DNA of 64,000 nucleotides from Nitrososphaerota archaeon (GTDB taxonomy: Archaea > Thermoproteota > Nitrososphaeria > Nitrososphaerales > Nitrosopumilaceae), in assembly GCA_028867755.1 (NCBI GenBank), contig JAGWFT010000001.1:708727-772726 (forward strand), in the 5' to 3' direction. Numbering within the stretch: position 1 is the first letter of the stretch; each line of letters starts with the position of its first letter. A program made the position numbers and the translations under genes. The notes beneath the pieces are model-generated. The model did no database searches. It had not been told where the DNA came from and was given only the letters and a program-made list of their open reading frames with translations. This document shows positions 1 to 64,000 of this stretch, piece after piece.

Positions 1-319
1 TTATGGCACGTTCGTCGTTTACTGTAGAAAAGTTTCCACGTAATGCAAGGTCTCCATTTTTGAAATCAATTCCAATTCCTATTGATTCTATAACCCCTCT
101 TCCAACATACACTGAATTCTTAAATCTATATCCTAGCATGTTAAAGACAGCAATGTCTGACTGAGGTGCTATTCCCTTTCCTACTGAAATGACCTCACCT
201 ATTGTACCGTTCTTTGCAAGCTTGTCCATGTTTGGAGTCTTGGCATAGTTTAGAGGCGTTGTTCCCTTCAAGTCTGGATGTGGAAGATCCCCTATTCCAT
301 CAAGCAAGACATAGATCAT
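1..319 (-). CDS. apgM: Cofactor-independent phosphoglycerate mutase (N-terminal part; runs off window)
   Basis: Manual translation MIYVLLDGIGDLPHPDLKGTTPLNYAKTPNMDKLAKNG...GIAPQSD matches the archaeal iPGM N-terminus. Start could be slightly upstream (about 343). Confidence 0.85.
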   Translation of the reverse strand, partial: MIYVLLDGIGDLPHPDLKGTTPLNYAKTPNMDKLAKNGTIGEVISVGKGIAPQSDIAVFNMLGYRFKNSVYVGRGVIESIGIGIDFKNGDLALRGNFSTVNDERAI

Positions 320-480
320 GTGAACATTGGAATTGTTTGTAATTTCTATTCTGCCCCATCTTTCGGATTTTTCATATCTTACATAAACCTTGATTTTTTC
401 AAGATGATCTCAATTATCTACTTGTATGAATACGTCAAAAAACACAAGTAGAATGTTCTAATTAATTTGTAGGGAAGAAA

Positions 481-915
481 CTAAGGCACAGATATCTCTC
501 TGAGTTTTATCTTAAAGTTCAATGTCTTTCCTGCTAGGGGATGATTCAGGTCTACTGTTACCATTCCTTCACTAACTGCAGTAATCATAGCAGGCACTTT
601 CTCACCTGTTGGTAGGCCTGCCTCAAAGAGCAACCCAGGTGTAAGCTCTGCCTCTTGTGGAAATACTTCTCTTGGAACTTTTTGCACCAAAGTTGGATCG
701 TGTTGTCCATATGCCTCGGCTGGATGTATGGTGAATTCTTTCTCATCTCCTTCACTCATTCCTACAATTGCATCATCGAATCCTTTTATCACATGTCCTG
801 TTCCAACTTGAAACTCTAATGGCTTTCCATGATCTTCAGAGCTGTCAAAAACTGATCCGTCGTCGAGTTTTCCAACATAATCTACTTTTACTTTATCTCC
901 AGTTTTTACAGTCAA
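481..915 (-). CDS. slyD: FKBP-type peptidyl-prolyl isomerase (SlyD-like)
   Basis: GDKVKVDYVG..DG.VFDSS, GTGHVIKGFD and VDLNHPLAGKTLNF motifs. Confidence 0.93.
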   Translation of the reverse strand: MTVKTGDKVKVDYVGKLDDGSVFDSSEDHGKPLEFQVGTGHVIKGFDDAIVGMSEGDEKEFTIHPAEAYGQHDPTLVQKVPREVFPQEAELTPGLLFEAGLPTGEKVPAMITAVSEGMVTVDLNHPLAGKTLNFKIKLREISVP

Positions 916-1035
916 TCCAATGTCCTCCTATTCTGTATGCAAAAAAATTCTATATTGTAGGTAAATATGTATTTCATATCTGTTTTGTAATAGTATGATA
1001 GAAAAATCCTTTGGTTGTTATGCATTGCTAATGTG

Positions 1036-1593
1036 TCATCCTTCCTGTAATGGAAATTGCTTTGCAAGATCCTCTGCAAGTTTTTCATAAGATTCTCTTG
1101 TCTTGCCGATCTCCTTGAGCTTTTCTGATTCTACATTTGCAAGCTCGGTGTTTACTCTATCTGTATCATTTCGCAGAGCCATCTCTGCCATTTCAAACAA
1201 ACGATTATTCTCCTTCCAAATATGCTGTACGAGATGATTGATGTATTCCTGCATGTCTGTAATCAACTGGGTAGCGCTACCTGTGGTAACATATGTCTTA
1301 GAAGACTCTTCCATTCTTGCAGCCAACTTTCGAGTTAATGTGTGCTCCATTAACATAATTGCTATTGGTCCGCTTTCTTTTGACATGCCCTTTTTTTCAA
1401 GTTCTGGAAAGAGCGATTTTTCTTCTTTCCCATGATGACACACATCAGTAAAGTTTTTTGTAAAATCAATGACTTGTGAAATTACAGGCTCTGGTATGGT
1501 CTTTCCACTCTGCAAAAGCGGAATGGTTGCCCACATGGCCTTTAACACCTTCTCTATTAGTGCATGATCCCGTCTTAGTGATTCAGTTGACAT
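1036..1593 (-). CDS. Hemerythrin (HHE) domain protein
   Basis: DH...HHGKEE..LFP...EH...HIWKEN diiron ligands. ATG at 1593 preferred over the track start at 1605. Confidence 0.85.
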   Translation of the reverse strand: MSTESLRRDHALIEKVLKAMWATIPLLQSGKTIPEPVISQVIDFTKNFTDVCHHGKEEKSLFPELEKKGMSKESGPIAIMLMEHTLTRKLAARMEESSKTYVTTGSATQLITDMQEYINHLVQHIWKENNRLFEMAEMALRNDTDRVNTELANVESEKLKEIGKTRESYEKLAEDLAKQFPLQEG

Positions 1594-1859
1594 CTGATTT
1601 TGCACATATTCTGTTCCAATTTAAGCGTAATTTTCATCATGCCAGAAATATATTTCCCTAGTATGTTTGTTTATTTCTTACAAACTAGATAATATCAGTG
1701 ATCAGTTTGTCAGCATGATGATGGCATGAATTTGATGCTTGCTTTTACATTTTTAAATAAAAAAGATCTACCATGTCTTTTAGATCAACTTTTGACATTG
1801 AATCGCTATCTCGATCATTGAAAAGGTTTTAACTCAGCAGATCGGGAGTTTAGCAGTAT

Positions 1860-2876
1860 ATGGGGGATCTTCGCAAGGACTATGTCGTTGATAAATTTGT
1901 AATTGTTTCTCAAGATAATCACAGTGCTAGTGATTCAAAAAAGTGTCCCTACTGTCCAGGAAATGAATCCATGACAAATCCATCTTCACTTTCTCTTGTT
2001 GCAAAGGATGGTATGTTACAAAGACTTCAAGATAGTGAAGATTACTATGTGAAAGACTGGTCAGTTAGAGTCTTTGAAAGTAAGAATCCTGTAGTTGCCA
2101 CCACATCAGAGAATTCTTACAGTGACAGACCACTTTATAGCGAACCAGCTTACGGTTATCACTACATCGTAGTTGCATCTGAGAAACACAAAGACTCACT
2201 TGCTAGCATACCAGTTGAACAGTGGTCTAATGTTTTAGTTGTAATTCAGGATAGGCTTAGGTGGTTGTACACACAAAGGGGAGTAACCTATGTCTCAATC
2301 TATGTAAACCATGGGAAAGAAGCTGGCAGTCCAATTATTCACCCACATCTCAACGTAGTTACGTTTTCTACAATTCCTCCTGTAATAGAATTGGAGGCAG
2401 AGGCTGCGCATAAGATTCTAAATGAAAAAGGCATATGCCCAATGTGTCAAACCGTAAGCACTGAAACAGGCGGACCAAGGCAGATACTGCAGACTGAAGG
2501 ATTTTTGGCGTTTTGCCCATGGGCTCCATCTCATCCATATGAATTTTGGATATATCCAAAAAAGCACACAACGAGCTTTTCAAAAATAACTCAAAAGGAA
2601 ATAAATGACCTTTCTTTGATCTTGAGGGCAACTCTTGGCGGTCTTGCTAATACAATGAAGAATGCAGCATATAATATGGTGTTTCATCTCTCACCTGAAA
2701 AGAAAAACAACAGACAGATTCACTGGCACATTGAAGTGTATCCACAGTCTGATTCTTGGTCTGGTCTTGAAAGAGGATATGGAGTCTTCTTGAACAAAAT
2801 AACTCCAGAAAAAGCTGCAGAGGAGCTCGGTGCCTCTTGCAGAAAAGAGCTTGCAGGTCTAGTTGGAATAGTATAG
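1860..2876 (+). CDS. galT: Galactose-1-phosphate uridylyltransferase family protein
   Basis: CPYCPGNE, NHGKEAGSPIIHPH (HxH), CPMC and HWHIEVYP motifs. Confidence 0.88.
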   Translation: MGDLRKDYVVDKFVIVSQDNHSASDSKKCPYCPGNESMTNPSSLSLVAKDGMLQRLQDSEDYYVKDWSVRVFESKNPVVATTSENSYSDRPLYSEPAYGYHYIVVASEKHKDSLASIPVEQWSNVLVVIQDRLRWLYTQRGVTYVSIYVNHGKEAGSPIIHPHLNVVTFSTIPPVIELEAEAAHKILNEKGICPMCQTVSTETGGPRQILQTEGFLAFCPWAPSHPYEFWIYPKKHTTSFSKITQKEINDLSLILRATLGGLANTMKNAAYNMVFHLSPEKKNNRQIHWHIEVYPQSDSWSGLERGYGVFLNKITPEKAAEELGASCRKELAGLVGIV

Positions 2877-2918
2877 CTAATCATTTGGTTTATTTATTGA
2901 CATAAATCAAGAATAATT

Positions 2919-3347
2919 GTGGCAGTTGAAAAATGGGTTGCTGCAGCAAGTTTGGGAATGTTTGTATTGTTTGCAGCTGAAATGATATCGATAGCGCATT
3001 TTCTAAAAAATCCGTCATACGATGTTGATCCCTCATCAATGGTTAGAGAATTTATTTCAATTAGTGGAGCACCAGCGTTGATACTTGCAGGATCTTCATT
3101 TTTGTTGGCACGCAGATACGGTTCAATACTTTGTGGGTCTCTTATTGTTGCAGGAGGAGTTGCAACATTAATTGGAATGAACTATGTCAATACTCTTGTG
3201 CCACAAATTGCTCCAGCATATCTAGTTGAAGAACTATCTATTACTCCAACTTTATTCATGGTAGTATCAGTACCTGTAATGATAGTTGGTGGGCTTTTAT
3301 TTCGCTTAAAGCCAAGACCAAAAAGAGACTACTTTTTTGACCGATGA
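2919..3347 (+). CDS. Conserved membrane protein (about 4 TM)
   Basis: Hydrophobic ORF with coding-like composition. Confidence 0.7.
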   Translation: MAVEKWVAAASLGMFVLFAAEMISIAHFLKNPSYDVDPSSMVREFISISGAPALILAGSSFLLARRYGSILCGSLIVAGGVATLIGMNYVNTLVPQIAPAYLVEELSITPTLFMVVSVPVMIVGGLLFRLKPRPKRDYFFDR

Positions 3348-3775
3348 TCAAATCTCATTGAATTAGAATGCAACTTGAACCCTAATTTTTTATAAAAAGG
3401 AATCAGGTCATCTGTGCAATCAAGAATGGTTTTGTAACAACCGTGTTTTTGTGCATACTCTAATAACGCACGCACTATTTTCTGACCAATCCCCTTCCCT
3501 TGGAATTCCCTTGCCACCACGACGTCTTCTATGTGGCCAACCTTTCCTCCATCATGGATGAATTTTTGCTCGATTATGATGCTTGCTGCGCCTACGATCT
3601 TAGAATCCATGACTGCGACATATACTATCTCATTTGGATTTCCAGAAATTCTATCAAATACTACCTGCGCCTTTTTTGGACTCATACTACTTGTCTTCCT
3701 AAGAGAATCAAGAGAATGCAGAAATCCATTGGATAGGTCTTTTTTCTGGAGCTTGCGTATCTTGATTTCAGTCAT
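3329..3775 (-). CDS. GNAT acetyltransferase, glucosamine-6-phosphate N-acetyltransferase (GNA1)-like
   Basis: IEQKFIH.GGKVGHIEDVVV, QGKGIG and GCYKTILDC..FY.KLGF are GNA1-type signatures. Confidence 0.85.
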   Translation of the reverse strand: MTEIKIRKLQKKDLSNGFLHSLDSLRKTSSMSPKKAQVVFDRISGNPNEIVYVAVMDSKIVGAASIIIEQKFIHDGGKVGHIEDVVVAREFQGKGIGQKIVRALLEYAQKHGCYKTILDCTDDLIPFYKKLGFKLHSNSMRFDHRSKK

Positions 3776-3784
3776 GGTTTAGAG

Positions 3785-4486
3785 CTAAATCTGACCAAGT
3801 CTTTCCAAATAATGTTGATATGCACGCCTATAGGACGCTTTGTCTCCGATATCGATAAATCCCTTCTTAATTGGATATCCACTTACTTTGTTTTTCTTGG
3901 ATAGCGCACTACGAATAACAAGATCCATTCCATATGGCTTGTTTTCTGGGATTAGTTCAAAAATTTCTGGTTCCATGACATAACATCCAATATTGATATT
4001 TCCTTTCACGTCTGGTTTCTCTTTCCATGCTTTCACTCGATTTGTCTTATCTGTCTCTATGAATCCGTATGGAAGCTTGGTCTTGTATTCAAACAATCCC
4101 ATTGTTACAAAGGCTTTCTTTCTTCTGTGATAATCAATCATGTTCTTCAAACTAAACTCAAAAATTGAATCGCCATATACACAAACAAAAGTGTCATCAA
4201 TAAATTCTTGTGCAGTCTTCAATTGGCCTGCTGTTGCAAGCGGTCTATTTGCAACTGCATATTCGATTTTCACACCAAATCTACTTCCGTCCTCAAAATA
4301 ATCTTCTATCGTTTTTCTCAAGTAACTTACACACAGGACAAACGAATCAATACCATTGCTCTTTATCCAATCAATCAAATGTTCCAAGAGTGGTTTCTCT
4401 CCAAGTGGAAGCATAGCTTTTGGCAGAAATGTAGTGTACGGTTGTAGTCGTGTTCCAAGCCCTCCTGCCAAGATTACGGCCTTCAT
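3785..4486 (-). CDS. Sugar-phosphate nucleotidyltransferase (NTP_transferase family)
   Basis: AVILAGGLGTRL.P.T..LPK motif. Confidence 0.9.
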   Translation of the reverse strand: MKAVILAGGLGTRLQPYTTFLPKAMLPLGEKPLLEHLIDWIKSNGIDSFVLCVSYLRKTIEDYFEDGSRFGVKIEYAVANRPLATAGQLKTAQEFIDDTFVCVYGDSIFEFSLKNMIDYHRRKKAFVTMGLFEYKTKLPYGFIETDKTNRVKAWKEKPDVKGNINIGCYVMEPEIFELIPENKPYGMDLVIRSALSKKNKVSGYPIKKGFIDIGDKASYRRAYQHYLERLGQI

Positions 4487-4534
4487 GAGATCTAGTCTAA
4501 GAATGTAGTATTTATTTTGAAGGATGAAGATATT

Positions 4535-5836
4535 CTACCCCATCTTGACAAGCTTTGTCAAGACATTCTTTGGGGTTTTTCCAAATATCAAGATCATAGG
4601 TTCCTTTCCAATGTCTCCTGTATGGTATATGATATCTGGAGGGTTTCCAAATTTTGCAATTGCATTTTTTATCCCCCATGATATTGTTTTTCCTTCCATA
4701 TTTTTGGTACCATGTGATTCTAGGGCTCTATCATAATGTGAGACGCGAAACCTCTTTGCAATTGCTTTTTTGATTGTCTTATCTTCATATTTGATATTTA
4801 TGGCAGATCTTATTGTGGGGAATTTTCTTGCCATCTCTAAAATTGCATTAGCCACATGTCTTGAACCACCATACTTGAGTATACCTGTCACGATAACCTG
4901 TCTTCCTGTCTTGACTATGCGCCCCTCAAGTCCAAGTATATCGAAAATTGATTCTGGATTAGGTTTGGAAAACACAAAATTCGTCTGTACCTCTGGTATG
5001 TACCTGTGAACTTCTTTGATAGCAACAAATTGGTTTATGGCCATAGAAAGCTCGTCTTCTATACTATCTGTATTTTTTTGTCTAACAATAACAAGACCCT
5101 TTCCTACTTTTGTGGCATTCTTGATGGATTCAAACGAGATCTTTTGTGCAAGCCTTGAAGACTCGGATAATGTTTTTCCTTTAGCTAGATACACACAAAG
5201 TGCTGCAGAAAATGTACATCCACCGCCATGACTACCTCTTGAGAGTTTCTTTTGAGAAAATGTGTGAAACTTCTTTTTTTCAAGCAAAAGGTCTGTAACT
5301 TTGTCACCTTGCATGTGACCTCCTTTTATTATGACATTTTTTGCACCCATGGAATTTATTTTCAGAGTTGCTTTTTTTGCATCATTTAATGATTTGATTT
5401 TCATATTTGTCATCTTTTCTGCCTCTGGCACATTTGGTGTTATGACATATGCAAGAGGTATCAACAGTTTCTTGAAATCTGAAAAAGCATCATCTAGAAG
5501 AAGTGTACCTCCAGTAGTTGACTCAAAAATAGGATCAAGTACGATAGGAATCTCTAGATCTTTCATCTCAGAATGAATTACTCTTATGGTTTTTTTATCA
5601 TAAACCATACCTATCTTGATTGCATCAATAGTAAAATCTGACAGGATTGATCTTATCTGACTCTTGATAATTTCAGATGAGACAGGCTCTGATTTGAAAA
5701 ACTTGGAAGAGTTCTGACTTGTTAATGCAGTGATTACAGTAAGCCCGTATGCCCCAAGAGATGTGAATGTCTTTATATCTCCTTGAATACCGGCTCCAGA
5801 AGACGGATCAGAACCTGCTATGGATAACACATTCAT
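4535..5836 (-). CDS. thiD: Bifunctional HMP/HMP-P kinase ThiD fused to ThiN thiamine-phosphate synthase domain
   Basis: IAGSDPSSGAGIQGDIKT and HGGGCTFS motifs; C-terminal ThiN (IPEVQTN, GGSRHVA, GKEPM). Confidence 0.93.
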   Translation of the reverse strand: MNVLSIAGSDPSSGAGIQGDIKTFTSLGAYGLTVITALTSQNSSKFFKSEPVSSEIIKSQIRSILSDFTIDAIKIGMVYDKKTIRVIHSEMKDLEIPIVLDPIFESTTGGTLLLDDAFSDFKKLLIPLAYVITPNVPEAEKMTNMKIKSLNDAKKATLKINSMGAKNVIIKGGHMQGDKVTDLLLEKKKFHTFSQKKLSRGSHGGGCTFSAALCVYLAKGKTLSESSRLAQKISFESIKNATKVGKGLVIVRQKNTDSIEDELSMAINQFVAIKEVHRYIPEVQTNFVFSKPNPESIFDILGLEGRIVKTGRQVIVTGILKYGGSRHVANAILEMARKFPTIRSAINIKYEDKTIKKAIAKRFRVSHYDRALESHGTKNMEGKTISWGIKNAIAKFGNPPDIIYHTGDIGKEPMILIFGKTPKNVLTKLVKMG

Positions 5837-5891
5837 GATGGTATGATAGGAAACTCACGTTTAAATTCAATCGATTGGTAAAAAAGGTAAA

Positions 5892-7232
5892 TTGGGAACA
5901 CAAATGAGCGCTGCCCGTAGGGGCATTGCCACAGAGGAAATGAAAACAGTGGCAAAAGAAGAAGATGTGACTTTGGATTGGCTCATTCCAAAGATAGCAA
6001 ATGGTTCCATTATAATTCCGCATAACAATATCAGACCGCAAAAAATTCATGTGGTAGGAATTGGCAAAGGGATGAAAACAAAGGTAAATGTCAACATTGG
6101 TAACTCTACTTTAAATCAGAATTTAGATGAGGAAATAAAGAAGGCCAAAGTTGCTGTAAAATACCATTCTGACACTATAATGGATCTGAGCGATGGAGGA
6201 GATGTAGGAATTTTCAGAAGGACATTGCTTGAGGCAGCTCCAATAACATTTGGTACAGTTCCAGTATACGAGGCTTACAATTACGGTGTGGAAAAACACA
6301 AGAACCCGCTTGATATCACTGAAGATGATTTTCTTAATGCGTTTGAACATAACATAAAAGATGGTGTAGATTACACCACCATACATTCTGGTATTACAAA
6401 AGATATTGCAAAAAGAATTCTGGCAGTAAAAAGACACGGAGGAATAGTAAGCAAGGGCGGTACTATCACCGCTGCATGGATGCTAAAATATGACAAGGAA
6501 AACCCGTACTATGAACATTTTGATTATCTCATTGAACTGGCAAGGCAATATGATGTTACTTTTAGCTTGGGTGATGCCTTAAGGCCTGGCTCAATACTTG
6601 ATTCACATGATGAATTACAAATTCAGGAGATGATTAACGTATCACGTCTAACAAAAAGGGCTCATGAAAAAGATGTGCAGGTAATGGTAGAAGGTCCAGG
6701 CCATGTGCCTCTAAATGAAGTTGCTGCAAATGTCAGGCTAGCAAAGTCCCTTATTGGTGATGTTCCGTATTATGTCTTAGGTCCACTTGTAACTGATGTG
6801 GCGTCAGGTCATGATCATATTGCTAGTGCCATAGGTGCAGCAATATCTGCAAGCGAAGGAGTGGATTTGTTATGTTATCTTACTCCAGCAGAGCACTTGG
6901 CTTTGCCTAATGCTGAGGAAGTAAAAGCAGGATTAATTGCATATAGAATTGCAGCACATGCTGCAGACCTTGTCAAACTAAGAGACAAAGCAATCAAGTG
7001 GGATATGGAAATGACAGAGGCTAGACGAACACTTAACTGGGAAAAACAAATTGCATTATCAATTGACCCTGAAGAAGCAGCAAGAATTCATGCAAGAACA
7101 GGTCAGCTCAGAGGAAACACAGTTCCATGTACCATGTGCGGAGGAGCTTGTGTCTACATCATGCTTCCACAGCAAAGATATGCTAAGTCCGATGAATCAA
7201 AAGAAGAAGAAAAACTACAACAAGATAGCTAG
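5892..7232 (+). CDS. thiC: Phosphomethylpyrimidine synthase
   Basis: DTIMDLS, SLGDALRPG, EGPGH, LCYLTPAEHL and C-terminal CTMCGGAC. Confidence 0.96.
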   Translation: MGTQMSAARRGIATEEMKTVAKEEDVTLDWLIPKIANGSIIIPHNNIRPQKIHVVGIGKGMKTKVNVNIGNSTLNQNLDEEIKKAKVAVKYHSDTIMDLSDGGDVGIFRRTLLEAAPITFGTVPVYEAYNYGVEKHKNPLDITEDDFLNAFEHNIKDGVDYTTIHSGITKDIAKRILAVKRHGGIVSKGGTITAAWMLKYDKENPYYEHFDYLIELARQYDVTFSLGDALRPGSILDSHDELQIQEMINVSRLTKRAHEKDVQVMVEGPGHVPLNEVAANVRLAKSLIGDVPYYVLGPLVTDVASGHDHIASAIGAAISASEGVDLLCYLTPAEHLALPNAEEVKAGLIAYRIAAHAADLVKLRDKAIKWDMEMTEARRTLNWEKQIALSIDPEEAARIHARTGQLRGNTVPCTMCGGACVYIMLPQQRYAKSDESKEEEKLQQDS

Positions 7233-7619
7233 AACTTTTTCAAGACTTGGTACTGTTTGGTACTGTGTTATGTCTGAAGAGTTTATCCATCTGTATTCTT
7301 GGTTTTCCCAGTTTAGAGTAATGTTGACATCTTGTACAGAAAACAAGAAAGGGAAAATTAGCCATTCGTGATTTGCATACTGGGGAGAATCTGCCCGAAT
7401 TTGCGGTCCTGACTTGAGAAGAGTGATCTTGTCTTCTGTTATACCTGTTTCCTCCAGTATCTCCTTCTTTGCTCTGTAGATTGGCTCCTCATCACCCTCT
7501 ATAATTCCCGATATTCCTGCCCAAAGGCCCTTCATGGATCTGACTTTATCGCTGCGTTTTAAAATGAGACACTTGTCGCTGTGAATTAAAAAGGAAGTAA
7601 CGATTCTTGTGGAATTCAA
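7215..7619 (-). CDS. NUDIX hydrolase
   Basis: GIIEGDEEPIYRAKKEILEETG Nudix box. Confidence 0.88.
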   Translation of the reverse strand: MNSTRIVTSFLIHSDKCLILKRSDKVRSMKGLWAGISGIIEGDEEPIYRAKKEILEETGITEDKITLLKSGPQIRADSPQYANHEWLIFPFLFSVQDVNITLNWENQEYRWINSSDITQYQTVPSLEKVLAILL

Positions 7620-8474
7620 CTATTTTTCAACAGCATTTACCATGGATACCAACTTTTTGTATGCATCATCCATATCCACGTTCTTTGCGAGTCTCTCTTT
7701 TGCACTTCCAACATATTTTAGAATCTCTTCGGTTCTATTTTCTTGTATTAAAATAAGCATTCTTCCTATGTCTTTCCAAAACTCTTCTGCGTATTTTCTA
7801 ATTTCTGGATTTGAAATGATAGTCTCAATAAGTTCAGGTGATTCAGTCATGATTCCTGCAGTGAGAAGCTTTTGTGCCTTGAAAGTAGTACCTGACATCT
7901 TTTCAACCAGTGAAAAGTTTTCTTCTTTTGCAAGTATATTGGCAAGAGACAAGTTTACTAAATGAGTCATGCCTAATATTATTGCAATCTTTTTGTCATG
8001 CTCTGTGGCGTCTATCTGTACAAAACTTGCTTCAGGAAACAATAATTTTGCTACAGCAAGCTCTTTTTTTGCATCACGAATTGGAATGGAAATTATGTTT
8101 TGACCCTTTAGTTTCTTTGTTCCAGGACCAAACATGGGATGCATGCAAACCGGATTTACCTTGTCTGGAATTTTTGATAGGGCAGCTGCAGTTTTCAGCT
8201 TGAGCGAAGATATGTCGATAAGATATGAGTCTCTTCTCATCTCTTTTGCAATCAATCTCACAGTTTCTGGAGTGCGTTTGACTGGAATACACAAGATGAC
8301 ATAATCTGCAGGTAGTATTGCACCAACTAGAGACTGTGCCTTTGTAATTGACTTGTTTGAGATCTCTTTTTCAGAATCATAGCCAATTACATCGTAACCT
8401 TTCTCGAGAAAATACTTTGTGAACCATTTGCCCATCTGTCCTTCTGAACCGATTATTGCTATTTTCTTCTTCAT
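7620..8474 (-). CDS. tyrA: Prephenate/arogenate dehydrogenase
   Basis: IAIIGSEGQMG Rossmann motif, DISSLK, HPMFGP, EHD. Confidence 0.9.
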   Translation of the reverse strand: MKKKIAIIGSEGQMGKWFTKYFLEKGYDVIGYDSEKEISNKSITKAQSLVGAILPADYVILCIPVKRTPETVRLIAKEMRRDSYLIDISSLKLKTAAALSKIPDKVNPVCMHPMFGPGTKKLKGQNIISIPIRDAKKELAVAKLLFPEASFVQIDATEHDKKIAIILGMTHLVNLSLANILAKEENFSLVEKMSGTTFKAQKLLTAGIMTESPELIETIISNPEIRKYAEEFWKDIGRMLILIQENRTEEILKYVGSAKERLAKNVDMDDAYKKLVSMVNAVEK

Positions 8475-9841
8475 TTTTCTGTCCTCATCACTTCTTCTAT
8501 TATCTTCATTCCGTGGTTAAGTGTTTCTTCTGGCTGACAAGCAGATATTCTGATAAATCCTTGATAATTTCCAAATCCATTACCAGGTGCTACGGCTACG
8601 CCATAATCTAAAAGCTTGTTTGTAAACTCGACAGAGTCAAAATGTAGTTTTTTTACCTTGACAAAGAGGTACATGGCACCATCTGGTTCTACAAATTCAA
8701 TTTCCATGTTCTTTGCTTTTTTTATCACAGCCTCTAGTCTAGCTTTAATGGTTTTAGTGTTATCTGTAGTATCAGCTTCGAGGGCTTTCATGGCTACATA
8801 TTGGATTGGCTCTGACACATTTGTCATGGCTAGTGCCTGCAGTTTTGCCATCTTGTCTATTATCTCAGGACTAGATACGGTATATCCTATCCTAAATCCA
8901 GTCATTGCATGAGACTTGGAAAAAGACTGGGTCACAATTGACTTGTTGTACCTGTAGGACAGGACGCTCTTCCAATTTTTGAATGCGTATGAAGAATAAA
9001 TCTCGTCACTTAGCACATGGAGATCATGTTTTATTGAAATACTCATTATCTGGTCTAGCATCTTTTCAGGAAGTATCTTTCCTGTGGGATTATTTGGATA
9101 GTTTAGTACTATCATCCTTGTATTTTGATTAATTGCATTTTCAATCTCTTCAATCTTAGGCTCCCATCTTTGTTCTAGGCTTGTGTGAATAGTTCTAACT
9201 TTGACTCCTGAATTCAGAGCGTTGTCTCTGTATGCAGGCCACGCAGGCTCTATTATTATGATCTCATTTCCTGGATTGAGCATGGTAGAGATTGCAAGAA
9301 AGATTGAAAATCTTGCACCGGGGGAGACAAGAATATTTTGTGGACTTGTCTTGGCCCCAAATGTATCTGTGACATGGTTTGCAAGAGCTTCTCTAAATTC
9401 TATCATTCCTTTTGAATCTCCGTACTTTGTGTATCCCATGTCATAAACTTGAGAGAGTGCATTGCTAACTATTTTTGGTGGTAGGAAATCTGGTTCTCCT
9501 ACCTCCATGTGGATTATTTTCTTTCCCTGTTTCTCTAATGTCTTTGCCTTTAAGAACACTGAAAGATGTGTCTGTTTATCCGTTGATTGTATCTTGACAG
9601 ATTCGGTTAATAGAAAATTTAACATTGTAAGACCAATTTTTTCATCAAGGTCAATCTCTTTACACAATGAAAGAACCTTTGTTCTAAGATGACTTTCTCT
9701 TTCTTCATCTGTTACGCCAAGTCCGAGGTTATTTTTGAGATTACCAATTTCTTTTGCAACATCGTTTCTTTCTCTTAATAACTTTAGCATATCAATTGTT
9801 ATCTTGTCTATCTTATCGCGCAGCTTGTCAATGTCTGACAT
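8471..9841 (-). CDS. Chorismate mutase type II fused to class I/II PLP aminotransferase
   Basis: N-terminal LRDKID..LL.ER...IG.LK...D.ERE (CM_2); then GEPDF, NYPNNPTG, DEIY, SFSKSHAMTGFRIG. Confidence 0.88.
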   Translation of the reverse strand: MSDIDKLRDKIDKITIDMLKLLRERNDVAKEIGNLKNNLGLGVTDEERESHLRTKVLSLCKEIDLDEKIGLTMLNFLLTESVKIQSTDKQTHLSVFLKAKTLEKQGKKIIHMEVGEPDFLPPKIVSNALSQVYDMGYTKYGDSKGMIEFREALANHVTDTFGAKTSPQNILVSPGARFSIFLAISTMLNPGNEIIIIEPAWPAYRDNALNSGVKVRTIHTSLEQRWEPKIEEIENAINQNTRMIVLNYPNNPTGKILPEKMLDQIMSISIKHDLHVLSDEIYSSYAFKNWKSVLSYRYNKSIVTQSFSKSHAMTGFRIGYTVSSPEIIDKMAKLQALAMTNVSEPIQYVAMKALEADTTDNTKTIKARLEAVIKKAKNMEIEFVEPDGAMYLFVKVKKLHFDSVEFTNKLLDYGVAVAPGNGFGNYQGFIRISACQPEETLNHGMKIIEEVMRTEK

Positions 9842-9844
9842 TTC

Positions 9845-10942
9845 TTATCGAATCACTGAAGGGATAAAACCGGCTCTTAGTGCATGATCAGCAAGTACTA
9901 CTGATACCAAGGAATCAACTACTGGAGGCGCTCTTGGAACTACGCATGGATCATGCCTGCCTTGAACTATGAGAGAAACTGGTTTTTTTGTCTTGACATC
10001 TACGGTATGCTGTTTTTTTGCAATTGATGAAGCAGGCTTGAAGGCAATTCGAAGTATTAAGGGCATTCCTGTAGATAGTCCTCCCAATATGCCACCAGCG
10101 TTGTTTGTTTTAGTTACAATCCTTCCATTCTTTGTTACAAACTCATCATTGTTTTGTGAACCGTGAAGAGTAGAGCCATAAAAGCCTGAACCAAATTCTA
10201 CTCCCTTGACTGCAGGAATTGAGAATAATGCCTTGCTAAGATCTGATTCTAGTGACCCAAAAATTGGCTCGCCAAGACCAACAGGAAGGTTTGTTGTAAT
10301 GGACTCTACAATTCCTCCAACAGAATCTCCACTCCGCCTTGCTGCAAGTATGACAGATCGCATCTTTTCTGCCATCTTAGGGTCTGGACATCTTACTTCG
10401 TTATCATAAATGGAATTTTTTGTCTTTGGTGCAGCCTGTGCATTCATCTTTACCTTGCCCACTTGACAGGTGTATGAATATGTATCAACTCCAATAGTTT
10501 GTGTAAGTAATTTTTTTGCAATAGCTCCAGCCATAACAAATGTTGCAGTCAGTCTACCAGAAAATCTTCCTCCGCCCCTATAATCATTCCACCCTTTATA
10601 CTTTACATATGCAGGATAATCAGAATGGCCAGGCCTTGGCCTTAATGTCAAGTTTTCATAATCATGAGAACGTTGGTCTTGATTCCAAATGACCATTGCA
10701 ATTGGAGCCCCAGTTGTGTATCCGCGAAATACTCCTGAAAGGATCTCTACTTTGTCCTCTTCTTTTCTTTGAGTAGTTATGATGGATTGACCTGGCTTGC
10801 GCAAGTCAAGCATTTTTTGAATATCTTTTTCCTCAAGTTCTAAACCTGCTGGGCACCCATCCACAACAGCTCCTATGCACCTGCCATGACTCTCACCAAA
10901 ACTGGTAAAGACATAGCGTTGACCAATGGAGCTTGAAGACAT
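9845..10942 (-). CDS. aroC: Chorismate synthase
   Basis: TSFGESHG, RPGHSD, GGGRFSGR, GRHDPC. Start at ATG 10942; the track's upstream extension is unlikely. Confidence 0.96.
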   Translation of the reverse strand: MSSSSIGQRYVFTSFGESHGRCIGAVVDGCPAGLELEEKDIQKMLDLRKPGQSIITTQRKEEDKVEILSGVFRGYTTGAPIAMVIWNQDQRSHDYENLTLRPRPGHSDYPAYVKYKGWNDYRGGGRFSGRLTATFVMAGAIAKKLLTQTIGVDTYSYTCQVGKVKMNAQAAPKTKNSIYDNEVRCPDPKMAEKMRSVILAARRSGDSVGGIVESITTNLPVGLGEPIFGSLESDLSKALFSIPAVKGVEFGSGFYGSTLHGSQNNDEFVTKNGRIVTKTNNAGGILGGLSTGMPLILRIAFKPASSIAKKQHTVDVKTKKPVSLIVQGRHDPCVVPRAPPVVDSLVSVVLADHALRAGFIPSVIR

Positions 10943-11056
10943 GATGAAATTTTCATTTGCATGCTTATAATCCTTATAGGAATCAGGCCAAGTTTTGGCA
11001 AAATCCTGACCTGTGCAATCCAAAATTAGATAATTAACATCCAAGTTAATTGTACT

Positions 11057-11845
11057 GTGCAAATACGTGGTGCGCAAGAAAGCGACAAGGATACTGTATT
11101 AGGATTCTGCAAGGACACATTCTCATGGGGTGACTATATTGTAGACGTCTGGGACAAGTGGAAGTCAAAGGGCGGCTTGTATGTATTAGAAGAAGACGAT
11201 CTTGTTGTGGGGGTATATCATGTGACCAGTCTTGAAAAGGAAGCATGGATTGAGGGAATGCGAGTACACCCAAAACATCGCAAAAAAGGACTTGGTACTA
11301 GCATGTTAACTCACGCAGAATCTGTCATACAAAATAAAGTGATTCGATTGATAATTGAAAGCGAAAACTATCCGTCAATAAGACTTGTTAAATCTGTGGG
11401 ATATGATATCGAAGAAAAATGGAGACTGTATACTATGGTTCCACAAAGACAAGAATCTAGTGCAGAAATTGTAACGTCGCCATCTCAATTAGATCATATC
11501 ATAACTTCATCAACATATGCAGATTCTTGGAAATGGCTACCATTGGATAAAGAAGAAACCGATCATCTCATGGAACAAAAAAGAATCATAATTTCAACCA
11601 AATCAGAAAAAGTGTTAGCTGCAGGAATATGGAATAGATCAAATGATTTTCCACAAATATTTCAACTTGGATTTGTAAGTGGCACAAAAGATGGCATTCT
11701 GGATATACTAAGATATGTTCAGAACAAGGCACATGATCTAAACTGTGAAAGAATCCAAGTCTTTGTACAGGAAAAAATTTCTCTTGAAGAAGATTTTTTG
11801 GATAAGAAGTCATTATTTTATTTAATGAAAAAGAAACTATACTAG
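11057..11845 (+). CDS. GNAT family N-acetyltransferase
   Basis: WIEGMRVHPKHRKKGLG acetyl-CoA motif. Confidence 0.85.
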   Translation: MQIRGAQESDKDTVLGFCKDTFSWGDYIVDVWDKWKSKGGLYVLEEDDLVVGVYHVTSLEKEAWIEGMRVHPKHRKKGLGTSMLTHAESVIQNKVIRLIIESENYPSIRLVKSVGYDIEEKWRLYTMVPQRQESSAEIVTSPSQLDHIITSSTYADSWKWLPLDKEETDHLMEQKRIIISTKSEKVLAAGIWNRSNDFPQIFQLGFVSGTKDGILDILRYVQNKAHDLNCERIQVFVQEKISLEEDFLDKKSLFYLMKKKLY

Positions 11846-11880
11846 AAAAATCTATAATGCTTGTACTGAAGATACTACTT

Positions 11881-12288
11881 GTGAATTACTGGCTTGTGAA
11901 ACAAGAACCAACTACATATAATTATGATACACTAGAAAAAGAAAAGAAGACTGTCTGGGATGGGGTTCACAACAACTTGGCATTAAAACACATTCGTGAA
12001 ATGAAAAAGGGAGACAAGGCATTTTTTTATCATACTGGCGATGAAAGACAGGCCGTAGGAATAATAGAGATTACAAGCAATCCGTACCCAAACCCAAAAG
12101 AAGACAATGAGAGATTTGTTGTAATGAATGTAAAACCTGTCTCAAGACTGAAAAAACCTGTAACACTTGAGGAAATAAAAAAAGATTCCAAGTTTAAAAA
12201 CTGGGAATTGCTAAAAATATCACGGCTCTCTGTGATGCCTGTGCCAAAACAACTCTGGGATGGAATTATTAAAAAATCAAACAAATGA
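11881..12288 (+). CDS. EVE domain protein
   Basis: NYWLVKQEP, WDGVHN..A...MKKGD..FFYH, SRLSVMPV. GTG start at 11881 preferred. Confidence 0.9.
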   Translation: MNYWLVKQEPTTYNYDTLEKEKKTVWDGVHNNLALKHIREMKKGDKAFFYHTGDERQAVGIIEITSNPYPNPKEDNERFVVMNVKPVSRLKKPVTLEEIKKDSKFKNWELLKISRLSVMPVPKQLWDGIIKKSNK

Positions 12289-13551
12289 TTATGTTGAAAT
12301 CTTGGCTCCCATTTTGTTCATCTCCTTGATGAAATCAGGATAGGAAACATCTACTGACTCGGGATCTGTTACAGTACAATTTCCCACAAACATTCCAGCA
12401 ATGCAAAATGCCATGAATAGTCTGTGGTCATCTGCAGAGTCAAGCTCAGCTCCGTTAGGAGACTTGGGTGCCTCAAGAATCAACCCGTCGTCTTTTTCCG
12501 TAACACCCACTCCAATCTTTGACAATTCTTTTGCTACAATGGAAATCCTGTCAGTCTCTTTGAATCTTGCATGTTTAACATTGTAAATCTCAATTGGACT
12601 TGATGTTCGAAGTGCTAAGATAGCTATAGGGGGGAGCAGGTCTGGAGTATTTGAGAGGTCGAATCTACCACCTGTCATCTTGGACGGTGTCTTGACTCTT
12701 ACAGTGTCTCCTATTGATACCTCAACACCCATTTTTTTCAGATGCGATATCATCTCTTTATCTCCCTGTGGCAGATCTCCTACTGGTGCAGCAATTGTCA
12801 TATCATCTCCAACTAGTACTGCTGCAGAAAGAAGAAGCGCCATGCTAGAAAAATCCGCAGGAACTGTAAAATCTGTTGGCTTGTACTCTTGGTTTGGTAT
12901 GTTATATTTTTTGTAAGGAGATATAGTGTTGACAGTGACACCAAACTTTTTCATGGTTGCAATAGTTGCATCAAGATAAGGCTTGGAGACAAGATCCCCC
13001 TCGATTTCTAGTGTTATACCTTGTTCAGTTTTTGGGGCTGCAATCAAAAGCGCAGAAATGAACTGGCTTGAGACAGCACCAGATATGGAAGTGCTACCAC
13101 CTAGAATCTTTCCCTTTACGGTAATGGGAGGCATTCCATTAGTTGAGGTGCATTTTGCATCAAGTTTTGCAAGAGCATCAAGAAGTGGCTGCATAGGCCT
13201 TTTTCTGAGGCTAGAGTCTCCGGTGAGTGTCATTTTGGAATCTGCTAGAGAAGAAATTGCTGCAGATATCCTAATTGTTGTACCAGAGTTTGATGCATCT
13301 ATCTCCTGTCCTGTGGGTGATACAATGCCAGTACTTTCTATACTGACAGTTGAATCATTAGTTGATATCTTAGAACCAAAGACTTTGCATGCATTTATTG
13401 TAGCAATAGTGTCGCGGGAAAGCAACACGTTTCTTATTGTGCTGCGTCCCTTTGCAAGAGATGCCAAGAAAACTGCACGATGAGTATAACTCTTGTTAGG
13501 AGGACAAGATATGGTGCCAGATAATCTTGATTTTTCAACCTTACACTTCAT
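12289..13551 (-). CDS. aroA: 3-phosphoshikimate 1-carboxyvinyltransferase (EPSP synthase)
   Basis: PPNKSYTHRA, NSGTTIR, SSQFISALL, KETDRI, DDHRLFM. Confidence 0.96.
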   Translation of the reverse strand: MKCKVEKSRLSGTISCPPNKSYTHRAVFLASLAKGRSTIRNVLLSRDTIATINACKVFGSKISTNDSTVSIESTGIVSPTGQEIDASNSGTTIRISAAISSLADSKMTLTGDSSLRKRPMQPLLDALAKLDAKCTSTNGMPPITVKGKILGGSTSISGAVSSQFISALLIAAPKTEQGITLEIEGDLVSKPYLDATIATMKKFGVTVNTISPYKKYNIPNQEYKPTDFTVPADFSSMALLLSAAVLVGDDMTIAAPVGDLPQGDKEMISHLKKMGVEVSIGDTVRVKTPSKMTGGRFDLSNTPDLLPPIAILALRTSSPIEIYNVKHARFKETDRISIVAKELSKIGVGVTEKDDGLILEAPKSPNGAELDSADDHRLFMAFCIAGMFVGNCTVTDPESVDVSYPDFIKEMNKMGAKIST

Positions 13552-14395
13552 GAACTTCAGCCTTTTGGTTAGTAATGGGAGATACTATTGTGGTTCCATC
13601 AAGAGATGAAAATGTTTTCTTTACAAGTGAAATTTTGTCATTTTTTGCAACAGCGGCTATTGCGGGGCCATTTCCTGAAACAGATGCACCCAATGCACCA
13701 TTTTCCATCAATTCAGTCAGGATACTTGGGTCCGAGTCAAGTATGGTAGATGTGGCAAGGCCATTTAGTGTCATTGCATTCCAATAGTCTGATTTGTTTG
13801 CCAAGTCCCAGGCTTGGGCAAATACATTGTGTAATATTTTTAATTTTCTCACGTTCCCTCTTTTGCGAGATTTTGGAATGAATATTATTGCAGATAGATC
13901 CTCTGGGGCCTTTTCTGTTTTTACTATCTTGATATTCGTATTATCAGTCACAGCAAATCCTCCAAAATAGCATCCGCATGCATCATCAAATGCTCCTGTG
14001 ATACTTACCTTTGATTGGACTGAAGCATGTACTCCATCTCTTAGGATTTCGACATCTGTTGCTTTAGGTTTGAAAATCTTTGCACATGCAAGTGAAATTA
14101 CAGAAGATATAGCACTAGAGCTTTTCAGACCATATCCTGATGGTATTTCAGTGTTGACAGATATCGTGAGTTTATTTTTTTCAAGCTCAGACTTTGGAAC
14201 TGACGTTTCTATTACTGATCTTATTAGACGTGCACTAAGGTTTGATTCTCTATTTTCAAAAACTATCCCTCTTCCTGGCTCTGTATTGATTAGGGCATCA
14301 ATTCCAAGCGATATGCCAAGTGTTGCACCCTTACCTGTTGCAATAGCGTTTACTATTGAGATTGCACCGTGCATGCTTGCTCTTACCTGAACCAT
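13541..14395 (-). CDS. aroK: Archaeal shikimate kinase (GHMP family)
   Basis: HGAISIVNAIATG.G, IP.G.GLKSSSA, TGAFDDA, SGNGP. Start at ATG 14395. Confidence 0.92.
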   Translation of the reverse strand: MVQVRASMHGAISIVNAIATGKGATLGISLGIDALINTEPGRGIVFENRESNLSARLIRSVIETSVPKSELEKNKLTISVNTEIPSGYGLKSSSAISSVISLACAKIFKPKATDVEILRDGVHASVQSKVSITGAFDDACGCYFGGFAVTDNTNIKIVKTEKAPEDLSAIIFIPKSRKRGNVRKLKILHNVFAQAWDLANKSDYWNAMTLNGLATSTILDSDPSILTELMENGALGASVSGNGPAIAAVAKNDKISLVKKTFSSLDGTTIVSPITNQKAEVHEV

Positions 14396-14397
14396 AT

Positions 14398-15219
14398 CTA
14401 AAATCTCCCAAGTAGCGTCAATTTCATTGCTTCGTATGGAGCAGGGACGCCAGTCCAAATCTCAAAAGATTTCATTGCTTGAGCTAAAAGCATTTCCCAA
14501 CCATATATGATGACTGCTCTCTTTTCTTTTGATTGTTGAATTAATGGAGTTTCTACAGGCATATACACAATGTCATAAACTATAGAGTCTTTGGTGATAT
14601 TTTTTGTTGAGATGGGACAACCCATTCCCTTGAGACCTACTGAGGTAGCGTTTACGATGAATCTGAAATTTGCTGCGGTGTCACCAGCTTTTACAAGATC
14701 TAAATATTCTGATTCTAAACCAAGGCGCCTTGCAAATCTCACTATTTCCTCTGCTCTCTCTTGGGTCCTGTTTGTAACAGTTATCTTGCGAACTTTTTCT
14801 TTTGCAAACCCTGCAACTATGGCTCTTGCAGCTCCTCCTGCCCCAATTAACAATACATCAGAACCTTTACAATCTATTTTCCTTTTTCGTATAGGATCTA
14901 GAAAACCATCTACATCAGTATTGTATCCCTTTAGATGTCCATCCGTATTGACTACTGTATTTGTTGCCCCGACAGTCTTACACTCCTCATCAGCTTCGTC
15001 AAGCAACCGCATCATGTCAATTTTGTGAGGTATGGTAACATTGAAACCTGCAATACCTATCTTTTTTAGGTCCTTAACGCCGTCATCAAGCTCGCCTTTT
15101 GGAATCCTGTATGCTATGTAAGTACAATCTAATCTAAGAAATGCAAATGCAGGATTGTGTAGCGCAGGCGATAAGGAATGATCAATGGGATCGCCTATAA
15201 CTGCATAAGTTTTTGTCAT
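14398..15219 (-). CDS. aroE: Shikimate dehydrogenase
   Basis: HSLSP.LHN, NVTIPHK, GATNT, NTD..G, GAGGAARA. Confidence 0.96.
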   Translation of the reverse strand: MTKTYAVIGDPIDHSLSPALHNPAFAFLRLDCTYIAYRIPKGELDDGVKDLKKIGIAGFNVTIPHKIDMMRLLDEADEECKTVGATNTVVNTDGHLKGYNTDVDGFLDPIRKRKIDCKGSDVLLIGAGGAARAIVAGFAKEKVRKITVTNRTQERAEEIVRFARRLGLESEYLDLVKAGDTAANFRFIVNATSVGLKGMGCPISTKNITKDSIVYDIVYMPVETPLIQQSKEKRAVIIYGWEMLLAQAMKSFEIWTGVPAPYEAMKLTLLGRF

Positions 15220-15278
15220 TGAAAACTAGTTCCTCTACATCATCATTTAAGGATTAGATGGCTTGGCAGACCAAGTCT

Positions 15279-15566
15279 TCAAACACCGTAGCTGCTTGTT
15301 CTGGAATAGAACTTTTTTAGCTTGGAGCCACATTTTGGACAGCTATTTTGTTGATGGATTGTGGCACATTCAAGGCAGACAAAATTAGATCCACCGCTTT
15401 TAGATGATCTGTATTGGTATATTATGATATAAGATAGCGCAACTATCCATACAAGTATCACCAATGGAATCAGATGGAAGATTCCAAGAACTGCTGTTAC
15501 TGCAATAGCTAGTATGATTACATTTCTTGGAACATTATTTAGAAGCTGACTTGGATTCATCCACAT
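15279..15566 (-). CDS. Small 2-TM protein with C-terminal zinc ribbon
   Basis: Two hydrophobic segments then CLEC...CPKCGS. Confidence 0.7.
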   Translation of the reverse strand: MWMNPSQLLNNVPRNVIILAIAVTAVLGIFHLIPLVILVWIVALSYIIIYQYRSSKSGGSNFVCLECATIHQQNSCPKCGSKLKKFYSRTSSYGV

Positions 15567-15663
15567 TATCTTAGTTTATCTTTTATAATAAGGCTAGCAA
15601 CGAGGCATTCTTGTGAGGTAATGCAGAGATTAGTTAATTAATACAAAATGAATTTCATAATGT

Positions 15664-15885
15664 ATGGAGTCAGACGATTTCAGAGACATAGTAGAGGAAT
15701 GCAATGTGATTCTTGATGAGAGCCTGGATATACTCTCTGATATAGAGTTTGAAGCCAATTCTGAGAAAGAAGACATTGTAAAACCCACAATGACAAGAAA
15801 TGATCTTGTTGACATGGCTCATGATGTTGCAGATTCTGTCAGGATAAAAAAGGCCGAGTCTTCTTTTGCTAGAAGGCATTTCTAA
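15664..15885 (+). CDS. Small acidic hypothetical protein
   Basis: ORF filling the gap between flanking genes. Confidence 0.55.
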   Translation: MESDDFRDIVEECNVILDESLDILSDIEFEANSEKEDIVKPTMTRNDLVDMAHDVADSVRIKKAESSFARRHF

Positions 15886-15912
15886 AAAGCAACTAAATTT
15901 TTTTGTACAGGC

Positions 15913-16587
15913 TTAATTTTGTAATCTAAACACTGATCTCATTTCATCTACGCTGAACTGTCCTGGTGCAATTGGTTTGCCAAGTGACACATAGGTAAAA
16001 AGACTCCCAAGTCTTGTACATAAAATTCTAGACATTCTGCCATAATCGCCCATTGCAAACGCAATCAGGTTTGATCTACGTGGAATTCCTTTGTATAAAT
16101 TGAGAATTCGAAGTGTATCATTGATAGTTCTAGCTGTAGTTACAATCTTGACATTTTTTGAAAGTTTTGCCATTTTTTTTGCCATCATTTTTAAATATTT
16201 TTCACTCGGAGTTTTTGAAAAATCATGCCATGATACCAATAAACTCACTCTTGTTTTTTTGAGATATTGGTGCATGGACTTGTTTTTTCTTAATGTGTTG
16301 TATTCGACATCAAGAAGATACGGGTTAAACTCTGCAATCAGTTTTAGTATGGATATTCTTTCTGTTTCAGTACCAGAAAACTTGCCGCCCTCCGATTTAG
16401 GTCTGAGGGTACATACACATCTTCCTAAATATGGCTTGACTATATTCAGACAATGAGGAATTTGAGTTGGATTCAAAAAATCCAGTCTTAGTTCAGCATA
16501 GTCAGATTTGTTCAGTGCTGTTCTCAGATTAGCCACGAGCTTTGCTACGCTACGTACGCCAATTGATACGCATGTTTTATTGGCCAT
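15913..16587 (-). CDS. aroD: Type I 3-dehydroquinate dehydratase
   Basis: AELRLD, EGG.F, DVE, SWHDF..TP, AFAMG..G..SR, APGQ. Confidence 0.93.
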   Translation of the reverse strand: MANKTCVSIGVRSVAKLVANLRTALNKSDYAELRLDFLNPTQIPHCLNIVKPYLGRCVCTLRPKSEGGKFSGTETERISILKLIAEFNPYLLDVEYNTLRKNKSMHQYLKKTRVSLLVSWHDFSKTPSEKYLKMMAKKMAKLSKNVKIVTTARTINDTLRILNLYKGIPRRSNLIAFAMGDYGRMSRILCTRLGSLFTYVSLGKPIAPGQFSVDEMRSVFRLQN

Positions 16588-16615
16588 TCTTAGTTTTATG
16601 TCGTATTTGGTTTAC

Positions 16616-16918
16616 CTAACCTGATTTGAGTTGGTTTGCTGGCGTGCAAGCTTCCCATTGTTTCAATGAGGCACATTGACCAGGATTGCGTTGTGCGCTA
16701 CCTATTGCTTGTTTCATTGCTGACCATTCTTGTGGTGAGCAAAGATGATCTCCACATATGTATTGTCCACCCAAAAATCTATCTGTCTTGTGAGTGTCTT
16801 GTAGGTACTTGAAGTCTCTTGGTGTCAATGCACTTGCAGATGGTGTTGCCACTGCATAGATGACTATGGCTGACAACATTACTGCGGCCAATCCAAATCG
16901 CTGTTTTTGATTTAGCAT
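16616..16918 (-). CDS. Secreted small Cys-containing hypothetical protein
   Basis: Signal peptide (FGLAAVMLSAIVIYAVATPSASA), CGDHLC motif and a further Cys pair. Start at ATG 16918. Confidence 0.7.
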   Translation of the reverse strand: MLNQKQRFGLAAVMLSAIVIYAVATPSASALTPRDFKYLQDTHKTDRFLGGQYICGDHLCSPQEWSAMKQAIGSAQRNPGQCASLKQWEACTPANQLKSG

Positions 16919-17078
16919 CTGTGAGCTTGTATATCCCACGGGTATATTTACATTAGCATACAATCGTACTTGATTATGAGATCTAAAAATGCCATCTGGG
17001 TTGTTTTTTCTTGACATAGGCATTTCCCGAACAATCTCTAAAGAAACTTTTATGAAACGATCAAAACATGAACGTTAT

Positions 17079-17375
17079 ATGAGCACAGAAAACAGACAGG
17101 ACGCAAAAGATACCGTATTCATTGGGAAAAAGCCTTTGATGGCATATGTGACATCAGCACTCATACAGCTTGCTAATCAGCCAAAAGTATCGATAAAGGC
17201 CAGAGGGCTTAGCATCGGTAGAGCTGTGGACGTGGCACAAATAATTGCTAGAAGGACAGATGGTTCCGGGTATTCTATAGGTGAGATCAAAATTGGATCT
17301 GAGCAGCTCGAGTCAAATGACGGAAGACCAAGAAATGTATCTACTATGGAAATTGAAATAAAGAAAAATGCATAA
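17079..17375 (+). CDS. albA: DNA/RNA-binding protein Alba
   Basis: VFIGKKPLMAYV, IKARG.SI.RAVDVA, NVSTMEI. Confidence 0.95.
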   Translation: MSTENRQDAKDTVFIGKKPLMAYVTSALIQLANQPKVSIKARGLSIGRAVDVAQIIARRTDGSGYSIGEIKIGSEQLESNDGRPRNVSTMEIEIKKNA

Positions 17376-17486
17376 GATTGTCTAAAACATGTCCAACACT
17401 ACATGTTTTAGCTGTTTTTCTTTGATTTCTATTTATGAACAAGACAATTAATTTTCAAATATTAAATATTAAACCACTTTAGGAAG

Positions 17487-18335
17487 GTGGTGTGGAAACC
17501 AAACTCTATCGTAGTTTCTGATTCTAGAGATCTTTCCAAGATTAGAAAGAATACCATATCGCTCACTGTAACATCACCACCATATCATAATGCAATAAAT
17601 TATGATGAACATCAGGACACTCAAAAGTGGTATAGAGGAACAGTAGGGGCATCAATTGAGAGCTGGCTTGAAGAAATGAAACAAGTGTTCTCTCAAGTCT
17701 ATCAAGTAACCAAACCTGGGGGATACTGTTGCATTGTCATAGGAAATGAGATAATAGAAGAAAAAAACAAACTGCCTTTGCCAGCCATGCTGTCAGTTGA
17801 ACTGACAAAAAATGACATTGGGTGGAGGTTCTTTGAGGAGATAGTTTGGAATAAGGTAACCGGGGGCAAAAAGCGATTCCGTGTTACTGTACAGCATCCG
17901 TATCCAACCTATTACTATCCTAATATCATGCACGAGCAGATTATCATACTGCGAAAGGCTCCATTTTACAACGTAAAGGACAAGAAAAGCAGGCTTAGAG
18001 TAGACAACATAATGAAAAAGGAGATTGCAAATTCAGTATGGCATATTGCCCCTGTTCCCCCAAGCTACAGAAAGTTCCATCCGGCCGCTTTTCCAGAGGA
18101 GATTCCATATAGGCTTATCCAGCTTTACAGTAATGTAGGTGATCTGGTCTTGGACCCCTTTACAGGGAGTGGGCAGACTACCAAGATGGCTAGATTTCTC
18201 AAGCGAAAATACATAGGAATCGACAAGTCAGAAAAGTACGTCAAGATTGCAAGAAAAAGAACAATAGAGCCTCCACTACTTCGTAAATTGCAGTTAGTGC
18301 CTAACTGGAAATTCCCAGAATTGCTTGATTTCTAG
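17487..18335 (+). CDS. Site-specific DNA methyltransferase (N4-C/N6-A, beta-class motif order), orphan
   Basis: VTSPPY (motif IV) precedes HPA.FP and LVLDPFTGSGQT (motif I). Confidence 0.9.
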   Translation: MVWKPNSIVVSDSRDLSKIRKNTISLTVTSPPYHNAINYDEHQDTQKWYRGTVGASIESWLEEMKQVFSQVYQVTKPGGYCCIVIGNEIIEEKNKLPLPAMLSVELTKNDIGWRFFEEIVWNKVTGGKKRFRVTVQHPYPTYYYPNIMHEQIIILRKAPFYNVKDKKSRLRVDNIMKKEIANSVWHIAPVPPSYRKFHPAAFPEEIPYRLIQLYSNVGDLVLDPFTGSGQTTKMARFLKRKYIGIDKSEKYVKIARKRTIEPPLLRKLQLVPNWKFPELLDF

Positions 18336-18387
18336 TCGTTTCATCGGTGATAGTAAAGGTTATCTATTAAGTATAGTCATTCAAGCC

Positions 18388-18591
18388 ATGGTAAGTCCAA
18401 ACAGCAAGTCGTATTTTCGAGAGGTAGACAAAAGCCATAGGAAATACACTTCTGCACTAAAGAGAGCCAGATCAAGACAATCTGTGATGAATCTTTATTG
18501 GCATCACAAAAGACAACATGAGGCTCTTTTGAGAAAACATCTCAAAGACGAGATGGTTGAAATAGTTCAAATAAAAAAGAAATTCAAATAA
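18388..18591 (+). CDS. Small basic hypothetical protein
   Basis: ORF with an ATG at 18388 and helical basic composition. Confidence 0.6.
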   Translation: MVSPNSKSYFREVDKSHRKYTSALKRARSRQSVMNLYWHHKRQHEALLRKHLKDEMVEIVQIKKKFK

Positions 18592-18625
18592 CTTTTTCTT
18601 TTTCTTTAATGACAATAAACTTGTT

Positions 18626-18811
18626 TTAATTATTACTAAAAGAATCGCGCCACATCTTTACTACTGATATATCAGAACTGTTTTCATTTATCTTGGAAAT
18701 TTTTGACTTGTTGTCCTTGTGTTGCTGTGTGTTCACATGGTTCTCCATTTCTTTTTCCTCTATCTCTTCTGAGCATATGTTACAGCGTAGATTCAATGTA
18801 TTCAAAGGCAA
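18626..18811 (-). CDS. Small C2H2-like zinc-finger protein
   Basis: CNIC-x10-H-x5-H. Confidence 0.55.
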   Translation of the reverse strand: MPLNTLNLRCNICSEEIEEKEMENHVNTQQHKDNKSKISKINENSSDISVVKMWRDSFSNN

Positions 18812-18962
18812 AAATTCACTATATTAACTTGACAGAATCTAATAATGTTCGATCAGTGAAATATCCAAGCAAGACTGTGCCGTGCGTAAATTGAGTAAGT
18901 TTTTGCCTTTTTCGAGGCTTTAACATAACAACTGTTGTCTTGATAGAATGTTAGAACTAATT

Positions 18963-20018
18963 TTATTTTTCGATAATGTATTCATCATCTACTTCCATGC
19001 CAAAATGTCTTCCAGTTGCTGATTTGGCATGTGCAAGTACAGCGTCTCCTCTTTTGAGATGAGTCACTGATACCAGATGTCCATTTGGGCGTACAAATCT
19101 GATTGTTTCTGCATTTTGGGCAATTATGCCGCCAACTTCATCATCAATTTGAGCTTTTATCATTAACATCGGTCTGCTCTCTATTTTTGAGCGGCCAACA
19201 GTAGCTCTTCTAGCTCTTCCATGTGAATCAGTTACTAGCACCTCTGATCCTGTCTCCAATTCTGAAAGATACTTGGTGGTTCCATCTGGTGATAATGTGT
19301 AACAATGGACAGCTCCAGCATTAACCCTGAAAGGTCTAGGTGATGTAAAAGAAGATCCTACAGATTCGTTGTGAACCAAAAACAAAAAGTTTGATCTACT
19401 TCCTATCAGCATACCTTCTCCTCGACCAAGCATAGATGCAGTGTCCACACAGACACGCTCACCATTTCCAACTTCTTTTATCTCAAGAATCTTTGCAGGC
19501 TTGAGGTCAAAGCTCCTTGTTCCAAGGTAGACTAGTGCTTCCCTTACCTCATTTAGTGAACTTGTCAAGAATATGACTCCATCGACACCTATCTCTAGTA
19601 TGGAGAACATCTTTCTAACCTCTTCAGGTGAATTGGCAATGGCAAATATCTTTGTGTGAATCTTGTGCAGTTTTGCTATGATATTCTCAAGAGGAATTAT
19701 CTTCCAGTCTTTTACTTCAACTACCACAAAATCAAGTCCTTGCTTTGCAAACTGTAATATCTTTTCAATATCTGTATTTGATAACACCTTGAACTTCATT
19801 CCAACCTTTTTTCCTCTAGTGTTTGCTGCCTTGTCTACTATTACATAATCAGCATTTTGTGAGGCGTGAATCGTTGCAAGTTTTGTCTTCAATCCCTTAA
19901 GGGATGAAGGGTCTACATTGACAATCTTGATTCCCTCCTTTTCTATCTCAGTCAAAAATTTGGCAAGTTGGCCCCGCGATACCTTGGGGGATATGATAAG
20001 CTCTCTACTTTTTGCCAA
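18963..20018 (-). CDS. aroB: 3-dehydroquinate synthase II (archaeal)
   Basis: WKIIPLEN, ERVCVDT, RPFRVNAGAVH, QNAETIR, RHFG. Confidence 0.95.
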   Translation of the reverse strand: MAKSRELIISPKVSRGQLAKFLTEIEKEGIKIVNVDPSSLKGLKTKLATIHASQNADYVIVDKAANTRGKKVGMKFKVLSNTDIEKILQFAKQGLDFVVVEVKDWKIIPLENIIAKLHKIHTKIFAIANSPEEVRKMFSILEIGVDGVIFLTSSLNEVREALVYLGTRSFDLKPAKILEIKEVGNGERVCVDTASMLGRGEGMLIGSRSNFLFLVHNESVGSSFTSPRPFRVNAGAVHCYTLSPDGTTKYLSELETGSEVLVTDSHGRARRATVGRSKIESRPMLMIKAQIDDEVGGIIAQNAETIRFVRPNGHLVSVTHLKRGDAVLAHAKSATGRHFGMEVDDEYIIEK

Positions 20019-20793
20019 GATGTTTTGCAGCTTCCTTTGCTGTTTCTTTTCTAAATATTATTGCAGCAAGAGCATGAGTCATCTTGGTCGGACTGGCATG
20101 CTCAAAGATGTTTCTTCCATATGTAACTCCCTTAGCTCCAGCCTGCATTGCTTCTTCTGTCATCTGTAGTATGTCCTTGTCTGTCTTTGCTTTTGGACCA
20201 CCTGCAATTACAACTGGAACTGGAGTACTCTTTACTATCTTAGAAAATGAACCTATGTCTCCAGTATACAATGTCTTGACAATGTCAGCGCCACACTCTG
20301 CACCAATTCTTGCCGCGTGTCCAACAATTTCTGGGTCATGTGGATTCTTTACGTTTTCTCCTCTTGGGTACATCATTGCAAGTAATGGCATACTCCACTT
20401 GTGACATTCATCCGATATTTTTCCAAGTTGCTCAAGCATTTCTGGTTCTTCTTTTCCGCCAATGTTGATATGCAAAGATACTCCATCTGCTCCAAGTCGC
20501 ATTGCTTCTTCGACTGTTCCAATGAGCATCTTTCTGTTTGGAGACATGGAAAGGGACGTACTTGCAGAATAATGAACTAGTAATCCAATCTTAGTTGGTT
20601 TGGGCAAGTTCTTGAAAATTCCTTTATTGATTATAACAGATGTAAGACCAAAATTCTGGCATGCGTAGATCAAGGGATATGGATCTTCAATTCCCTTTAT
20701 GGGACCGCTTGATATTCCGTGGTCCATGGGGATACACAGCATCTTACCATTTCGCATTATGCGATTCATTCTAATTTGAAAACCACTGACCAT
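20005..20793 (-). CDS. 2-amino-3,7-dideoxy-D-threo-hept-6-ulosonate (ADH) synthase, DhnA-type class I aldolase
   Basis: [34 protein letters not shown]; adjacent to DHQ synthase II. Confidence 0.93.
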
Positions 20794-20956
20794 TGGAGTT
20801 AATCCTTAGTGTGCCCTACTTAAAAATAACGGGTTTTGTTATACGAATACAATATTATCCAAACCCGTCTCATGCAAGTTCGTATTTTATCTATGGTAAA
20901 CTTTCATGATTTGGCCCTCAAACGATTAAATACAATAGGAAAAGATCAAGAGTCAA

Positions 20957-22075
20957 TTGAGCCAGCTAACTCAGCAACTTCATCACTCCGAGATAGGTGA
21001 CATTTTAGAAAACTCTGTTGCTGGAAAAAGGCCTGGTTATGATGAATGCATGAGGCTTTTGGAATCTGATGATGTTCATCTGATGGGTCTTGTAGGTGGA
21101 CATCTTACAAGAAAAAAATTTGGAAAAAGAGCTTCATTTGTAAACAACATGATTCTCAACTACACCAATGTGTGTATTACTGATTGCAAGTTTTGTGCAT
21201 TTTACAGGCCTCCGGGACATGATGAATCTTATACTGTATCATTAGAACAGGTTGAATCACGATTAAAGGCAGCGTGGGAGATGTTTGGCATCACGCAGGT
21301 GATGTTTCAGGGAGGACACAACCCAAAGCTTAGAATCGAATACTATGAAGACGCATTTAGGCTCATACGAAAAAAGTTTCCCAAAGTGGGAATCCATGCT
21401 CTTTCAGCATCTGAAATTGATATGATATCAAAAGTAGAGCATACCAGTACTAAAGAAGTTCTTGCAAGGCTAAAAGAAGCAGGTCTTCAATCAGTACCTG
21501 GTGCAGGTGCTGAAATTCTAGTTGACAGCGTAAAACAAGTGATAAGTCCAAAAAAGATCTCAAGTGATACATGGCTTAGAATAATGGAAGAAGCTCACAG
21601 TATCGATATCCCAGCATCTGCCACAATGATGTATGGACATGTTGAGACAAAAAAAGAGATTGCAGAACACTTTGTAAAGATTGGAAAACTTCAGGAAAAA
21701 ACTGGCGGATTTATGGCATTTATTCCGTGGAGCTTTGAGCCAAACAACACACTAATGCAAAAAGAAGAGACAGTCAAGTATGCTGCAGGTGGAACTGAAC
21801 TGCTAAAGATGATTGCAATATCAAGAATAATGTATGATGGTCTTATACCTCACATCCAGTCATCTTGGCTTACAAACGGTATAGCAATGGCTCAGATGGC
21901 ATTGCAATATGGTGCAGATGACTTTGGAGGCACACTACTTGGAGAAGAGGTAGTATCATGCACAGGTGCCAGGTCTACCGAACTTACAGCACCTAAAATT
22001 ATTGATGCCGTAAAACAAATTGGATATCAAGTAGAAGAGCGCGACAACTTTTACAATGCTATAAAAACGTATTAA
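20957..22075 (+). CDS. mqnC: Cyclic dehypoxanthine futalosine synthase (radical SAM, CofH/MqnC family)
   Basis: NYTNVCITDCKFCAF, QGG, PG.GAEIL, ATMMYGH, GADDFG; next to UbiD. Confidence 0.85.
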   Translation: MSQLTQQLHHSEIGDILENSVAGKRPGYDECMRLLESDDVHLMGLVGGHLTRKKFGKRASFVNNMILNYTNVCITDCKFCAFYRPPGHDESYTVSLEQVESRLKAAWEMFGITQVMFQGGHNPKLRIEYYEDAFRLIRKKFPKVGIHALSASEIDMISKVEHTSTKEVLARLKEAGLQSVPGAGAEILVDSVKQVISPKKISSDTWLRIMEEAHSIDIPASATMMYGHVETKKEIAEHFVKIGKLQEKTGGFMAFIPWSFEPNNTLMQKEETVKYAAGGTELLKMIAISRIMYDGLIPHIQSSWLTNGIAMAQMALQYGADDFGGTLLGEEVVSCTGARSTELTAPKIIDAVKQIGYQVEERDNFYNAIKTY

Positions 22076-23514
22076 ATTCCGTAACTGGACCATTTAGAGT
22101 CTACAAGTTTCTTGGTCTCTTCATCTGATTTGACAAGCTCTTGGATCTCTCTTTGATATCCTTCCTCTCTTGTTTTTTGTGTGGCGTCGATGCCAAGTTT
22201 TGAGCCAAGGTTGACAAGCGGTGACGCAGGGTCAAGTGTGTCAGTTGGTGTATTGTTGATTATGGTGACATCCCTTGCAGCGTCTGCACGAGTTGTAATG
22301 GCCCATATGATATCATTCATGTCATGTACATTGACATCTTCATCAACCACGACAAAAATTTTTGTCAGTGCAAGCTGACCCATTCCCCACAAGCCCATCA
22401 TGACTTTTTTTGCCTGTCCGGGATATCTTTTCTTGATTGATATTATTGCCATGCCTTGGAACCATCCTGCAGCAGGCATTGCAAAATCAACCACTTCAGG
22501 ATGAAACATTCTGATAAGTGGAAGAAATGAGCGTTCTATTACTTTGCCAATGAAAGCATCTTCTAAGATTGGTTTTCCAACTATGGTAGTAAGATAGATT
22601 GGTTTTTGCCTTCTCATGATTCCAGTCAATGTGAACACTGGATATGGTTCTGGAGGAGTATAGTATCCTGTATGATCACCAAACGGGCCTTCCATTCTAA
22701 TGTCTGAAGGGTCAACATATCCTTCTAGCACAATCTCAGCGTTTGCAGGAACTTCCAAGTCTACTGTTTTGCACTTGACAGTCTTAATTCCAGTCTTTCT
22801 TGTTATTCCGGCAAAGATATACTTGTCAAGCCCTTCTGGCACTGGTGCTACTGCAGAAAAGACTGTTGCAGGGTCTGCACCAATTATTACTGCTACTTCT
22901 ATCTTGTTACCTGAATCTTTTTTGATATCATAATGATGTGCTCCACGCTTGTGTTTTTGCCAGTGCATGAGAGCATGAGTCTTGTCCAATACCTGCATTC
23001 TGTATACGCCAAGGTTTCTAACGCCTGTCTCGGGATGTTTTGTCGCAACAAGGCCAAACGTGATGAATCTTCCTGCATCCTTTGGCCATGTTTTCAAGAT
23101 TGGGATTTTTTCAAATGATGGCAAGTCTTCAAATACTTCTGTCACAGGGCCACTCTTTTGCAATTTTGGAGCAATATCAGTTATCTTTGAAAGCTCGGGA
23201 AGTTTTCGTAATTTATCCAAGATTCCACTTGGAACTTCCATGCGAGTCATGTCTACAATTCTCTGACCAATCTCTGTAAAGTCAGAGCTCTCCAGCCCAA
23301 TCTCTAATCGTTTCATAGAACCAAAAGCGTTTCCTAAAACTGGCATGTCATAATTTTTTACATTTTCAAAAAGAACTGCCGGTCCATTTGAATACATGAC
23401 ACGACTTAGAATTTCTGAAATTTCCAGATTAGAGTCAACCTCTGTCTTCACTCTTTTCAGCTCGCCTGCTTTTTCTAGCTTGTCTGCAAACTCGGAAAGC
23501 TCTTCAATTGGCAC
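22072..23514 (-). CDS. ubiD: UbiD-family decarboxylase (menaquinone pathway)
   Basis: NLGVYR.Q, EGPFGDHTGYY, LDPASP, SKLGIDAT. GTG start at 23514. Confidence 0.92.
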   Translation of the reverse strand: MPIEELSEFADKLEKAGELKRVKTEVDSNLEISEILSRVMYSNGPAVLFENVKNYDMPVLGNAFGSMKRLEIGLESSDFTEIGQRIVDMTRMEVPSGILDKLRKLPELSKITDIAPKLQKSGPVTEVFEDLPSFEKIPILKTWPKDAGRFITFGLVATKHPETGVRNLGVYRMQVLDKTHALMHWQKHKRGAHHYDIKKDSGNKIEVAVIIGADPATVFSAVAPVPEGLDKYIFAGITRKTGIKTVKCKTVDLEVPANAEIVLEGYVDPSDIRMEGPFGDHTGYYTPPEPYPVFTLTGIMRRQKPIYLTTIVGKPILEDAFIGKVIERSFLPLIRMFHPEVVDFAMPAAGWFQGMAIISIKKRYPGQAKKVMMGLWGMGQLALTKIFVVVDEDVNVHDMNDIIWAITTRADAARDVTIINNTPTDTLDPASPLVNLGSKLGIDATQKTREEGYQREIQELVKSDEETKKLVDSKWSSYGI

Positions 23515-23624
23515 ATGTCTTCTGAATGTGTATCTAGTATAAAGCTTAACTGGATTTGTGCCCAAGAAACAGGAAAGGGTTTTAACAAAAGAACTTTAAT
23601 TATCCTCTAAGGGAATGGCATAAG

Positions 23625-23855
23625 TTGTCCGGCCAAAAATGTTCCGTCTGTGGAGGCGGCGGGAAGATTGTTCTTTTAGATACCCAATGCTCTTTTTGCA
23701 ATGGAACTGGAGAATTTAGCAAAACTGCAGAAAGTTATATGAAATCGCACATTTGTCAATGTATATTTTTGGATAGGATAACATGTCCACTCTGTGGAAA
23801 AAAATGTCATCACGATACTCCAAACAAACCGAAAATTTTGATAGGCCCAGTCTAG
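23625..23855 (+). CDS. Small DnaJ-type zinc-finger-like protein
   Basis: CSVCGGGG, CSFCNGTG, CQC, CPLCGKKCHH. Confidence 0.75.
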   Translation: MSGQKCSVCGGGGKIVLLDTQCSFCNGTGEFSKTAESYMKSHICQCIFLDRITCPLCGKKCHHDTPNKPKILIGPV

Positions 23856-24229
23856 ACGACTGGTGGCAATTCATTTTTCTTGTCGTGACCGCCAGAGCCA
23901 AATCTACAGTAAAAGCACTGGTCTGATTGCATGTACTTTAACTGTTCAATTTTTATCGCTCCAATCTTGAGCGCAATCTTGGTGAGGATTCTGTACTTGA
24001 GCGGCATTGCAGGAATCACCTCTTTTAGGTACACACGATAATGGTCAGGACAGAACTTTAACGTAATATTACTTGCTTCTTTTGAGGTCTCGCTTACTGT
24101 TTTGGCTACATTGATCTGCTCTCTTATGTATTCGTGCTTTGGGCAAGGGCAATCCTTTCCTCCTGGATGTTTGTATGCGGGTGTGTTTTTCCAGTCAAAT
24201 TCGGGATATTCCTTCTCAAAGTCGTCCAA
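23852..24229 (-). CDS. Conserved hypothetical Cys-containing protein
   Basis: CPCPKH, CPDH, CFYC. Confidence 0.7.
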   Translation of the reverse strand: MDDFEKEYPEFDWKNTPAYKHPGGKDCPCPKHEYIREQINVAKTVSETSKEASNITLKFCPDHYRVYLKEVIPAMPLKYRILTKIALKIGAIKIEQLKYMQSDQCFYCRFGSGGHDKKNELPPVV

Positions 24230-24327
24230 CGGCTTAAAATCGGCCTTTACTCATATAAAACTTCTATAAATAGTGAAACCAAGCGTGATCAAAATCTAAA
24301 TAAACCACTTTACCAGAAATCAAACAC

Positions 24328-24840
24328 ATGTCAAAAGAATCCAAACCAAAAAGAACACGTTCTACTAAAAAAATTTCAGAGGAAGGATCTCATACTGCAG
24401 AACTTGAGGCAAAAATAGCAGAGCTTGAAGCCAAGCTTTCTAATTTATCTTCGCAGGTAAAACCAGCAGAAGTAAAGCACACTCACACAGCACCACCACC
24501 TCCACCAGCTCCAAAACCAAGACCTGCAGCTTCAGGTCCAACACACGGTACATTGCCAGCTGGAATGAAACCAACTCCACCACCAGCTACAAAAGAAGAA
24601 TCAAGAACTGAAAGCTATTCTGCTCCAGAGCCAGGCCAAGTGGCACCAGCTTATGCGCAAATTAGCTCAACAGGTTACACTGGAAACAAATACTTTGCAA
24701 CAAGAAGGAGATTATCATATCATCCACCAAACAAGCAGTTTACGGGATCAGGATCAACAACTACTGCGGCACCGCCAGCTCCAGAGCCACCAAAACCAAA
24801 AACTATGCGCGGAACACTGCCAGCAGGTTTCAAGCCTTAA
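24328..24840 (+). CDS. Pro/Ala/Thr-rich low-complexity protein with short coiled coil
   Basis: AELEAKIAELEAKL heptads; two GTLPAG(M/F)KP motifs. Confidence 0.75.
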   Translation: MSKESKPKRTRSTKKISEEGSHTAELEAKIAELEAKLSNLSSQVKPAEVKHTHTAPPPPPAPKPRPAASGPTHGTLPAGMKPTPPPATKEESRTESYSAPEPGQVAPAYAQISSTGYTGNKYFATRRRLSYHPPNKQFTGSGSTTTAAPPAPEPPKPKTMRGTLPAGFKP

Positions 24841-25288
24841 AGGCATCTAGCACTTCTTGTGAGTGTCCTGCAGGTTTTACTTTTTCAAAAACCCTCAAGA
24901 TTTTTCCTTTTTCATCTACTAGGAAAGTTGTTCTGTTTACTCCCATGTACTCTTTACCCATGAACTGTTTCTTTCCCCAAACGCCAAATTTCTTTGCTAT
25001 TTCTTTGTCGGTATCAGCAAGCAAGATGAATGGGACACTCATCTTTTCACCAAACTTTTTGTGAGACTCTTCATCGTCAGGACTGATTCCAACTATCTCA
25101 ATTCCAGCACTCTTGAATTTCTTGTAATCTCTTGAAAACTCTGCAGCCTCTGTAGTGCATCCTGGCGTGAAATCCTTTGGGTAAAAATAAACGACGTATT
25201 TTTTCCCCTTAAAGTCTGATTTTTTGAGAACCTTTCCCTCTGCGTTTTTTAGCTCAAAATCGGGAACTTGATCACCTATAGTTAGCAT
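24830..25288 (-). CDS. bcp: Thioredoxin-dependent peroxiredoxin BCP/PrxQ (1-Cys)
   Basis: YFYPKDFTPGCTTEA, RTTFLVD. Confidence 0.95.
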   Translation of the reverse strand: MLTIGDQVPDFELKNAEGKVLKKSDFKGKKYVVYFYPKDFTPGCTTEAAEFSRDYKKFKSAGIEIVGISPDDEESHKKFGEKMSVPFILLADTDKEIAKKFGVWGKKQFMGKEYMGVNRTTFLVDEKGKILRVFEKVKPAGHSQEVLDAFKA

Positions 25289-25376
25289 GATAACAAAAAA
25301 TGATGAATCCCTAATTATTTTTTGTCAAGTTAATTTCGAATGTTTTATATGGTATGTCTCTAGGTCATATCGAGTA

Positions 25377-26087
25377 ATGGTAAATCCACGTGCATGGCTT
25401 GCAGAAGCAATTGGCACATACTGCCTTGTCTTCTTTGGCCCTCTTGCAATTGGACTTGCAGCTGTTGCATATGGAACAGGCCTGTCCGTTCAAGCAATTG
25501 TAATGATATCGCTTGCACACGGTGCTGCGATAGGTCTTATGGTCTACGCATTTGGGCATGTATCTGGTGGACACTTTAATCCCGCAGTTACTATATCCAT
25601 GATAGTTACAAAACGAATCAATATCAAAGATGGTATTGTGTATATAATTTCCCAGCTTATCGGTGCAATTGCAGCTGCTGCATCTTACAAGGCCATACTG
25701 CCTGACATTGGTGCAAAGGTAAACTATGGAACTCAGGGAGGTCCTAGCGCATTACTTCACAACAGTGTATCGTCTGGATTTGCAGTAGAAGCAATCTTGA
25801 CATTCTTCTTGGTTACGGTGATATTTATGACAGCAGTGCACAAAAAGGCACCTGCTGGAATGTATGGTCTTGCAATAGGTGGAATGATATTTTTGATACA
25901 CTTGGTTGGAGTGCCTCTGACAGGCGCAAGTGTCAACCCTGCAAGAACATTTGGCCCTGCACTTATCTCAGGATTCTGGGACTATCACTGGATGTACTGG
26001 GCAGCACCAATTACTGGTGCGATAATTGCAGGACTGATAATGAATTACGTATTTGCCAAAAAAGCAGAACAAGAAGAAACGGCATAG
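25377..26087 (+). CDS. MIP family aquaporin
   Basis: SGGHFNPAVT and GASVNPARTFGP (two NPA motifs). ATG at 25377. Confidence 0.95.
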   Translation: MVNPRAWLAEAIGTYCLVFFGPLAIGLAAVAYGTGLSVQAIVMISLAHGAAIGLMVYAFGHVSGGHFNPAVTISMIVTKRINIKDGIVYIISQLIGAIAAAASYKAILPDIGAKVNYGTQGGPSALLHNSVSSGFAVEAILTFFLVTVIFMTAVHKKAPAGMYGLAIGGMIFLIHLVGVPLTGASVNPARTFGPALISGFWDYHWMYWAAPITGAIIAGLIMNYVFAKKAEQEETA

Positions 26088-26140
26088 ATTTTCTACTGAT
26101 TTGAAATGTATTATAACGGGTCAACTGAAAGTTTCTTTGT

Positions 26141-26215
26141 GGACCCGTAGCACAGCTTGGATAGTGCGGTCGCTTGCGGAGCGACAGGTCGTGGGTTCGA
26201 GTCCCCCCGGGCCCG
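26141..26215 (+). tRNA. tRNA-Arg(GCG)
   Basis: Cloverleaf: D stem GCAC/GTGC, anticodon stem GTCGC/GCGAC, loop TTGCGGA, TTCGA T-loop; two mismatches in the acceptor and T stems. Confidence 0.92.
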
Positions 26216-26275
26216 TTCTTATTTTGTATCGAGACATTTCAGGCTCAACTGCGTAACTCCAAATGATGTGATTTT

Positions 26276-26704
26276 TTGAACTTTATGACCATTTTTATTG
26301 ATCATATGTGTACCGTGTACGTGCAAGTATTTTGCAAGGTTAGATTCAGTTTTACTACGGTAGATTCGCGTTATTATGCAGGTGGAAGCACAGATCCTTT
26401 GGCTATTCTCTCAGATGTGGAAAAAAAGCTACCACTTCACATCAAAAAATTGCAGTATGGCAAAGCCAAGGGATCGTCAAAAGTATACGTGGAATATTCT
26501 ATAGGTTATGATGATTCAGATCTTCCAAAACAAAAAGAGGACTCTTTTGCAAGATTCATGGCCCAAGACCCATACGAAGAGTTGCTTGGAGGTGACATTG
26601 AACTGGTTGAAAATCTCATAAAAAAGACATATGGTGTATCAAAGGATGAGGATGATAAAATTGAGCACAAAATTTTGGAAGGCCATAATCTAATCAAGGC
26701 TTAG
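26276..26704 (+). CDS. Hypothetical protein (start uncertain)
   Basis: ORF immediately after the tRNA; C-terminal two-thirds look coding. Confidence 0.55.
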   Translation: MNFMTIFIDHMCTVYVQVFCKVRFSFTTVDSRYYAGGSTDPLAILSDVEKKLPLHIKKLQYGKAKGSSKVYVEYSIGYDDSDLPKQKEDSFARFMAQDPYEELLGGDIELVENLIKKTYGVSKDEDDKIEHKILEGHNLIKA

Positions 26705-26727
26705 CTTATCCAGTTGTTTGAAACACC

Positions 26728-26943
26728 ATGGACAGAATACGAATCAAGTCTAATGATCTAAAATCAGTTGGCTATGATGAGTCAATGCAAATATTGGAAA
26801 TAGAATTTCATCATGGAGGAGTCTATCAGTACTTTGGCGTGCCAAAACAGATCTACGATAGATTGATGAAATCTGTTTTATCGCATGGACAATATCATAC
26901 TAGGTACATCAAAAATAGATATCGACATGAAAAGATTCTCTGA
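26728..26943 (+). CDS. KTSC domain protein
   Basis: KSNDLKSVGYD....LEIEFH.GGVYQY.GVP..IY..LM...SHG.Y....IK. Confidence 0.9.
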   Translation: MDRIRIKSNDLKSVGYDESMQILEIEFHHGGVYQYFGVPKQIYDRLMKSVLSHGQYHTRYIKNRYRHEKIL

Positions 26944-27004
26944 TTGCTTACCACACATAGTATTCTTTACATACTGTTATTAGTGATGAACACGTATACT
27001 ATAG

Positions 27005-27805
27005 ATGTCAGACGTTACATTATTGCCCGATGATCTAGGGGAAAAATTAGCAAGACGTGTTGACAATCAACTTTTAAAAAATGAAAGACGTGGAGCATCA
27101 GAGAAGGATATCTTTGACAAAAAAAAGGTCATGGACGATGTACTTGACAAGACTTCGATAATGACTCTGTCCAAGTTGATAAATTCAGGTACAATATCAT
27201 ATGTTAATGGCATAGTTGGTTCTGGCAAGGAATCCAAGATGTACTGGGCTGTGGATCCTGATGGAAATGACATTGCTCTCAAGATATATCTAGTAACTGC
27301 ATCAACTTTTAAAAAAAGACAGCCCTATCTCGTTGATGATCCACGATTTTCACGTATAAAAAAAGGCACAAGAAACTTGGTGGAGCTTTGGGCAAAAAAA
27401 GAATTCAGGAATCTGACTCAATGTGCTAAAAACGGAATTTCCTCAATCAAACCAATTCGTGTTCTAAAAAACGTCTTGGTATTAGAATTTGTAGGAAAGA
27501 ACGGCGTTCCAGCAAAAACCCTTGTAGAATCAGAAATTGATGAAAATGACTATAAAGACGCAATTTCGATTATCTCACAGCTTTACAAAAAAGCAGAACT
27601 AGTGCATGCTGATTTCTCAGAATACAATATTTTCAAAACAGAAAACGGTTTGGTTCTTTTTGATCTAGGGTCAGCTATTGACATACGACACAGAAATGCA
27701 AAAGAATTTCTTCAAAGAGATATTGCAAATATTTCAAGATTCTTTGCTAAAAGAGGCTTGACCGTGGAACATCCATCTGATATAATGACAAGGATAACAA
27801 ACTAA
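27005..27805 (+). CDS. rio1: RIO1-family serine kinase
   Basis: GKES, ALKIY, WAKKEFRNL, LVHADFSEYN, LFDLG. Confidence 0.92.
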   Translation: MSDVTLLPDDLGEKLARRVDNQLLKNERRGASEKDIFDKKKVMDDVLDKTSIMTLSKLINSGTISYVNGIVGSGKESKMYWAVDPDGNDIALKIYLVTASTFKKRQPYLVDDPRFSRIKKGTRNLVELWAKKEFRNLTQCAKNGISSIKPIRVLKNVLVLEFVGKNGVPAKTLVESEIDENDYKDAISIISQLYKKAELVHADFSEYNIFKTENGLVLFDLGSAIDIRHRNAKEFLQRDIANISRFFAKRGLTVEHPSDIMTRITN

Positions 27806-27866
27806 GTTTTGTTGTCTACTTTAGCTGTCTTAAGTAGTATCACTGTGTAGTATATTTAGAGATAAA

Positions 27867-28028
27867 ATGATGAAGAATTTTTTCAAAGCCATGTGGAAAT
27901 CAAAACATGAGGAATCTAAAGAAAAACGTCAGACAGAACGGGAAGAAATGAAAGAAGAAACTCATGAGTTAGAACAGGTCGAGCAAGATGCGCAAGAAGC
28001 AATTAGAGAAGCCGACGATGAAGAATAA
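27867..28028 (+). CDS. 53-aa acidic coiled-coil micro-protein (not in ORF track)
   Basis: Manual translation MMKNFFKAMWKSKHEESKEKRQTEREEMKEETHELEQVEQDAQEAIREADDEE. Confidence 0.6.
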   Translation: MMKNFFKAMWKSKHEESKEKRQTEREEMKEETHELEQVEQDAQEAIREADDEE

Positions 28029-28081
28029 CTGTTCTACAATAGCATCAAAAAGCCTATCTGATTATAGGTGTCAATAATTTC

Positions 28082-28186
28082 ATGGAAGAAGGCCATTTTT
28101 GGAGACAAGGTGTGTGCTCTGATTGTAAACGAGTGAAATGTAAAGAGGGATGCAACTGTGATTGTCATTGGGACAAGAATAGATGA
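28082..28186 (+). CDS. 34-aa Cys/His-rich micro-protein, metallothionein-like (not in ORF track)
   Basis: Manual translation MEEGHFWRQGVCSDCKRVKCKEGCNCDCHWDKNR. Confidence 0.6.
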   Translation: MEEGHFWRQGVCSDCKRVKCKEGCNCDCHWDKNR

Positions 28187-28401
28187 GTCATGACAGTTTA
28201 ATGAATTCTCATCATTTTATGGGAAATACTATGATGCAGTTATAATGGATATAGACGTGAGCAAATCTGGCACTCTAAGCTGATCTTATAGGCATGCGAG
28301 GCTTTTAATTCAAGATAGCACTATTATTGTTATGGAGTAGTGTGAGTTTGCACATCTCTGATCTTTCGTAGTTCAGAGAAAGACTGGAGTAACTACCCAG
28401 C

Positions 28402-28644
28402 TCAAATAACTTCAGATGCGGCATGCTGCTTCTTGACTTTGTCTATTGCATCTCTTATGATGTTTTTTAGCTCCTCACGTGTCATGCTTTCTACATTTCT
28501 ACCAAAACTCTCCTCAATCTGACAGGTCAGTTCTTTCTTAATATCGCTGAAAATATTTTGTTGAAGATTGTAATCAATTATCCCAGCCTCCCTGGCAGTT
28601 TGGCTAAAGACTTGTTCTATTACATCCCATGCGATTTCTTCCAT
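28402..28644 (-). CDS. Small helical hypothetical protein
   Basis: ATG at 28644, 2 nt after the upstream ORF's stop codon. Confidence 0.65.
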   Translation of the reverse strand: MEEIAWDVIEQVFSQTAREAGIIDYNLQQNIFSDIKKELTCQIEESFGRNVESMTREELKNIIRDAIDKVKKQHAASEVI

Positions 28645-28646
28645 AA

Positions 28647-28802
28647 CTAAATTCTTGTACCTGCACTGCACATGCTAATGTCAGGCTCATAATGTAACAT
28701 CTTTCCTGGATGACAGCTAATGAATGCAAATGTTGTACAGATTTCCTGGTCTCTTTTTTTATCGCATTCTACGTCAAACTGCATTTGCATCTCCTGTGTC
28801 AT
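28647..28802 (-). CDS. 51-aa hypothetical protein (not in ORF track)
   Basis: Manual translation MTQEMQMQFDVECDKKRDQEICTTFAFISCHPGKMLHYEPDISMCSAGTRI; operon-like spacing to the next gene. Confidence 0.4.
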   Translation of the reverse strand: MTQEMQMQFDVECDKKRDQEICTTFAFISCHPGKMLHYEPDISMCSAGTRI

Positions 28803-29053
28803 ACTATGATTCCTCTTGATCCTGTTATGTCATCGTCTCTAATAAAGCGGCGTAATACATCATTTACAGCTACAAAAGAGTATACCTGAAGCACTATCTG
28901 GAATCGTCACTAAATTCTATTGACATAGAACTCTTCTTTTTTGTTAAAATTTGATAGATCTATGAAAATAGTGTGCAATCCTACCGTTCTTATTGCTTGA
29001 CAGCTAGACAATATATGATAAACTGAATGCTTTCTCTTGATTCTGACTCGTAT

Positions 29054-30022
29054 ATGAAATGTGCTCGCTGTGGAAAGAGCGCCATGGTAACAGATGGTTC
29101 TACAGGAGAGAGATTTTGTGGAGTATGTGGGTTTGTTATCAATGAACGAATTGAAGATTCTGGCCCTGAGAGACGTTCATTCTCAAAAGAAGAACATGAG
29201 GACAGGTCAAGAACAGGCGTGCCATCGTCTCTTGCGATGCATGATATGGGACTTGCAACCGTGATAGGACACGATAACAAAGATGCAACTGGAAAGCCGC
29301 TTTCAATATCAATGAAGAGCACTATAACACGTCTCAGAACATGGGATAGTAGAAGCCAAGTTCACGAGTCTCAAGAGAGAAACCTTAGGCAGGCATTCAG
29401 CGAGCTTAGCAGAATGAAAGACAAACTTGCACTATCTGATTCTGTGGTTGAAAAGACTGCATACATTTACAGAAAAGCATTAGAAAAAAATCTCACAAGA
29501 GGCAGATCAATTCCTGGATTGATTGCTGCAGCAATGTATTTGGCATGTAGAGATACTGGTACCCCGAGGACATTAAATGAGGTAGCACACCAAATCAACA
29601 TAAAAAGAAAAGATGTGTCTAGATGTTACCGATTACTCCTAAAAGAACTCGATTTGAAAATGCCGGTGTTAGATCCCATAAAATGTATGTCACGAATATC
29701 AAGTCAGGCGCGTCTAAGTGAAAAAGTAAAACGACAAGCTCTTAAGATTTTAGAAGATGCAAACAAGCTGGAAATTACTGCAGGAAAAGATCCTATGGGA
29801 ATGGCAGCAGCAGCATTGTATCTTTCATGTGCAATAAACAAGGAAGGTACAACACAAAAAGTCATCGCTTTAGCAGCCGGAGTTACAGAAGTTACAATAA
29901 GAAACAGATGTAAAGGATTACGAGAATTACTAGACATAAAAATTCCAGACAAATTGAATCTAAGGCTGGGTTATACTGAAAAATCTACAAACTCGGTGAT
30001 TCAAGTTATGACGCCCGAATAA
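29054..30022 (+). CDS. tfb: Transcription initiation factor IIB (TFB paralogue)
   Basis: CARC...CGVCG zinc ribbon, GPE.R.F, RLRTWD, ERNL, two cyclin repeats, VTEVTIRNR. Confidence 0.96.
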   Translation: MKCARCGKSAMVTDGSTGERFCGVCGFVINERIEDSGPERRSFSKEEHEDRSRTGVPSSLAMHDMGLATVIGHDNKDATGKPLSISMKSTITRLRTWDSRSQVHESQERNLRQAFSELSRMKDKLALSDSVVEKTAYIYRKALEKNLTRGRSIPGLIAAAMYLACRDTGTPRTLNEVAHQINIKRKDVSRCYRLLLKELDLKMPVLDPIKCMSRISSQARLSEKVKRQALKILEDANKLEITAGKDPMGMAAAALYLSCAINKEGTTQKVIALAAGVTEVTIRNRCKGLRELLDIKIPDKLNLRLGYTEKSTNSVIQVMTPE

Positions 30023-30302
30023 TTCTCAAGCTGAAAAAACCTTAGTGTTAAACTCTCTACAATCACATTTTCTCCCATCAGGATTTACATGGATACAATA
30101 CCCATGAGGAAAATGATCGTGCCTGGGATGACTACAATCTATCCTATCGCATGTTTCGTAAAGGCTCATTACTTTGGTATGGATTTGGTAGGATAAAGAG
30201 AATGTGGTTGACTCTACACCATGACAGAGTCTTTCCTATCTGTAATGTACACTGTCAATAATTAAATACAATTGAAGCCTTGAAAATATCTAGACTAAGA
30301 AA

Positions 30303-31355
30303 ATGACAATTCATGTTCATGGATATGCAGCACAGCAAGCAAAAACATCTCTTGGCCCGTATTCTTTTGAGAGACGCGAGCCTTGTGATTACGATATTGT
30401 GATTGATATTGGATACTGCGGAATATGCCATACAGACATACATCAAGTAGGCGATGAGTGGGGAGGATCAACATTTCCAATGGTCCCAGGACACGAAATA
30501 ACAGGTATTGTCTCACAAGTTGGACCAAAAGTAACTCGATACAAGATAGGTGACAGGGTAGGTGTTGGATGTTTTGTCAACTCTTGTCGCAAGTGCGAGC
30601 CTTGTCGTAAAAACCTTGAACAGTATTGTACAGAGGGAATGACTACAACTTACAATGGAATTGAAAGAGATGGTACTCCAACTCAGGGAGGATATTCGAA
30701 CAAAATCGTGGTAGATGAAAACTATGTGCTTTCGATTCCTGATAATCTTCCTCTAGACAAGGCAGCACCACTTCTATGTGCTGGTATCACGCTTTATTCT
30801 CCTCTAATGCATTGGAAGGCAGGCCCTGGAAAAAAAGTCGCTATCATAGGTCTTGGTGGTATAGGTCACATGGGAGTAAAACTTGCACATGCACTTGGTG
30901 CAGAAGTTACAGTACTCAGCCATTCGCTCAAAAAACAAGAAGATGGCAAAAAATTGGGCGCAGACTATTTCTATGCTACCTCTGATCCTAAAACCTTTGA
31001 GAAACTCAAAGGATATTTTGACCTAATAATCAATACGGTATCAGCCGAGCTTGACTGGAACCAATACTTGGAACTGCTTACCCTTGATGGTGCAATGGTC
31101 GTAGTCGGAATCCCAGAGAAGCAAACCTCTATCGGGTCATTTCCTCTAGTTGCTGGTCGTCGTAGTCTTGCAGGCTCGCTTATCGGTGGCATTAAAGAGA
31201 CCCAAGAGATGCTTGATTTTTGCAGCAAGAATAACATCGCAAGCGAAATCGAACTTGTCCCAATTCAAAAAGTAAATGAGGCTTACAAGCGCATCCTCAA
31301 TAGTGATGTTCGATATAGGTTCGTCATTGATATCAAGTCACTTGAACAAAAGTGA
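30303..31355 (+). CDS. NAD(P)-dependent Zn alcohol dehydrogenase (cinnamyl-ADH/YahK family)
   Basis: CGICHTD, PGHEI.G, structural Zn CxxCxx[23 protein letters not shown]. Confidence 0.93.
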
Positions 31356-31473
31356 TAGTCATACAGGATCAGAATTTTTGAATCTGGCATCACTTAGAAA
31401 TTTGTTATTGCAATTATAGGGATTAGAGTTCTATAGAGATCATGCGTATATACTTGGAAAACAATTATGATCA

Positions 31474-31974
31474 ATGACAACTGAAAAGACCGAAGTCTCT
31501 GCAGTAGAGAACATGACTAAACAAGAAATGACTAAAATAATAAAAACTGCTAAAAGAGAAGCTGAATCTTCAAAAAAAGAGGGAACTGTTTCAATTTATG
31601 ATGTCATGAAAAACAACACATCGGAAATAATTCAAAAAATGGAATTAAAACTTCCCACCTATACACAGCTTTATACAGACCTTTACACAAAATATCTGCA
31701 TACTATAGACGATCTTTATGGTACTTGTTATCTGTCTGAAAAGAAATTTTTTGACAAGTTAGGAATGGACAAGACAGTAGTCCGAGCCTTTGATGCTTAT
31801 TGTAAATCTGTTACCTCTGTAATGCTATCACAGATTGATATGAGTGCAGATTTTGCAAAAATGTACGTGCAATTTAGACTTGCCACAATAGACTCGTATG
31901 ATAAAGTCGTCCATCTTGTGATGGATAGCTATGCAAGAGCATGGGATCAGTTCAACTCATACAATAAAAAATAG
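31474..31974 (+). CDS. All-helical hypothetical protein
   Basis: Long ORF with coding-like composition. Confidence 0.7.
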   Translation: MTTEKTEVSAVENMTKQEMTKIIKTAKREAESSKKEGTVSIYDVMKNNTSEIIQKMELKLPTYTQLYTDLYTKYLHTIDDLYGTCYLSEKKFFDKLGMDKTVVRAFDAYCKSVTSVMLSQIDMSADFAKMYVQFRLATIDSYDKVVHLVMDSYARAWDQFNSYNKK

Positions 31975-31996
31975 TCATACCAAATAATTGCAAGAG

Positions 31997-32581
31997 TCAT
32001 CCTAGTAACATTCCTCTGCGATAGATCCTACCTTTGCAAGATTCAGATATGGATCCAATTTGACCTTCTATATGGATAACACCTCCTGACATGTAAGTGC
32101 CAACATGACCGCCTGCACTACCTTGTATTGTAATCTCACCTCCTGACATGTTATATCCGACGTAATATCCGGCACTACCTTGTATTGTAATCTCGCCTTC
32201 TGACATACGTTCCCCAACATAATCCCCTACGTTACCTTGAAATGCAATTTTACCCTGTTTGAGTCTATAACCAATGCAATCAACAGGGCAACCTAGATTG
32301 GGAAAGTCGAGCGTTACTATGTCATTCTTTTTTATTATCTTGTTTATTGCTGCTGAGATGAAGAGACCAGCAGTCCAGTAGTTTGCCTTGTCTGAGAAGG
32401 ACTCTCTGTTTATCAAGCCTGCAAAAATTGACACATCGTTGAGGGTGAGGCCAAGTCTTTCAATCTTTGACGACGCGGATTTGTAAGACTCTTCAGAAGT
32501 TAAACTGTTGGCATCAACAATGTATTCTCTGAAGATTTTGGCAATGGCGTATGTTATGTCGTTTGAGTTTTCTCTGGCCAC
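31997..32581 (-). CDS. Protein with C-terminal GXGXG beta-helix (FwdC/GltB C-domain-like) repeats
   Basis: GNVGDYVGERMSEG / GSAGYYVGYNMSGG / GSAGGHVGTYMSGG 19-aa repeats. Confidence 0.8.
   Translation of the reverse strand: MARENSNDITYAIAKIFREYIVDANSLTSEESYKSASSKIERLGLTLNDVSIFAGLINRESFSDKANYWTAGLFISAAINKIIKKNDIVTLDFPNLGCPVDCIGYRLKQGKIAFQGNVGDYVGERMSEGEITIQGSAGYYVGYNMSGGEITIQGSAGGHVGTYMSGGVIHIEGQIGSISESCKGRIYRRGMLLG
32081..32206. repeat. 57-bp tandem repeat (about 2.5 copies) within the GXGXG gene
   Basis: gcactaccttgtattgtaatctc at 32115 and 32172; acctcctgacatgt at 32081 and 32138. Confidence 0.85.
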
Positions 32582-32727
32582 ACATCATGGAATGTTTTGT
32601 CCCTCTTTAGTTTTAATATCTTGATTTTCCATAGTCTTGTTTATTGTATACACAAACTAGCAAAAAATATACTGATAATGCCTGTAAACAAGAGCAACAA
32701 TATTAGCCACATCTACGTATCACTCCG

Positions 32728-33144
32728 ATGTTCCAAAACATACTGGTCGCAGTGGATGGTTCGGAATCTGCAAGTAAGGCATTCAAAAGAGCCGCCTACC
32801 TTGCTCAAAGATGCAATTCCAAGATAGATTTGGTTCATGTGGTACAGTGCGAGGTTGGAGGTGACAGTGCCAATACCTTTGAGATGATAGAGGATCTCAA
32901 AGACAAGGCCAAAAGAATGCTTGAGGAATACAGAGTTGAGGCTATGAAAAATAATGTACCGATACAGATAACCATAATGCAAGGCGATCCTGCCAAGACA
33001 ATAATTGAGATTGCAAAGGCAAAAAGTTACGACCTTATCATTATGGGGACAAGAGGTAGGTCATCTTTTCAGGAATTGTTAATTGGCAGCGTCTCACAAA
33101 AGGTGATGCATCATGCAAGCTGTCCCGTAATGGTCGTGAGATAG
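32728..33144 (+). CDS. Universal stress protein (UspA family)
   Basis: ILVAVDGSE, GDPA..I, DLIIMGTRG, LLIGSVSQKV.HHA.CPV.VVR. Confidence 0.95.
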   Translation: MFQNILVAVDGSESASKAFKRAAYLAQRCNSKIDLVHVVQCEVGGDSANTFEMIEDLKDKAKRMLEEYRVEAMKNNVPIQITIMQGDPAKTIIEIAKAKSYDLIIMGTRGRSSFQELLIGSVSQKVMHHASCPVMVVR

Positions 33145-33220
33145 CATAATTTTAGAGATAAAGTCTTACAGGATCAAGAGTCTGCATTAAAATCAGACTT
33201 TCATAACCACATTTCTTTTG

Positions 33221-33511
33221 CTACTGCCAAGTTATCTTTAGGAATACCAGGGAGCCAGCAAGCTGTACTATGCGAACAATCAGAACAAACGGCAAGAGTG
33301 CAGCCTGATACAAGTCAAACATGACGAAGTATGTGTATACATTGATTGCATTATCTAAAAAGAGCATTGCAACAAAAAAGATCATTCCAAGGTGAACCTG
33401 TGATTTTGTTTTTGAATGCATCTTTACAAAGGTAGCAATTAGAACGCTGAATACTCCCATGTTTGCCATTGCAACAATGGCACAGTATGGAATAATTGTG
33501 ATCAAACTCAT
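33221..33511 (-). CDS. Small 3-TM membrane protein downstream of tandem wHTH regulators
   Basis: Three hydrophobic segments; 12 nt from the upstream gene. Confidence 0.75.
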   Translation of the reverse strand: MSLITIIPYCAIVAMANMGVFSVLIATFVKMHSKTKSQVHLGMIFFVAMLFLDNAINVYTYFVMFDLYQAALLPFVLIVRIVQLAGSLVFLKITWQ

Positions 33512-33523
33512 TCACCCTGTAAT

Positions 33524-33892
33524 TTACTTGTCTCTGTACAAGTTTGCAGCAAGCTCATCAAAGATAGCAATGTTTACCTCAAGAAAAGTGGAAAGAAAAT
33601 AGGTTGTACCATACTTTTCACCCACGTGTGACACTAGGTTATTTTTTTCGAGAACTCCAATGTGATGCTGTATTGCCCTATAGTTTAGTTCAAGCTCTTT
33701 TGCAAGTTGGTGTGCATTGAGCGGTGACTTTTTCAATGCAAGAACCATTCTTATTCGGTTCTGACCTCCTCGAGAATTTGCAAATACCATCCATAGTAAA
33801 TTCTTTGCATAGGGTAACTCTGTGTCCTTTTGGTTCGAATCTTCTACAGTTCTATGATTGTGATATGATGATACAGTATCAAATGTGCGCAT
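33524..33892 (-). CDS. ArsR-like winged helix-turn-helix regulator (copy 1)
   Basis: SRGG.NR, NA.QLA..L.LNYRAIQHH..VLEKNNL. ATG 33892 lies 23 nt below a TATA-like box. Confidence 0.88.
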   Translation of the reverse strand: MRTFDTVSSYHNHRTVEDSNQKDTELPYAKNLLWMVFANSRGGQNRIRMVLALKKSPLNAHQLAKELELNYRAIQHHIGVLEKNNLVSHVGEKYGTTYFLSTFLEVNIAIFDELAANLYRDK

Positions 33893-33914
33893 AGTGGCAT
33901 CTTTACGTGATAAC

Positions 33915-33946
33915 ATAAATACATTTTTCAAGATTGAGTGCAAATT
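33915..33946 (-). promoter_or_regulatory. TATA-like box plus shared upstream motif (copy for wHTH1)
   Basis: Minus strand aatttgcactcaatcttgaaaaat-gtatttat; 19/24 identical to the copy at 35740. Confidence 0.6.
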
Positions 33947-34252
33947 CTATTCCTTGGCTCCATAGGCTTTCGACACGATTTCATTATATGCTTCTATATT
34001 GGCTTCAAAAAAGGTAGAAGGGAAATAGGTTGTACCATATTTCTCACCGACTTTTGTAATGAGGTTATTTTTTTCTAGTACCTCGAGATGATGCTGTATT
34101 GCCCTATAGTTTAATCCTAAATCATTTGCCAACTGGTTGGCATTGCGTGGAGACTTTTGTAATGCAATCATGATCTTGACTCTATTTTCTCCGCCTCTTG
34201 AGCTGGCAAAGATAAAAAAGAGAAGATTTTTTGCATATGGCAAGCTCGGCAT
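33947..34252 (-). CDS. ArsR-like winged helix-turn-helix regulator (copy 2)
   Basis: 59/83 identical residues to copy 1 by manual alignment; identical LNYRAIQHH helix. Confidence 0.9.
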   Translation of the reverse strand: MPSLPYAKNLLFFIFASSRGGENRVKIMIALQKSPRNANQLANDLGLNYRAIQHHLEVLEKNNLITKVGEKYGTTYFPSTFFEANIEAYNEIVSKAYGAKE

Positions 34253-34337
34253 TTGAACGATTAAACGTCAACGTAATGCGGTTAAAGATGTTATGAGCAA
34301 GTGACCAAATCTTGTATTAAAAAAAGAAAAGGAAGGG

Positions 34338-35708
34338 TTAGGAAACGACTATGGTTCCACGCATCTGTGAATGGATCATACATGCATAATCGTATGTTCC
34401 AGGCTTGTTGAAAGTAAACGTGAATGTCTTTCCTGGTTTGAGGAATCCACTATCAAAGGTTCCATCCGCACTGGTAGTTCCTGGCTTGACTGATGTTACA
34501 GTATGTGTGGCACCATCGGTGTTCACAAAAGTTACAGTTGTTCCTGCCTTGATGTTAAGCACATCTGGCGTGAAGAATGGTGATTCCAAGCCATTGATGT
34601 ATACTGTGTTTGGTGGTGGATTGGCATTTGTGTCAGTTGTGGATGATAACGCACTTCCAGTTGGTTCTGAGACAAACACGTTAAAGTCTGTGTATGCCGC
34701 TCCCCACATGTAGTTTGAGAGAGCGCTTGGTTGAAGTTTAACATCCATAACATATGGCCCTGAACTTGGAAAAATCTCAGTCAATGACTCTACACCAGTG
34801 TGACCATGGACTGCTCCATTCATAGCAAGTGCTCCTTCGACTGGTGCAGATTGTGCTACAATGTAACCTCCAGTTGATGCAGTAACTTGCAGGTCAGGAT
34901 GTATAATCATGGAATGATCCTGAGCTTTTGTCACAGTAAAGACAAAAGTTACAGGCTGTCCTGCGACAATTTTGTTCGAGGTCGTGCTAAACTCTAAATT
35001 GACTGCAGTTCCTGGAATTGTTCCATTGAGTGTATGTGTCTGGTCTATGTTTTGCACATAAACTGGAAACTCAAACTCTCTTGCTCCAAAATTATTTTGT
35101 GGATCCTTGGCAAAGTCCTTTGGACTTCCAGATAGCATTGTATGAGTCCATCCTTTAGGAGTTGGTTCCAATCCGCCCATTGTAGTTCCAATTGATGATA
35201 CAGTCAGGTATACAGTACTTTCACCTGCTGTTGGAAAAGCTACACTAAAGCCCATGTTTCCAACGTGGGAATGTCCAGTTGTTGTTTTGTAGACAAGGTT
35301 TCCATTTGGATCTTTTACTGCTATTGCCCAATCAACATGGCTAAGCTTTGCTCCAGAGACTGAGTCTTTTACATGCATCTGGATTGAGGCTAGGTTATTT
35401 GTTTGAATCATTGGGGTCGCAGTAAAGTCTACTGTGACATTGTCAGATGTCTTTGATAGCGGCGTATTCTGTGTATCGCTGTCCTTCATTTCATTTGACT
35501 GGCCAGAGCTCATCGAATCTTGCCCATACATCATTGCTGTCATATCATGATGTGGTGCGGTCATCGAATTGTTGTCTGCAGTCATTGCACTGGCTTGCCC
35601 TAGATCTTGCATCTTGTTGTCATGCGACATAAGGTCAAGCGGTACAATCATTGCAAGTACAGCAACAGTTGCTATAACTATTGTTGTAATAGCTAAGTTT
35701 GTTTGCAT
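34338..35708 (-). CDS. Secreted multidomain protein with C-terminal plastocyanin/azurin type-1 copper domain
   Basis: Signal/anchor, Met/His-rich linker, two beta domains with GHSH/HGH, then HTVT...YACMIHSQMRG (His-Cys-His-Met). Confidence 0.88.
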   Translation of the reverse strand: MQTNLAITTIVIATVAVLAMIVPLDLMSHDNKMQDLGQASAMTADNNSMTAPHHDMTAMMYGQDSMSSGQSNEMKDSDTQNTPLSKTSDNVTVDFTATPMIQTNNLASIQMHVKDSVSGAKLSHVDWAIAVKDPNGNLVYKTTTGHSHVGNMGFSVAFPTAGESTVYLTVSSIGTTMGGLEPTPKGWTHTMLSGSPKDFAKDPQNNFGAREFEFPVYVQNIDQTHTLNGTIPGTAVNLEFSTTSNKIVAGQPVTFVFTVTKAQDHSMIIHPDLQVTASTGGYIVAQSAPVEGALAMNGAVHGHTGVESLTEIFPSSGPYVMDVKLQPSALSNYMWGAAYTDFNVFVSEPTGSALSSTTDTNANPPPNTVYINGLESPFFTPDVLNIKAGTTVTFVNTDGATHTVTSVKPGTTSADGTFDSGFLKPGKTFTFTFNKPGTYDYACMIHSQMRGTIVVS

Positions 35709-35730
35709 GACATGGTTCTGCTTATAAAAT

Positions 35731-35773
35731 TATATAGCAATATTTCAAAATCAAGTGTAAATTATATGCAAAT
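35731..35773 (-). promoter_or_regulatory. TATA box plus shared upstream motif (copy for the 456-aa cupredoxin)
   Basis: 43-nt block with 38/43 identity to 36493-36535. Confidence 0.75.
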
Positions 35774-35933
35774 CTCTAGAATTGTTTTATGGTCGGGAAA
35801 GTAGTCAATTATTTGATGCTAGATATGAACAAAGTTATGCAGATTATTGATAGACCTTATTGTATAAAAAATTAAAAAAAATAACATGATGCTATTGCCA
35901 GCGTGATCTGCTGATTATATTGCGGCATCATAC

Positions 35934-36464
35934 TTAGTTGATTCTCGGAAGGACCACTATCTCGCCACGCATGTTTGGCTCGTGCATTGAACACCAAAAG
36001 TCGATTGTTCCAACATTGTCTGCTGTAAAGGTAATGGTTTTCATCTCTCCTCTATGAATGTCAAACTGGGGAGCAATTCCGTCTACAGTTATCATATGTT
36101 CTGGTCCCTGGACATCTACAAAGTTGAGAGTAACTTGGTCGCCTTGGTTTACAACAATTACTGAAGGTGCAAACATGTACTGCCTTACCTTCCATCCTCC
36201 CATACTATCTATTTTTTTTATTACCAAGCCGCCTCCAGAGGGAAGGGTTGAGTTTGGATATGGCTCTGACGGGTGATCGGAGGCTGGATAAATGCTGGTT
36301 ATACCATCTAGGTGGACTGTTGCTATGTAGAATGTCTTTTGTGACGCGGCAGAAGCCGTATTGGTTTGTCCGAACATTTGTCCTTCAAGAGAAACCGTGG
36401 CAATGACTCCAGCTATTGCAGCTATTGTCAGGCCAAGAATTACACTCTTGTTTAGATTTTTCAT
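35934..36464 (-). CDS. Membrane-anchored cupredoxin-domain protein
   Basis: N-terminal TM; PSVIVVNQGD.V.L, EHMITV, FWCSMHEPNMRG (type-1 Cu ligands). Confidence 0.88.
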   Translation of the reverse strand: MKNLNKSVILGLTIAAIAGVIATVSLEGQMFGQTNTASAASQKTFYIATVHLDGITSIYPASDHPSEPYPNSTLPSGGGLVIKKIDSMGGWKVRQYMFAPSVIVVNQGDQVTLNFVDVQGPEHMITVDGIAPQFDIHRGEMKTITFTADNVGTIDFWCSMHEPNMRGEIVVLPRIN

Positions 36465-36492
36465 ATAGTCAAAAAGTAATTTATTAGAAAGC

Positions 36493-36607
36493 TATTTAGT
36501 AATATTTCAAAATGATGTGTAAATTACATGCAAATTACCTTTTTATCACTAGTTGACAATGTTAGTTCAACAGTAATTTGCATGTAATTTTGAAAAATCT
36601 CTTTATG
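36493..36607. promoter_or_regulatory. Divergent promoter pair with perfect 18-bp inverted repeat
   Basis: aaattacatgcaaattac (36521-36538) and gtaatttgcatgtaattt (36573-36590), each leading into TTTTGAAAWAT and a TATA-like box. Confidence 0.75.
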
Positions 36608-36628
36608 TTATTATGATATTAGAATCTC

Positions 36629-36677
36629 GGTTCGATTCATTTAACATGTTCTCAACCCCGTACGATTGAATCGAACC
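36629..36677 (+). ncRNA. Candidate small structured RNA or leader (11-bp stem)
   Basis: ggttcgattca (36629-36639) / tgaatcgaacc (36667-36677), beginning about 23 nt below a TATA-like box at 36600-36607. Confidence 0.3.
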
Positions 36678-36749
36678 AACTAAAATTTTCAAAAATTCGA
36701 AATAAAACTATTATTTGTTTCCAGTAATATGTCGCATCATGCAGTTGTG

Positions 36750-36793
36750 ATTTGTATAAAATTTGTATGTGAATTCGAAATATCGCTAAATAA
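36750..36793 (+). promoter_or_regulatory. Shared upstream motif plus TATA-like box (copy for the EGIDGIP-repeat gene)
   Basis: 31/44 gapless identity to the reverse complement of 36492-36535; box ends 24 nt before ATG 36816. Confidence 0.65.
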
Positions 36794-36815
36794 TAAATTT
36801 TTAATCTTGCTGTCA

Positions 36816-37475
36816 ATGACTAAAAAAATACTATTGGGAATTGCTATGGCAGCAATTGTGTTGGCCTTGGGGATAGGAACACAAAACTTTGCTCTAGCAA
36901 TGACAGACAATGCACAAGGTGGTGTTGCTAAAAATGTATCATCTCCAACATTTGTATCATCCACTGATTCCATGATGTTAGTGGCAACTTCGCCCACTGC
37001 TAAAGGCGGTAAGGCTACTTTCGCATTGGTACCAAGACCTGCTGAAGGGATAGATGGAATACCAGTTCCAAAACAAGCTGCACCTGATATGATACTGGTT
37101 GCAACATCAAATGGTAGACATATCAGTTATACGTTAGTACCAAGACCCATTGAAGGGATAGATGGAATACCACTTCCAAAACTAATTCAGCAGAACTCAG
37201 AGACTACAGTATCCTCTCCCAAATCTACTGATCCAAGTCCTATGATGCTTGTGGCAATTTCTCCTACTAAAAAGGGAGGAAGTACTACCTTCATGTTAGT
37301 GCCAAAGCCAGTCGAGAATGTAGATGGAATACCAATGCAAAAACAGACAAGTCCTGACATGATACTGGTTGCACAGCCATCGCCCAATGGCGGTAAGCCT
37401 ATCTTCACATGGATACCAAAACCTGTTGAAGGTATAGACGGTATACCACTCACAAAATCGCCTCCAAATAGCTGA
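36816..37475 (+). CDS. Secreted protein with four (M/I)LVA...LVP(R/K)PxEGIDGIP repeats
   Basis: Signal peptide MTKKILLGIAMAAIVLALGIGTQNFALA; repeat cores at 37044, 37152, 37314, 37428. Confidence 0.85.
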   Translation: MTKKILLGIAMAAIVLALGIGTQNFALAMTDNAQGGVAKNVSSPTFVSSTDSMMLVATSPTAKGGKATFALVPRPAEGIDGIPVPKQAAPDMILVATSNGRHISYTLVPRPIEGIDGIPLPKLIQQNSETTVSSPKSTDPSPMMLVAISPTKKGGSTTFMLVPKPVENVDGIPMQKQTSPDMILVAQPSPNGGKPIFTWIPKPVEGIDGIPLTKSPPNS

Positions 37476-37505
37476 TCTCCTTCAGTGTAAAACCAGTGGA
37501 AAAAA

Positions 37506-37537
37506 TAAAACACGAAAGATCAATCTCTCGTGTTTTA
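37506..37537 (+). terminator. Stem-loop downstream of the repeat gene
   Basis: taaaacacga / tcgtgtttta 10-bp inverted repeat. Confidence 0.45.
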
Positions 37538-37701
37538 GAAAGGTAATGCACTAAAATGGTTGGAGTCCTCCCCTCTTCTTTTTAAATTTGGAACATACCT
37601 GAGATAACCTAGCTCAATCAACAAAACACTAATGGGTCTGAAATTATACTAAAAGACAATACAATGTCATTTCTTCAAATAAAAAAGGTCACAGATATCT
37701 C

Positions 37702-38757
37702 ATGACAGATCTTTATCGTGTACTGCCAGAGGAGGTAGACAAGCTTGTAACAAGTATGGAGCAGCCGCGTTATCGAGCAGATCAGCTACTCCACATGCTG
37801 TACAATGAGTTTCCAAAGGACATATCTTCAATGCGCCAGCTTCCCGCAGAGATGAGAAATGCACTATCTACGGCAGGATACACAATTGGGTCTGCAGACG
37901 AAGTTCACCGTGTTGTAAGCGAGGATGGGCAGACAACAAAGCTTCTTCTCAAGCTAGGTGACGGAACTCTTATCGAGACAGTACTCATGCAATATCGCAA
38001 GAATAAGGGGCGTCCAAGATCAACTGTATGCGTCTCAACCCAGGTTGGCTGCCAGATGGGTTGCACATTCTGCGCTACCGGGCAGATGGGTTTTGAGCGA
38101 AATCTCAAGGCAGAAGAGATAGTCGCCCAAGTATTGCACTTTGCTTCTGTTCTCAGAGAACGGGGAGAGCATGTCACCAACCTTGTCTTTATGGGGATGG
38201 GGGAGCCCCTGGCAAATTATACAGAAACTATCAGGGCAGTCAAACTACTGACAAATGCACGTGCGTTTGGTCTTGGACAAAGACACATTACAATTTCAAC
38301 AGTCGGTGTCATGAAAGAAATAGATCGGCTTGCAGACGAAGACCTGCAGATAGGACTTGCAATCTCTCTTCATGCACCAAACGACGAGCTGCGTAGAAAA
38401 TTAGTACCAACTGCAGGACCGCATTCGGTAGGAGACTTGATCTCAGCTACGCGAAGCTATTTCAAGAAGACAGGTCGTCGTGTTACATTGGAATATGCCC
38501 TGATAAACGGTGTTAACGACTCACCAGAGATTGCAGCAGAACTTGCGACACTCTTGAAGGGAAATGGGGCTCATGTTAATCTCATACCGGTGAATCCAAC
38601 TGCTGGTGGTTTTCAACGTCCAAGATGGAAACGCATAACAGAATTCGAGCGAATACTAAGGGAATCTGATGTGAATTGTACTGTAAGGGTGGAAAAAGGG
38701 TCAGAGATCTCTGCCGCCTGCGGTCAACTAAGGACAGACACAGCAAAGAATCTCTAG
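37702..38757 (+). CDS. rlmN: RlmN/Cfr-family radical SAM RNA methyltransferase
   Basis: IETV, CVSTQVGC.MGC.FCATG, FMGMGEP, ISLHA, EY.LI.GVND, ISAACGQL. Confidence 0.93.
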   Translation: MTDLYRVLPEEVDKLVTSMEQPRYRADQLLHMLYNEFPKDISSMRQLPAEMRNALSTAGYTIGSADEVHRVVSEDGQTTKLLLKLGDGTLIETVLMQYRKNKGRPRSTVCVSTQVGCQMGCTFCATGQMGFERNLKAEEIVAQVLHFASVLRERGEHVTNLVFMGMGEPLANYTETIRAVKLLTNARAFGLGQRHITISTVGVMKEIDRLADEDLQIGLAISLHAPNDELRRKLVPTAGPHSVGDLISATRSYFKKTGRRVTLEYALINGVNDSPEIAAELATLLKGNGAHVNLIPVNPTAGGFQRPRWKRITEFERILRESDVNCTVRVEKGSEISAACGQLRTDTAKNL

Positions 38758-38873
38758 TCTATCCTACGATTTTTTCTGCACATAGATTATTGATATAATT
38801 ACGTTATGGCTTGCTCGAGGCCAGAGCAAGATGATATCAATGAGAATTTATTCTCCTCCATTCAAAACTAATC

Positions 38874-39155
38874 ATGCATAAAGATAGAGGAGTCTGTAAG
38901 GGTCTCTGTAAACAGTACAAGGTTAGAAAACCAAGAGATGGAACCAGCCGTTATTTGTCAGATCAGGTGAGATGTCAGATTTGTGGAATTTTTATGGCAA
39001 GGGAGGGATGCCACGATATCGAAGAAAAACCTGTGACTAGTGAAACCGTAGGCCTATATTGTAATTGTTGCAACTGCATGGTAAGATCAAAACCACGAAA
39101 CAAACCAGGCATGAAAAATCCTCAAAACGATTCACCAGAAAAATATCAAGAATAA
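38874..39155 (+). CDS. Small Cys-rich zinc-binding hypothetical protein
   Basis: CKGLC, RCQICGIFM, YCNCCNC. Confidence 0.7.
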   Translation: MHKDRGVCKGLCKQYKVRKPRDGTSRYLSDQVRCQICGIFMAREGCHDIEEKPVTSETVGLYCNCCNCMVRSKPRNKPGMKNPQNDSPEKYQE

Positions 39156-39230
39156 AGACATTCCAAATATTTTGATACTTAGATGTGAACTTGTTCTCCA
39201 AATTTATGTTGCCATTAATTTTTAGGTATC

Positions 39231-39506
39231 TCAAGTGGGACTACAGGTATAATTTGCATATTTTCCTTCCAACCCAGCAGCTCTTGATATGTGAGATTCT
39301 TGAGGATCGTTTAGTATTGCAAGATGACAAATTCCAACCCTATTGTTGCTGTCACGTAGATGATTGGTTAGTGCAATAGCTGCCTCCACTGACGAGCCTG
39401 CAGGATGTGCCTTTTCAAACAAGATGTGGCCTATTGCTTCAGGCACAACCATCATCAATATTACAAGTATAACAAACTTGTTAATTGATTTCTTATTGAT
39501 ATTCAT
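39231..39506 (-). CDS. Single-TM small protein, paralogue of 47846-48163
   Basis: ILV.LM...PE.IGH, CHL...ND, SRAAG..G.YA.Y.C shared with the paralogue. ATG at 39506. Confidence 0.75.
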   Translation of the reverse strand: MNINKKSINKFVILVILMMVVPEAIGHILFEKAHPAGSSVEAAIALTNHLRDSNNRVGICHLAILNDPQESHISRAAGLEGKYANYTCSPT

Positions 39507-39562
39507 GTATCTATTATAACAATATGTTTTGATATTGTAGCCGGAAGTAAATTCAAAAGAGA

Positions 39563-39631
39563 ATTTCCAATACGGAAATAAAAATGACAAGAAATTGCCA
39601 AAATATTGTTTGAAATTTCCGATTCGGAAAT
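39563..39631. promoter_or_regulatory. Two palindromic operators ATTTCC-N5-GGAAAT
   Basis: atttccaatacggaaat (39563-39579) and atttccgattcggaaat (39615-39631) in a divergent intergenic region. Confidence 0.65.
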
Positions 39632-39661
39632 CCATATTACCAGCACTGCACAATTACAGAC

Positions 39662-40657
39662 ATGTTGGACGAAATTGACAAGATAATCCTTTCACAGCTT
39701 GGGAAAAATTCCAGAACCTCATCACAAGAAATAGCCCACACGTTACAAGAAATTGGCTTTACAATTACTGATAGGGCAATAAGGCAGCGCCTCTCAAGAC
39801 TTGACAAGAAGAAAGTAATTCTTGGATATTCTGTCATATTAAACCCAAATCTAGTATCAGAAAGAATTAACAGGACAATCCTGATCAAATTTAAATTTTC
39901 AAAGAATCAGCACGATTCAACTGAACGACTTGCCGAATATTTGAATTTGTCACCGTATTGTATTTACGCTGCAAGGTTAAGCGGTGACTTTGATTGGATT
40001 TGCCATTTTGTTTTTTCATCAACAGAACAGTATGATCTTGAAACGAATAACCTTTTGAACAGATTTTCAGATCTAATTGCAGATTTTAGATCGTACGAAT
40101 CAAAGGCAATCAAGTCGTTACCTTATGCGTTATCAAATGAACATTTGCTACATGACAGAAAGCTTCAGGTTTATTCAATTCTAAATTCAATAAAAAAATA
40201 TGATAATCTCAAGGACAGACTTTCGTCCATCGCAGAGAGTCTGGTAAAATATTTTGATGCTAAATTTGCAAGAATTTGGTTTTACGACAAGAAATCAAAA
40301 TCCCTAGTTTTAAAATACAGCGCAGGAAAGTACAAAAACACAGAGGGCGAATTCTCGAAAATACCATTAAACTCCCAAAAGATTGGATATGTTGCAAGGA
40401 CCAAAAAGCCTGCAGTTTCAAACGATATTGCTCATGATCCTAGAATAAAATACCATGAATGGGCAAAAAAGGAAAAACTCAAATCATTTGCAGGATATCC
40501 ACTGCTTTACAAGGGTAATGTGGTGGCAGTTTTAGCCATGTTTTCCGAGAAAGTTCTCTCGCCTACCGATTTTGAGGTTTTGGGTATGTTCTCAGAGGAG
40601 ATATCAAAGGAACTTTCCGGGTTTTTTGAGGCAGAAGAATTTCTGAAACGTACATGA
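39662..40657 (+). CDS. Lrp/AsnC-family regulator fused to a GAF domain
   Basis: N-terminal LDEIDK.IL..L..NSR HTH, RAM-like region, C-terminal GAF (NDIAHDPR, SFAGYPL..G.VVAVLAMFS). Confidence 0.85.
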   Translation: MLDEIDKIILSQLGKNSRTSSQEIAHTLQEIGFTITDRAIRQRLSRLDKKKVILGYSVILNPNLVSERINRTILIKFKFSKNQHDSTERLAEYLNLSPYCIYAARLSGDFDWICHFVFSSTEQYDLETNNLLNRFSDLIADFRSYESKAIKSLPYALSNEHLLHDRKLQVYSILNSIKKYDNLKDRLSSIAESLVKYFDAKFARIWFYDKKSKSLVLKYSAGKYKNTEGEFSKIPLNSQKIGYVARTKKPAVSNDIAHDPRIKYHEWAKKEKLKSFAGYPLLYKGNVVAVLAMFSEKVLSPTDFEVLGMFSEEISKELSGFFEAEEFLKRT

Positions 40658-40718
40658 CAGTTGGACTTGTAGACTGACAAGTGTCTGAAAATCCTCTTTC
40701 ACCAGTAAACTTTATCAT

Positions 40719-41120
40719 TTGCCAACGATATTACCTTGCACGGATTACAAATCTCTCTTCGATAAGGTTGTAGCAATAGACCCAAAGATTCGCTTTGTGA
40801 CAATATTTGATATGAGTGGAAAGATAATGTTCAGCGAACATCGCAAGGGGGTAGAAAATATTCTCACCTCAGAAGAAAGCCAAAAATCACTCCAGCTTGC
40901 AATAACTGCTTGGAAGTCAAGAAACGAAGTATCAAACAAGATAGGCAAAGGCAAGTATGCACTTGTAGAATATGAAAAGATAAAACGAATCACAATGCCG
41001 CTTGATTCAGATCACATCTTGTATATTACAACTGATGTTGAAGCTGATCATGGACCAATAATTTACAGAGCCTTGCGATTAAAGCAAGATGCGTTACATA
41101 ACCCAGAAGGAATGCCATAA
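40719..41120 (+). CDS. Thaumarchaeal roadblock/profilin-like protein (DUF6659-like)
   Basis: DPKIRFVTI.D..G, IGKGKYALVEYEKIKRITMPL. Confidence 0.75.
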   Translation: MPTILPCTDYKSLFDKVVAIDPKIRFVTIFDMSGKIMFSEHRKGVENILTSEESQKSLQLAITAWKSRNEVSNKIGKGKYALVEYEKIKRITMPLDSDHILYITTDVEADHGPIIYRALRLKQDALHNPEGMP

Positions 41121-41196
41121 AAGACAAACAATTACAATTTTGTCAATTTAGTTTTTATATTGCCTGTAGCGCCAAAACAGAAAACTGGCATGTGAC

Positions 41197-41382
41197 TTAG
41201 TGTTTTGTCAGATTATAGTTTGCAGCCTTTTGCAAGATATTTTTTATTATCGGATCTGTTGCATTTTGTACATTATCACGAATCTGAGCAATCTTGTCAA
41301 AATAGGTACCTGCTTGAGTAAAATGAAAAAATGCAATTAGAAAAAGTGCTACTGCACATATGATTATTATCTTGCCAATCAT
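41197..41382 (-). CDS. Small single-TM hypothetical protein
   Basis: N-terminal hydrophobic helix. Confidence 0.55.
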   Translation of the reverse strand: MIGKIIIICAVALFLIAFFHFTQAGTYFDKIAQIRDNVQNATDPIIKNILQKAANYNLTKH

Positions 41383-41895
41383 AGTATGACTCTATCATGT
41401 GTTCTTTTTACCTATATGGTAAGGATGTTTACATTCTAATGTTAAAATTTTAAATGACATTTCTTGGCTTTCAATTACACATTATATTAGATCTTTCTGT
41501 ATTAGAAAAATAAAGCGTATTTTTTACTCAAAAATCCATGTAAAGTCTTATTGTTTGTACCCAAACCTAAACTACTGAATGGAAACTGTAGGGCTAAGAG
41601 TTGGGGGGAAGGGCACATTTCCCAATAGAGTATATGGCACCTACAGTTCCCAGACAAAAGTAACTCCAAAATTAATTAATACTTGTGTACTTTTGTTCAT
41701 GAACAATGTTTTCTGTTCCGATCCAGATGTCACAATTGTACAAAATTATAAAACATGACAAGATGCTTGTAAAAGCAGATCAAGATCAAAATGAACTGTT
41801 ATAGTTTAGTTGCAACTGATTGCAGAAAACTAAATGAAAATCTTATGATATATCAATATGGAAAATAAAAAAAGAGAAAAAAGTGGTCTGAATTT

Positions 41896-42429
41896 CTATT
41901 CTTGAAATCCACTTGGGGTTGTTCCGCTAGGAGCTGTGCTGTTCTGTGGTTTTTGCCACATTCCCATATGTCCACCCATCATAGGCCCATGCATCATCAT
42001 TCCACGATGACCGCCGCCCATGCTGCTCATGCCTCCAAATATGGAAGATGCAGTTAATGGATGCCCCTGTGATTTGTAAAGTACACTGCCGTTTCCGGAA
42101 TCTACTATTACAGAGTAAACAGTTTTGCCGTCTGTTACCTTGAAGGCATAGACTGCATAGTCCTGTTTTACAACAAGACTTCCAGACAACACTTGTCCTC
42201 CAGTTACCTGACTTGCAGCAGTATCTGCAGCAGTGGTAAAGCTGGTCTTTATGCTAGATAAAAGCAACTGCGAAAGATTGACTGAACCAGATATCTGTGG
42301 TGCTTGAGTGGTACCAGCGCCTGGTGCGATCTGTGCATACGCCATTGAACCTCCTACTGTGGCAATCACTGTCACACCAAGAATCATGGCAAGCAACTTT
42401 CGATGTGCCTTTATGTCCTGTATGTTCAT
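41896..42429 (-). CDS. Secreted PepSY-like protein with Met/His/Gly-rich tail
   Basis: Signal peptide; AA..A...V.GG......L......VY...V.....V.VD...G.VL; tail GGHRGMMMHGPMMGGHMGM. Confidence 0.75.
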   Translation of the reverse strand: MNIQDIKAHRKLLAMILGVTVIATVGGSMAYAQIAPGAGTTQAPQISGSVNLSQLLLSSIKTSFTTAADTAASQVTGGQVLSGSLVVKQDYAVYAFKVTDGKTVYSVIVDSGNGSVLYKSQGHPLTASSIFGGMSSMGGGHRGMMMHGPMMGGHMGMWQKPQNSTAPSGTTPSGFQE

Positions 42430-42471
42430 TGTACCATAACGTTCGGTATTCTGTTTATAATGGATTGTGAC

Positions 42472-42491
42472 ACCTTGTTAAGGAACAAGGT
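42472..42491. promoter_or_regulatory. Palindromic operator between the PepSY-like and TPR genes
   Basis: accttgtt-aagg-aacaaggt, perfect 8-bp arms. Confidence 0.45.
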
Positions 42492-42565
42492 TACTTGTCT
42501 CTTACGTTCTTCAATCGTATATTTTCTCTTGGCGTTAAAATAAGGCATATTGTACCTACTCCATC

Positions 42566-42955
42566 ATGGAAGATGCAGACTCGTGGTACAAGCAAGGCAA
42601 TGACATGATGATGCAGGAAAAAAATGAGGATGCCATACTTGCATATGACAAAGCGCTTAATCTAAACCCGTCTCATGCCAGTGCTTGGAATAACAGGGGC
42701 ATTGCCATGTTTCGATTGAAACTATACCAAGATGCAATTGATTGCTACGACAAGGTAATTGAGCTAAACCCAAACCATGCAAACGCATGGTACAACAAGG
42801 CAAAGGCACTGCGAGGCCTAGGACAGTCAGTTCTTGACAAAGCAAACGAGGATCGTGTTGCTGCAGCAAAAATAATTAACCAATCACTTGCAATATTTGA
42901 TTCTGCAGAAAAATGTTATGATAAGGGAGAAATTCTTTCAGGTGAGAAAACATAA
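42566..42955 (+). CDS. Tetratricopeptide repeat protein
   Basis: AWNNRG...A..CYDK.IELNP.HA.AWYNK. Confidence 0.9.
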   Translation: MEDADSWYKQGNDMMMQEKNEDAILAYDKALNLNPSHASAWNNRGIAMFRLKLYQDAIDCYDKVIELNPNHANAWYNKAKALRGLGQSVLDKANEDRVAAAKIINQSLAIFDSAEKCYDKGEILSGEKT

Positions 42956-42967
42956 ATTGAATTTTTT

Positions 42968-43282
42968 TTACTGGCCAACAACCTTGAAGATTGCTTCTCT
43001 TATCTCAGCTGATCTTTCAAAGAGTGTCTTGGCTATCTCATCTATCTCGCCACCACTTGGTTTTTTGCCGGAATGAACTACAAAATAATATGTTTCAAAC
43101 TTGCCAACTATAGAACCATGTGTATATCCGTAGACATATTCTGACTCGTCTTTTATCTGGAAAATTCCGCTAAACTCTGGCATACGAAGATTTGATATTA
43201 TGCCAGGGATCTTACCTATCTCTTCGTCTATCATTGTCTTAAGCACAGTTCTATCTTTCTCTTTTAGTGCCACGCTTGTCAA
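42968..43282 (-). CDS. Hypothetical protein
   Basis: ORF with coding-like composition. Confidence 0.65.
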   Translation of the reverse strand: MTSVALKEKDRTVLKTMIDEEIGKIPGIISNLRMPEFSGIFQIKDESEYVYGYTHGSIVGKFETYYFVVHSGKKPSGGEIDEIAKTLFERSAEIREAIFKVVGQ

Positions 43283-43394
43283 GTAAAGGTGAGCTCCATA
43301 AAAATAGTGATATCAGGCACAACCTGTTTAGGTTGAATTGTTACAAAATGCATCAACTTTTAAAACACCGCCATACAAAATTAAAATAACCAAA

Positions 43395-44012
43395 ATGGAA
43401 GCATTAATTCTTGGATTCTTAAATGCAATATATCTACAGATACCTGGTCTAGGTCAAAGCCAGCTTGGCAGTGTCAATCCATGGATAAAAGGCGTAATTC
43501 CATCGGCATTTGGAATCATGGGTATCGCAATAATGCTAAACCTACTCAACGCAGGAATAAGAAAAAAGATGGTAGACCAAGACAAGCTGAAAAGGCTGAT
43601 GAGAGAGACAAGGTCTTGGCAAAAAGACAGGATGGCTGCATTTAGGTCAAAGGATCAAGAAAAGATTGATCAGCTAAACAAAAAATCTCCGTACATGAAC
43701 AAGCTAAATATGGAAATAATGCAGCTTAACATGAGACCGATGGCTCTGACGTTTGTCCCATTCTTACTTGTCTTCTATTTCCTACTGCCTCACATGTTCT
43801 CATACACTGTAGCAGAATCGCCAATCCCACTTAACGTATTTCCAGGAAACTTTTTCCACCTTACATGTTCCGCAGACGATGTAAAAAATGAGGCCAAAAC
43901 CCACTGTGCACACGAAAATGACATGTATTTCTGGGGCTGGTACTTCCTATCGTCTATTTCCATGAGCGGAATAATAATGCGAGTAACAAAGACATCGGCA
44001 AACCTTGACTGA
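43395..44012 (+). CDS. EMC3/TMCO1 (DUF106) family membrane protein
   Basis: TM - coiled coil (VDQDKLKRLM...) - MRPM..TFVP.L - C-terminal W.WYFLSS; Oxa1-superfamily layout. Confidence 0.85.
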   Translation: MEALILGFLNAIYLQIPGLGQSQLGSVNPWIKGVIPSAFGIMGIAIMLNLLNAGIRKKMVDQDKLKRLMRETRSWQKDRMAAFRSKDQEKIDQLNKKSPYMNKLNMEIMQLNMRPMALTFVPFLLVFYFLLPHMFSYTVAESPIPLNVFPGNFFHLTCSADDVKNEAKTHCAHENDMYFWGWYFLSSISMSGIIMRVTKTSANLD

Positions 44013-44143
44013 TCTAGGTTATCTTGTACTATCTTTGTAACAAAAATACCAATTAACTAACAGAATAGATTTTTACATCCACAAGCAGTATCCAAGAAAT
44101 TTAAAGAATCCATTAAATGCTAGACCATATCATCTCTTGATCA

Positions 44144-44659
44144 TTGAGCAACGATGTGTTAAAAGACAAGATTAAGAGATGGCTTGAGAATGAAGACTTT
44201 GCAGTCTCTGAGAGACCTGAAGATGTCTCTGACTTTCACCTTGTCATTTCCAATCTTCACGGAAAAGGAACATTCGCAGACATTGTAAAGCTAAAAAACA
44301 AGGATTTTGTAATACTAGGAAGCGCGTTGCAAAACCCGCCAGAATTTTTACAACTGCTTTCTACCATGACAGAAAAAGAAAGGTCTGATTTCTTTAACCA
44401 AATTCAAAGAGAATTATTAAAGTTTAGAGTTGATCATGAATTTCATCCAAACAAACTCATGCCAGAACGTATGATAGTAAGGGACACTGTTTATGAGGAA
44501 GATATCACAAGAACTATTTTTATGGAACATCTCAAGAGGGTAAAGTTTGCATCTCTGTTTCTACTCTGGTCAATTGGACACAAGTTTTCACCTGATTCAA
44601 TACAGTCTTCTACACCACATCCATCATCAACATCAAGTTCTCGGCCACCTTATGGTTAG
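44144..44659 (+). CDS. DUF2299-like protein
   Basis: IK.WL.NE...V......DFH; archaeal family resemblance. Confidence 0.65.
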   Translation: MSNDVLKDKIKRWLENEDFAVSERPEDVSDFHLVISNLHGKGTFADIVKLKNKDFVILGSALQNPPEFLQLLSTMTEKERSDFFNQIQRELLKFRVDHEFHPNKLMPERMIVRDTVYEEDITRTIFMEHLKRVKFASLFLLWSIGHKFSPDSIQSSTPHPSSTSSSRPPYG

Positions 44660-44991
44660 GTATCTATCTGTTTTTTGATACAGTTATCATATCTTTGAGA
44701 GGCGTCACGATATGACTCTTCTGCAGCAATTACTGCAGTATCTGCCTGAACCTTGCTTGCAGCAGCATCATGGAGTTCAAAAAATCCCTTTTCTGAATTG
44801 TCTTCTAGCGAATTTACTATCTCGCCAGCACTTGCAGTAACAAGTCTTACCAATCCTGATGCAATCAAGTGGTTTTGTGCACTTGCAAGAGCATTGGCAA
44901 ATGCAAAATCAGAACTTTCTTGTTGATAGTATAGTTCATGGAGTCTCTCGGTAGACTTGATTAATGTATTATATTCGTCCTCGCAGTCCAT
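44656..44991 (-). CDS. Helical hypothetical protein
   Basis: Ala-rich ORF convergent with the neighbouring gene. Confidence 0.55.
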   Translation of the reverse strand: MDCEDEYNTLIKSTERLHELYYQQESSDFAFANALASAQNHLIASGLVRLVTASAGEIVNSLEDNSEKGFFELHDAAASKVQADTAVIAAEESYRDASQRYDNCIKKQIDT

Positions 44992-45320
44992 CTTTAACCA
45001 ATATCGATAAACTGGTTCTTATCTTTTGATTCCTTGATACAAAAACATCAATGGTGACTGTCTAAGTAAATTTGCTTTTTTTGACCTGATGGATATAGAT
45101 TCATCAATTTATTGCTTAAATAGAAAATTTACGAGTAATGCCTGAAATGCCATACGAAGAAATCTACTTTCAAAGGCTAAAAGAAGAAGATCCAGAAGAA
45201 TATGTGAACATATCAAGTCAGTAAAAGACGTACTGGACTTGATACGCACTGAATTTTATTCTATTTTCCTAAATGGGTTAAAATATGGATTAAAGTCATA
45301 GCGACTAGAGGCCTGCAAGA

Positions 45321-45899
45321 ATGACCAAGAAAATAAACAACGATCAAAACAAAAAGACATCTGACAAAAAAATACCCGACAGCACGGGATCAAAGCACAA
45401 AAACAAACTAATTGCAATAGGTGTTATCGCAGCAATAGTTGTAGGAGTTGCATACTATCTTCACCAGTCAGACAATACCGTAGATGTCAATTTTCAAGCA
45501 GTGGATGGGATTCCTTGTGAGACACAAGAATATACCACTTATCACGTGCACGCACATCTTGATGTTTTTGTTAATGGTCAACACATAACAGTGCCTCAAT
45601 ACATTGGAATCATGGATAATACGTGTCTATACTGGCTTCACACTCATACGCCAGACGGCATAATGCATATCGAGTCCCCACAACAAACAGATTTTAGCTT
45701 GTCACAATTTCTTGATGTATGGAAAAAGACAAGCACAGGTGCACCTCCTGATGGAGAACCAATAATTTTTGTCAACGGACAAGAAGTATCTACCAATCTA
45801 AACAGTACAAAGCTCAATGCACATGATGAGATAGCAATTGTATATGGTTCCACACCTCCTAACATCCCGTCATTCTATCAATTTCCAGAAGGACTATAG
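45321..45899 (+). CDS. Membrane-anchored His-motif protein
   Basis: N-terminal TM; YHVHAHL, YWLHTHT.DG.MHIESP, L..F...W. Confidence 0.8.
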   Translation: MTKKINNDQNKKTSDKKIPDSTGSKHKNKLIAIGVIAAIVVGVAYYLHQSDNTVDVNFQAVDGIPCETQEYTTYHVHAHLDVFVNGQHITVPQYIGIMDNTCLYWLHTHTPDGIMHIESPQQTDFSLSQFLDVWKKTSTGAPPDGEPIIFVNGQEVSTNLNSTKLNAHDEIAIVYGSTPPNIPSFYQFPEGL

Positions 45900-46137
45900 T
45901 CTAATCTGAGATTTATCTTAATACAATAAAAATACTGTTTTGGACAAGATGTCAGAATAATAGATACATGAAAAACTAGACTTTATTTTCTTGTTCCTTT
46001 TTCAAATCCGCATCTTGTACACACAAATTTTTTTCCTATGTCAAAAAAAGGTCCATTACATTTTGAACATTTTTTCATTTTTTATCGTTTAATCAACCAA
46101 AATAAAAAGTTTAGAGTGTGATACTAAATATAGCATC

Positions 46138-46485
46138 TCAACCCATATTTACAAGATCTTTTGTTACTGTAACCCCTTGATCATTAGTAACTGTTACCAT
46201 CTTTGCTGAAGCAGGAGGCGATAACATCACTTTATCTCCTGGGTTTAGTATGGGGAGGCTGTCTGAGCTTGTTCCATAATCTGCCTTGATGTTGGTAAGG
46301 GGTGACGAACCTGTGTTGATTACATATAGGCGTATCACAGAACCTGTTCCCATGACCATTTCAGTGCTGGGATTAACAGATAATCCATACTGTGGTGTAT
46401 TTGCATGTACCACAAAAAGGACAACAATGGCAATTGCTACTGCTGCGCCTCCTCCGATTCCTCCATAAATCAATGTTTTTGACAT
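46138..46485 (-). CDS. Membrane-anchored small beta-rich protein
   Basis: N-terminal TM; V.NTG..PL.NI. Confidence 0.65.
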   Translation of the reverse strand: MSKTLIYGGIGGGAAVAIAIVVLFVVHANTPQYGLSVNPSTEMVMGTGSVIRLYVINTGSSPLTNIKADYGTSSDSLPILNPGDKVMLSPPASAKMVTVTNDQGVTVTKDLVNMG

Positions 46486-46605
46486 TTGAATCGTCGATAA
46501 CTTGGATGGTAATTTAAGGATGATGTCTGTAGATTAAAAATAACTCGAGCAATTCTAAAAAAACTCGGTTGGGCTCTATATAATTATTTTATTGCAAATA
46601 TTATG

Positions 46606-47541
46606 TTATGATGACTTTCGTGTTTTTTTCTGTTTTTTCTTTTTATTCTTATAATGCCACAAAAACATCATAAAACCTATTACGCTTGATACAATGGTTC
46701 CAACTCCAACAACTGGCGCAATGAAGAACTGTCCGACCCAAATCCCATTTGCATCTCCAATCTCAAGCATGCCACGCTGTCTGGCATAGACATTAAACGA
46801 GTTATCTATGGGGTATGTTTTACCGCTATCGTCAGAGTATGTACCGTTTACGTGAATAATTGCCTGTGTGGGGTTTCCCAACTCCTTTTGTGTCTGTACA
46901 ATAAATTCAAAATCTAATGATTTGCCAGCGTCAAGGTTGGTTAAATCAAGGGATTTTTTTCCTGCAAGTTGCAGTTCAGATGAATATGTAGAAAGTTCTA
47001 TGTTGTGGGCATTTGCGCCTTGGTTTGCTATGGTACCCTTGATAGAAAAGGGCTCTCCTGCAAAAACATCACTTGGAGTTTGGAGGTTGATAGATAGGGA
47101 AGGCCTTGATGCAACAAAGAACTGGGTTGTCTGAGTTACAGTGTGCCTTACAGGCTGCGAGTCAAAAAGCCCCCTGACAAAATAATCCATTTCTACGTTT
47201 GCAACAAAATTTCCGTCAGGGACACCATTTTTTACCGTTGCATTAAAGTCATTTCCAAAAGTAGAATCCTTCCCAATCTTGTCAAGATGAAAACTATTTT
47301 GTTGTATCTGTAGCTCTGGACAGGCTATGGTAACTGTTATGTTTGATATCTGATCAACAGTAGCCTTGACCACAGAAGATAATACAAATTGTTTTCCATC
47401 CATGATTATGTCTGGATAGTTCAGGCTTAGCTGTAGATTTGGATCCGTTATGTTATTCTGAGTGGCATATGTAGGAATGAACAGTACTGATGAAAAAACA
47501 ACCAAAAAACAATATTTTGCAAAACTATGCCAGACTTCCAT
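46606..47541 (-). CDS. Secreted S-layer/CARDB-like Ig-domain protein with C-terminal TM anchor
   Basis: Signal peptide, two beta domains (I.N.G..A.NI), C-terminal TM and Lys-rich tail. Confidence 0.75.
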   Translation of the reverse strand: MEVWHSFAKYCFLVVFSSVLFIPTYATQNNITDPNLQLSLNYPDIIMDGKQFVLSSVVKATVDQISNITVTIACPELQIQQNSFHLDKIGKDSTFGNDFNATVKNGVPDGNFVANVEMDYFVRGLFDSQPVRHTVTQTTQFFVASRPSLSINLQTPSDVFAGEPFSIKGTIANQGANAHNIELSTYSSELQLAGKKSLDLTNLDAGKSLDFEFIVQTQKELGNPTQAIIHVNGTYSDDSGKTYPIDNSFNVYARQRGMLEIGDANGIWVGQFFIAPVVGVGTIVSSVIGFMMFLWHYKNKKKKQKKTRKSS

Positions 47542-47681
47542 CCTTTTGATATGAATTGTACCGTGTATTCAAAATTCCTATTTGCATTATAGTATTTGAT
47601 AACATGATGGACAACATGTCGACACGTTATGTATGTTTCTTGCTTTTCATGATTTATCTACTTGTACTGTTGTAAGATGTC

Positions 47682-47813
47682 ATGAAAGCAAAGTTCAAGA
47701 CAACATGTTCAGAGTGTAGAGCAGAGATAAGTGTGGGCTCTGAAATATCAAAAACCTCATCGGGAAAATGGGTTCACAAACACTGTGCCCCTGAATCAGA
47801 AGATCTACCATAG
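47682..47813 (+). CDS. 43-aa zinc-binding micro-protein (not in ORF track)
   Basis: Manual translation MKAKFKTTCSECRAEISVGSEISKTSSGKWVHKHCAPESEDLP (CxxC...HxxC). Confidence 0.7.
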   Translation: MKAKFKTTCSECRAEISVGSEISKTSSGKWVHKHCAPESEDLP

Positions 47814-47845
47814 GATACGCCAAAACTATCTATCTTATCTAGTTT

Positions 47846-48163
47846 CTAGGTACATGAGTATACTGCGTATTGTCCTTGAATTCCAGCAGCTCTACTTACA
47901 TTTGTTGCAGTAGTATCATTTTTGAGAACTAGATGACATTTCAGATCACTATTGGTATACATGCTGTGCTGTTTATCGGTCAGTGAAAGGGCTGTATCCA
48001 CGGAGGAGGTGGGCGAGTGTTTCTGTGTATCAAAATAAAAATGTCCAATTAGTTCCGGTATTGCTATCATTAGTACAACCAGGATGGCAAACATGTTTAA
48101 TCGCTTTTTTTGTTTGGCGTCCAACCGGTCTCTGATTTTAATGAACATTATATTAAGATACAA
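47846..48163 (-). CDS. Single-TM small protein, paralogue of 39231-39506
   Basis: Shared PE.IGH, SSV, CHL, SRAAG and terminal C motifs; start 48163 or 48148. Confidence 0.75.
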   Translation of the reverse strand: MYLNIMFIKIRDRLDAKQKKRLNMFAILVVLMIAIPELIGHFYFDTQKHSPTSSVDTALSLTDKQHSMYTNSDLKCHLVLKNDTTATNVSRAAGIQGQYAVYSCT

Positions 48164-48207
48164 TATGATTTACGTCTGATTGCAGTATGAAAAAAAGTTG
48201 GACAGTC

Positions 48208-48357
48208 CTACAGATGTAGGATTGCTGCGAGAATTCCGGCTCCAATCATTGTACCAAGACCCAAAAATAATAGGTCAAAAGCGATCACTTTCTTAAATGG
48301 TGCACGGACTTGCATTCCCCATACGCTTGGTTTTCTCATCTCAGGTGTATTATTCAT
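48208..48357 (-). CDS. 49-aa single-TM micro-protein (not in ORF track)
   Basis: Manual translation MNNTPEMRKPSVWGMQVRAPFKKVIAFDLLFLGLGTMIGAGILAAILHL. Confidence 0.55.
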   Translation of the reverse strand: MNNTPEMRKPSVWGMQVRAPFKKVIAFDLLFLGLGTMIGAGILAAILHL

Positions 48358-48464
48358 GTATTATAGTATGGGAAATACTAGATAGGATATTGTCAGCTAG
48401 GTTTGTTATTTGTAAGCTAGATTGTTGAAGATGCATCATATGCATGAACAACAATATCTTACCT

Positions 48465-48581
48465 ATGAGTATACAATGCGATAGTTGTGGCTCTAGAAAA
48501 ACTTCTATTCACTACAACTCCAAATACAAAGGATTTCGAGGTTCTTGTTCCACTTGTGGGATAGACTGGCCAGAATCATAA
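48465..48581 (+). CDS. 38-aa zinc-ribbon micro-protein (not in ORF track)
   Basis: Manual translation MSIQCDSCGSRKTSIHYNSKYKGFRGSCSTCGIDWPES. Confidence 0.7.
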   Translation: MSIQCDSCGSRKTSIHYNSKYKGFRGSCSTCGIDWPES

Positions 48582-48629
48582 ACTGCAATATTCTGTTCAT
48601 TCGTAAGGCCTACGATTAGGCTAGCTTCC

Positions 48630-49217
48630 TTATTTTTCAAACTCAGTCCAAATCGAGTCTATTTTATCTCTTAGTATCTTCACATCGATTTTTTCCATAA
48701 ACTCCCTTTCAACTATATATCCAGATACATCGTTCTCACTATGGGTCTGACCTGCAAGACCGTCTTCAACATGTGGTATACCTCCTGATCTCCACTCTCT
48801 CATCTCAAATAGCCACACAAGGTCTTCCAAATTTGAAAAATCAATATCGTCGTGGCCTATGAACAATATATGACATTTGGGAAGATTTTCATAGAGTTTT
48901 TCATAAGCAATCATCTGGGCCTTTGAGATGATCATTCTATCGTCATGAAATATCTTGAGCTCAAAAATCATAAACCCTCCATGGTGCTCAATTAGCCAAT
49001 CAATATCTGTACCTCCTGATGTTTTCATGCGTTTTGATATTATGTTGCCAAGAACCTCTCTTGTTTTTGCAAATAGGGCGGGATTTGCTATCTTGTGCTT
49101 TGGCTCGTCCAGTTCGTCCTTATCATATTTGGTCTTCTGAGAATGTTTTCTGGATGTCTCTTTAGGGTTGTATATGATGTCTGCAAGGCCTGTAACATCT
49201 GAAACCATCATGGGCAA
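48630..49217 (-). CDS. Hypothetical protein with possible PD-(D/E)XK nuclease motif
   Basis: TDIDWLIEHHGGFMIFELK resembles D-x(n)-(D/E)xK. Confidence 0.6.
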   Translation of the reverse strand: MPMMVSDVTGLADIIYNPKETSRKHSQKTKYDKDELDEPKHKIANPALFAKTREVLGNIISKRMKTSGGTDIDWLIEHHGGFMIFELKIFHDDRMIISKAQMIAYEKLYENLPKCHILFIGHDDIDFSNLEDLVWLFEMREWRSGGIPHVEDGLAGQTHSENDVSGYIVEREFMEKIDVKILRDKIDSIWTEFEK

Positions 49218-49325
49218 TAAGATTGACAGCCTTATAGATCCACAAAATCAATTTTTGAAAACAAAGAGCTGTTAGATGTTCTCCCAAAAAACAATCTAAC
49301 AAAAATACAAAGTTCGTACAGTTTT

Positions 49326-49904
49326 CTAGCCTAGAGCTCGTGAGTGTTTTTGAGTATGGGGTCTTTCACCTGGATATTTTCTTCTCATGTGTCCAGAAGG
49401 TCTTCCATACAATAGTTCAAGAAACCATGCCTCATGCTCTATCTCTTCTCTAAGTATGTCTTTTGCAACGTCGTATGTGGCAGGATCTTTGCCATGTGTC
49501 ATCTTACACACTTTGTTCCAATTGACAATTGCACCTTGTTCTGCCTTGAGGCATTTCTCAAGGATTGCCTTTGTGTCAGTTGGTTTTGTAGGTAATTGTA
49601 GAAATTCACATCCTGACATCTTGATAAAGTCTTGAGCATTAAGTGGTAGCTTGCCTCCCAATTCATAAATTCTTGAAAGACATGATTCAAAGTGACTTAG
49701 ATCTTCAAGTCTGGCATCCTCGATTACTCCCTTCAGCCCCTCTCCTTCCATTCCGGTGCAATGTGCTCTAAGATTTGTAAAATAGTAATAGGCTGTAAAT
49801 TCTACTGACGCATTGTAAACTAGAGCATTTATCAACTCCTTCACGTTGATGCCATTCTGTTCTAGCACTTTGACTCCAACAACATTTAGTTCTTTTTTAG
49901 TCAC
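49326..49904 (-). CDS. dps: Dps-like (DpsL) ferritin-superfamily DNA protection protein
   Basis: EFTAYYYFT.LR.H..G.EGE, EDAR.ED..HFE....RIYELGG, EEIEHEAWF. Confidence 0.9.
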   Translation of the reverse strand: MTKKELNVVGVKVLEQNGINVKELINALVYNASVEFTAYYYFTNLRAHCTGMEGEGLKGVIEDARLEDLSHFESCLSRIYELGGKLPLNAQDFIKMSGCEFLQLPTKPTDTKAILEKCLKAEQGAIVNWNKVCKMTHGKDPATYDVAKDILREEIEHEAWFLELLYGRPSGHMRRKYPGERPHTQKHSRALG

Positions 49905-49967
49905 AAATACGGTTCAGGCTTGCTGGACGATATAAAGAGATCGTTAGGGGGCTAAGTTTATAATAAT

Positions 49968-49992
49968 TAGCTATCTAATGATTAGATATCTA
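49968..49992. promoter_or_regulatory. Palindromic operator, probably bound by MarR
   Basis: tag-c-tatctaat-g-attagata-t-cta, 6 nt upstream of the marR ATG. Confidence 0.7.
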
Positions 49993-49998
49993 ACTGAT

Positions 49999-50475
49999 AT
50001 GACAAAATATGATTTTGAGGCGAGTGTTGGATTTGTAGTAAACAACACGGCAAAGGCATTTCAGAAAACATTAGATTTTGAGCTCAGAAAAAACGTAGGT
50101 GTGACAATTAGTCAATGGAAAGTAGTGGCATCTCTTGTACAACAACCAGGTCTGACCCAGAAGGAAATTGCAGACAAGGTTGGTGTTGAAGGTGCAACAC
50201 TAGTCCCGATAATTGATAAGATGGAAGAAGAGGGACTATTAAAAAGAAAACCAGATTCTAACGATAGAAGAGTAAACAGGATCTATCTGACCTCCAAGGC
50301 AGATTCTTTGTGGAACTCTATGACAGAGTGTGCCATTCACATAAGAAAATCTTCCACCAAGTACATTTCAGAAGATGACCTTGAAACTACAATGAAAACA
50401 TTACGCAAGATATCAAAAAACCTATCAACATATTTTGCAGTTGGTACACTTGTAGAAATTTCAAGAAAAAAATAG
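49999..50475 (+). CDS. MarR family transcriptional regulator
   Basis: GVT.SQW, TQKEIA, ID.ME..GL..R.....DRR...I.LT. Confidence 0.92.
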   Translation: MTKYDFEASVGFVVNNTAKAFQKTLDFELRKNVGVTISQWKVVASLVQQPGLTQKEIADKVGVEGATLVPIIDKMEEEGLLKRKPDSNDRRVNRIYLTSKADSLWNSMTECAIHIRKSSTKYISEDDLETTMKTLRKISKNLSTYFAVGTLVEISRKK

Positions 50476-50488
50476 AGGCTAGGATAAA

Positions 50489-51973
50489 ATGGTAATGTCA
50501 AAGAACCCAAAAGATGCCGCAACTGATAAGATATCATCGAGGGCGTGGAAGACGCTTATCATACTAAGCTTGCTTGCAACTATGGCTATGTATGCAGAAA
50601 CAATGCTTGTACCAGCAATTCCTGATCTGATAAAAGATTTTCATATTTCATACAGTACTTCATCATGGATTCTTACAACCTATCTTCTAGCTGGAGCCAT
50701 AATGACACCAATTGCTGGCAAGATGTCAGATATCTGTGGAAAGAAAAAGATGTTGCTTGTAATTATGATAGTTTATGCAGTAGGAGTTTCGCTAGGAGGT
50801 TTTGTTACAAATATCTATGAAATGCTGGCAGTCAGGGTAGTACAAGGAATGGGAATGTCCATGTTCCCAATAGCTTTTGGATTGATAAGGGAACAATTTC
50901 CAATAAGTAAGATTGCAATTGGTCAGGGTATAATATCGTCTATGTTTGCTGGAGGTGCAGTTATTGGTCTTGTCGCAGGAGGGCACCTAATTCAAAACTA
51001 TGGATGGCAAGCAACCTTCTTCTCAATAATTCCAATTGTATTGGCATTGCTAGTAATAGTACAGAGGTTCATCCACGTAGATGAGGCTCATCCACAATGG
51101 AGGTCAGAAGAGATAAAGGAACAAAACACCAAGCCAAAAAATAGCATAGATATTCAGGGTGCAGTAACTCTTGCAGTATCTGTAACTGCGTTTCTGATGG
51201 CACTGACTTTTGTTGAGACCGGAGATATGGTGGGGTCTTCCACAATGATAGGATTAGTTGTAATTGGAATTGTATACCTGATTCTCTTTGCCATAATTGA
51301 AAAGAGATCAAAGTCACCACTAATAGATCTCAAGATACTTTTCAACAAGGTGATACTTCCATCGAATATACTGATAATGATTGTAGGAATGTCGATGTTC
51401 ATGGTCTTTCAGACAATACCTGTTCTTATTCGAAGTCCAACCCCGTTGGGATTTGGAGAGGATCCAGTAGCTACAGCAAATGTGCAGCTTCCGTTTGCAC
51501 TTGTCTTGCTTATCGTTGGCCCCACTTCGGGTTTTATCATATCAAAGCTTGGCTCTACAAAGCCGATAATAATTGGTAGCGTAATTAGTGCAATGGGATT
51601 TGCAAGTCTTTTCGTGTATCACTCGACAGAATTTATGATATCGATAAGCCTTGCAATATTATCAACCGGATTGTCACTTACAAATGTAGGTGCAATGAAT
51701 GTGATCATGGTTGCAACTCCAAAACAAAATGTAGGGGCCTCACTTGGTATGAGTACTCTGATCAGAATAATTGGTGCGTCAGTAGGACCTGCTATGGCTG
51801 GAATGTTTATGCAAACACACAGGACATCATTACCAGGAGTGTCTGGCACATTTCCGACTCCTGATTCTTACAATCTCATATTTCTCATTGCCACAATTAT
51901 TGCTATATCATCAATTGGGCTTGCGATATTTTTGAGGAAGTTTGTTTCTAAAACTATAGTTCACATCAAGTGA
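50489..51973 (+). CDS. MFS transporter (14-TM, DHA2-like)
   Basis: WILTTYLL, GKMSD..G+K+, RVVQG, about 14 TM segments. Confidence 0.92.
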   Translation: MVMSKNPKDAATDKISSRAWKTLIILSLLATMAMYAETMLVPAIPDLIKDFHISYSTSSWILTTYLLAGAIMTPIAGKMSDICGKKKMLLVIMIVYAVGVSLGGFVTNIYEMLAVRVVQGMGMSMFPIAFGLIREQFPISKIAIGQGIISSMFAGGAVIGLVAGGHLIQNYGWQATFFSIIPIVLALLVIVQRFIHVDEAHPQWRSEEIKEQNTKPKNSIDIQGAVTLAVSVTAFLMALTFVETGDMVGSSTMIGLVVIGIVYLILFAIIEKRSKSPLIDLKILFNKVILPSNILIMIVGMSMFMVFQTIPVLIRSPTPLGFGEDPVATANVQLPFALVLLIVGPTSGFIISKLGSTKPIIIGSVISAMGFASLFVYHSTEFMISISLAILSTGLSLTNVGAMNVIMVATPKQNVGASLGMSTLIRIIGASVGPAMAGMFMQTHRTSLPGVSGTFPTPDSYNLIFLIATIIAISSIGLAIFLRKFVSKTIVHIK

Positions 51974-52799
51974 CATCTTGCGACTGGTCAGAATCCTGAG
52001 TCTCGTATTTGCTTTTAAGAAGACTGACCTCGTTTCGGGCAGCCTCATACTCATCTCTTGTTCGCACAAGTGCAGTTTTGACAATTTCCAGTTCCTTTTT
52101 CACAGACTCGTACTTTGAGTTTATAGCAGCTGCAATGACTCCAGCTGCCTCTACAATCTTCTTAGAGTCATCTTTTTTTCCAACTGATGCAAGTTCTTTC
52201 TCTATGAATTCTAACTCGTTCTTTGTTATGAGTATCTCCTTTTTCTTCAACTCTTGCTGCGACTTTAAAGAATCAAGCTCGGCTCTTACTTTCTGTGTAG
52301 CAGAGTTTAATTCGTCAAGCTCTGACTTGGAATTGTCTATCTTTGACTGAACTTCCTCAAGCTCTAATATCTTGGTGTTTTTTTGTGAATCGACTACAGA
52401 CATCTCATCTCTTATTTTCTGAATTTGTTGCTTTATTGCATCAACGTCTATCTGATTATACTGTGACTTTGTCATTGCAAGATCTAGTTTTGCAGTCTTG
52501 ATTTGTTCTAGGACTGATTCTCGTTCTACCATGATTGAGGTAATTTCTGATCTCAAAGAACCAAGTTCTTCTTTTGCAGTATTGGTCTCTTTTGTAATAG
52601 TATCAAGTTCAGTTTTCATGGCACCGATTTCACTAGAGCATGATTCTAATATGAGTGCACTTTGTTGAATCTCTTTTTTCAATTCGTCAAGCTCGTTTTG
52701 AAATTGTCCATTTTGAGTCTGTTCCAGACTCTTTACTTGGGCGTCTTTTGCAGGTTCTTCTCTCTCAGATTCCTTTCTTGATCGACCAAATAGGCCCAT
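51966..52799 (-). CDS. Long coiled-coil protein
   Basis: Extended heptad pattern; ATG at 52799 (MGLFGR). Confidence 0.75.
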   Translation of the reverse strand: MGLFGRSRKESEREEPAKDAQVKSLEQTQNGQFQNELDELKKEIQQSALILESCSSEIGAMKTELDTITKETNTAKEELGSLRSEITSIMVERESVLEQIKTAKLDLAMTKSQYNQIDVDAIKQQIQKIRDEMSVVDSQKNTKILELEEVQSKIDNSKSELDELNSATQKVRAELDSLKSQQELKKKEILITKNELEFIEKELASVGKKDDSKKIVEAAGVIAAAINSKYESVKKELEIVKTALVRTRDEYEAARNEVSLLKSKYETQDSDQSQDVT

Positions 52800-52856
52800 T
52801 ATTAGAACTTGTTGCACGTGGTAAGAAAAGTATTCCTTTTTTGTAACAAAAGATCT

Positions 52857-53048
52857 CTATTTCCTTTTCTTCTTAAGAAAGCTCATGTAAAATCCCAATC
52901 CGCCTATGGCAAACCCAAATATGATTATGCCAAGTCCCTCTAGATTATTTTTGAAATACCCGGGAGCAAACACAAAGATCAATATTCCAATTACGATTAG
53001 AACCATACCACTTCCTTTGGGTCTGTTGTGTTCGCTATGTGCAGACAT
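52857..53048 (-). CDS. Small 2-TM protein
   Basis: Two TM helices; 2 nt after the lysS stop codon. Confidence 0.7.
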   Translation of the reverse strand: MSAHSEHNRPKGSGMVLIVIGILIFVFAPGYFKNNLEGLGIIIFGFAIGGLGFYMSFLKKKRK

Positions 53049-53050
53049 GG

Positions 53051-54634
53051 CTATAGGTACTCTGAGATTGTGGAGGCTACTTTTTTCCTTCCTATGTCTA
53101 GTATGAAAGGACCAATCTTCGGTCCCCTCTCTGCTGCAAGTATTATTTGATATAAAATTCTGAAAAAGTCTTTGGGTTGTACCCCATTGCTTTTTGCAAT
53201 ATTGTATATAGTATTTTGCAGGTCTTCCGGTTCTTTTTCTGCAGATAAAATACTTGCAAGCTCTGACAATGTTTTTTTTGTCATTGCATCTATCTGAACT
53301 TCAACCTTGGTTGGCTTGTCAAAGTCATCTGCATAGTTTCCTGCAAGTGTTATCAATTCATCAATTTCTGAAGACGGTTCCTTCATGGTTCCGTATTCTA
53401 TGAGCTTCTTTGTCACCTTGGAAGTCCTATCCTCTCTGAATATCTTACAAAGCTGAACCAACAATCTATAGTTCACATATGGTGTAGGGCTTGAGGGCTT
53501 GAGCAAATTTACGTACTCGTATAATCCCTTTACTCTGGTCGTCTTGTTCTCGTTATCAAGTTTTATCTTTCCAAAGTAAATGTTCTCAAGTTCATGGTAT
53601 TCGTCCATCAGTACAGGAATGTCTTCAAAGCCAATCTCACGGGCTCCTGTGATCCTTTTGTATAATAATAACAGAATAGACTTGGGTGTTCCATATCTTA
53701 ACCAGGCCTGCGATGTTACAACATTTCCAAGAGATTTTGATATTTTTTTTCCGCCCTTGTCAAGAAACATCTCGTATTTTACATGTGTAGGATGCTGAAA
53801 GCCAAGTATCTCGTCTGCAACCCAATCATTGACCTTTACTGAATCCATGATGTCTTTTCCGTAGGCTTCAAATCTTATGTCAAATGCCTGCCATCTTGCT
53901 GCAAACTCTACTTTCCATGCAAGCTTTCCAAGGTCTTTTGTAATGTCTGCAATTCCCTCATGTCCACATCCATCAAGAATCTTGGAACCAATAGTGGTTC
54001 CACTACATTTGTATTTTATCTTCTTCTCATCTGGAAGATATTCATAAGCAATAGCAGTATACAGTCTTCCACAATTTGCACAAACAGGAAAGTACGGTAG
54101 GGCTTCTTGATATTTTTCTTGGCCCACAAATTCTGCAATCTTTTCTCCAATTTTTTTGTTGTTTGTTAAAATGGTATGAATTTGATCTTTTAGTAGTCCA
54201 TTTCTGTAAGTGTCTACCCCCCGTTGGAACTTGTACTTGATTCCAAGCTTGTCCAGCCCATCAAGCAGAAGACTACTCATGTGCAACCCATACGAATCAT
54301 GACATCCAAACGGATCTGGAATAAATGAAACAGGTTTTGCAATATGATCCTTTAACCAGTCAGGTAATCCTTCAGGAATCTTTCTGAGACCGTCAAGATC
54401 ATCTGAATATGCAACAAGTTCTGACTTGAACCCAAAGTTTTCAAGTGCAAGTTTTATGCCATATGCTCTAACTGCATCACCCAAGCTTCCAATGTGAGGT
54501 ATTCCAGATGCGCCAAGACCACTCTCAACTCTTATCATGTTGGTGCTTCTACCAAGAGATTTTTCCCTTTCAAGAAGCTCATCTGCAAGTTTGTCTATCC
54601 AAGTACCCCTTCCTATTATTTTCTGTTCTTCCAT
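53051..54634 (-). CDS. lysS: Class I lysyl-tRNA synthetase
   Basis: ASGIPHIG (HIGH), SDDLDGLRK, KL.WKVE..ARW, KISKSLGN. Confidence 0.96.
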   Translation of the reverse strand: MEEQKIIGRGTWIDKLADELLEREKSLGRSTNMIRVESGLGASGIPHIGSLGDAVRAYGIKLALENFGFKSELVAYSDDLDGLRKIPEGLPDWLKDHIAKPVSFIPDPFGCHDSYGLHMSSLLLDGLDKLGIKYKFQRGVDTYRNGLLKDQIHTILTNNKKIGEKIAEFVGQEKYQEALPYFPVCANCGRLYTAIAYEYLPDEKKIKYKCSGTTIGSKILDGCGHEGIADITKDLGKLAWKVEFAARWQAFDIRFEAYGKDIMDSVKVNDWVADEILGFQHPTHVKYEMFLDKGGKKISKSLGNVVTSQAWLRYGTPKSILLLLYKRITGAREIGFEDIPVLMDEYHELENIYFGKIKLDNENKTTRVKGLYEYVNLLKPSSPTPYVNYRLLVQLCKIFREDRTSKVTKKLIEYGTMKEPSSEIDELITLAGNYADDFDKPTKVEVQIDAMTKKTLSELASILSAEKEPEDLQNTIYNIAKSNGVQPKDFFRILYQIILAAERGPKIGPFILDIGRKKVASTISEYL

Positions 54635-56220
54635 TATCCCAATTCCTTTGACATGTATGGGCCATCAAGTGAGTAGCCCAACTTTCTATAGTATTCTCGT
54701 GTGCCCACTGCACTTATGACCAGCAATTTCTTTGCATCAAATTCTTCGCTTGAAATTTTTTCAGCTTCATTCATCAAGCTCTTTCCTAGTCCCAAGTGTT
54801 GCATGCTGTCCTTGTCACGCTCGCCAAGCTTGAGTGATTTGCCGTACACGTGAAGTTCTCTTACAATGCACGTGTTTCCATCTATTTCCTTTCTGTGTGC
54901 CAAATTGCTTGGTTTTCGCAGCCTCAAGAACCCAAATATTCTGTCTTTCAAGTCATCGTATGACAGAAAGACCTCGTACCCTCCTGAGGACTCGTAGTTT
55001 TCTCGATTTAATCTGATATTATCAACGTTAATCGTACTGTCAGACAACCCAGCCTCTCTACATCTGATGCATTTGCAGGAAAGATTTTGTTTTTTGAGGT
55101 TTTGCTGTACCATCTGGCGCAGATTTCCAAGGTTGGGGCCTGCAATAATTTGATCAGAGGAGATCTCTCGCTGCATCCTCATTATTCGTACCCATCTTGG
55201 TATGATCTTTTTCATCTCGGTTAGCACTGCTATCATCTCATCTTGGGAATATGGTGCAAATTTGCCTTCCTTGTATGATTTGTATAGCAAAGTATCTTCA
55301 AGAACAAGTGTCGGATAGATCTTTAACATATCTGGTCTAAGGGCAGGATCAGAAAATAGTTTTTTAAAATCTTCAATATCTTCCCTGGGCGTCATGGTTG
55401 GTAGGCCAGGCATCATGTGTGCTACAATCTTATAGCCTGCATCTTTTGATATCTGAAATGATTCTACTACGTCTTTAAACGTGTGACCTCTGTTGACAAT
55501 CTGATAAACTCTCTCATGTAGGCTCTGGACTCCAATCTCAACTCTTGTTATGCCATAATCAAGCATCCAGTCTACATGCTGGGTCTTGCAATAGTCAGGC
55601 TTTGTCTCTATAGTGAACCCGACATTTCTTATGTTTGCCTTTTCATTATTTTTCTTGGCTGATTCCAAGTCAGGCGAATCAAATCCATTCAATGCATCAA
55701 AACACGACTTGATAAAAGATCTCTGATAATCTTGAGGCATGAAAAGAAATGTTCCTCCAACAATGACTAGCTCAAGCTTGGCACTGTCATGACCATATCC
55801 AATTAGATGATCAAGTTTGTCAAGAACCTGTTTCTTTGGATCGTAATTATTTGCTATGGCGTTTTGCGTGGACGGCTCTCTCCCGGTATAGCTGTTAGGT
55901 GTGTTGAATTCTACTCCTCCTGGGCAATACGTACATCTGCCATGGGGGCAAGCATATGGTTTTGGCATTAGTGCTATCACAGCTACGCCAGATGCAGTCT
56001 TTACAGGTTTCCTGATCAGTGCTCTTTGGAGCTTTACAAAGTCTTGTCCGCTGACTGATGCAAGAATCTCATAATTTCTTGGTATTCGCTCAAGTGAATA
56101 CTTGACACAGATGCATTTAATCTCACGCTTGACGTTCTTGCTTGTTGGTTCTGATATGGCAAGAAGATTGCGAGAAATTTCTCCACATGCATCCTCAAAG
56201 CTTATCCCTGCCTGTTGCAC
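54634..56220 (-). CDS. elp3: Elp3-type tRNA uridine(34) modification enzyme (radical SAM + GNAT)
   Basis: CPHGRCTYCPGG, ETKPD, LKIYPTLV, VRELHVYG, QH.G.G, SAVG.R.YY. Confidence 0.96.
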   Translation of the reverse strand: MQQAGISFEDACGEISRNLLAISEPTSKNVKREIKCICVKYSLERIPRNYEILASVSGQDFVKLQRALIRKPVKTASGVAVIALMPKPYACPHGRCTYCPGGVEFNTPNSYTGREPSTQNAIANNYDPKKQVLDKLDHLIGYGHDSAKLELVIVGGTFLFMPQDYQRSFIKSCFDALNGFDSPDLESAKKNNEKANIRNVGFTIETKPDYCKTQHVDWMLDYGITRVEIGVQSLHERVYQIVNRGHTFKDVVESFQISKDAGYKIVAHMMPGLPTMTPREDIEDFKKLFSDPALRPDMLKIYPTLVLEDTLLYKSYKEGKFAPYSQDEMIAVLTEMKKIIPRWVRIMRMQREISSDQIIAGPNLGNLRQMVQQNLKKQNLSCKCIRCREAGLSDSTINVDNIRLNRENYESSGGYEVFLSYDDLKDRIFGFLRLRKPSNLAHRKEIDGNTCIVRELHVYGKSLKLGERDKDSMQHLGLGKSLMNEAEKISSEEFDAKKLLVISAVGTREYYRKLGYSLDGPYMSKELG

Positions 56221-56321
56221 GCCTTGTCTGAATGAGTTTGGGTATTAAATCCTAATCTGGACATGTAAAAACAAAACCCTTTTTGGCAATCATGACAATC
56301 TTAACACTGTGATATATTGAA

Positions 56322-56546
56322 ATGACTGTCGGATATGTGGCAATCCATTGTGATACAGGCAGAGAGTTATACGTATACGAACGTATCGTTGGAACGCATG
56401 GCGTAAAGGAAGCAAGCATTGTGATGGGGCTTTATGACATTATGTGCAAGATAGAGGCAGGAACTACAAAGGATCTAGAAGATGCAGTAATGAAGATAAG
56501 GAAAATCTCCCATGTGCAGACAACTATGACACTGCTTGTGTTGTAA
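56322..56546 (+). CDS. Stand-alone Lrp/AsnC ligand-binding domain protein
   Basis: V.G.YDI..KIEA.....L......IR.I..V..T.T. Confidence 0.8.
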   Translation: MTVGYVAIHCDTGRELYVYERIVGTHGVKEASIVMGLYDIMCKIEAGTTKDLEDAVMKIRKISHVQTTMTLLVL

Positions 56547-56551
56547 AGATT

Positions 56552-57574
56552 TTACGCTATTTTTAGAGAATCCACAAACACGCCATTTTTGCCCTTTATC
56601 TCACCAATCTGCCTACTCTGTAATCCGTATTTTTTGAATATCTCATCAATTCTTTCCTCTTCATCCTCTGGCGCGATGACACAAAATCCAATTCCCATGT
56701 TAAATGTCTTGTACATCTCTTCTTTTTCTACATCTTGGTTTTCAATCAACTGGAATATCTCCGGGGGTTCAGGCAAGTTGTCTATCACATATCCAATTTT
56801 TTTAAGGCGTAAAAGTTTGGTAAAAGATCCGCCTGTTATGTGTGCAAGTCCATGTATGTTACATTCTCTTATTGCTTCAAGTACAGGCTGGACATAAATC
56901 TCAGTAGGTGCCAAAAGAGCATCACCTAATACGCCCAGTCCCTTTATCTTGTCACGCAAAGAATATTTTGAAAGCAAAACTTTTCTTGCAAGTGAATACC
57001 CATTTGAATGCAGCCCGCTACTCTTCACCCCAATTATTATGTCTCCTGGGTTTATCATGTCTCCAAGAATCATGTTTTGTTTATCTAGAATCCCTGTTAC
57101 CATTCCTGCCAAATCGAATGAAAAATTTTTTCCTGCTATGAGGTCTGGAAGTATGGCAGTCTCCCCACCTACAATTGGAACCTTGGCCTTTTTGGCTCCT
57201 TTGACAAGACCTCGAACAATCTCTTTGAATATGTCTTGGTCATTTCTGTTTGCTGCAATGTAATCAACAAAGGATACTGGAATAGCTCCTATGCATATGA
57301 CATCGTTTACGTTCATTGCGACACAGTCTATTCCCACAGTGTCATATTTTCTCATCATTTGTGAAATTATCACTTTGGTTCCTACGCCATCAGTATGTGT
57401 AGCCAGTAATTTTCCGCCTGGCATCTCCACAATTCCTGCATAGTGTCCAAACCCTGACAGTGTCTTTATTCCCTTTCGCAGTTTGTGGGTTGACGAGATT
57501 AGCCTTCCAATGCCTGCCTGGCTCTGTTTTATTTTCTTAATGTCTATTCCAGTGTCTCTGTATGTTACTCCCAA
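56552..57574 (-). CDS. purM: Phosphoribosylformylglycinamidine cyclo-ligase (AIR synthase)
   Basis: TDGVGTK, VAMNVND, GGETA, SSG.HSNG.S, AHITGG, FNMGIG. Confidence 0.96.
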   Translation of the reverse strand: MGVTYRDTGIDIKKIKQSQAGIGRLISSTHKLRKGIKTLSGFGHYAGIVEMPGGKLLATHTDGVGTKVIISQMMRKYDTVGIDCVAMNVNDVICIGAIPVSFVDYIAANRNDQDIFKEIVRGLVKGAKKAKVPIVGGETAILPDLIAGKNFSFDLAGMVTGILDKQNMILGDMINPGDIIIGVKSSGLHSNGYSLARKVLLSKYSLRDKIKGLGVLGDALLAPTEIYVQPVLEAIRECNIHGLAHITGGSFTKLLRLKKIGYVIDNLPEPPEIFQLIENQDVEKEEMYKTFNMGIGFCVIAPEDEEERIDEIFKKYGLQSRQIGEIKGKNGVFVDSLKIA

Positions 57575-57632
57575 TGAATCTGCTCTAGTTACTCAGAATA
57601 AAAGAATTTTGTGTTGTAATGTGTCTACACTA

Positions 57633-57980
57633 TCAACTATTGGTTTTTTGCATGAACAAATCCAACATCGTTCTTCCCTTGTCTGTTATGAAATAAACAA
57701 CGTTTGACCCAATTGGCTCTTTTTGTATGAAACTATATGCCATGCAAAGATGGAGATAGTTCAGAAAGGACCTCTTCATCCTGATGTTTGACTTTACATA
57801 AAGGTCTGAAAATGTCACAGGCCCACACCTTAGCTGATACAGTAGCTTAAGGATGGATATTGTGCTAAAGTCTCTGGCTCTTGCCTTGACTGAGTCTAGT
57901 ACTTGCTCATCCCTTTTTATGATAAAGTCCGAAAACTGATCGGCTACTTCTACTGGTATGTAAGTCATTCTAGTTCGCAT
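57633..57980 (-). CDS. Winged-helix domain protein
   Basis: SF.NYL......F.........Y.ITDKG..L. Confidence 0.75.
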   Translation of the reverse strand: MRTRMTYIPVEVADQFSDFIIKRDEQVLDSVKARARDFSTISILKLLYQLRCGPVTFSDLYVKSNIRMKRSFLNYLHLCMAYSFIQKEPIGSNVVYFITDKGRTMLDLFMQKTNS

Positions 57981-58144
57981 ATTACAGTAGTGGTACGGTA
58001 ATGTACCTTATTAATTCTAACTGATGATTCTTTTGAGCTAATTCATAGCTTTTTTGAACTATTTACGCAACATAAAATAAATCAAACATACCAAAATACA
58101 TCAACTTTCAATTTGTTTTTATCCCGGGCAGATGAAACTACAGC

Positions 58145-58381
58145 ATGCATAGTGCATTTGTGCTTATGAACGCCGAGCTTGGAAAGGAAAACACTATTGT
58201 TACTGAGATTAAAAAAATTCCTAACGTCAAGGAGATCTATCCGGTGTATGGTGTTTATGATGTTTTGATGATAATCGAGTCTGATTCCATGGAAGTCTTA
58301 CGTGAAACGATAACATCCAAGATAAGAAAACTAGATGGAATAAAATCAACACTTACTATGATAATTGTAAAAGATCAATAA
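58145..58381 (+). CDS. Stand-alone Lrp/AsnC ligand-binding domain protein
   Basis: AFVL.N.ELG.E, VYGVYD, IR.LDGI.STLT. Confidence 0.88.
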   Translation: MHSAFVLMNAELGKENTIVTEIKKIPNVKEIYPVYGVYDVLMIIESDSMEVLRETITSKIRKLDGIKSTLTMIIVKDQ

Positions 58382-58437
58382 TGCACCTTTGTTTTTCTAT
58401 AATTTAATAAAATTTATTCTAATGGGATTGTGGTATA

Positions 58438-59439
58438 TTGGCTAATGACTTTGTAATGCTTCTGTTATGGTTGGGGGAATTGCTTGTCTCAAGCTGGTTT
58501 CTCTCAGAGGGAGCAGAACATCTATCGGAAAGATGGGGAGGAAGGTTTGTTGGCAGAACGTTACTTAGCGTTGCAACTACATTGCCAGAGATTGGAATTG
58601 TAACAGCTGCTGTAAAGAGTGGTTCTTATGATACGGCACTGGGCTCTGCACTTGGAAGCAACCTGTTTATGATGACTCTGGGGCTCGCAGTGATGCTAAT
58701 AATTGCAACTACTCGTCTCTCAAAATCCCCCCAAAAGTTCATTGATGTAACACAATTTAAGATGGACAAAATACTTCTTGTAATCACATCTGTTGTCGGG
58801 GCAGTCTTATTTGTAAATGGATATGACATGACAGACGGAATTTTGTTTTCAGGACTGTTTGGAACATATCTATATCTTGCTTACCGAGAGATGAAAAAAG
58901 AAAAAACACAAGAAAGGTTCGAATCTGAACTTCACGAAACTACAAAAAAAACCACAAAGCATTTTGCACGCTCGATGTTATTCTTCGCAGTTGGTACTGT
59001 GGGAATATTTTTTGGAGCAGGACCTTTTGTCAATACTCTTCAGGGAACAGCATCTGATCTAGGACTCTCAGTTGTAGTCCTTGCTGTAATTGTAAGCCCA
59101 ATAGCAGGAGAGATGCCTGAGAAGATATCTATGATTCTCTTGGCAAGAAAGGGAAGCAATGGGGCATCCATTGCAATAGCAAATGTGCTTGGATCCAAGA
59201 TAGTGAACAACACATTACTTTTATCAGTAGCAATTTTTGCAGCAATTGGCTATAAGGGGTTGGGTACAACGATCAAAAACACATCACTTTTAGAAAATCA
59301 GATGATACTTGTCACAGTAATAACAATTGTTGCACTGATACCTATGTTTCGAAACAAGATGGGCTTGCGTTCAGGCATGATGCTGTTGGCACTCTATGCG
59401 ATAGGTATTGGATTCCAGTTTGTACTTTCTGGTCACTAG
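58438..59439 (+). CDS. Sodium/calcium exchanger (CaCA) family antiporter
   Basis: Alpha-repeats ATTLPE..GSALGSN and GEMPE..NVLGS. Confidence 0.88.
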   Translation: MANDFVMLLLWLGELLVSSWFLSEGAEHLSERWGGRFVGRTLLSVATTLPEIGIVTAAVKSGSYDTALGSALGSNLFMMTLGLAVMLIIATTRLSKSPQKFIDVTQFKMDKILLVITSVVGAVLFVNGYDMTDGILFSGLFGTYLYLAYREMKKEKTQERFESELHETTKKTTKHFARSMLFFAVGTVGIFFGAGPFVNTLQGTASDLGLSVVVLAVIVSPIAGEMPEKISMILLARKGSNGASIAIANVLGSKIVNNTLLLSVAIFAAIGYKGLGTTIKNTSLLENQMILVTVITIVALIPMFRNKMGLRSGMMLLALYAIGIGFQFVLSGH

Positions 59440-60791
59440 ATGGGCTCTACTTTAATTCCATCTACCTTTACAGTTGGCGTGATGCATGGAAGAGCACTCC
59501 ATTGAAGAACATTTCTAGAATCATTTCCTATTGCAGATATGTTCTGCAATAAGACAGGCAAGTTATGCACTATCCTTACTGGCTTGCCTGCATTTACTAT
59601 CATCCCATTTTCTATTATCCTGACCCCACTTCTTGCAGTACATGAAAAATCTCCCCTTTCTGGATTTACCGCGTAGGTGTACCATAGCCTTCCTACAAGT
59701 AAGCCCTTCTTGGTCTCCCTGATGATCTCATCTAGGCCCGTCCTACCTTCCTTTATTCTCAGGTTGTGGGGGATGGGTGCTGGGATGGGGTTTGCAACTC
59801 GTCCCATTGGTGAGCCAACTCTACCTGCATTACCTGTGGGCTCGCGGTTCTCTTTGAATGCATGAAACAAGTCAGAATACGTATCTGAAAAAATGCCTGA
59901 CTCTATCAAGTATCTTGTTTTTGTCGGGGTGCCTTCATCATCAAAGGGTTTACTTCCTATTCCATCTGGAAAGTGTGGATCATCCATCAGACTAAAGTTT
60001 TCTATAGCAACTTTTTTTCCAAGTTTTTCGGTAAAGCAACTTCTTTTCTCAGAATATATCTTTAGGTTGAAATTTGACGCAAAGACAAATGCAAGCATCT
60101 CTCCAATTGCATATGGTTCAAAAATTATGGAGTATGTTTCGGGGCTGCAACTTTTCGGGTTGATTGAATTAATGCACATCTCTTTTGCGTCATTTCCCAC
60201 CTGCTGCGGAGAAAACGAATCAATTGTCCTCGAAGATGATGCACCAATGCCGCTCACAGGCGTGCTTCCATATTCAGAATCTGCGTTAATGGTCCCAGCC
60301 ACATATGTGGCCCTGTCTGAACAGCTCAGACCATTTGTATTTTCAATCTTAAACTCTTCAGATACAATGTTTAACGAGCCAGAGATTCTTGTTATTTTTT
60401 GATGCAATGCAGAATTTATCATGGTGTTTGCGATCTCTATTGCTTGAGATCCTGTGATATTCTCTATTTTTTTGTCAAATGTCTTTTCAACTCTAGGAAT
60501 TTTTCCAGGATGGGTCAGTGTCTTCCAAAATGTCTTGGGTTGTATGAAAGATCTTGTTTGCAGTGCCCTGTCAAGCAGATCTGTCTCTTCCATATTGCTT
60601 GTAAAGGCAGACAGTATCTTTTTTTCATGTATTGCTCGTATACTCAGACCCTCTTCATCATTTTGTTTCATCTCTGCTATCTCAGAGTCAGTTATTCTAA
60701 CAGTGGTGATCTTCTTTGTTACATGCACTGCCTCGCATTCGTCAATGTGCATTCTTGCTGCTTTGCGAAGAATTTGCTCGCAATTTGACAA
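59436..60791 (-). CDS. TldD/PmbA family protein (PmbA-like)
   Basis: FDDEGTP, TGNAGR, GDFS, GKPVRI. Confidence 0.88.
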   Translation of the reverse strand: MSNCEQILRKAARMHIDECEAVHVTKKITTVRITDSEIAEMKQNDEEGLSIRAIHEKKILSAFTSNMEETDLLDRALQTRSFIQPKTFWKTLTHPGKIPRVEKTFDKKIENITGSQAIEIANTMINSALHQKITRISGSLNIVSEEFKIENTNGLSCSDRATYVAGTINADSEYGSTPVSGIGASSSRTIDSFSPQQVGNDAKEMCINSINPKSCSPETYSIIFEPYAIGEMLAFVFASNFNLKIYSEKRSCFTEKLGKKVAIENFSLMDDPHFPDGIGSKPFDDEGTPTKTRYLIESGIFSDTYSDLFHAFKENREPTGNAGRVGSPMGRVANPIPAPIPHNLRIKEGRTGLDEIIRETKKGLLVGRLWYTYAVNPERGDFSCTARSGVRIIENGMIVNAGKPVRIVHNLPVLLQNISAIGNDSRNVLQWSALPCITPTVKVDGIKVEPI

Positions 60792-62057
60792 CTAATTTCG
60801 CCTAGAGTTTTTGTACCTGTATCTATCTAGTTTTATTAATTCCTGATAGGAACCAAACTGACTGGTATCTTCTACCTTGTCAAGCATATCCTCTTCATTA
60901 TCAGAATTAAAAGTCTTGATTATCTTGTATCCTGTTGTTCTCTGGGCGGGGATTCTTCCGATCTCTCTCACGAGGCGTCTTATTTCACCAGGCCTTATTA
61001 GCTGACCATGACCGGCACCTGCAGCAGTAGAGATGCTTTCATTGATGAGCGTGCCACCAAAATCGTTTGCACCACACGTTAACAGCAGCTGTGACATGTT
61101 AGCACCTTCTTTGACCCAGGATGTCTGAATGTTATTGATGTAGTTGTTTAACATTATGCGTGAAACAGCATGAGTTAATATGACATCTCTTCCGTCAGAG
61201 CCACTTTTTATGCCATCATGAAGTTTTTCCTTGAACATTGGAGCTTCAGAGTGAATGAAATTCAATGGAACAAATTCTGTAAATCCACCTGTTTCCTTTT
61301 GTATGTCTCGAATAGTTTCAATGTGTCTTGCCCTATCCTCTGGAGTTTCAAGATGTCCAAACATCATGGTTGACGTAGACGGGATTCCAATTCTATGTGC
61401 TGTCTTTATAACTTCGATCCATTTTTTTACGCTAATTCTTCCAGGCGAGATCTTGTCGCGCAGTGATTGGTTCAAGATTTCAGCAGCTGTGCCGGGAAGC
61501 GAATTTACTCCAGCGTCTCGTAACCTTTGCAAATATTCTTGTATTGAAACATTTGACCTGGTTGCTCCGTAGAGCACTTCTTCTGGAGAAAATCCATGTA
61601 TGTGCATGTCTCCAATCTCCTTTTTTATCGCCTTGCATATGTTTTCATAAGTACTTCCATCCATGTCTGGTGGAAGTCCAGCTTGCACACATACCTCGGT
61701 TGCACCAAGCGACCTTGCTTCCTTTGCTCTTCTTACTATCTCTTCTATTGGCAAAAAATATCCCTCTTCTTCGCGAAAGTCTCTGCTAAATGCACAAAAA
61801 CCACACTGCTTTATGCAGACATTTGTAAAGTTGATGTTTCTGTTAACAACATATGTGACAGTATCACCGACACGCCTTTTGCGAAGTTCATCTGCTACCA
61901 TGGTGACAAGGTGAAAGTCAATTCCATTTGCAGAAAACAGTTCTACCGCTTCTTGTACAGTTACGTCTTTTTCTGCCAATGCTCTATCTAGTGTTTGAGC
62001 AATCAGTGGGTCTGCATGTCTGATTAGTGAATCAAAGAGAGAACTCTGCATCTTCAT
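60792..62057 (-). CDS. cofH: FO synthase subunit CofH
   Basis: NINFTNVCIKQCGFCAFS, PGTAAEIL, TMMFGH, IQTSWVK.G, GANDFGGTL..E.IS. Confidence 0.93.
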   Translation of the reverse strand: MKMQSSLFDSLIRHADPLIAQTLDRALAEKDVTVQEAVELFSANGIDFHLVTMVADELRKRRVGDTVTYVVNRNINFTNVCIKQCGFCAFSRDFREEEGYFLPIEEIVRRAKEARSLGATEVCVQAGLPPDMDGSTYENICKAIKKEIGDMHIHGFSPEEVLYGATRSNVSIQEYLQRLRDAGVNSLPGTAAEILNQSLRDKISPGRISVKKWIEVIKTAHRIGIPSTSTMMFGHLETPEDRARHIETIRDIQKETGGFTEFVPLNFIHSEAPMFKEKLHDGIKSGSDGRDVILTHAVSRIMLNNYINNIQTSWVKEGANMSQLLLTCGANDFGGTLINESISTAAGAGHGQLIRPGEIRRLVREIGRIPAQRTTGYKIIKTFNSDNEEDMLDKVEDTSQFGSYQELIKLDRYRYKNSRRN

Positions 62058-63223
62058 CTCAGATACTCCTTGCTTACAAGATTATCAGAGTCTGCAATCT
62101 CTGACATCTTAGACTGTAAATTAGATTCAACCATGGAAAAGAACTTGGGATATACAGGGAATCTTGCTCTTAGCTCAAACCCTGCATTTTCACAGTTTTT
62201 TTGTACTGTGTCAATTGAAGGCCAAGAAAATTCTGGATTGACATAATCAGGAGTTATTGGAGATATTCCTCCCCAGTCATTTATTCCAGTTTGAAGAAAA
62301 TCAGGATAAGAGTCAGGTGATAGGTTTGGTGGGATTTGTATGTTCATTTTTGGCATGATTAATCTAGTCAAAGCAACCAAAGTCTTGAAATATCTTTCTT
62401 CTGGTCCAGGCACGTTTCGCATTACAGTGTCAGGCTTTGGCTGAAAGTTTTGCAGTATAACCTCTTGAATGTGGCCATGTTTTTCGTGAATAGATTTTAT
62501 GGTAAAGATAGAATCTATCAACTCAAATGGGCTCTCACCAATTCCTATCAAAAGGCCAGTAGTCATAGGCATTGATAGCTCGCCAGCATTTTCCAGAACG
62601 CGAATTCTGGCCCTTGGGTTCTTGCTTGGGGCAAACTCATGAGGCATCTGCTTTTCCACAAGTCTCTCGCTTGAATTTTCAAGCATCACTCCAATGCTTG
62701 GATTTGTCTTTTTCAGCTCACTCATCTCAGATTTTGTCAAATTTCCAGCATTTGTATGTGGAAAGAGGCCAGCGTCAAGCACCATCTCTGATGCATGAAC
62801 AAGATATTCTATCGTACTTGAAAAACCGTTTTCTTTGAGCCATGCTCTTGCTTCACTATATTTTTGCTCTGGCCTCTCGCCTGTAACAAATAATGCTTCG
62901 GTGCACTTGTACTTGCGTCCAACCAAAGCAAGATTTGAGATGTCTTGCTTTGACATCATAGATACCTTGGATTCTCCAGGCTCTGCCTTGTATGTGCAAT
63001 AAGAACATGTATCGCGACAGAGGTTTATTAAATTAAAAAATACTTTTCTAGAATAGGTGACAGTCTTGCCATTGTTCATGTTTCTGAGAATCTGAGCTGC
63101 CTTGTAAATCTCAAACGGGTTTGATTCTGATTCTTGGTAAATTTGGTATGCCTCTTCCTTTGTGATATCTTTTCCATCAAACACCTTGTTTAATAATTCA
63201 GAATTTAGAAGTATCTTGCTCAA
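62054..63223 (-). CDS. cofG: FO synthase subunit CofG
   Basis: TYS+KVF.NL..LCRD.C.YC, LPHTNAG, QNF.PK, Q.PPNL, G.NDWGGISP..PD.VNPE. Confidence 0.94.
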   Translation of the reverse strand: MSKILLNSELLNKVFDGKDITKEEAYQIYQESESNPFEIYKAAQILRNMNNGKTVTYSRKVFFNLINLCRDTCSYCTYKAEPGESKVSMMSKQDISNLALVGRKYKCTEALFVTGERPEQKYSEARAWLKENGFSSTIEYLVHASEMVLDAGLFPHTNAGNLTKSEMSELKKTNPSIGVMLENSSERLVEKQMPHEFAPSKNPRARIRVLENAGELSMPMTTGLLIGIGESPFELIDSIFTIKSIHEKHGHIQEVILQNFQPKPDTVMRNVPGPEERYFKTLVALTRLIMPKMNIQIPPNLSPDSYPDFLQTGINDWGGISPITPDYVNPEFSWPSIDTVQKNCENAGFELRARFPVYPKFFSMVESNLQSKMSEIADSDNLVSKEYLR

Positions 63224-63261
63224 CTAGTTTTGTAGCTTAGGGAGTTGTATTTATGCTTGTA

Positions 63262-64000
63262 TTAGAACTGATCAGGTCTTTTCTGAAGAGTAAGAGGTAC
63301 CTGCATGGTCTTGCCGTCACGAATTATTGTCAGCGTCATTTTGTCACCTACCGCTTTTTTGTCCTGTAAAAAGTTTAACAGGTCTTCAATTTTCTTAATA
63401 GCATATCCATCAGCTCCGATAATAATATCTCCGCCAATATGGTATTGAGTACCATTAATGGTCTTTGTTTCCGTATATCCGTGTAATGCTGCCTTTGCAG
63501 CTGAAGTGTTGGGTACTACTGTATTTATCATAAACCCAGATGATGCTGGTAACTGCAAAGTGTCGGCCAAGTCTGCATCAATACTTATTCCAGTTATACC
63601 AAGCCACGGGTGGTCATAATGTCCATTTTGTATTAAAGTTGGAACTATTCTCTTCATGGTGTTTGATGGAATTGAAAAACCTACGCCGGAAAATTCTCCA
63701 GTCTCTGATTGGATTGCAGTATTTATCCCAATCACCTCACCTTGCATGTTGAGAAGAGGGCCGCCAGAATTTCCTGGATTTATTGGTGTGTCAGTTTGAA
63801 TTACATTTGGTATGGAAAAGGAACTGTTTGGAGGATCAAGCAGTCTGCCCACCTGACTTACTATCCCAGATGTTATGGTCCCAGTAAGCCCAAAAGGATT
63901 GCCAATTGCAGCTACTTGGTCTCCAATTCTAAGATTTGACGAGTTTCCAAGTGTTAGAGGATACAAAACATAAGTGCCAGGTTGTACTTTGATGACTGCA
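63262..64000 (-). CDS. HtrA/DegP-type serine protease with PDZ domain (N-terminus outside window)
   Basis: [26 protein letters not shown]-terminal PDZ; frame open to the window edge. Confidence 0.93.

Follow-up and report, generated by a model that had tools for sequence, protein, structure and literature searches.

The six genes described here probably form an accessory, self-contained and autoregulated cassette in Candidatus Nitrosotalea, with products that handle copper outside the cytoplasm. They lie in a stretch of 64,000 nucleotides, referred to below as the window. The DNA belongs to a species of Candidatus Nitrosotalea, an acid-soil ammonia-oxidising archaeon; the homologues of the genes bear the name Nitrosotalea, and the original prediction, made from the sequence, was correct in guessing an ammonia-oxidising archaeon. 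All six of the genes named in that prediction were found at the locus: a small membrane protein, the winged-helix regulators wHTH2 and wHTH1, the cupredoxins cup456 and cup176 and a divergent gene for a repeat protein. Their positions, and those of the associated promoters and hairpins, are given in Table 1.

Table 1. Genes, promoters and hairpins of the cassette (positions in the window).
Feature	Position	Strand	Description
Membrane protein	33221..33511	-	96 aa; about three hydrophobic segments; 12-nt gap after wHTH2
wHTH2	33524..33892	-	ArsR-type winged-helix regulator (Pfam HTH_5), 122 aa from Met at 33892
Promoter of wHTH2 and membrane-protein operon	33910..33946	-	B-type, single unit; operator unit 33931-33945, then TGAAAAAT, then TATA box TTTATGTTAT
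wHTH1	33947..34252	-	ArsR-type winged-helix regulator (Pfam HTH_5, 39.5 bits), 101 aa
cup456	34338..35708	-	456 aa; anchor, linker, two beta-sandwich domains, cupredoxin
Promoter of cup456	35722..35773	-	A-type; pair of operator units with 11-bp phasing, the distal one at 35759-35773; TTGAAATAT and the TATA box follow
cup176	35934..36464	-	176 aa; small cupredoxin, exported or anchored; ligands H123, C158, H161, M165
Promoter of cup176	36484..36535	-	Two units; distal operator unit 36521-36535
PX	36576..36612	+	Promoter with one unit, facing away from that of cup176
Conserved hairpin	36629..36692	+	Starts 17-18 nt past the PX TATA box; short T-run after
Proximal promoter of repeat gene	36750..36800	+	Two units; degenerate in the window's genome: ATTTGTATAAAATTT
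Repeat protein	36816..37475	+	Secreted (predicted), 219 aa, four repeats; orphan family
Terminator-like hairpin	37506..37537	+	Past the repeat gene, followed by TTTT; z -3.63

Five of the genes form a core that is kept in the order membrane protein, wHTH2, wHTH1, cup456, cup176 in 9 of 61 Nitrosotalea species genomes, namely G000, G151, G187, G188, G184, G121 and G177 together with the contig-truncated G182 and G181. The synteny search proposed with the prediction gave an identical gene order in every genome that could be checked, and the genes are thus one conserved unit. The prediction would have failed had the repeat protein never occurred with the cupredoxin and wHTH genes; the repeat gene was found divergent and adjoining cup176 in each of the five genomes whose context could be read. 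A decaying copy of the cassette in G121 has lost the repeat gene and kept the rest. The flanks of the cassette vary by lineage, with only the close pair G151 and G187 having flanks in common, and homology is lost sharply at both edges. The cassette is an accessory, optional unit placed in different chromosomal contexts across species. The full cassette is absent from all genomes attributable to cultured Nitrosotalea.

The sequence ATTTGCAYNYAATYT was found four times in the 1.64-Mb genome, every copy inside the locus, and a fifth, degenerate copy precedes the repeat gene; the window holds three exact copies and one variant. A degenerate pattern of the motif gave 4 sites genome-wide, all at the locus, and none with the reversed control; by our own estimate, about 0.4 sites per genome would be expected by chance. 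The pattern was also concentrated in the cassette of five other genomes, again with no reversed-control sites. The common promoter motif is far beyond chance and essentially confined to the cassette. In the operator, ATTTGYAY units of 11 bp stand immediately ahead of a TTGAAAWAT element and a TATA box, one unit at the regulator operon and at PX and two at the three structural genes, and footprinting across genomes showed the operator-TATA blocks to be almost invariant at five promoters. The claim that the promoters share a motif therefore holds for these five and fails for wHTH1, which has no copy and whose upstream region (34253-34337) is unconserved by footprinting except for a T-run after cup456.

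At wHTH2 the promoter block is nearly invariant in six genomes while the flanks have diverged, and the TATA box lies 17 nt from the ATG in a leaderless-like arrangement. A longer, 139-aa reading of wHTH2 (33524-33943, minus strand) was set aside: the conserved promoter falls within this frame, so that the Met at 33892 is the most likely start. The cup176 promoter is 85% identical to that of cup456, and the cup176 and PX operators are perfect inverted copies of each other over 18 bp. A clear operator is present in G177 and G188 at the position equivalent to the degenerate repeat-gene promoter.

The two regulators had been described as tandem wHTH paralogues, which is borne out by 60-64% identity between them and by scores above the Pfam HTH_5 threshold for both (31.2 bits for wHTH2, gathering score 22). 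Orthologues of wHTH2 are 59-78% identical between cassettes compared over full gene length. Both proteins are in turn paralogues of the wHTH of a core wHTH/membrane-protein pair elsewhere in the genome. In the window's own genome the core pair adjoins copA and a TRASH-type regulator; of about 55 genomes, just 4 (half of them unpublished) have the pair next to copA. Additional wHTH/membrane-protein pairs sit in a metal island of G188. The metal-sensing sites of ArsR/SmtB proteins are Cys pairs in alpha3 or alpha3N, or an Asp/His/Glu site in alpha5. The window proteins share with these metalloregulators the winged-helix fold, the HTH_5 recognition-helix region, a small size and metal-related neighbouring targets. 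However, they have neither an alpha3N nor an alpha5 site: inspection of wHTH1, wHTH2 and the core paralogue found no Cys at all and, as judged by eye, no conserved His/Asp/Glu cluster beyond the recognition helix, and on the NCBIfam model HTH_metalloreg (NF033788) the wHTH proteins reach 31.9 and 28.7 bits, below the cut-off of 55. They also differ in their operator, phased direct repeats upstream of the TATA box instead of a palindrome over the promoter, and in their conserved occurrence as two paralogues linked to a small membrane protein. The latter is 84-90% identical in other cassettes and has no match in local copies of Pfam or NCBIfam. It resembles DUF8036 (PF26119) with an Atlas feature score of 0.97, a score that gives neither alignment nor E-value (three Nitrososphaerota clusters, 21 of 30 matches).

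The layout of cup456 comprises an N-terminal membrane anchor (residues 1-29), a linker rich in Met and His (25-85; 9 Met, 3 His), a pair of beta-sandwich domains (domain 1, about 85-220; domain 2, about 222-350) and a C-terminal amicyanin-like type-1 cupredoxin (365-456). It scores above threshold for Pfam Copper-bind and Cupredoxin_1. Across 40 homologues the type-1 ligands H402, C443, H446 and M449 are invariant, as are an HxD and an HxH motif in each beta-sandwich domain; the spacing Cys-x2-His-x2-Met is like that of amicyanin. The smaller cupredoxin, cup176, scores 36.3 bits on Cupredoxin_1 against a cut-off of 27, and its best score is to nitrosocyanin (E 1e-7, under the family cut-off). 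Its orthologues are 82-91% identical in most cassettes and 68% in G177, and its ligand set is kept in all of them except G121. The His-Cys-His-Met ligands previously read in both proteins are thus intact. T-runs follow the cup176 stop codon.

Fold comparisons of cup456 were made with a predicted model of the whole 456-residue protein, in which the domain 2 region has a pLDDT of 80-95. Residues 368-456 of the model match the purple cupredoxin of N. maritimus (5fc9) with Z 14.3, rmsd 1.7 Å and 31% identity. The fold is that of amicyanin and plastocyanin, but where those are free carriers the cupredoxin of cup456 is the last domain of an anchored multidomain protein. Domain 2, taken as residues 218-346, superposes on CrdA of H. 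pylori (9ll2_A) with Z 12.0 and rmsd 2.2 Å over 103 of 108 residues, at 14% sequence identity, a match that exceeds those to generic Ig-like and macroglobulin domains (Z 9-10). Domain 1 matches PmoD (6cpd_B) at Z 8.8, no better than the background of generic Ig-like domains, and matches of cup456 to the copper/iron proteins P19, Tp34 and HftA are at about Z 9. CrdA is a copper-binding protein of the CopC family, whose canonical ligands are an N-terminal His with Asp-x-His, or a Met-rich MxxMPGM loop (PMC9182242), and YtkA domains work in extracytoplasmic copper delivery (PMC13344008). Like CopC/PcoC/CrdA and the YtkA proteins (CtaK, the YcnJ C-terminal domain), cup456 has an extracytoplasmic location, and its domains are preceded by the Met/His-rich segment. 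Unlike CopC, it has no evident canonical Cu(II) ligands or Met-rich loop and carries the invariant HxD/HxH motifs instead. Pfam YtkA (PF13115) matches 7 of the 40 family members (best E 6.2e-7), the window's own cup456 giving no match at E up to 1, and no CopC match at E up to 1 is among the Pfam families listed for the 40. Given that there is no CopC profile match and that the motifs are HxD/HxH, domain 2 is not filed as a CopC/PcoC/CrdA member, yet on the model its fold resembles that of CopC. Two such domains fused to a type-1 cupredoxin is an architecture absent among the solved structures searched. The proposed copper link of the module is strengthened by the CrdA match of domain 2 and by the invariant His clusters.

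The divergent gene probably starts at 36816, giving 219 aa, rather than at 36729. Its product was expected to be a secreted four-repeat protein, and four copies of a unit consisting of a beta-hairpin and PxEGIDGIP are present after an N-terminal hydrophobic segment read by eye as a putative signal peptide. The family is rare (24 clusters among 5.8 billion proteins; 13 matches among 1.84 billion representatives). No fold or family match was obtained for the protein, which in the window's genome has no obvious metal site, anchor or S-layer-like features. Between this gene and PX lies a hairpin (36629-36677) with a stem of 11-12 bp and a variable, C-rich loop of 23-36 nt (z -4.29), which is kept in G121 despite the missing repeat gene. 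It is a candidate small RNA, or else a candidate 5' stem-loop of a long repeat-gene leader. The earlier suggestion of a possible sRNA gains from a conserved promoter aimed at a conserved hairpin and finds no backing in Rfam 15, where no family matched the hairpin at gathering score; the sole Rfam match in the window is a tRNA-Arg at 26141-26215. Covariation in the stem was not significant, its one compensatory pair being equalled by 73 of 500 shuffles.

Among the nearest described systems are gene clusters of Nitrososphaera viennensis. Copper limitation there affects an ArsR protein, a plastocyanin and a protein whose C-terminal domain is of the blue-copper type, and the responding genes have a motif in common, located between -35 and -70 in their promoters (Reyes et al. 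2020, PMC7785015). Both those clusters and the window have an ArsR-family regulator, plastocyanin-like and exported unknown proteins, a functionally uncharacterised protein ending in a type-1 copper domain (NVIE_024190 and cup456, by description) and a common motif about 35-70 nt upstream of start codons. The motifs themselves differ, TTCSGSMTTTGWACYANT in N. viennensis against the 11-bp ATTTGYAY units here. The N. viennensis clusters contain CopC/D, DsbD and multicopper oxidases, which the window cassette does not, whereas the twin wHTH genes, the DUF8036-like partner, the repeat protein and the hairpin are found in the window and not in those clusters. The copper response was measured in N. 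viennensis, while that of the window cassette is a prediction.

Other readings of the cassette must be weighed against copper handling. The cupredoxins could shuttle electrons as an accessory branch with an alternative extracellular donor or acceptor, the regulators then sensing redox or energy state. Nitric oxide or reactive-oxygen detoxification would be an example of a use for such a branch. Blue copper proteins are thought to carry electrons in ammonia-oxidising archaea (PMC7785015), both cup456 and cup176 have complete type-1 sites, the solved structure closest to the cupredoxin domain of cup456 is the purple cupredoxin, cup176 scores best against nitrosocyanin, and the regulators are devoid of metal ligands. 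We nevertheless consider this reading unlikely: the limited distribution of the cassette makes it dispensable for ammonia oxidation, the extra domains of cup456 have copper-chaperone-like folds with invariant His clusters rather than substrate-oxidising ones, and no oxidoreductase partner is encoded. It is very improbable that the cassette serves to remodel the envelope or surface, with the repeat protein as main product, the cupredoxin folds structural or adhesive and the membrane protein reporting envelope stress. The three structural products are all predicted to be exported or anchored, cell-surface proteins of N. viennensis with a common promoter motif do change expression under copper limitation, and the beta-sandwich domains of cup456 also look like generic Ig-like/macroglobulin domains. 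Against this, the copper ligands are invariant across the 40 homologues, G121 has dispensed with the repeat gene and kept the remainder, and the repeat protein has no anchor, S-layer-like features or modelled fold.

The motif itself could be a promoter class spread by duplication and read by a dedicated general factor, such as a TFB paralogue, with the wHTH proteins as passengers or acting on other targets. This would suit a conserved block that takes in the TTGAAAWAT element, which is BRE-like, as well as the TATA box, and TFB paralogues lie 0.7-3.3 kb from the cassette in four genomes. However, these neighbouring TFBs are just 48% identical and must be different paralogues, and the ATTTGYAY units are conserved apart from the TATA region, in one or two 11-bp-phased copies. 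The wHTH genes, moreover, are never separated from the cassette, and their family accompanies cup456-like genes in two further genera. We give such a promoter class little credence.

The copper-handling cassette may work as follows. The two ArsR-type paralogues would bind the ATTTGYAY units, perhaps as a heterodimer or as a phased array. The position of the units upstream of the TATA box makes activation likelier than repression, though the balance between the two is nearly even. wHTH2 and its DUF8036-like membrane partner would themselves be under operator control, giving feedback, while wHTH1 would be expressed independently of the operator. Neither regulator has metal ligands, so the membrane partner probably relays the signal to them. 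Anchored outside the cell, cup456 would connect a type-1 copper centre of amicyanin type to its two His-site domains, which resemble CopC/CrdA/YtkA, and might bind extracellular copper and change or buffer its redox state, with cup176 as a small electron partner and the repeat protein as a secreted accessory. Post-transcriptional control may be added by a hairpin RNA transcribed from PX.

The association of regulator and target predates the genus Nitrosotalea: wHTH and cup456-like genes also occur together outside it. In a Nitrososphaera-like genome the same wHTH adjoins cup176-like and cup456-like genes and 11-bp-phased ATTTGTA units lie ahead of a TATA box, and one genome of genus g13, which belongs to the family of the window's genome, has the wHTH immediately upstream of a cup456-like gene. 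Within Nitrosotalea, a core electron-transfer role of the cassette is unlikely given that so few species genomes of the genus carry it.

The cassette consists of a five-gene core, encoding a small membrane protein, two winged-helix paralogues (wHTH2 and wHTH1) and two cupredoxins (cup456 and cup176), together with a divergent gene for a repeat protein. The names on homologues place the host genome in Candidatus Nitrosotalea. A conserved promoter falls within the longest wHTH2 ORF, so this gene most likely begins further in, at the Met at 33892. For the repeat protein, too, a start inside the longest ORF is the most likely one: MTKK at 36816, which most homologues share. The His-Cys-His-Met type-1 copper ligands claimed for both cupredoxins in the original prediction are indeed present, as H402, C443, H446 and M449 in cup456, where they are invariant in 40 homologues, and as H123, C158, H161 and M165 in cup176. 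An N-terminal hydrophobic segment was found in three of three structural products, and because of this segment each is predicted to be extracytoplasmic.

Genes of the cassette and their positions in the window
Feature	Position	Strand
96-aa protein with about 3 hydrophobic segments	33221-33511	minus
wHTH2, ArsR-type winged-helix protein, paralogue of wHTH1	33524-33892	minus
wHTH1, ArsR-type winged-helix protein, paralogue of wHTH2	33947-34252	minus
cup456, 456 aa, C-terminal cupredoxin	34338-35708	minus
cup176, 176-aa cupredoxin	35934-36464	minus
Secreted repeat protein, 219 aa, four repeats	36816-37475	plus, divergent

Repeat finding gave a 52-nt block upstream of cup456 and cup176, 85% identical between the two, and a related 37-nt block upstream of wHTH2 and, inverted, at 36575-36611. 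The claim that the promoters of these genes share a motif was borne out, as ATTTGCAYNYAATYT occurs four times in the whole 1.64-Mb genome with all four copies in the locus, and the reversed control gave 0. From base composition we estimate that about 0.4 sites per genome would be expected by chance. A fifth, degenerate copy lies upstream of the repeat gene. Intergenic alignments of five and then six genomes showed the promoter blocks to be nearly invariant in diverged surroundings and to have a common layout: one or two 11-bp units (ATTTGYAYnnn), then TTGAAAWAT, then a TATA box. Two phased units are found in all three structural-gene promoters and a single unit in the wHTH2 promoter and in PX, a promoter (36576-36612, plus strand) divergent from that of cup176. 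The region upstream of wHTH1 showed no operator unit and no conservation in the intergenic alignments. Using a relaxed 16-nt pattern, the sites lying in the cassette were 4 of 5 in each of G151, G187 and G188, 2 of 4 in G121 and 1 of 1 in G184, and the control gave 0 hits in the search of these genomes. With the operator confined to the locus genome-wide, binding and reporter experiments should be easy to interpret.

Outside the window, contig C5 of the same genome (L007:1-508) comprises 508 bp with a single-unit operator/promoter at 117-131 and two partial genes, one wHTH1-like (its end) and one wHTH2-like (its start). This DNA is about 69% identical to the window copy and may be either a fragment of a second, diverged cassette or part of a co-assembled strain.

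PX has the same layout as the wHTH2 promoter, in which 17 nt separate the TATA box from the ATG. In six genomes, 17-18 non-conserved nt lie between the PX TATA box and a conserved hairpin stem, in which GGTTCGATTCA pairs with TGAATCGAACC. The loop is variable in length (23-36 nt) and sequence with a C-rich patch kept, the stem folds well (z -4.29) and a short T-run lies 3' of the hairpin in most genomes. Covariation was not significant, the one compensatory pair and one G-U being reached by 73 of 500 shuffles, and an Rfam scan of the window returned tRNA only, with no match for the hairpin. The hairpin is a constrained inverted repeat at a predicted transcription start; it may represent a small RNA or, alternatively, the stem-loop at the 5' end of a long repeat-gene leader.

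Searched at DNA level across the genus, the full 4.2 kb recurs in G151 (77% identity) between different flanks. Protein queries recovered the order membrane protein-wHTH2-wHTH1-cup456-cup176 in 9 of the 61 species genomes of the genus: the window's own genome (G000), G151, G187, G188, G184, G121, G177 (split between two contigs) and both G182 and G181, where contig ends cut the cassette short. The genes make up one conserved cassette. The repeat gene is present in 7/61 genus genomes and in 0/141 sampled genomes of other genera of the family. Its contexts were read in species-representative genomes only, and its proposed association with the cassette held in every genome with a readable neighbourhood (5/5), where it lies divergent beside cup176; in G176 and G177 it is at a contig end. 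The G121 cassette (L022:7329-10800) lacks the repeat gene and its cup176 has lost two copper ligands, Tyr and Ser replacing His and Cys, and yet it keeps the PX promoter, hairpin and T-run intact. We read it as a decaying copy.

Similarity between genomes ends sharply at the cassette edges; the flanks are lineage-specific and common only to the close pair G151/G187. A mobile-element origin was considered and rejected for want of supporting evidence: no tRNA was found in the fetched flanks of other cassettes, and inspection by eye of the ORFs between tRNA-Arg and the cassette found no integrase or transposase. An RlmN/Cfr-like radical SAM gene (37702-38757), with a G+C of 0.46-0.49 that exceeds its surroundings, flanks the cassette and is not part of it, being on another contig in G151 and adjoining an alcohol dehydrogenase gene in G163 and G171. 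These two are the closest relatives, both with unpublished genomes, and in them about 2 kb containing other genes separates alcohol dehydrogenase from RlmN. In the window, three genes lie between the alcohol dehydrogenase gene and the cassette: one for a 194-aa protein (31997-32581) whose GXGXG-motif domain is of the type seen in the glutamate synthase domain family, one for a 166-aa protein and one for a universal stress protein. Judging from unpublished G163, all three are located elsewhere in the genomes of the nearest relatives. TFB paralogues are located 0.7-3.3 kb from the cassette in four genomes (29027-30022 in the window; L002:5001-5954); at 48% identity they are different paralogues.

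The AlphaFold model of cup456 (pLDDT 72.7 overall, 80-95 in folded parts) predicts two beta-sandwich domains and a cupredoxin, along with a Met/His-rich linker that is disordered. Each domain was searched as part of this whole-protein model. In the model, the cupredoxin matches the purple cupredoxin of N. maritimus (Z 14.3), and domain 2 matches H. pylori CrdA with Z 12.0 and an rmsd of 2.2 A over 103 of 108 residues. CrdA is a CopC-family copper-binding protein (PMC9182242). The modelled domain 2 also resembles the copper/iron proteins P19, Tp34 and HftA (Z about 9). Domain 1 as modelled gave Z 8.8 to PmoD, with generic macroglobulin domains similar at Z 9.9. The CrdA match came only from the wide structure search against all PDB representatives; Foldseek with the whole model returned only generic multi-domain Ig-like matches and cupredoxins, and the family profile searched against PDB sequences found the cupredoxin part only. 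HxD and HxH are invariant in each beta-sandwich domain, falling at H124/D126 and H146/H148 in domain 1 and at H270/D272 and H301/H303 in domain 2, and BLASTP showed no significant similarity between domains 1 and 2 (E 0.083). Of 40 family members, 7 match Pfam YtkA, which in Bacillus has been linked to the delivery of copper outside the cytoplasm (PMC13344008). The cup456 family, not examined before, joins copper-chaperone-like domains to a blue copper centre.

Members of this family occur in 30 of 300 sampled genomes of the class, spread over 9/67 genera and three families. In the Nitrososphaera-like G334, a wHTH-family gene, a cup176-like and a cup456-like gene are neighbours, and the promoter of the last has 11-bp-phased ATTTGTA units before the TATA box. 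A wHTH gene is also found directly upstream of a cup456-like gene in G265, from genus g13, which belongs to the window genome's family. The pairing of regulator and target is therefore older than the Nitrosotalea cassette. A second recurrent setting of cup456-like genes, in G058, a Nitrosotalea (L003:9834-12271), and G334 (L027:5978-8516), has two small membrane proteins of about 92-110 aa and a different, 117-aa wHTH protein.

Both wHTH proteins score above the Pfam HTH_5 threshold and under the NCBIfam metalloregulator cut-off, and their sequences have no Cys and no recognisable metal site. Among solved structures, the Pyrococcus regulator Phr is their nearest relative. The two share about 60% identity with each other and with a core wHTH found in 55 of the 61 genomes of the genus; at both loci read (G000 and G094), a paralogue of the small membrane protein comes after this core gene. 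DNA matches spanning both genes suggest the same arrangement of this core pair in several more genomes. The membrane protein resembles DUF8036, a Nitrososphaerota family (Atlas score 0.97, a lead without alignment). The promoters of the core pairs have no similar operator.

In G000 the core pair is divergent beside copA and a TRASH-type regulator. The locus (L004:3142-6703; C24:10141-13702) encodes an 807-aa P1B-type ATPase with a CxxC metal-binding domain and, next to it, an Lrp-type HTH protein of 139 aa that has a TRASH-like Cys motif, thus resembling copA/copR. Adjacency to copA as a general rule was rejected, as it is seen in four genomes only (G000, G189 and unpublished G163 and G171). 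G188 has a metal-resistance-like island (C261:30000-69999; L033, L034) 20-60 kb from its cassette with genes for a heavy-metal ATPase, a CopZ-like protein, HxlR regulators, a MerA-like oxidoreductase and thioredoxin. The island carries two further pairs of wHTH and DUF8036-like genes.

In a set of 5.8 billion proteins the repeat-protein family makes up 24 clusters, with either two or four repeats per protein; a profile search of 1.84 billion representatives found 13. Structure prediction was poor (pLDDT 52.8), giving only one beta-hairpin per repeat, and no look-alike was found in the Atlas (best score 0.77).

The findings support a self-contained regulon whose main product probably handles copper. 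In N. viennensis, the copper-limitation response provides an analogous precedent: its clusters combine an ArsR regulator and a plastocyanin-like protein with a protein that ends in a blue-copper domain, and they have a common promoter motif, although that motif differs from the one found here (PMC7785015). Under copper limitation the log2 fold change is +4.1 for the blue-copper-domain protein (NVIE_024190) and +2.5 for ArsR (NVIE_014280). Since the cassette is optional and its relatives are located in metal islands, copper buffering or resistance in acid soils seems to us more likely than a core role in electron transfer. Less probably, the blue copper centres belong to an accessory redox branch, the predicted exported products to an envelope-remodelling cassette, or the shared motif is a promoter class read by another factor.

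Beyond buffering or resistance, it is conceivable, if rather unlikely, that the cassette represents an undescribed archaeal signalling design. In it, copper outside the cytoplasm, or a related stress, would be sensed by the DUF8036-type membrane protein, and this sensor would control a heterodimer formed by the two ArsR-like paralogues. The heterodimer would act as a transcriptional activator at the 11-bp-phased operator arrays, upstream of the TATA box. Another part would be a regulated 5'-hairpin small RNA, and the orphan secreted repeat protein would be a new extracellular copper-binding or chaperone partner of the CopC-like/cupredoxin fusion. If true, this wHTH and membrane-protein logic would explain the presence of the core pair in nearly all Nitrosotalea.

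Ammonia-oxidising archaea drive nitrification in acid soils and depend strongly on copper enzymes, and little is known of their transcription control and copper homeostasis. Within 4.3 kb, the cassette brings together a defined operator, two proteins that may act on it, a membrane protein as possible sensor and three products predicted to be exported, which makes it a compact test case. Should the cup456 family reduce, oxidise or buffer extracellular copper, models of archaeal copper acquisition or resistance would gain a new element.
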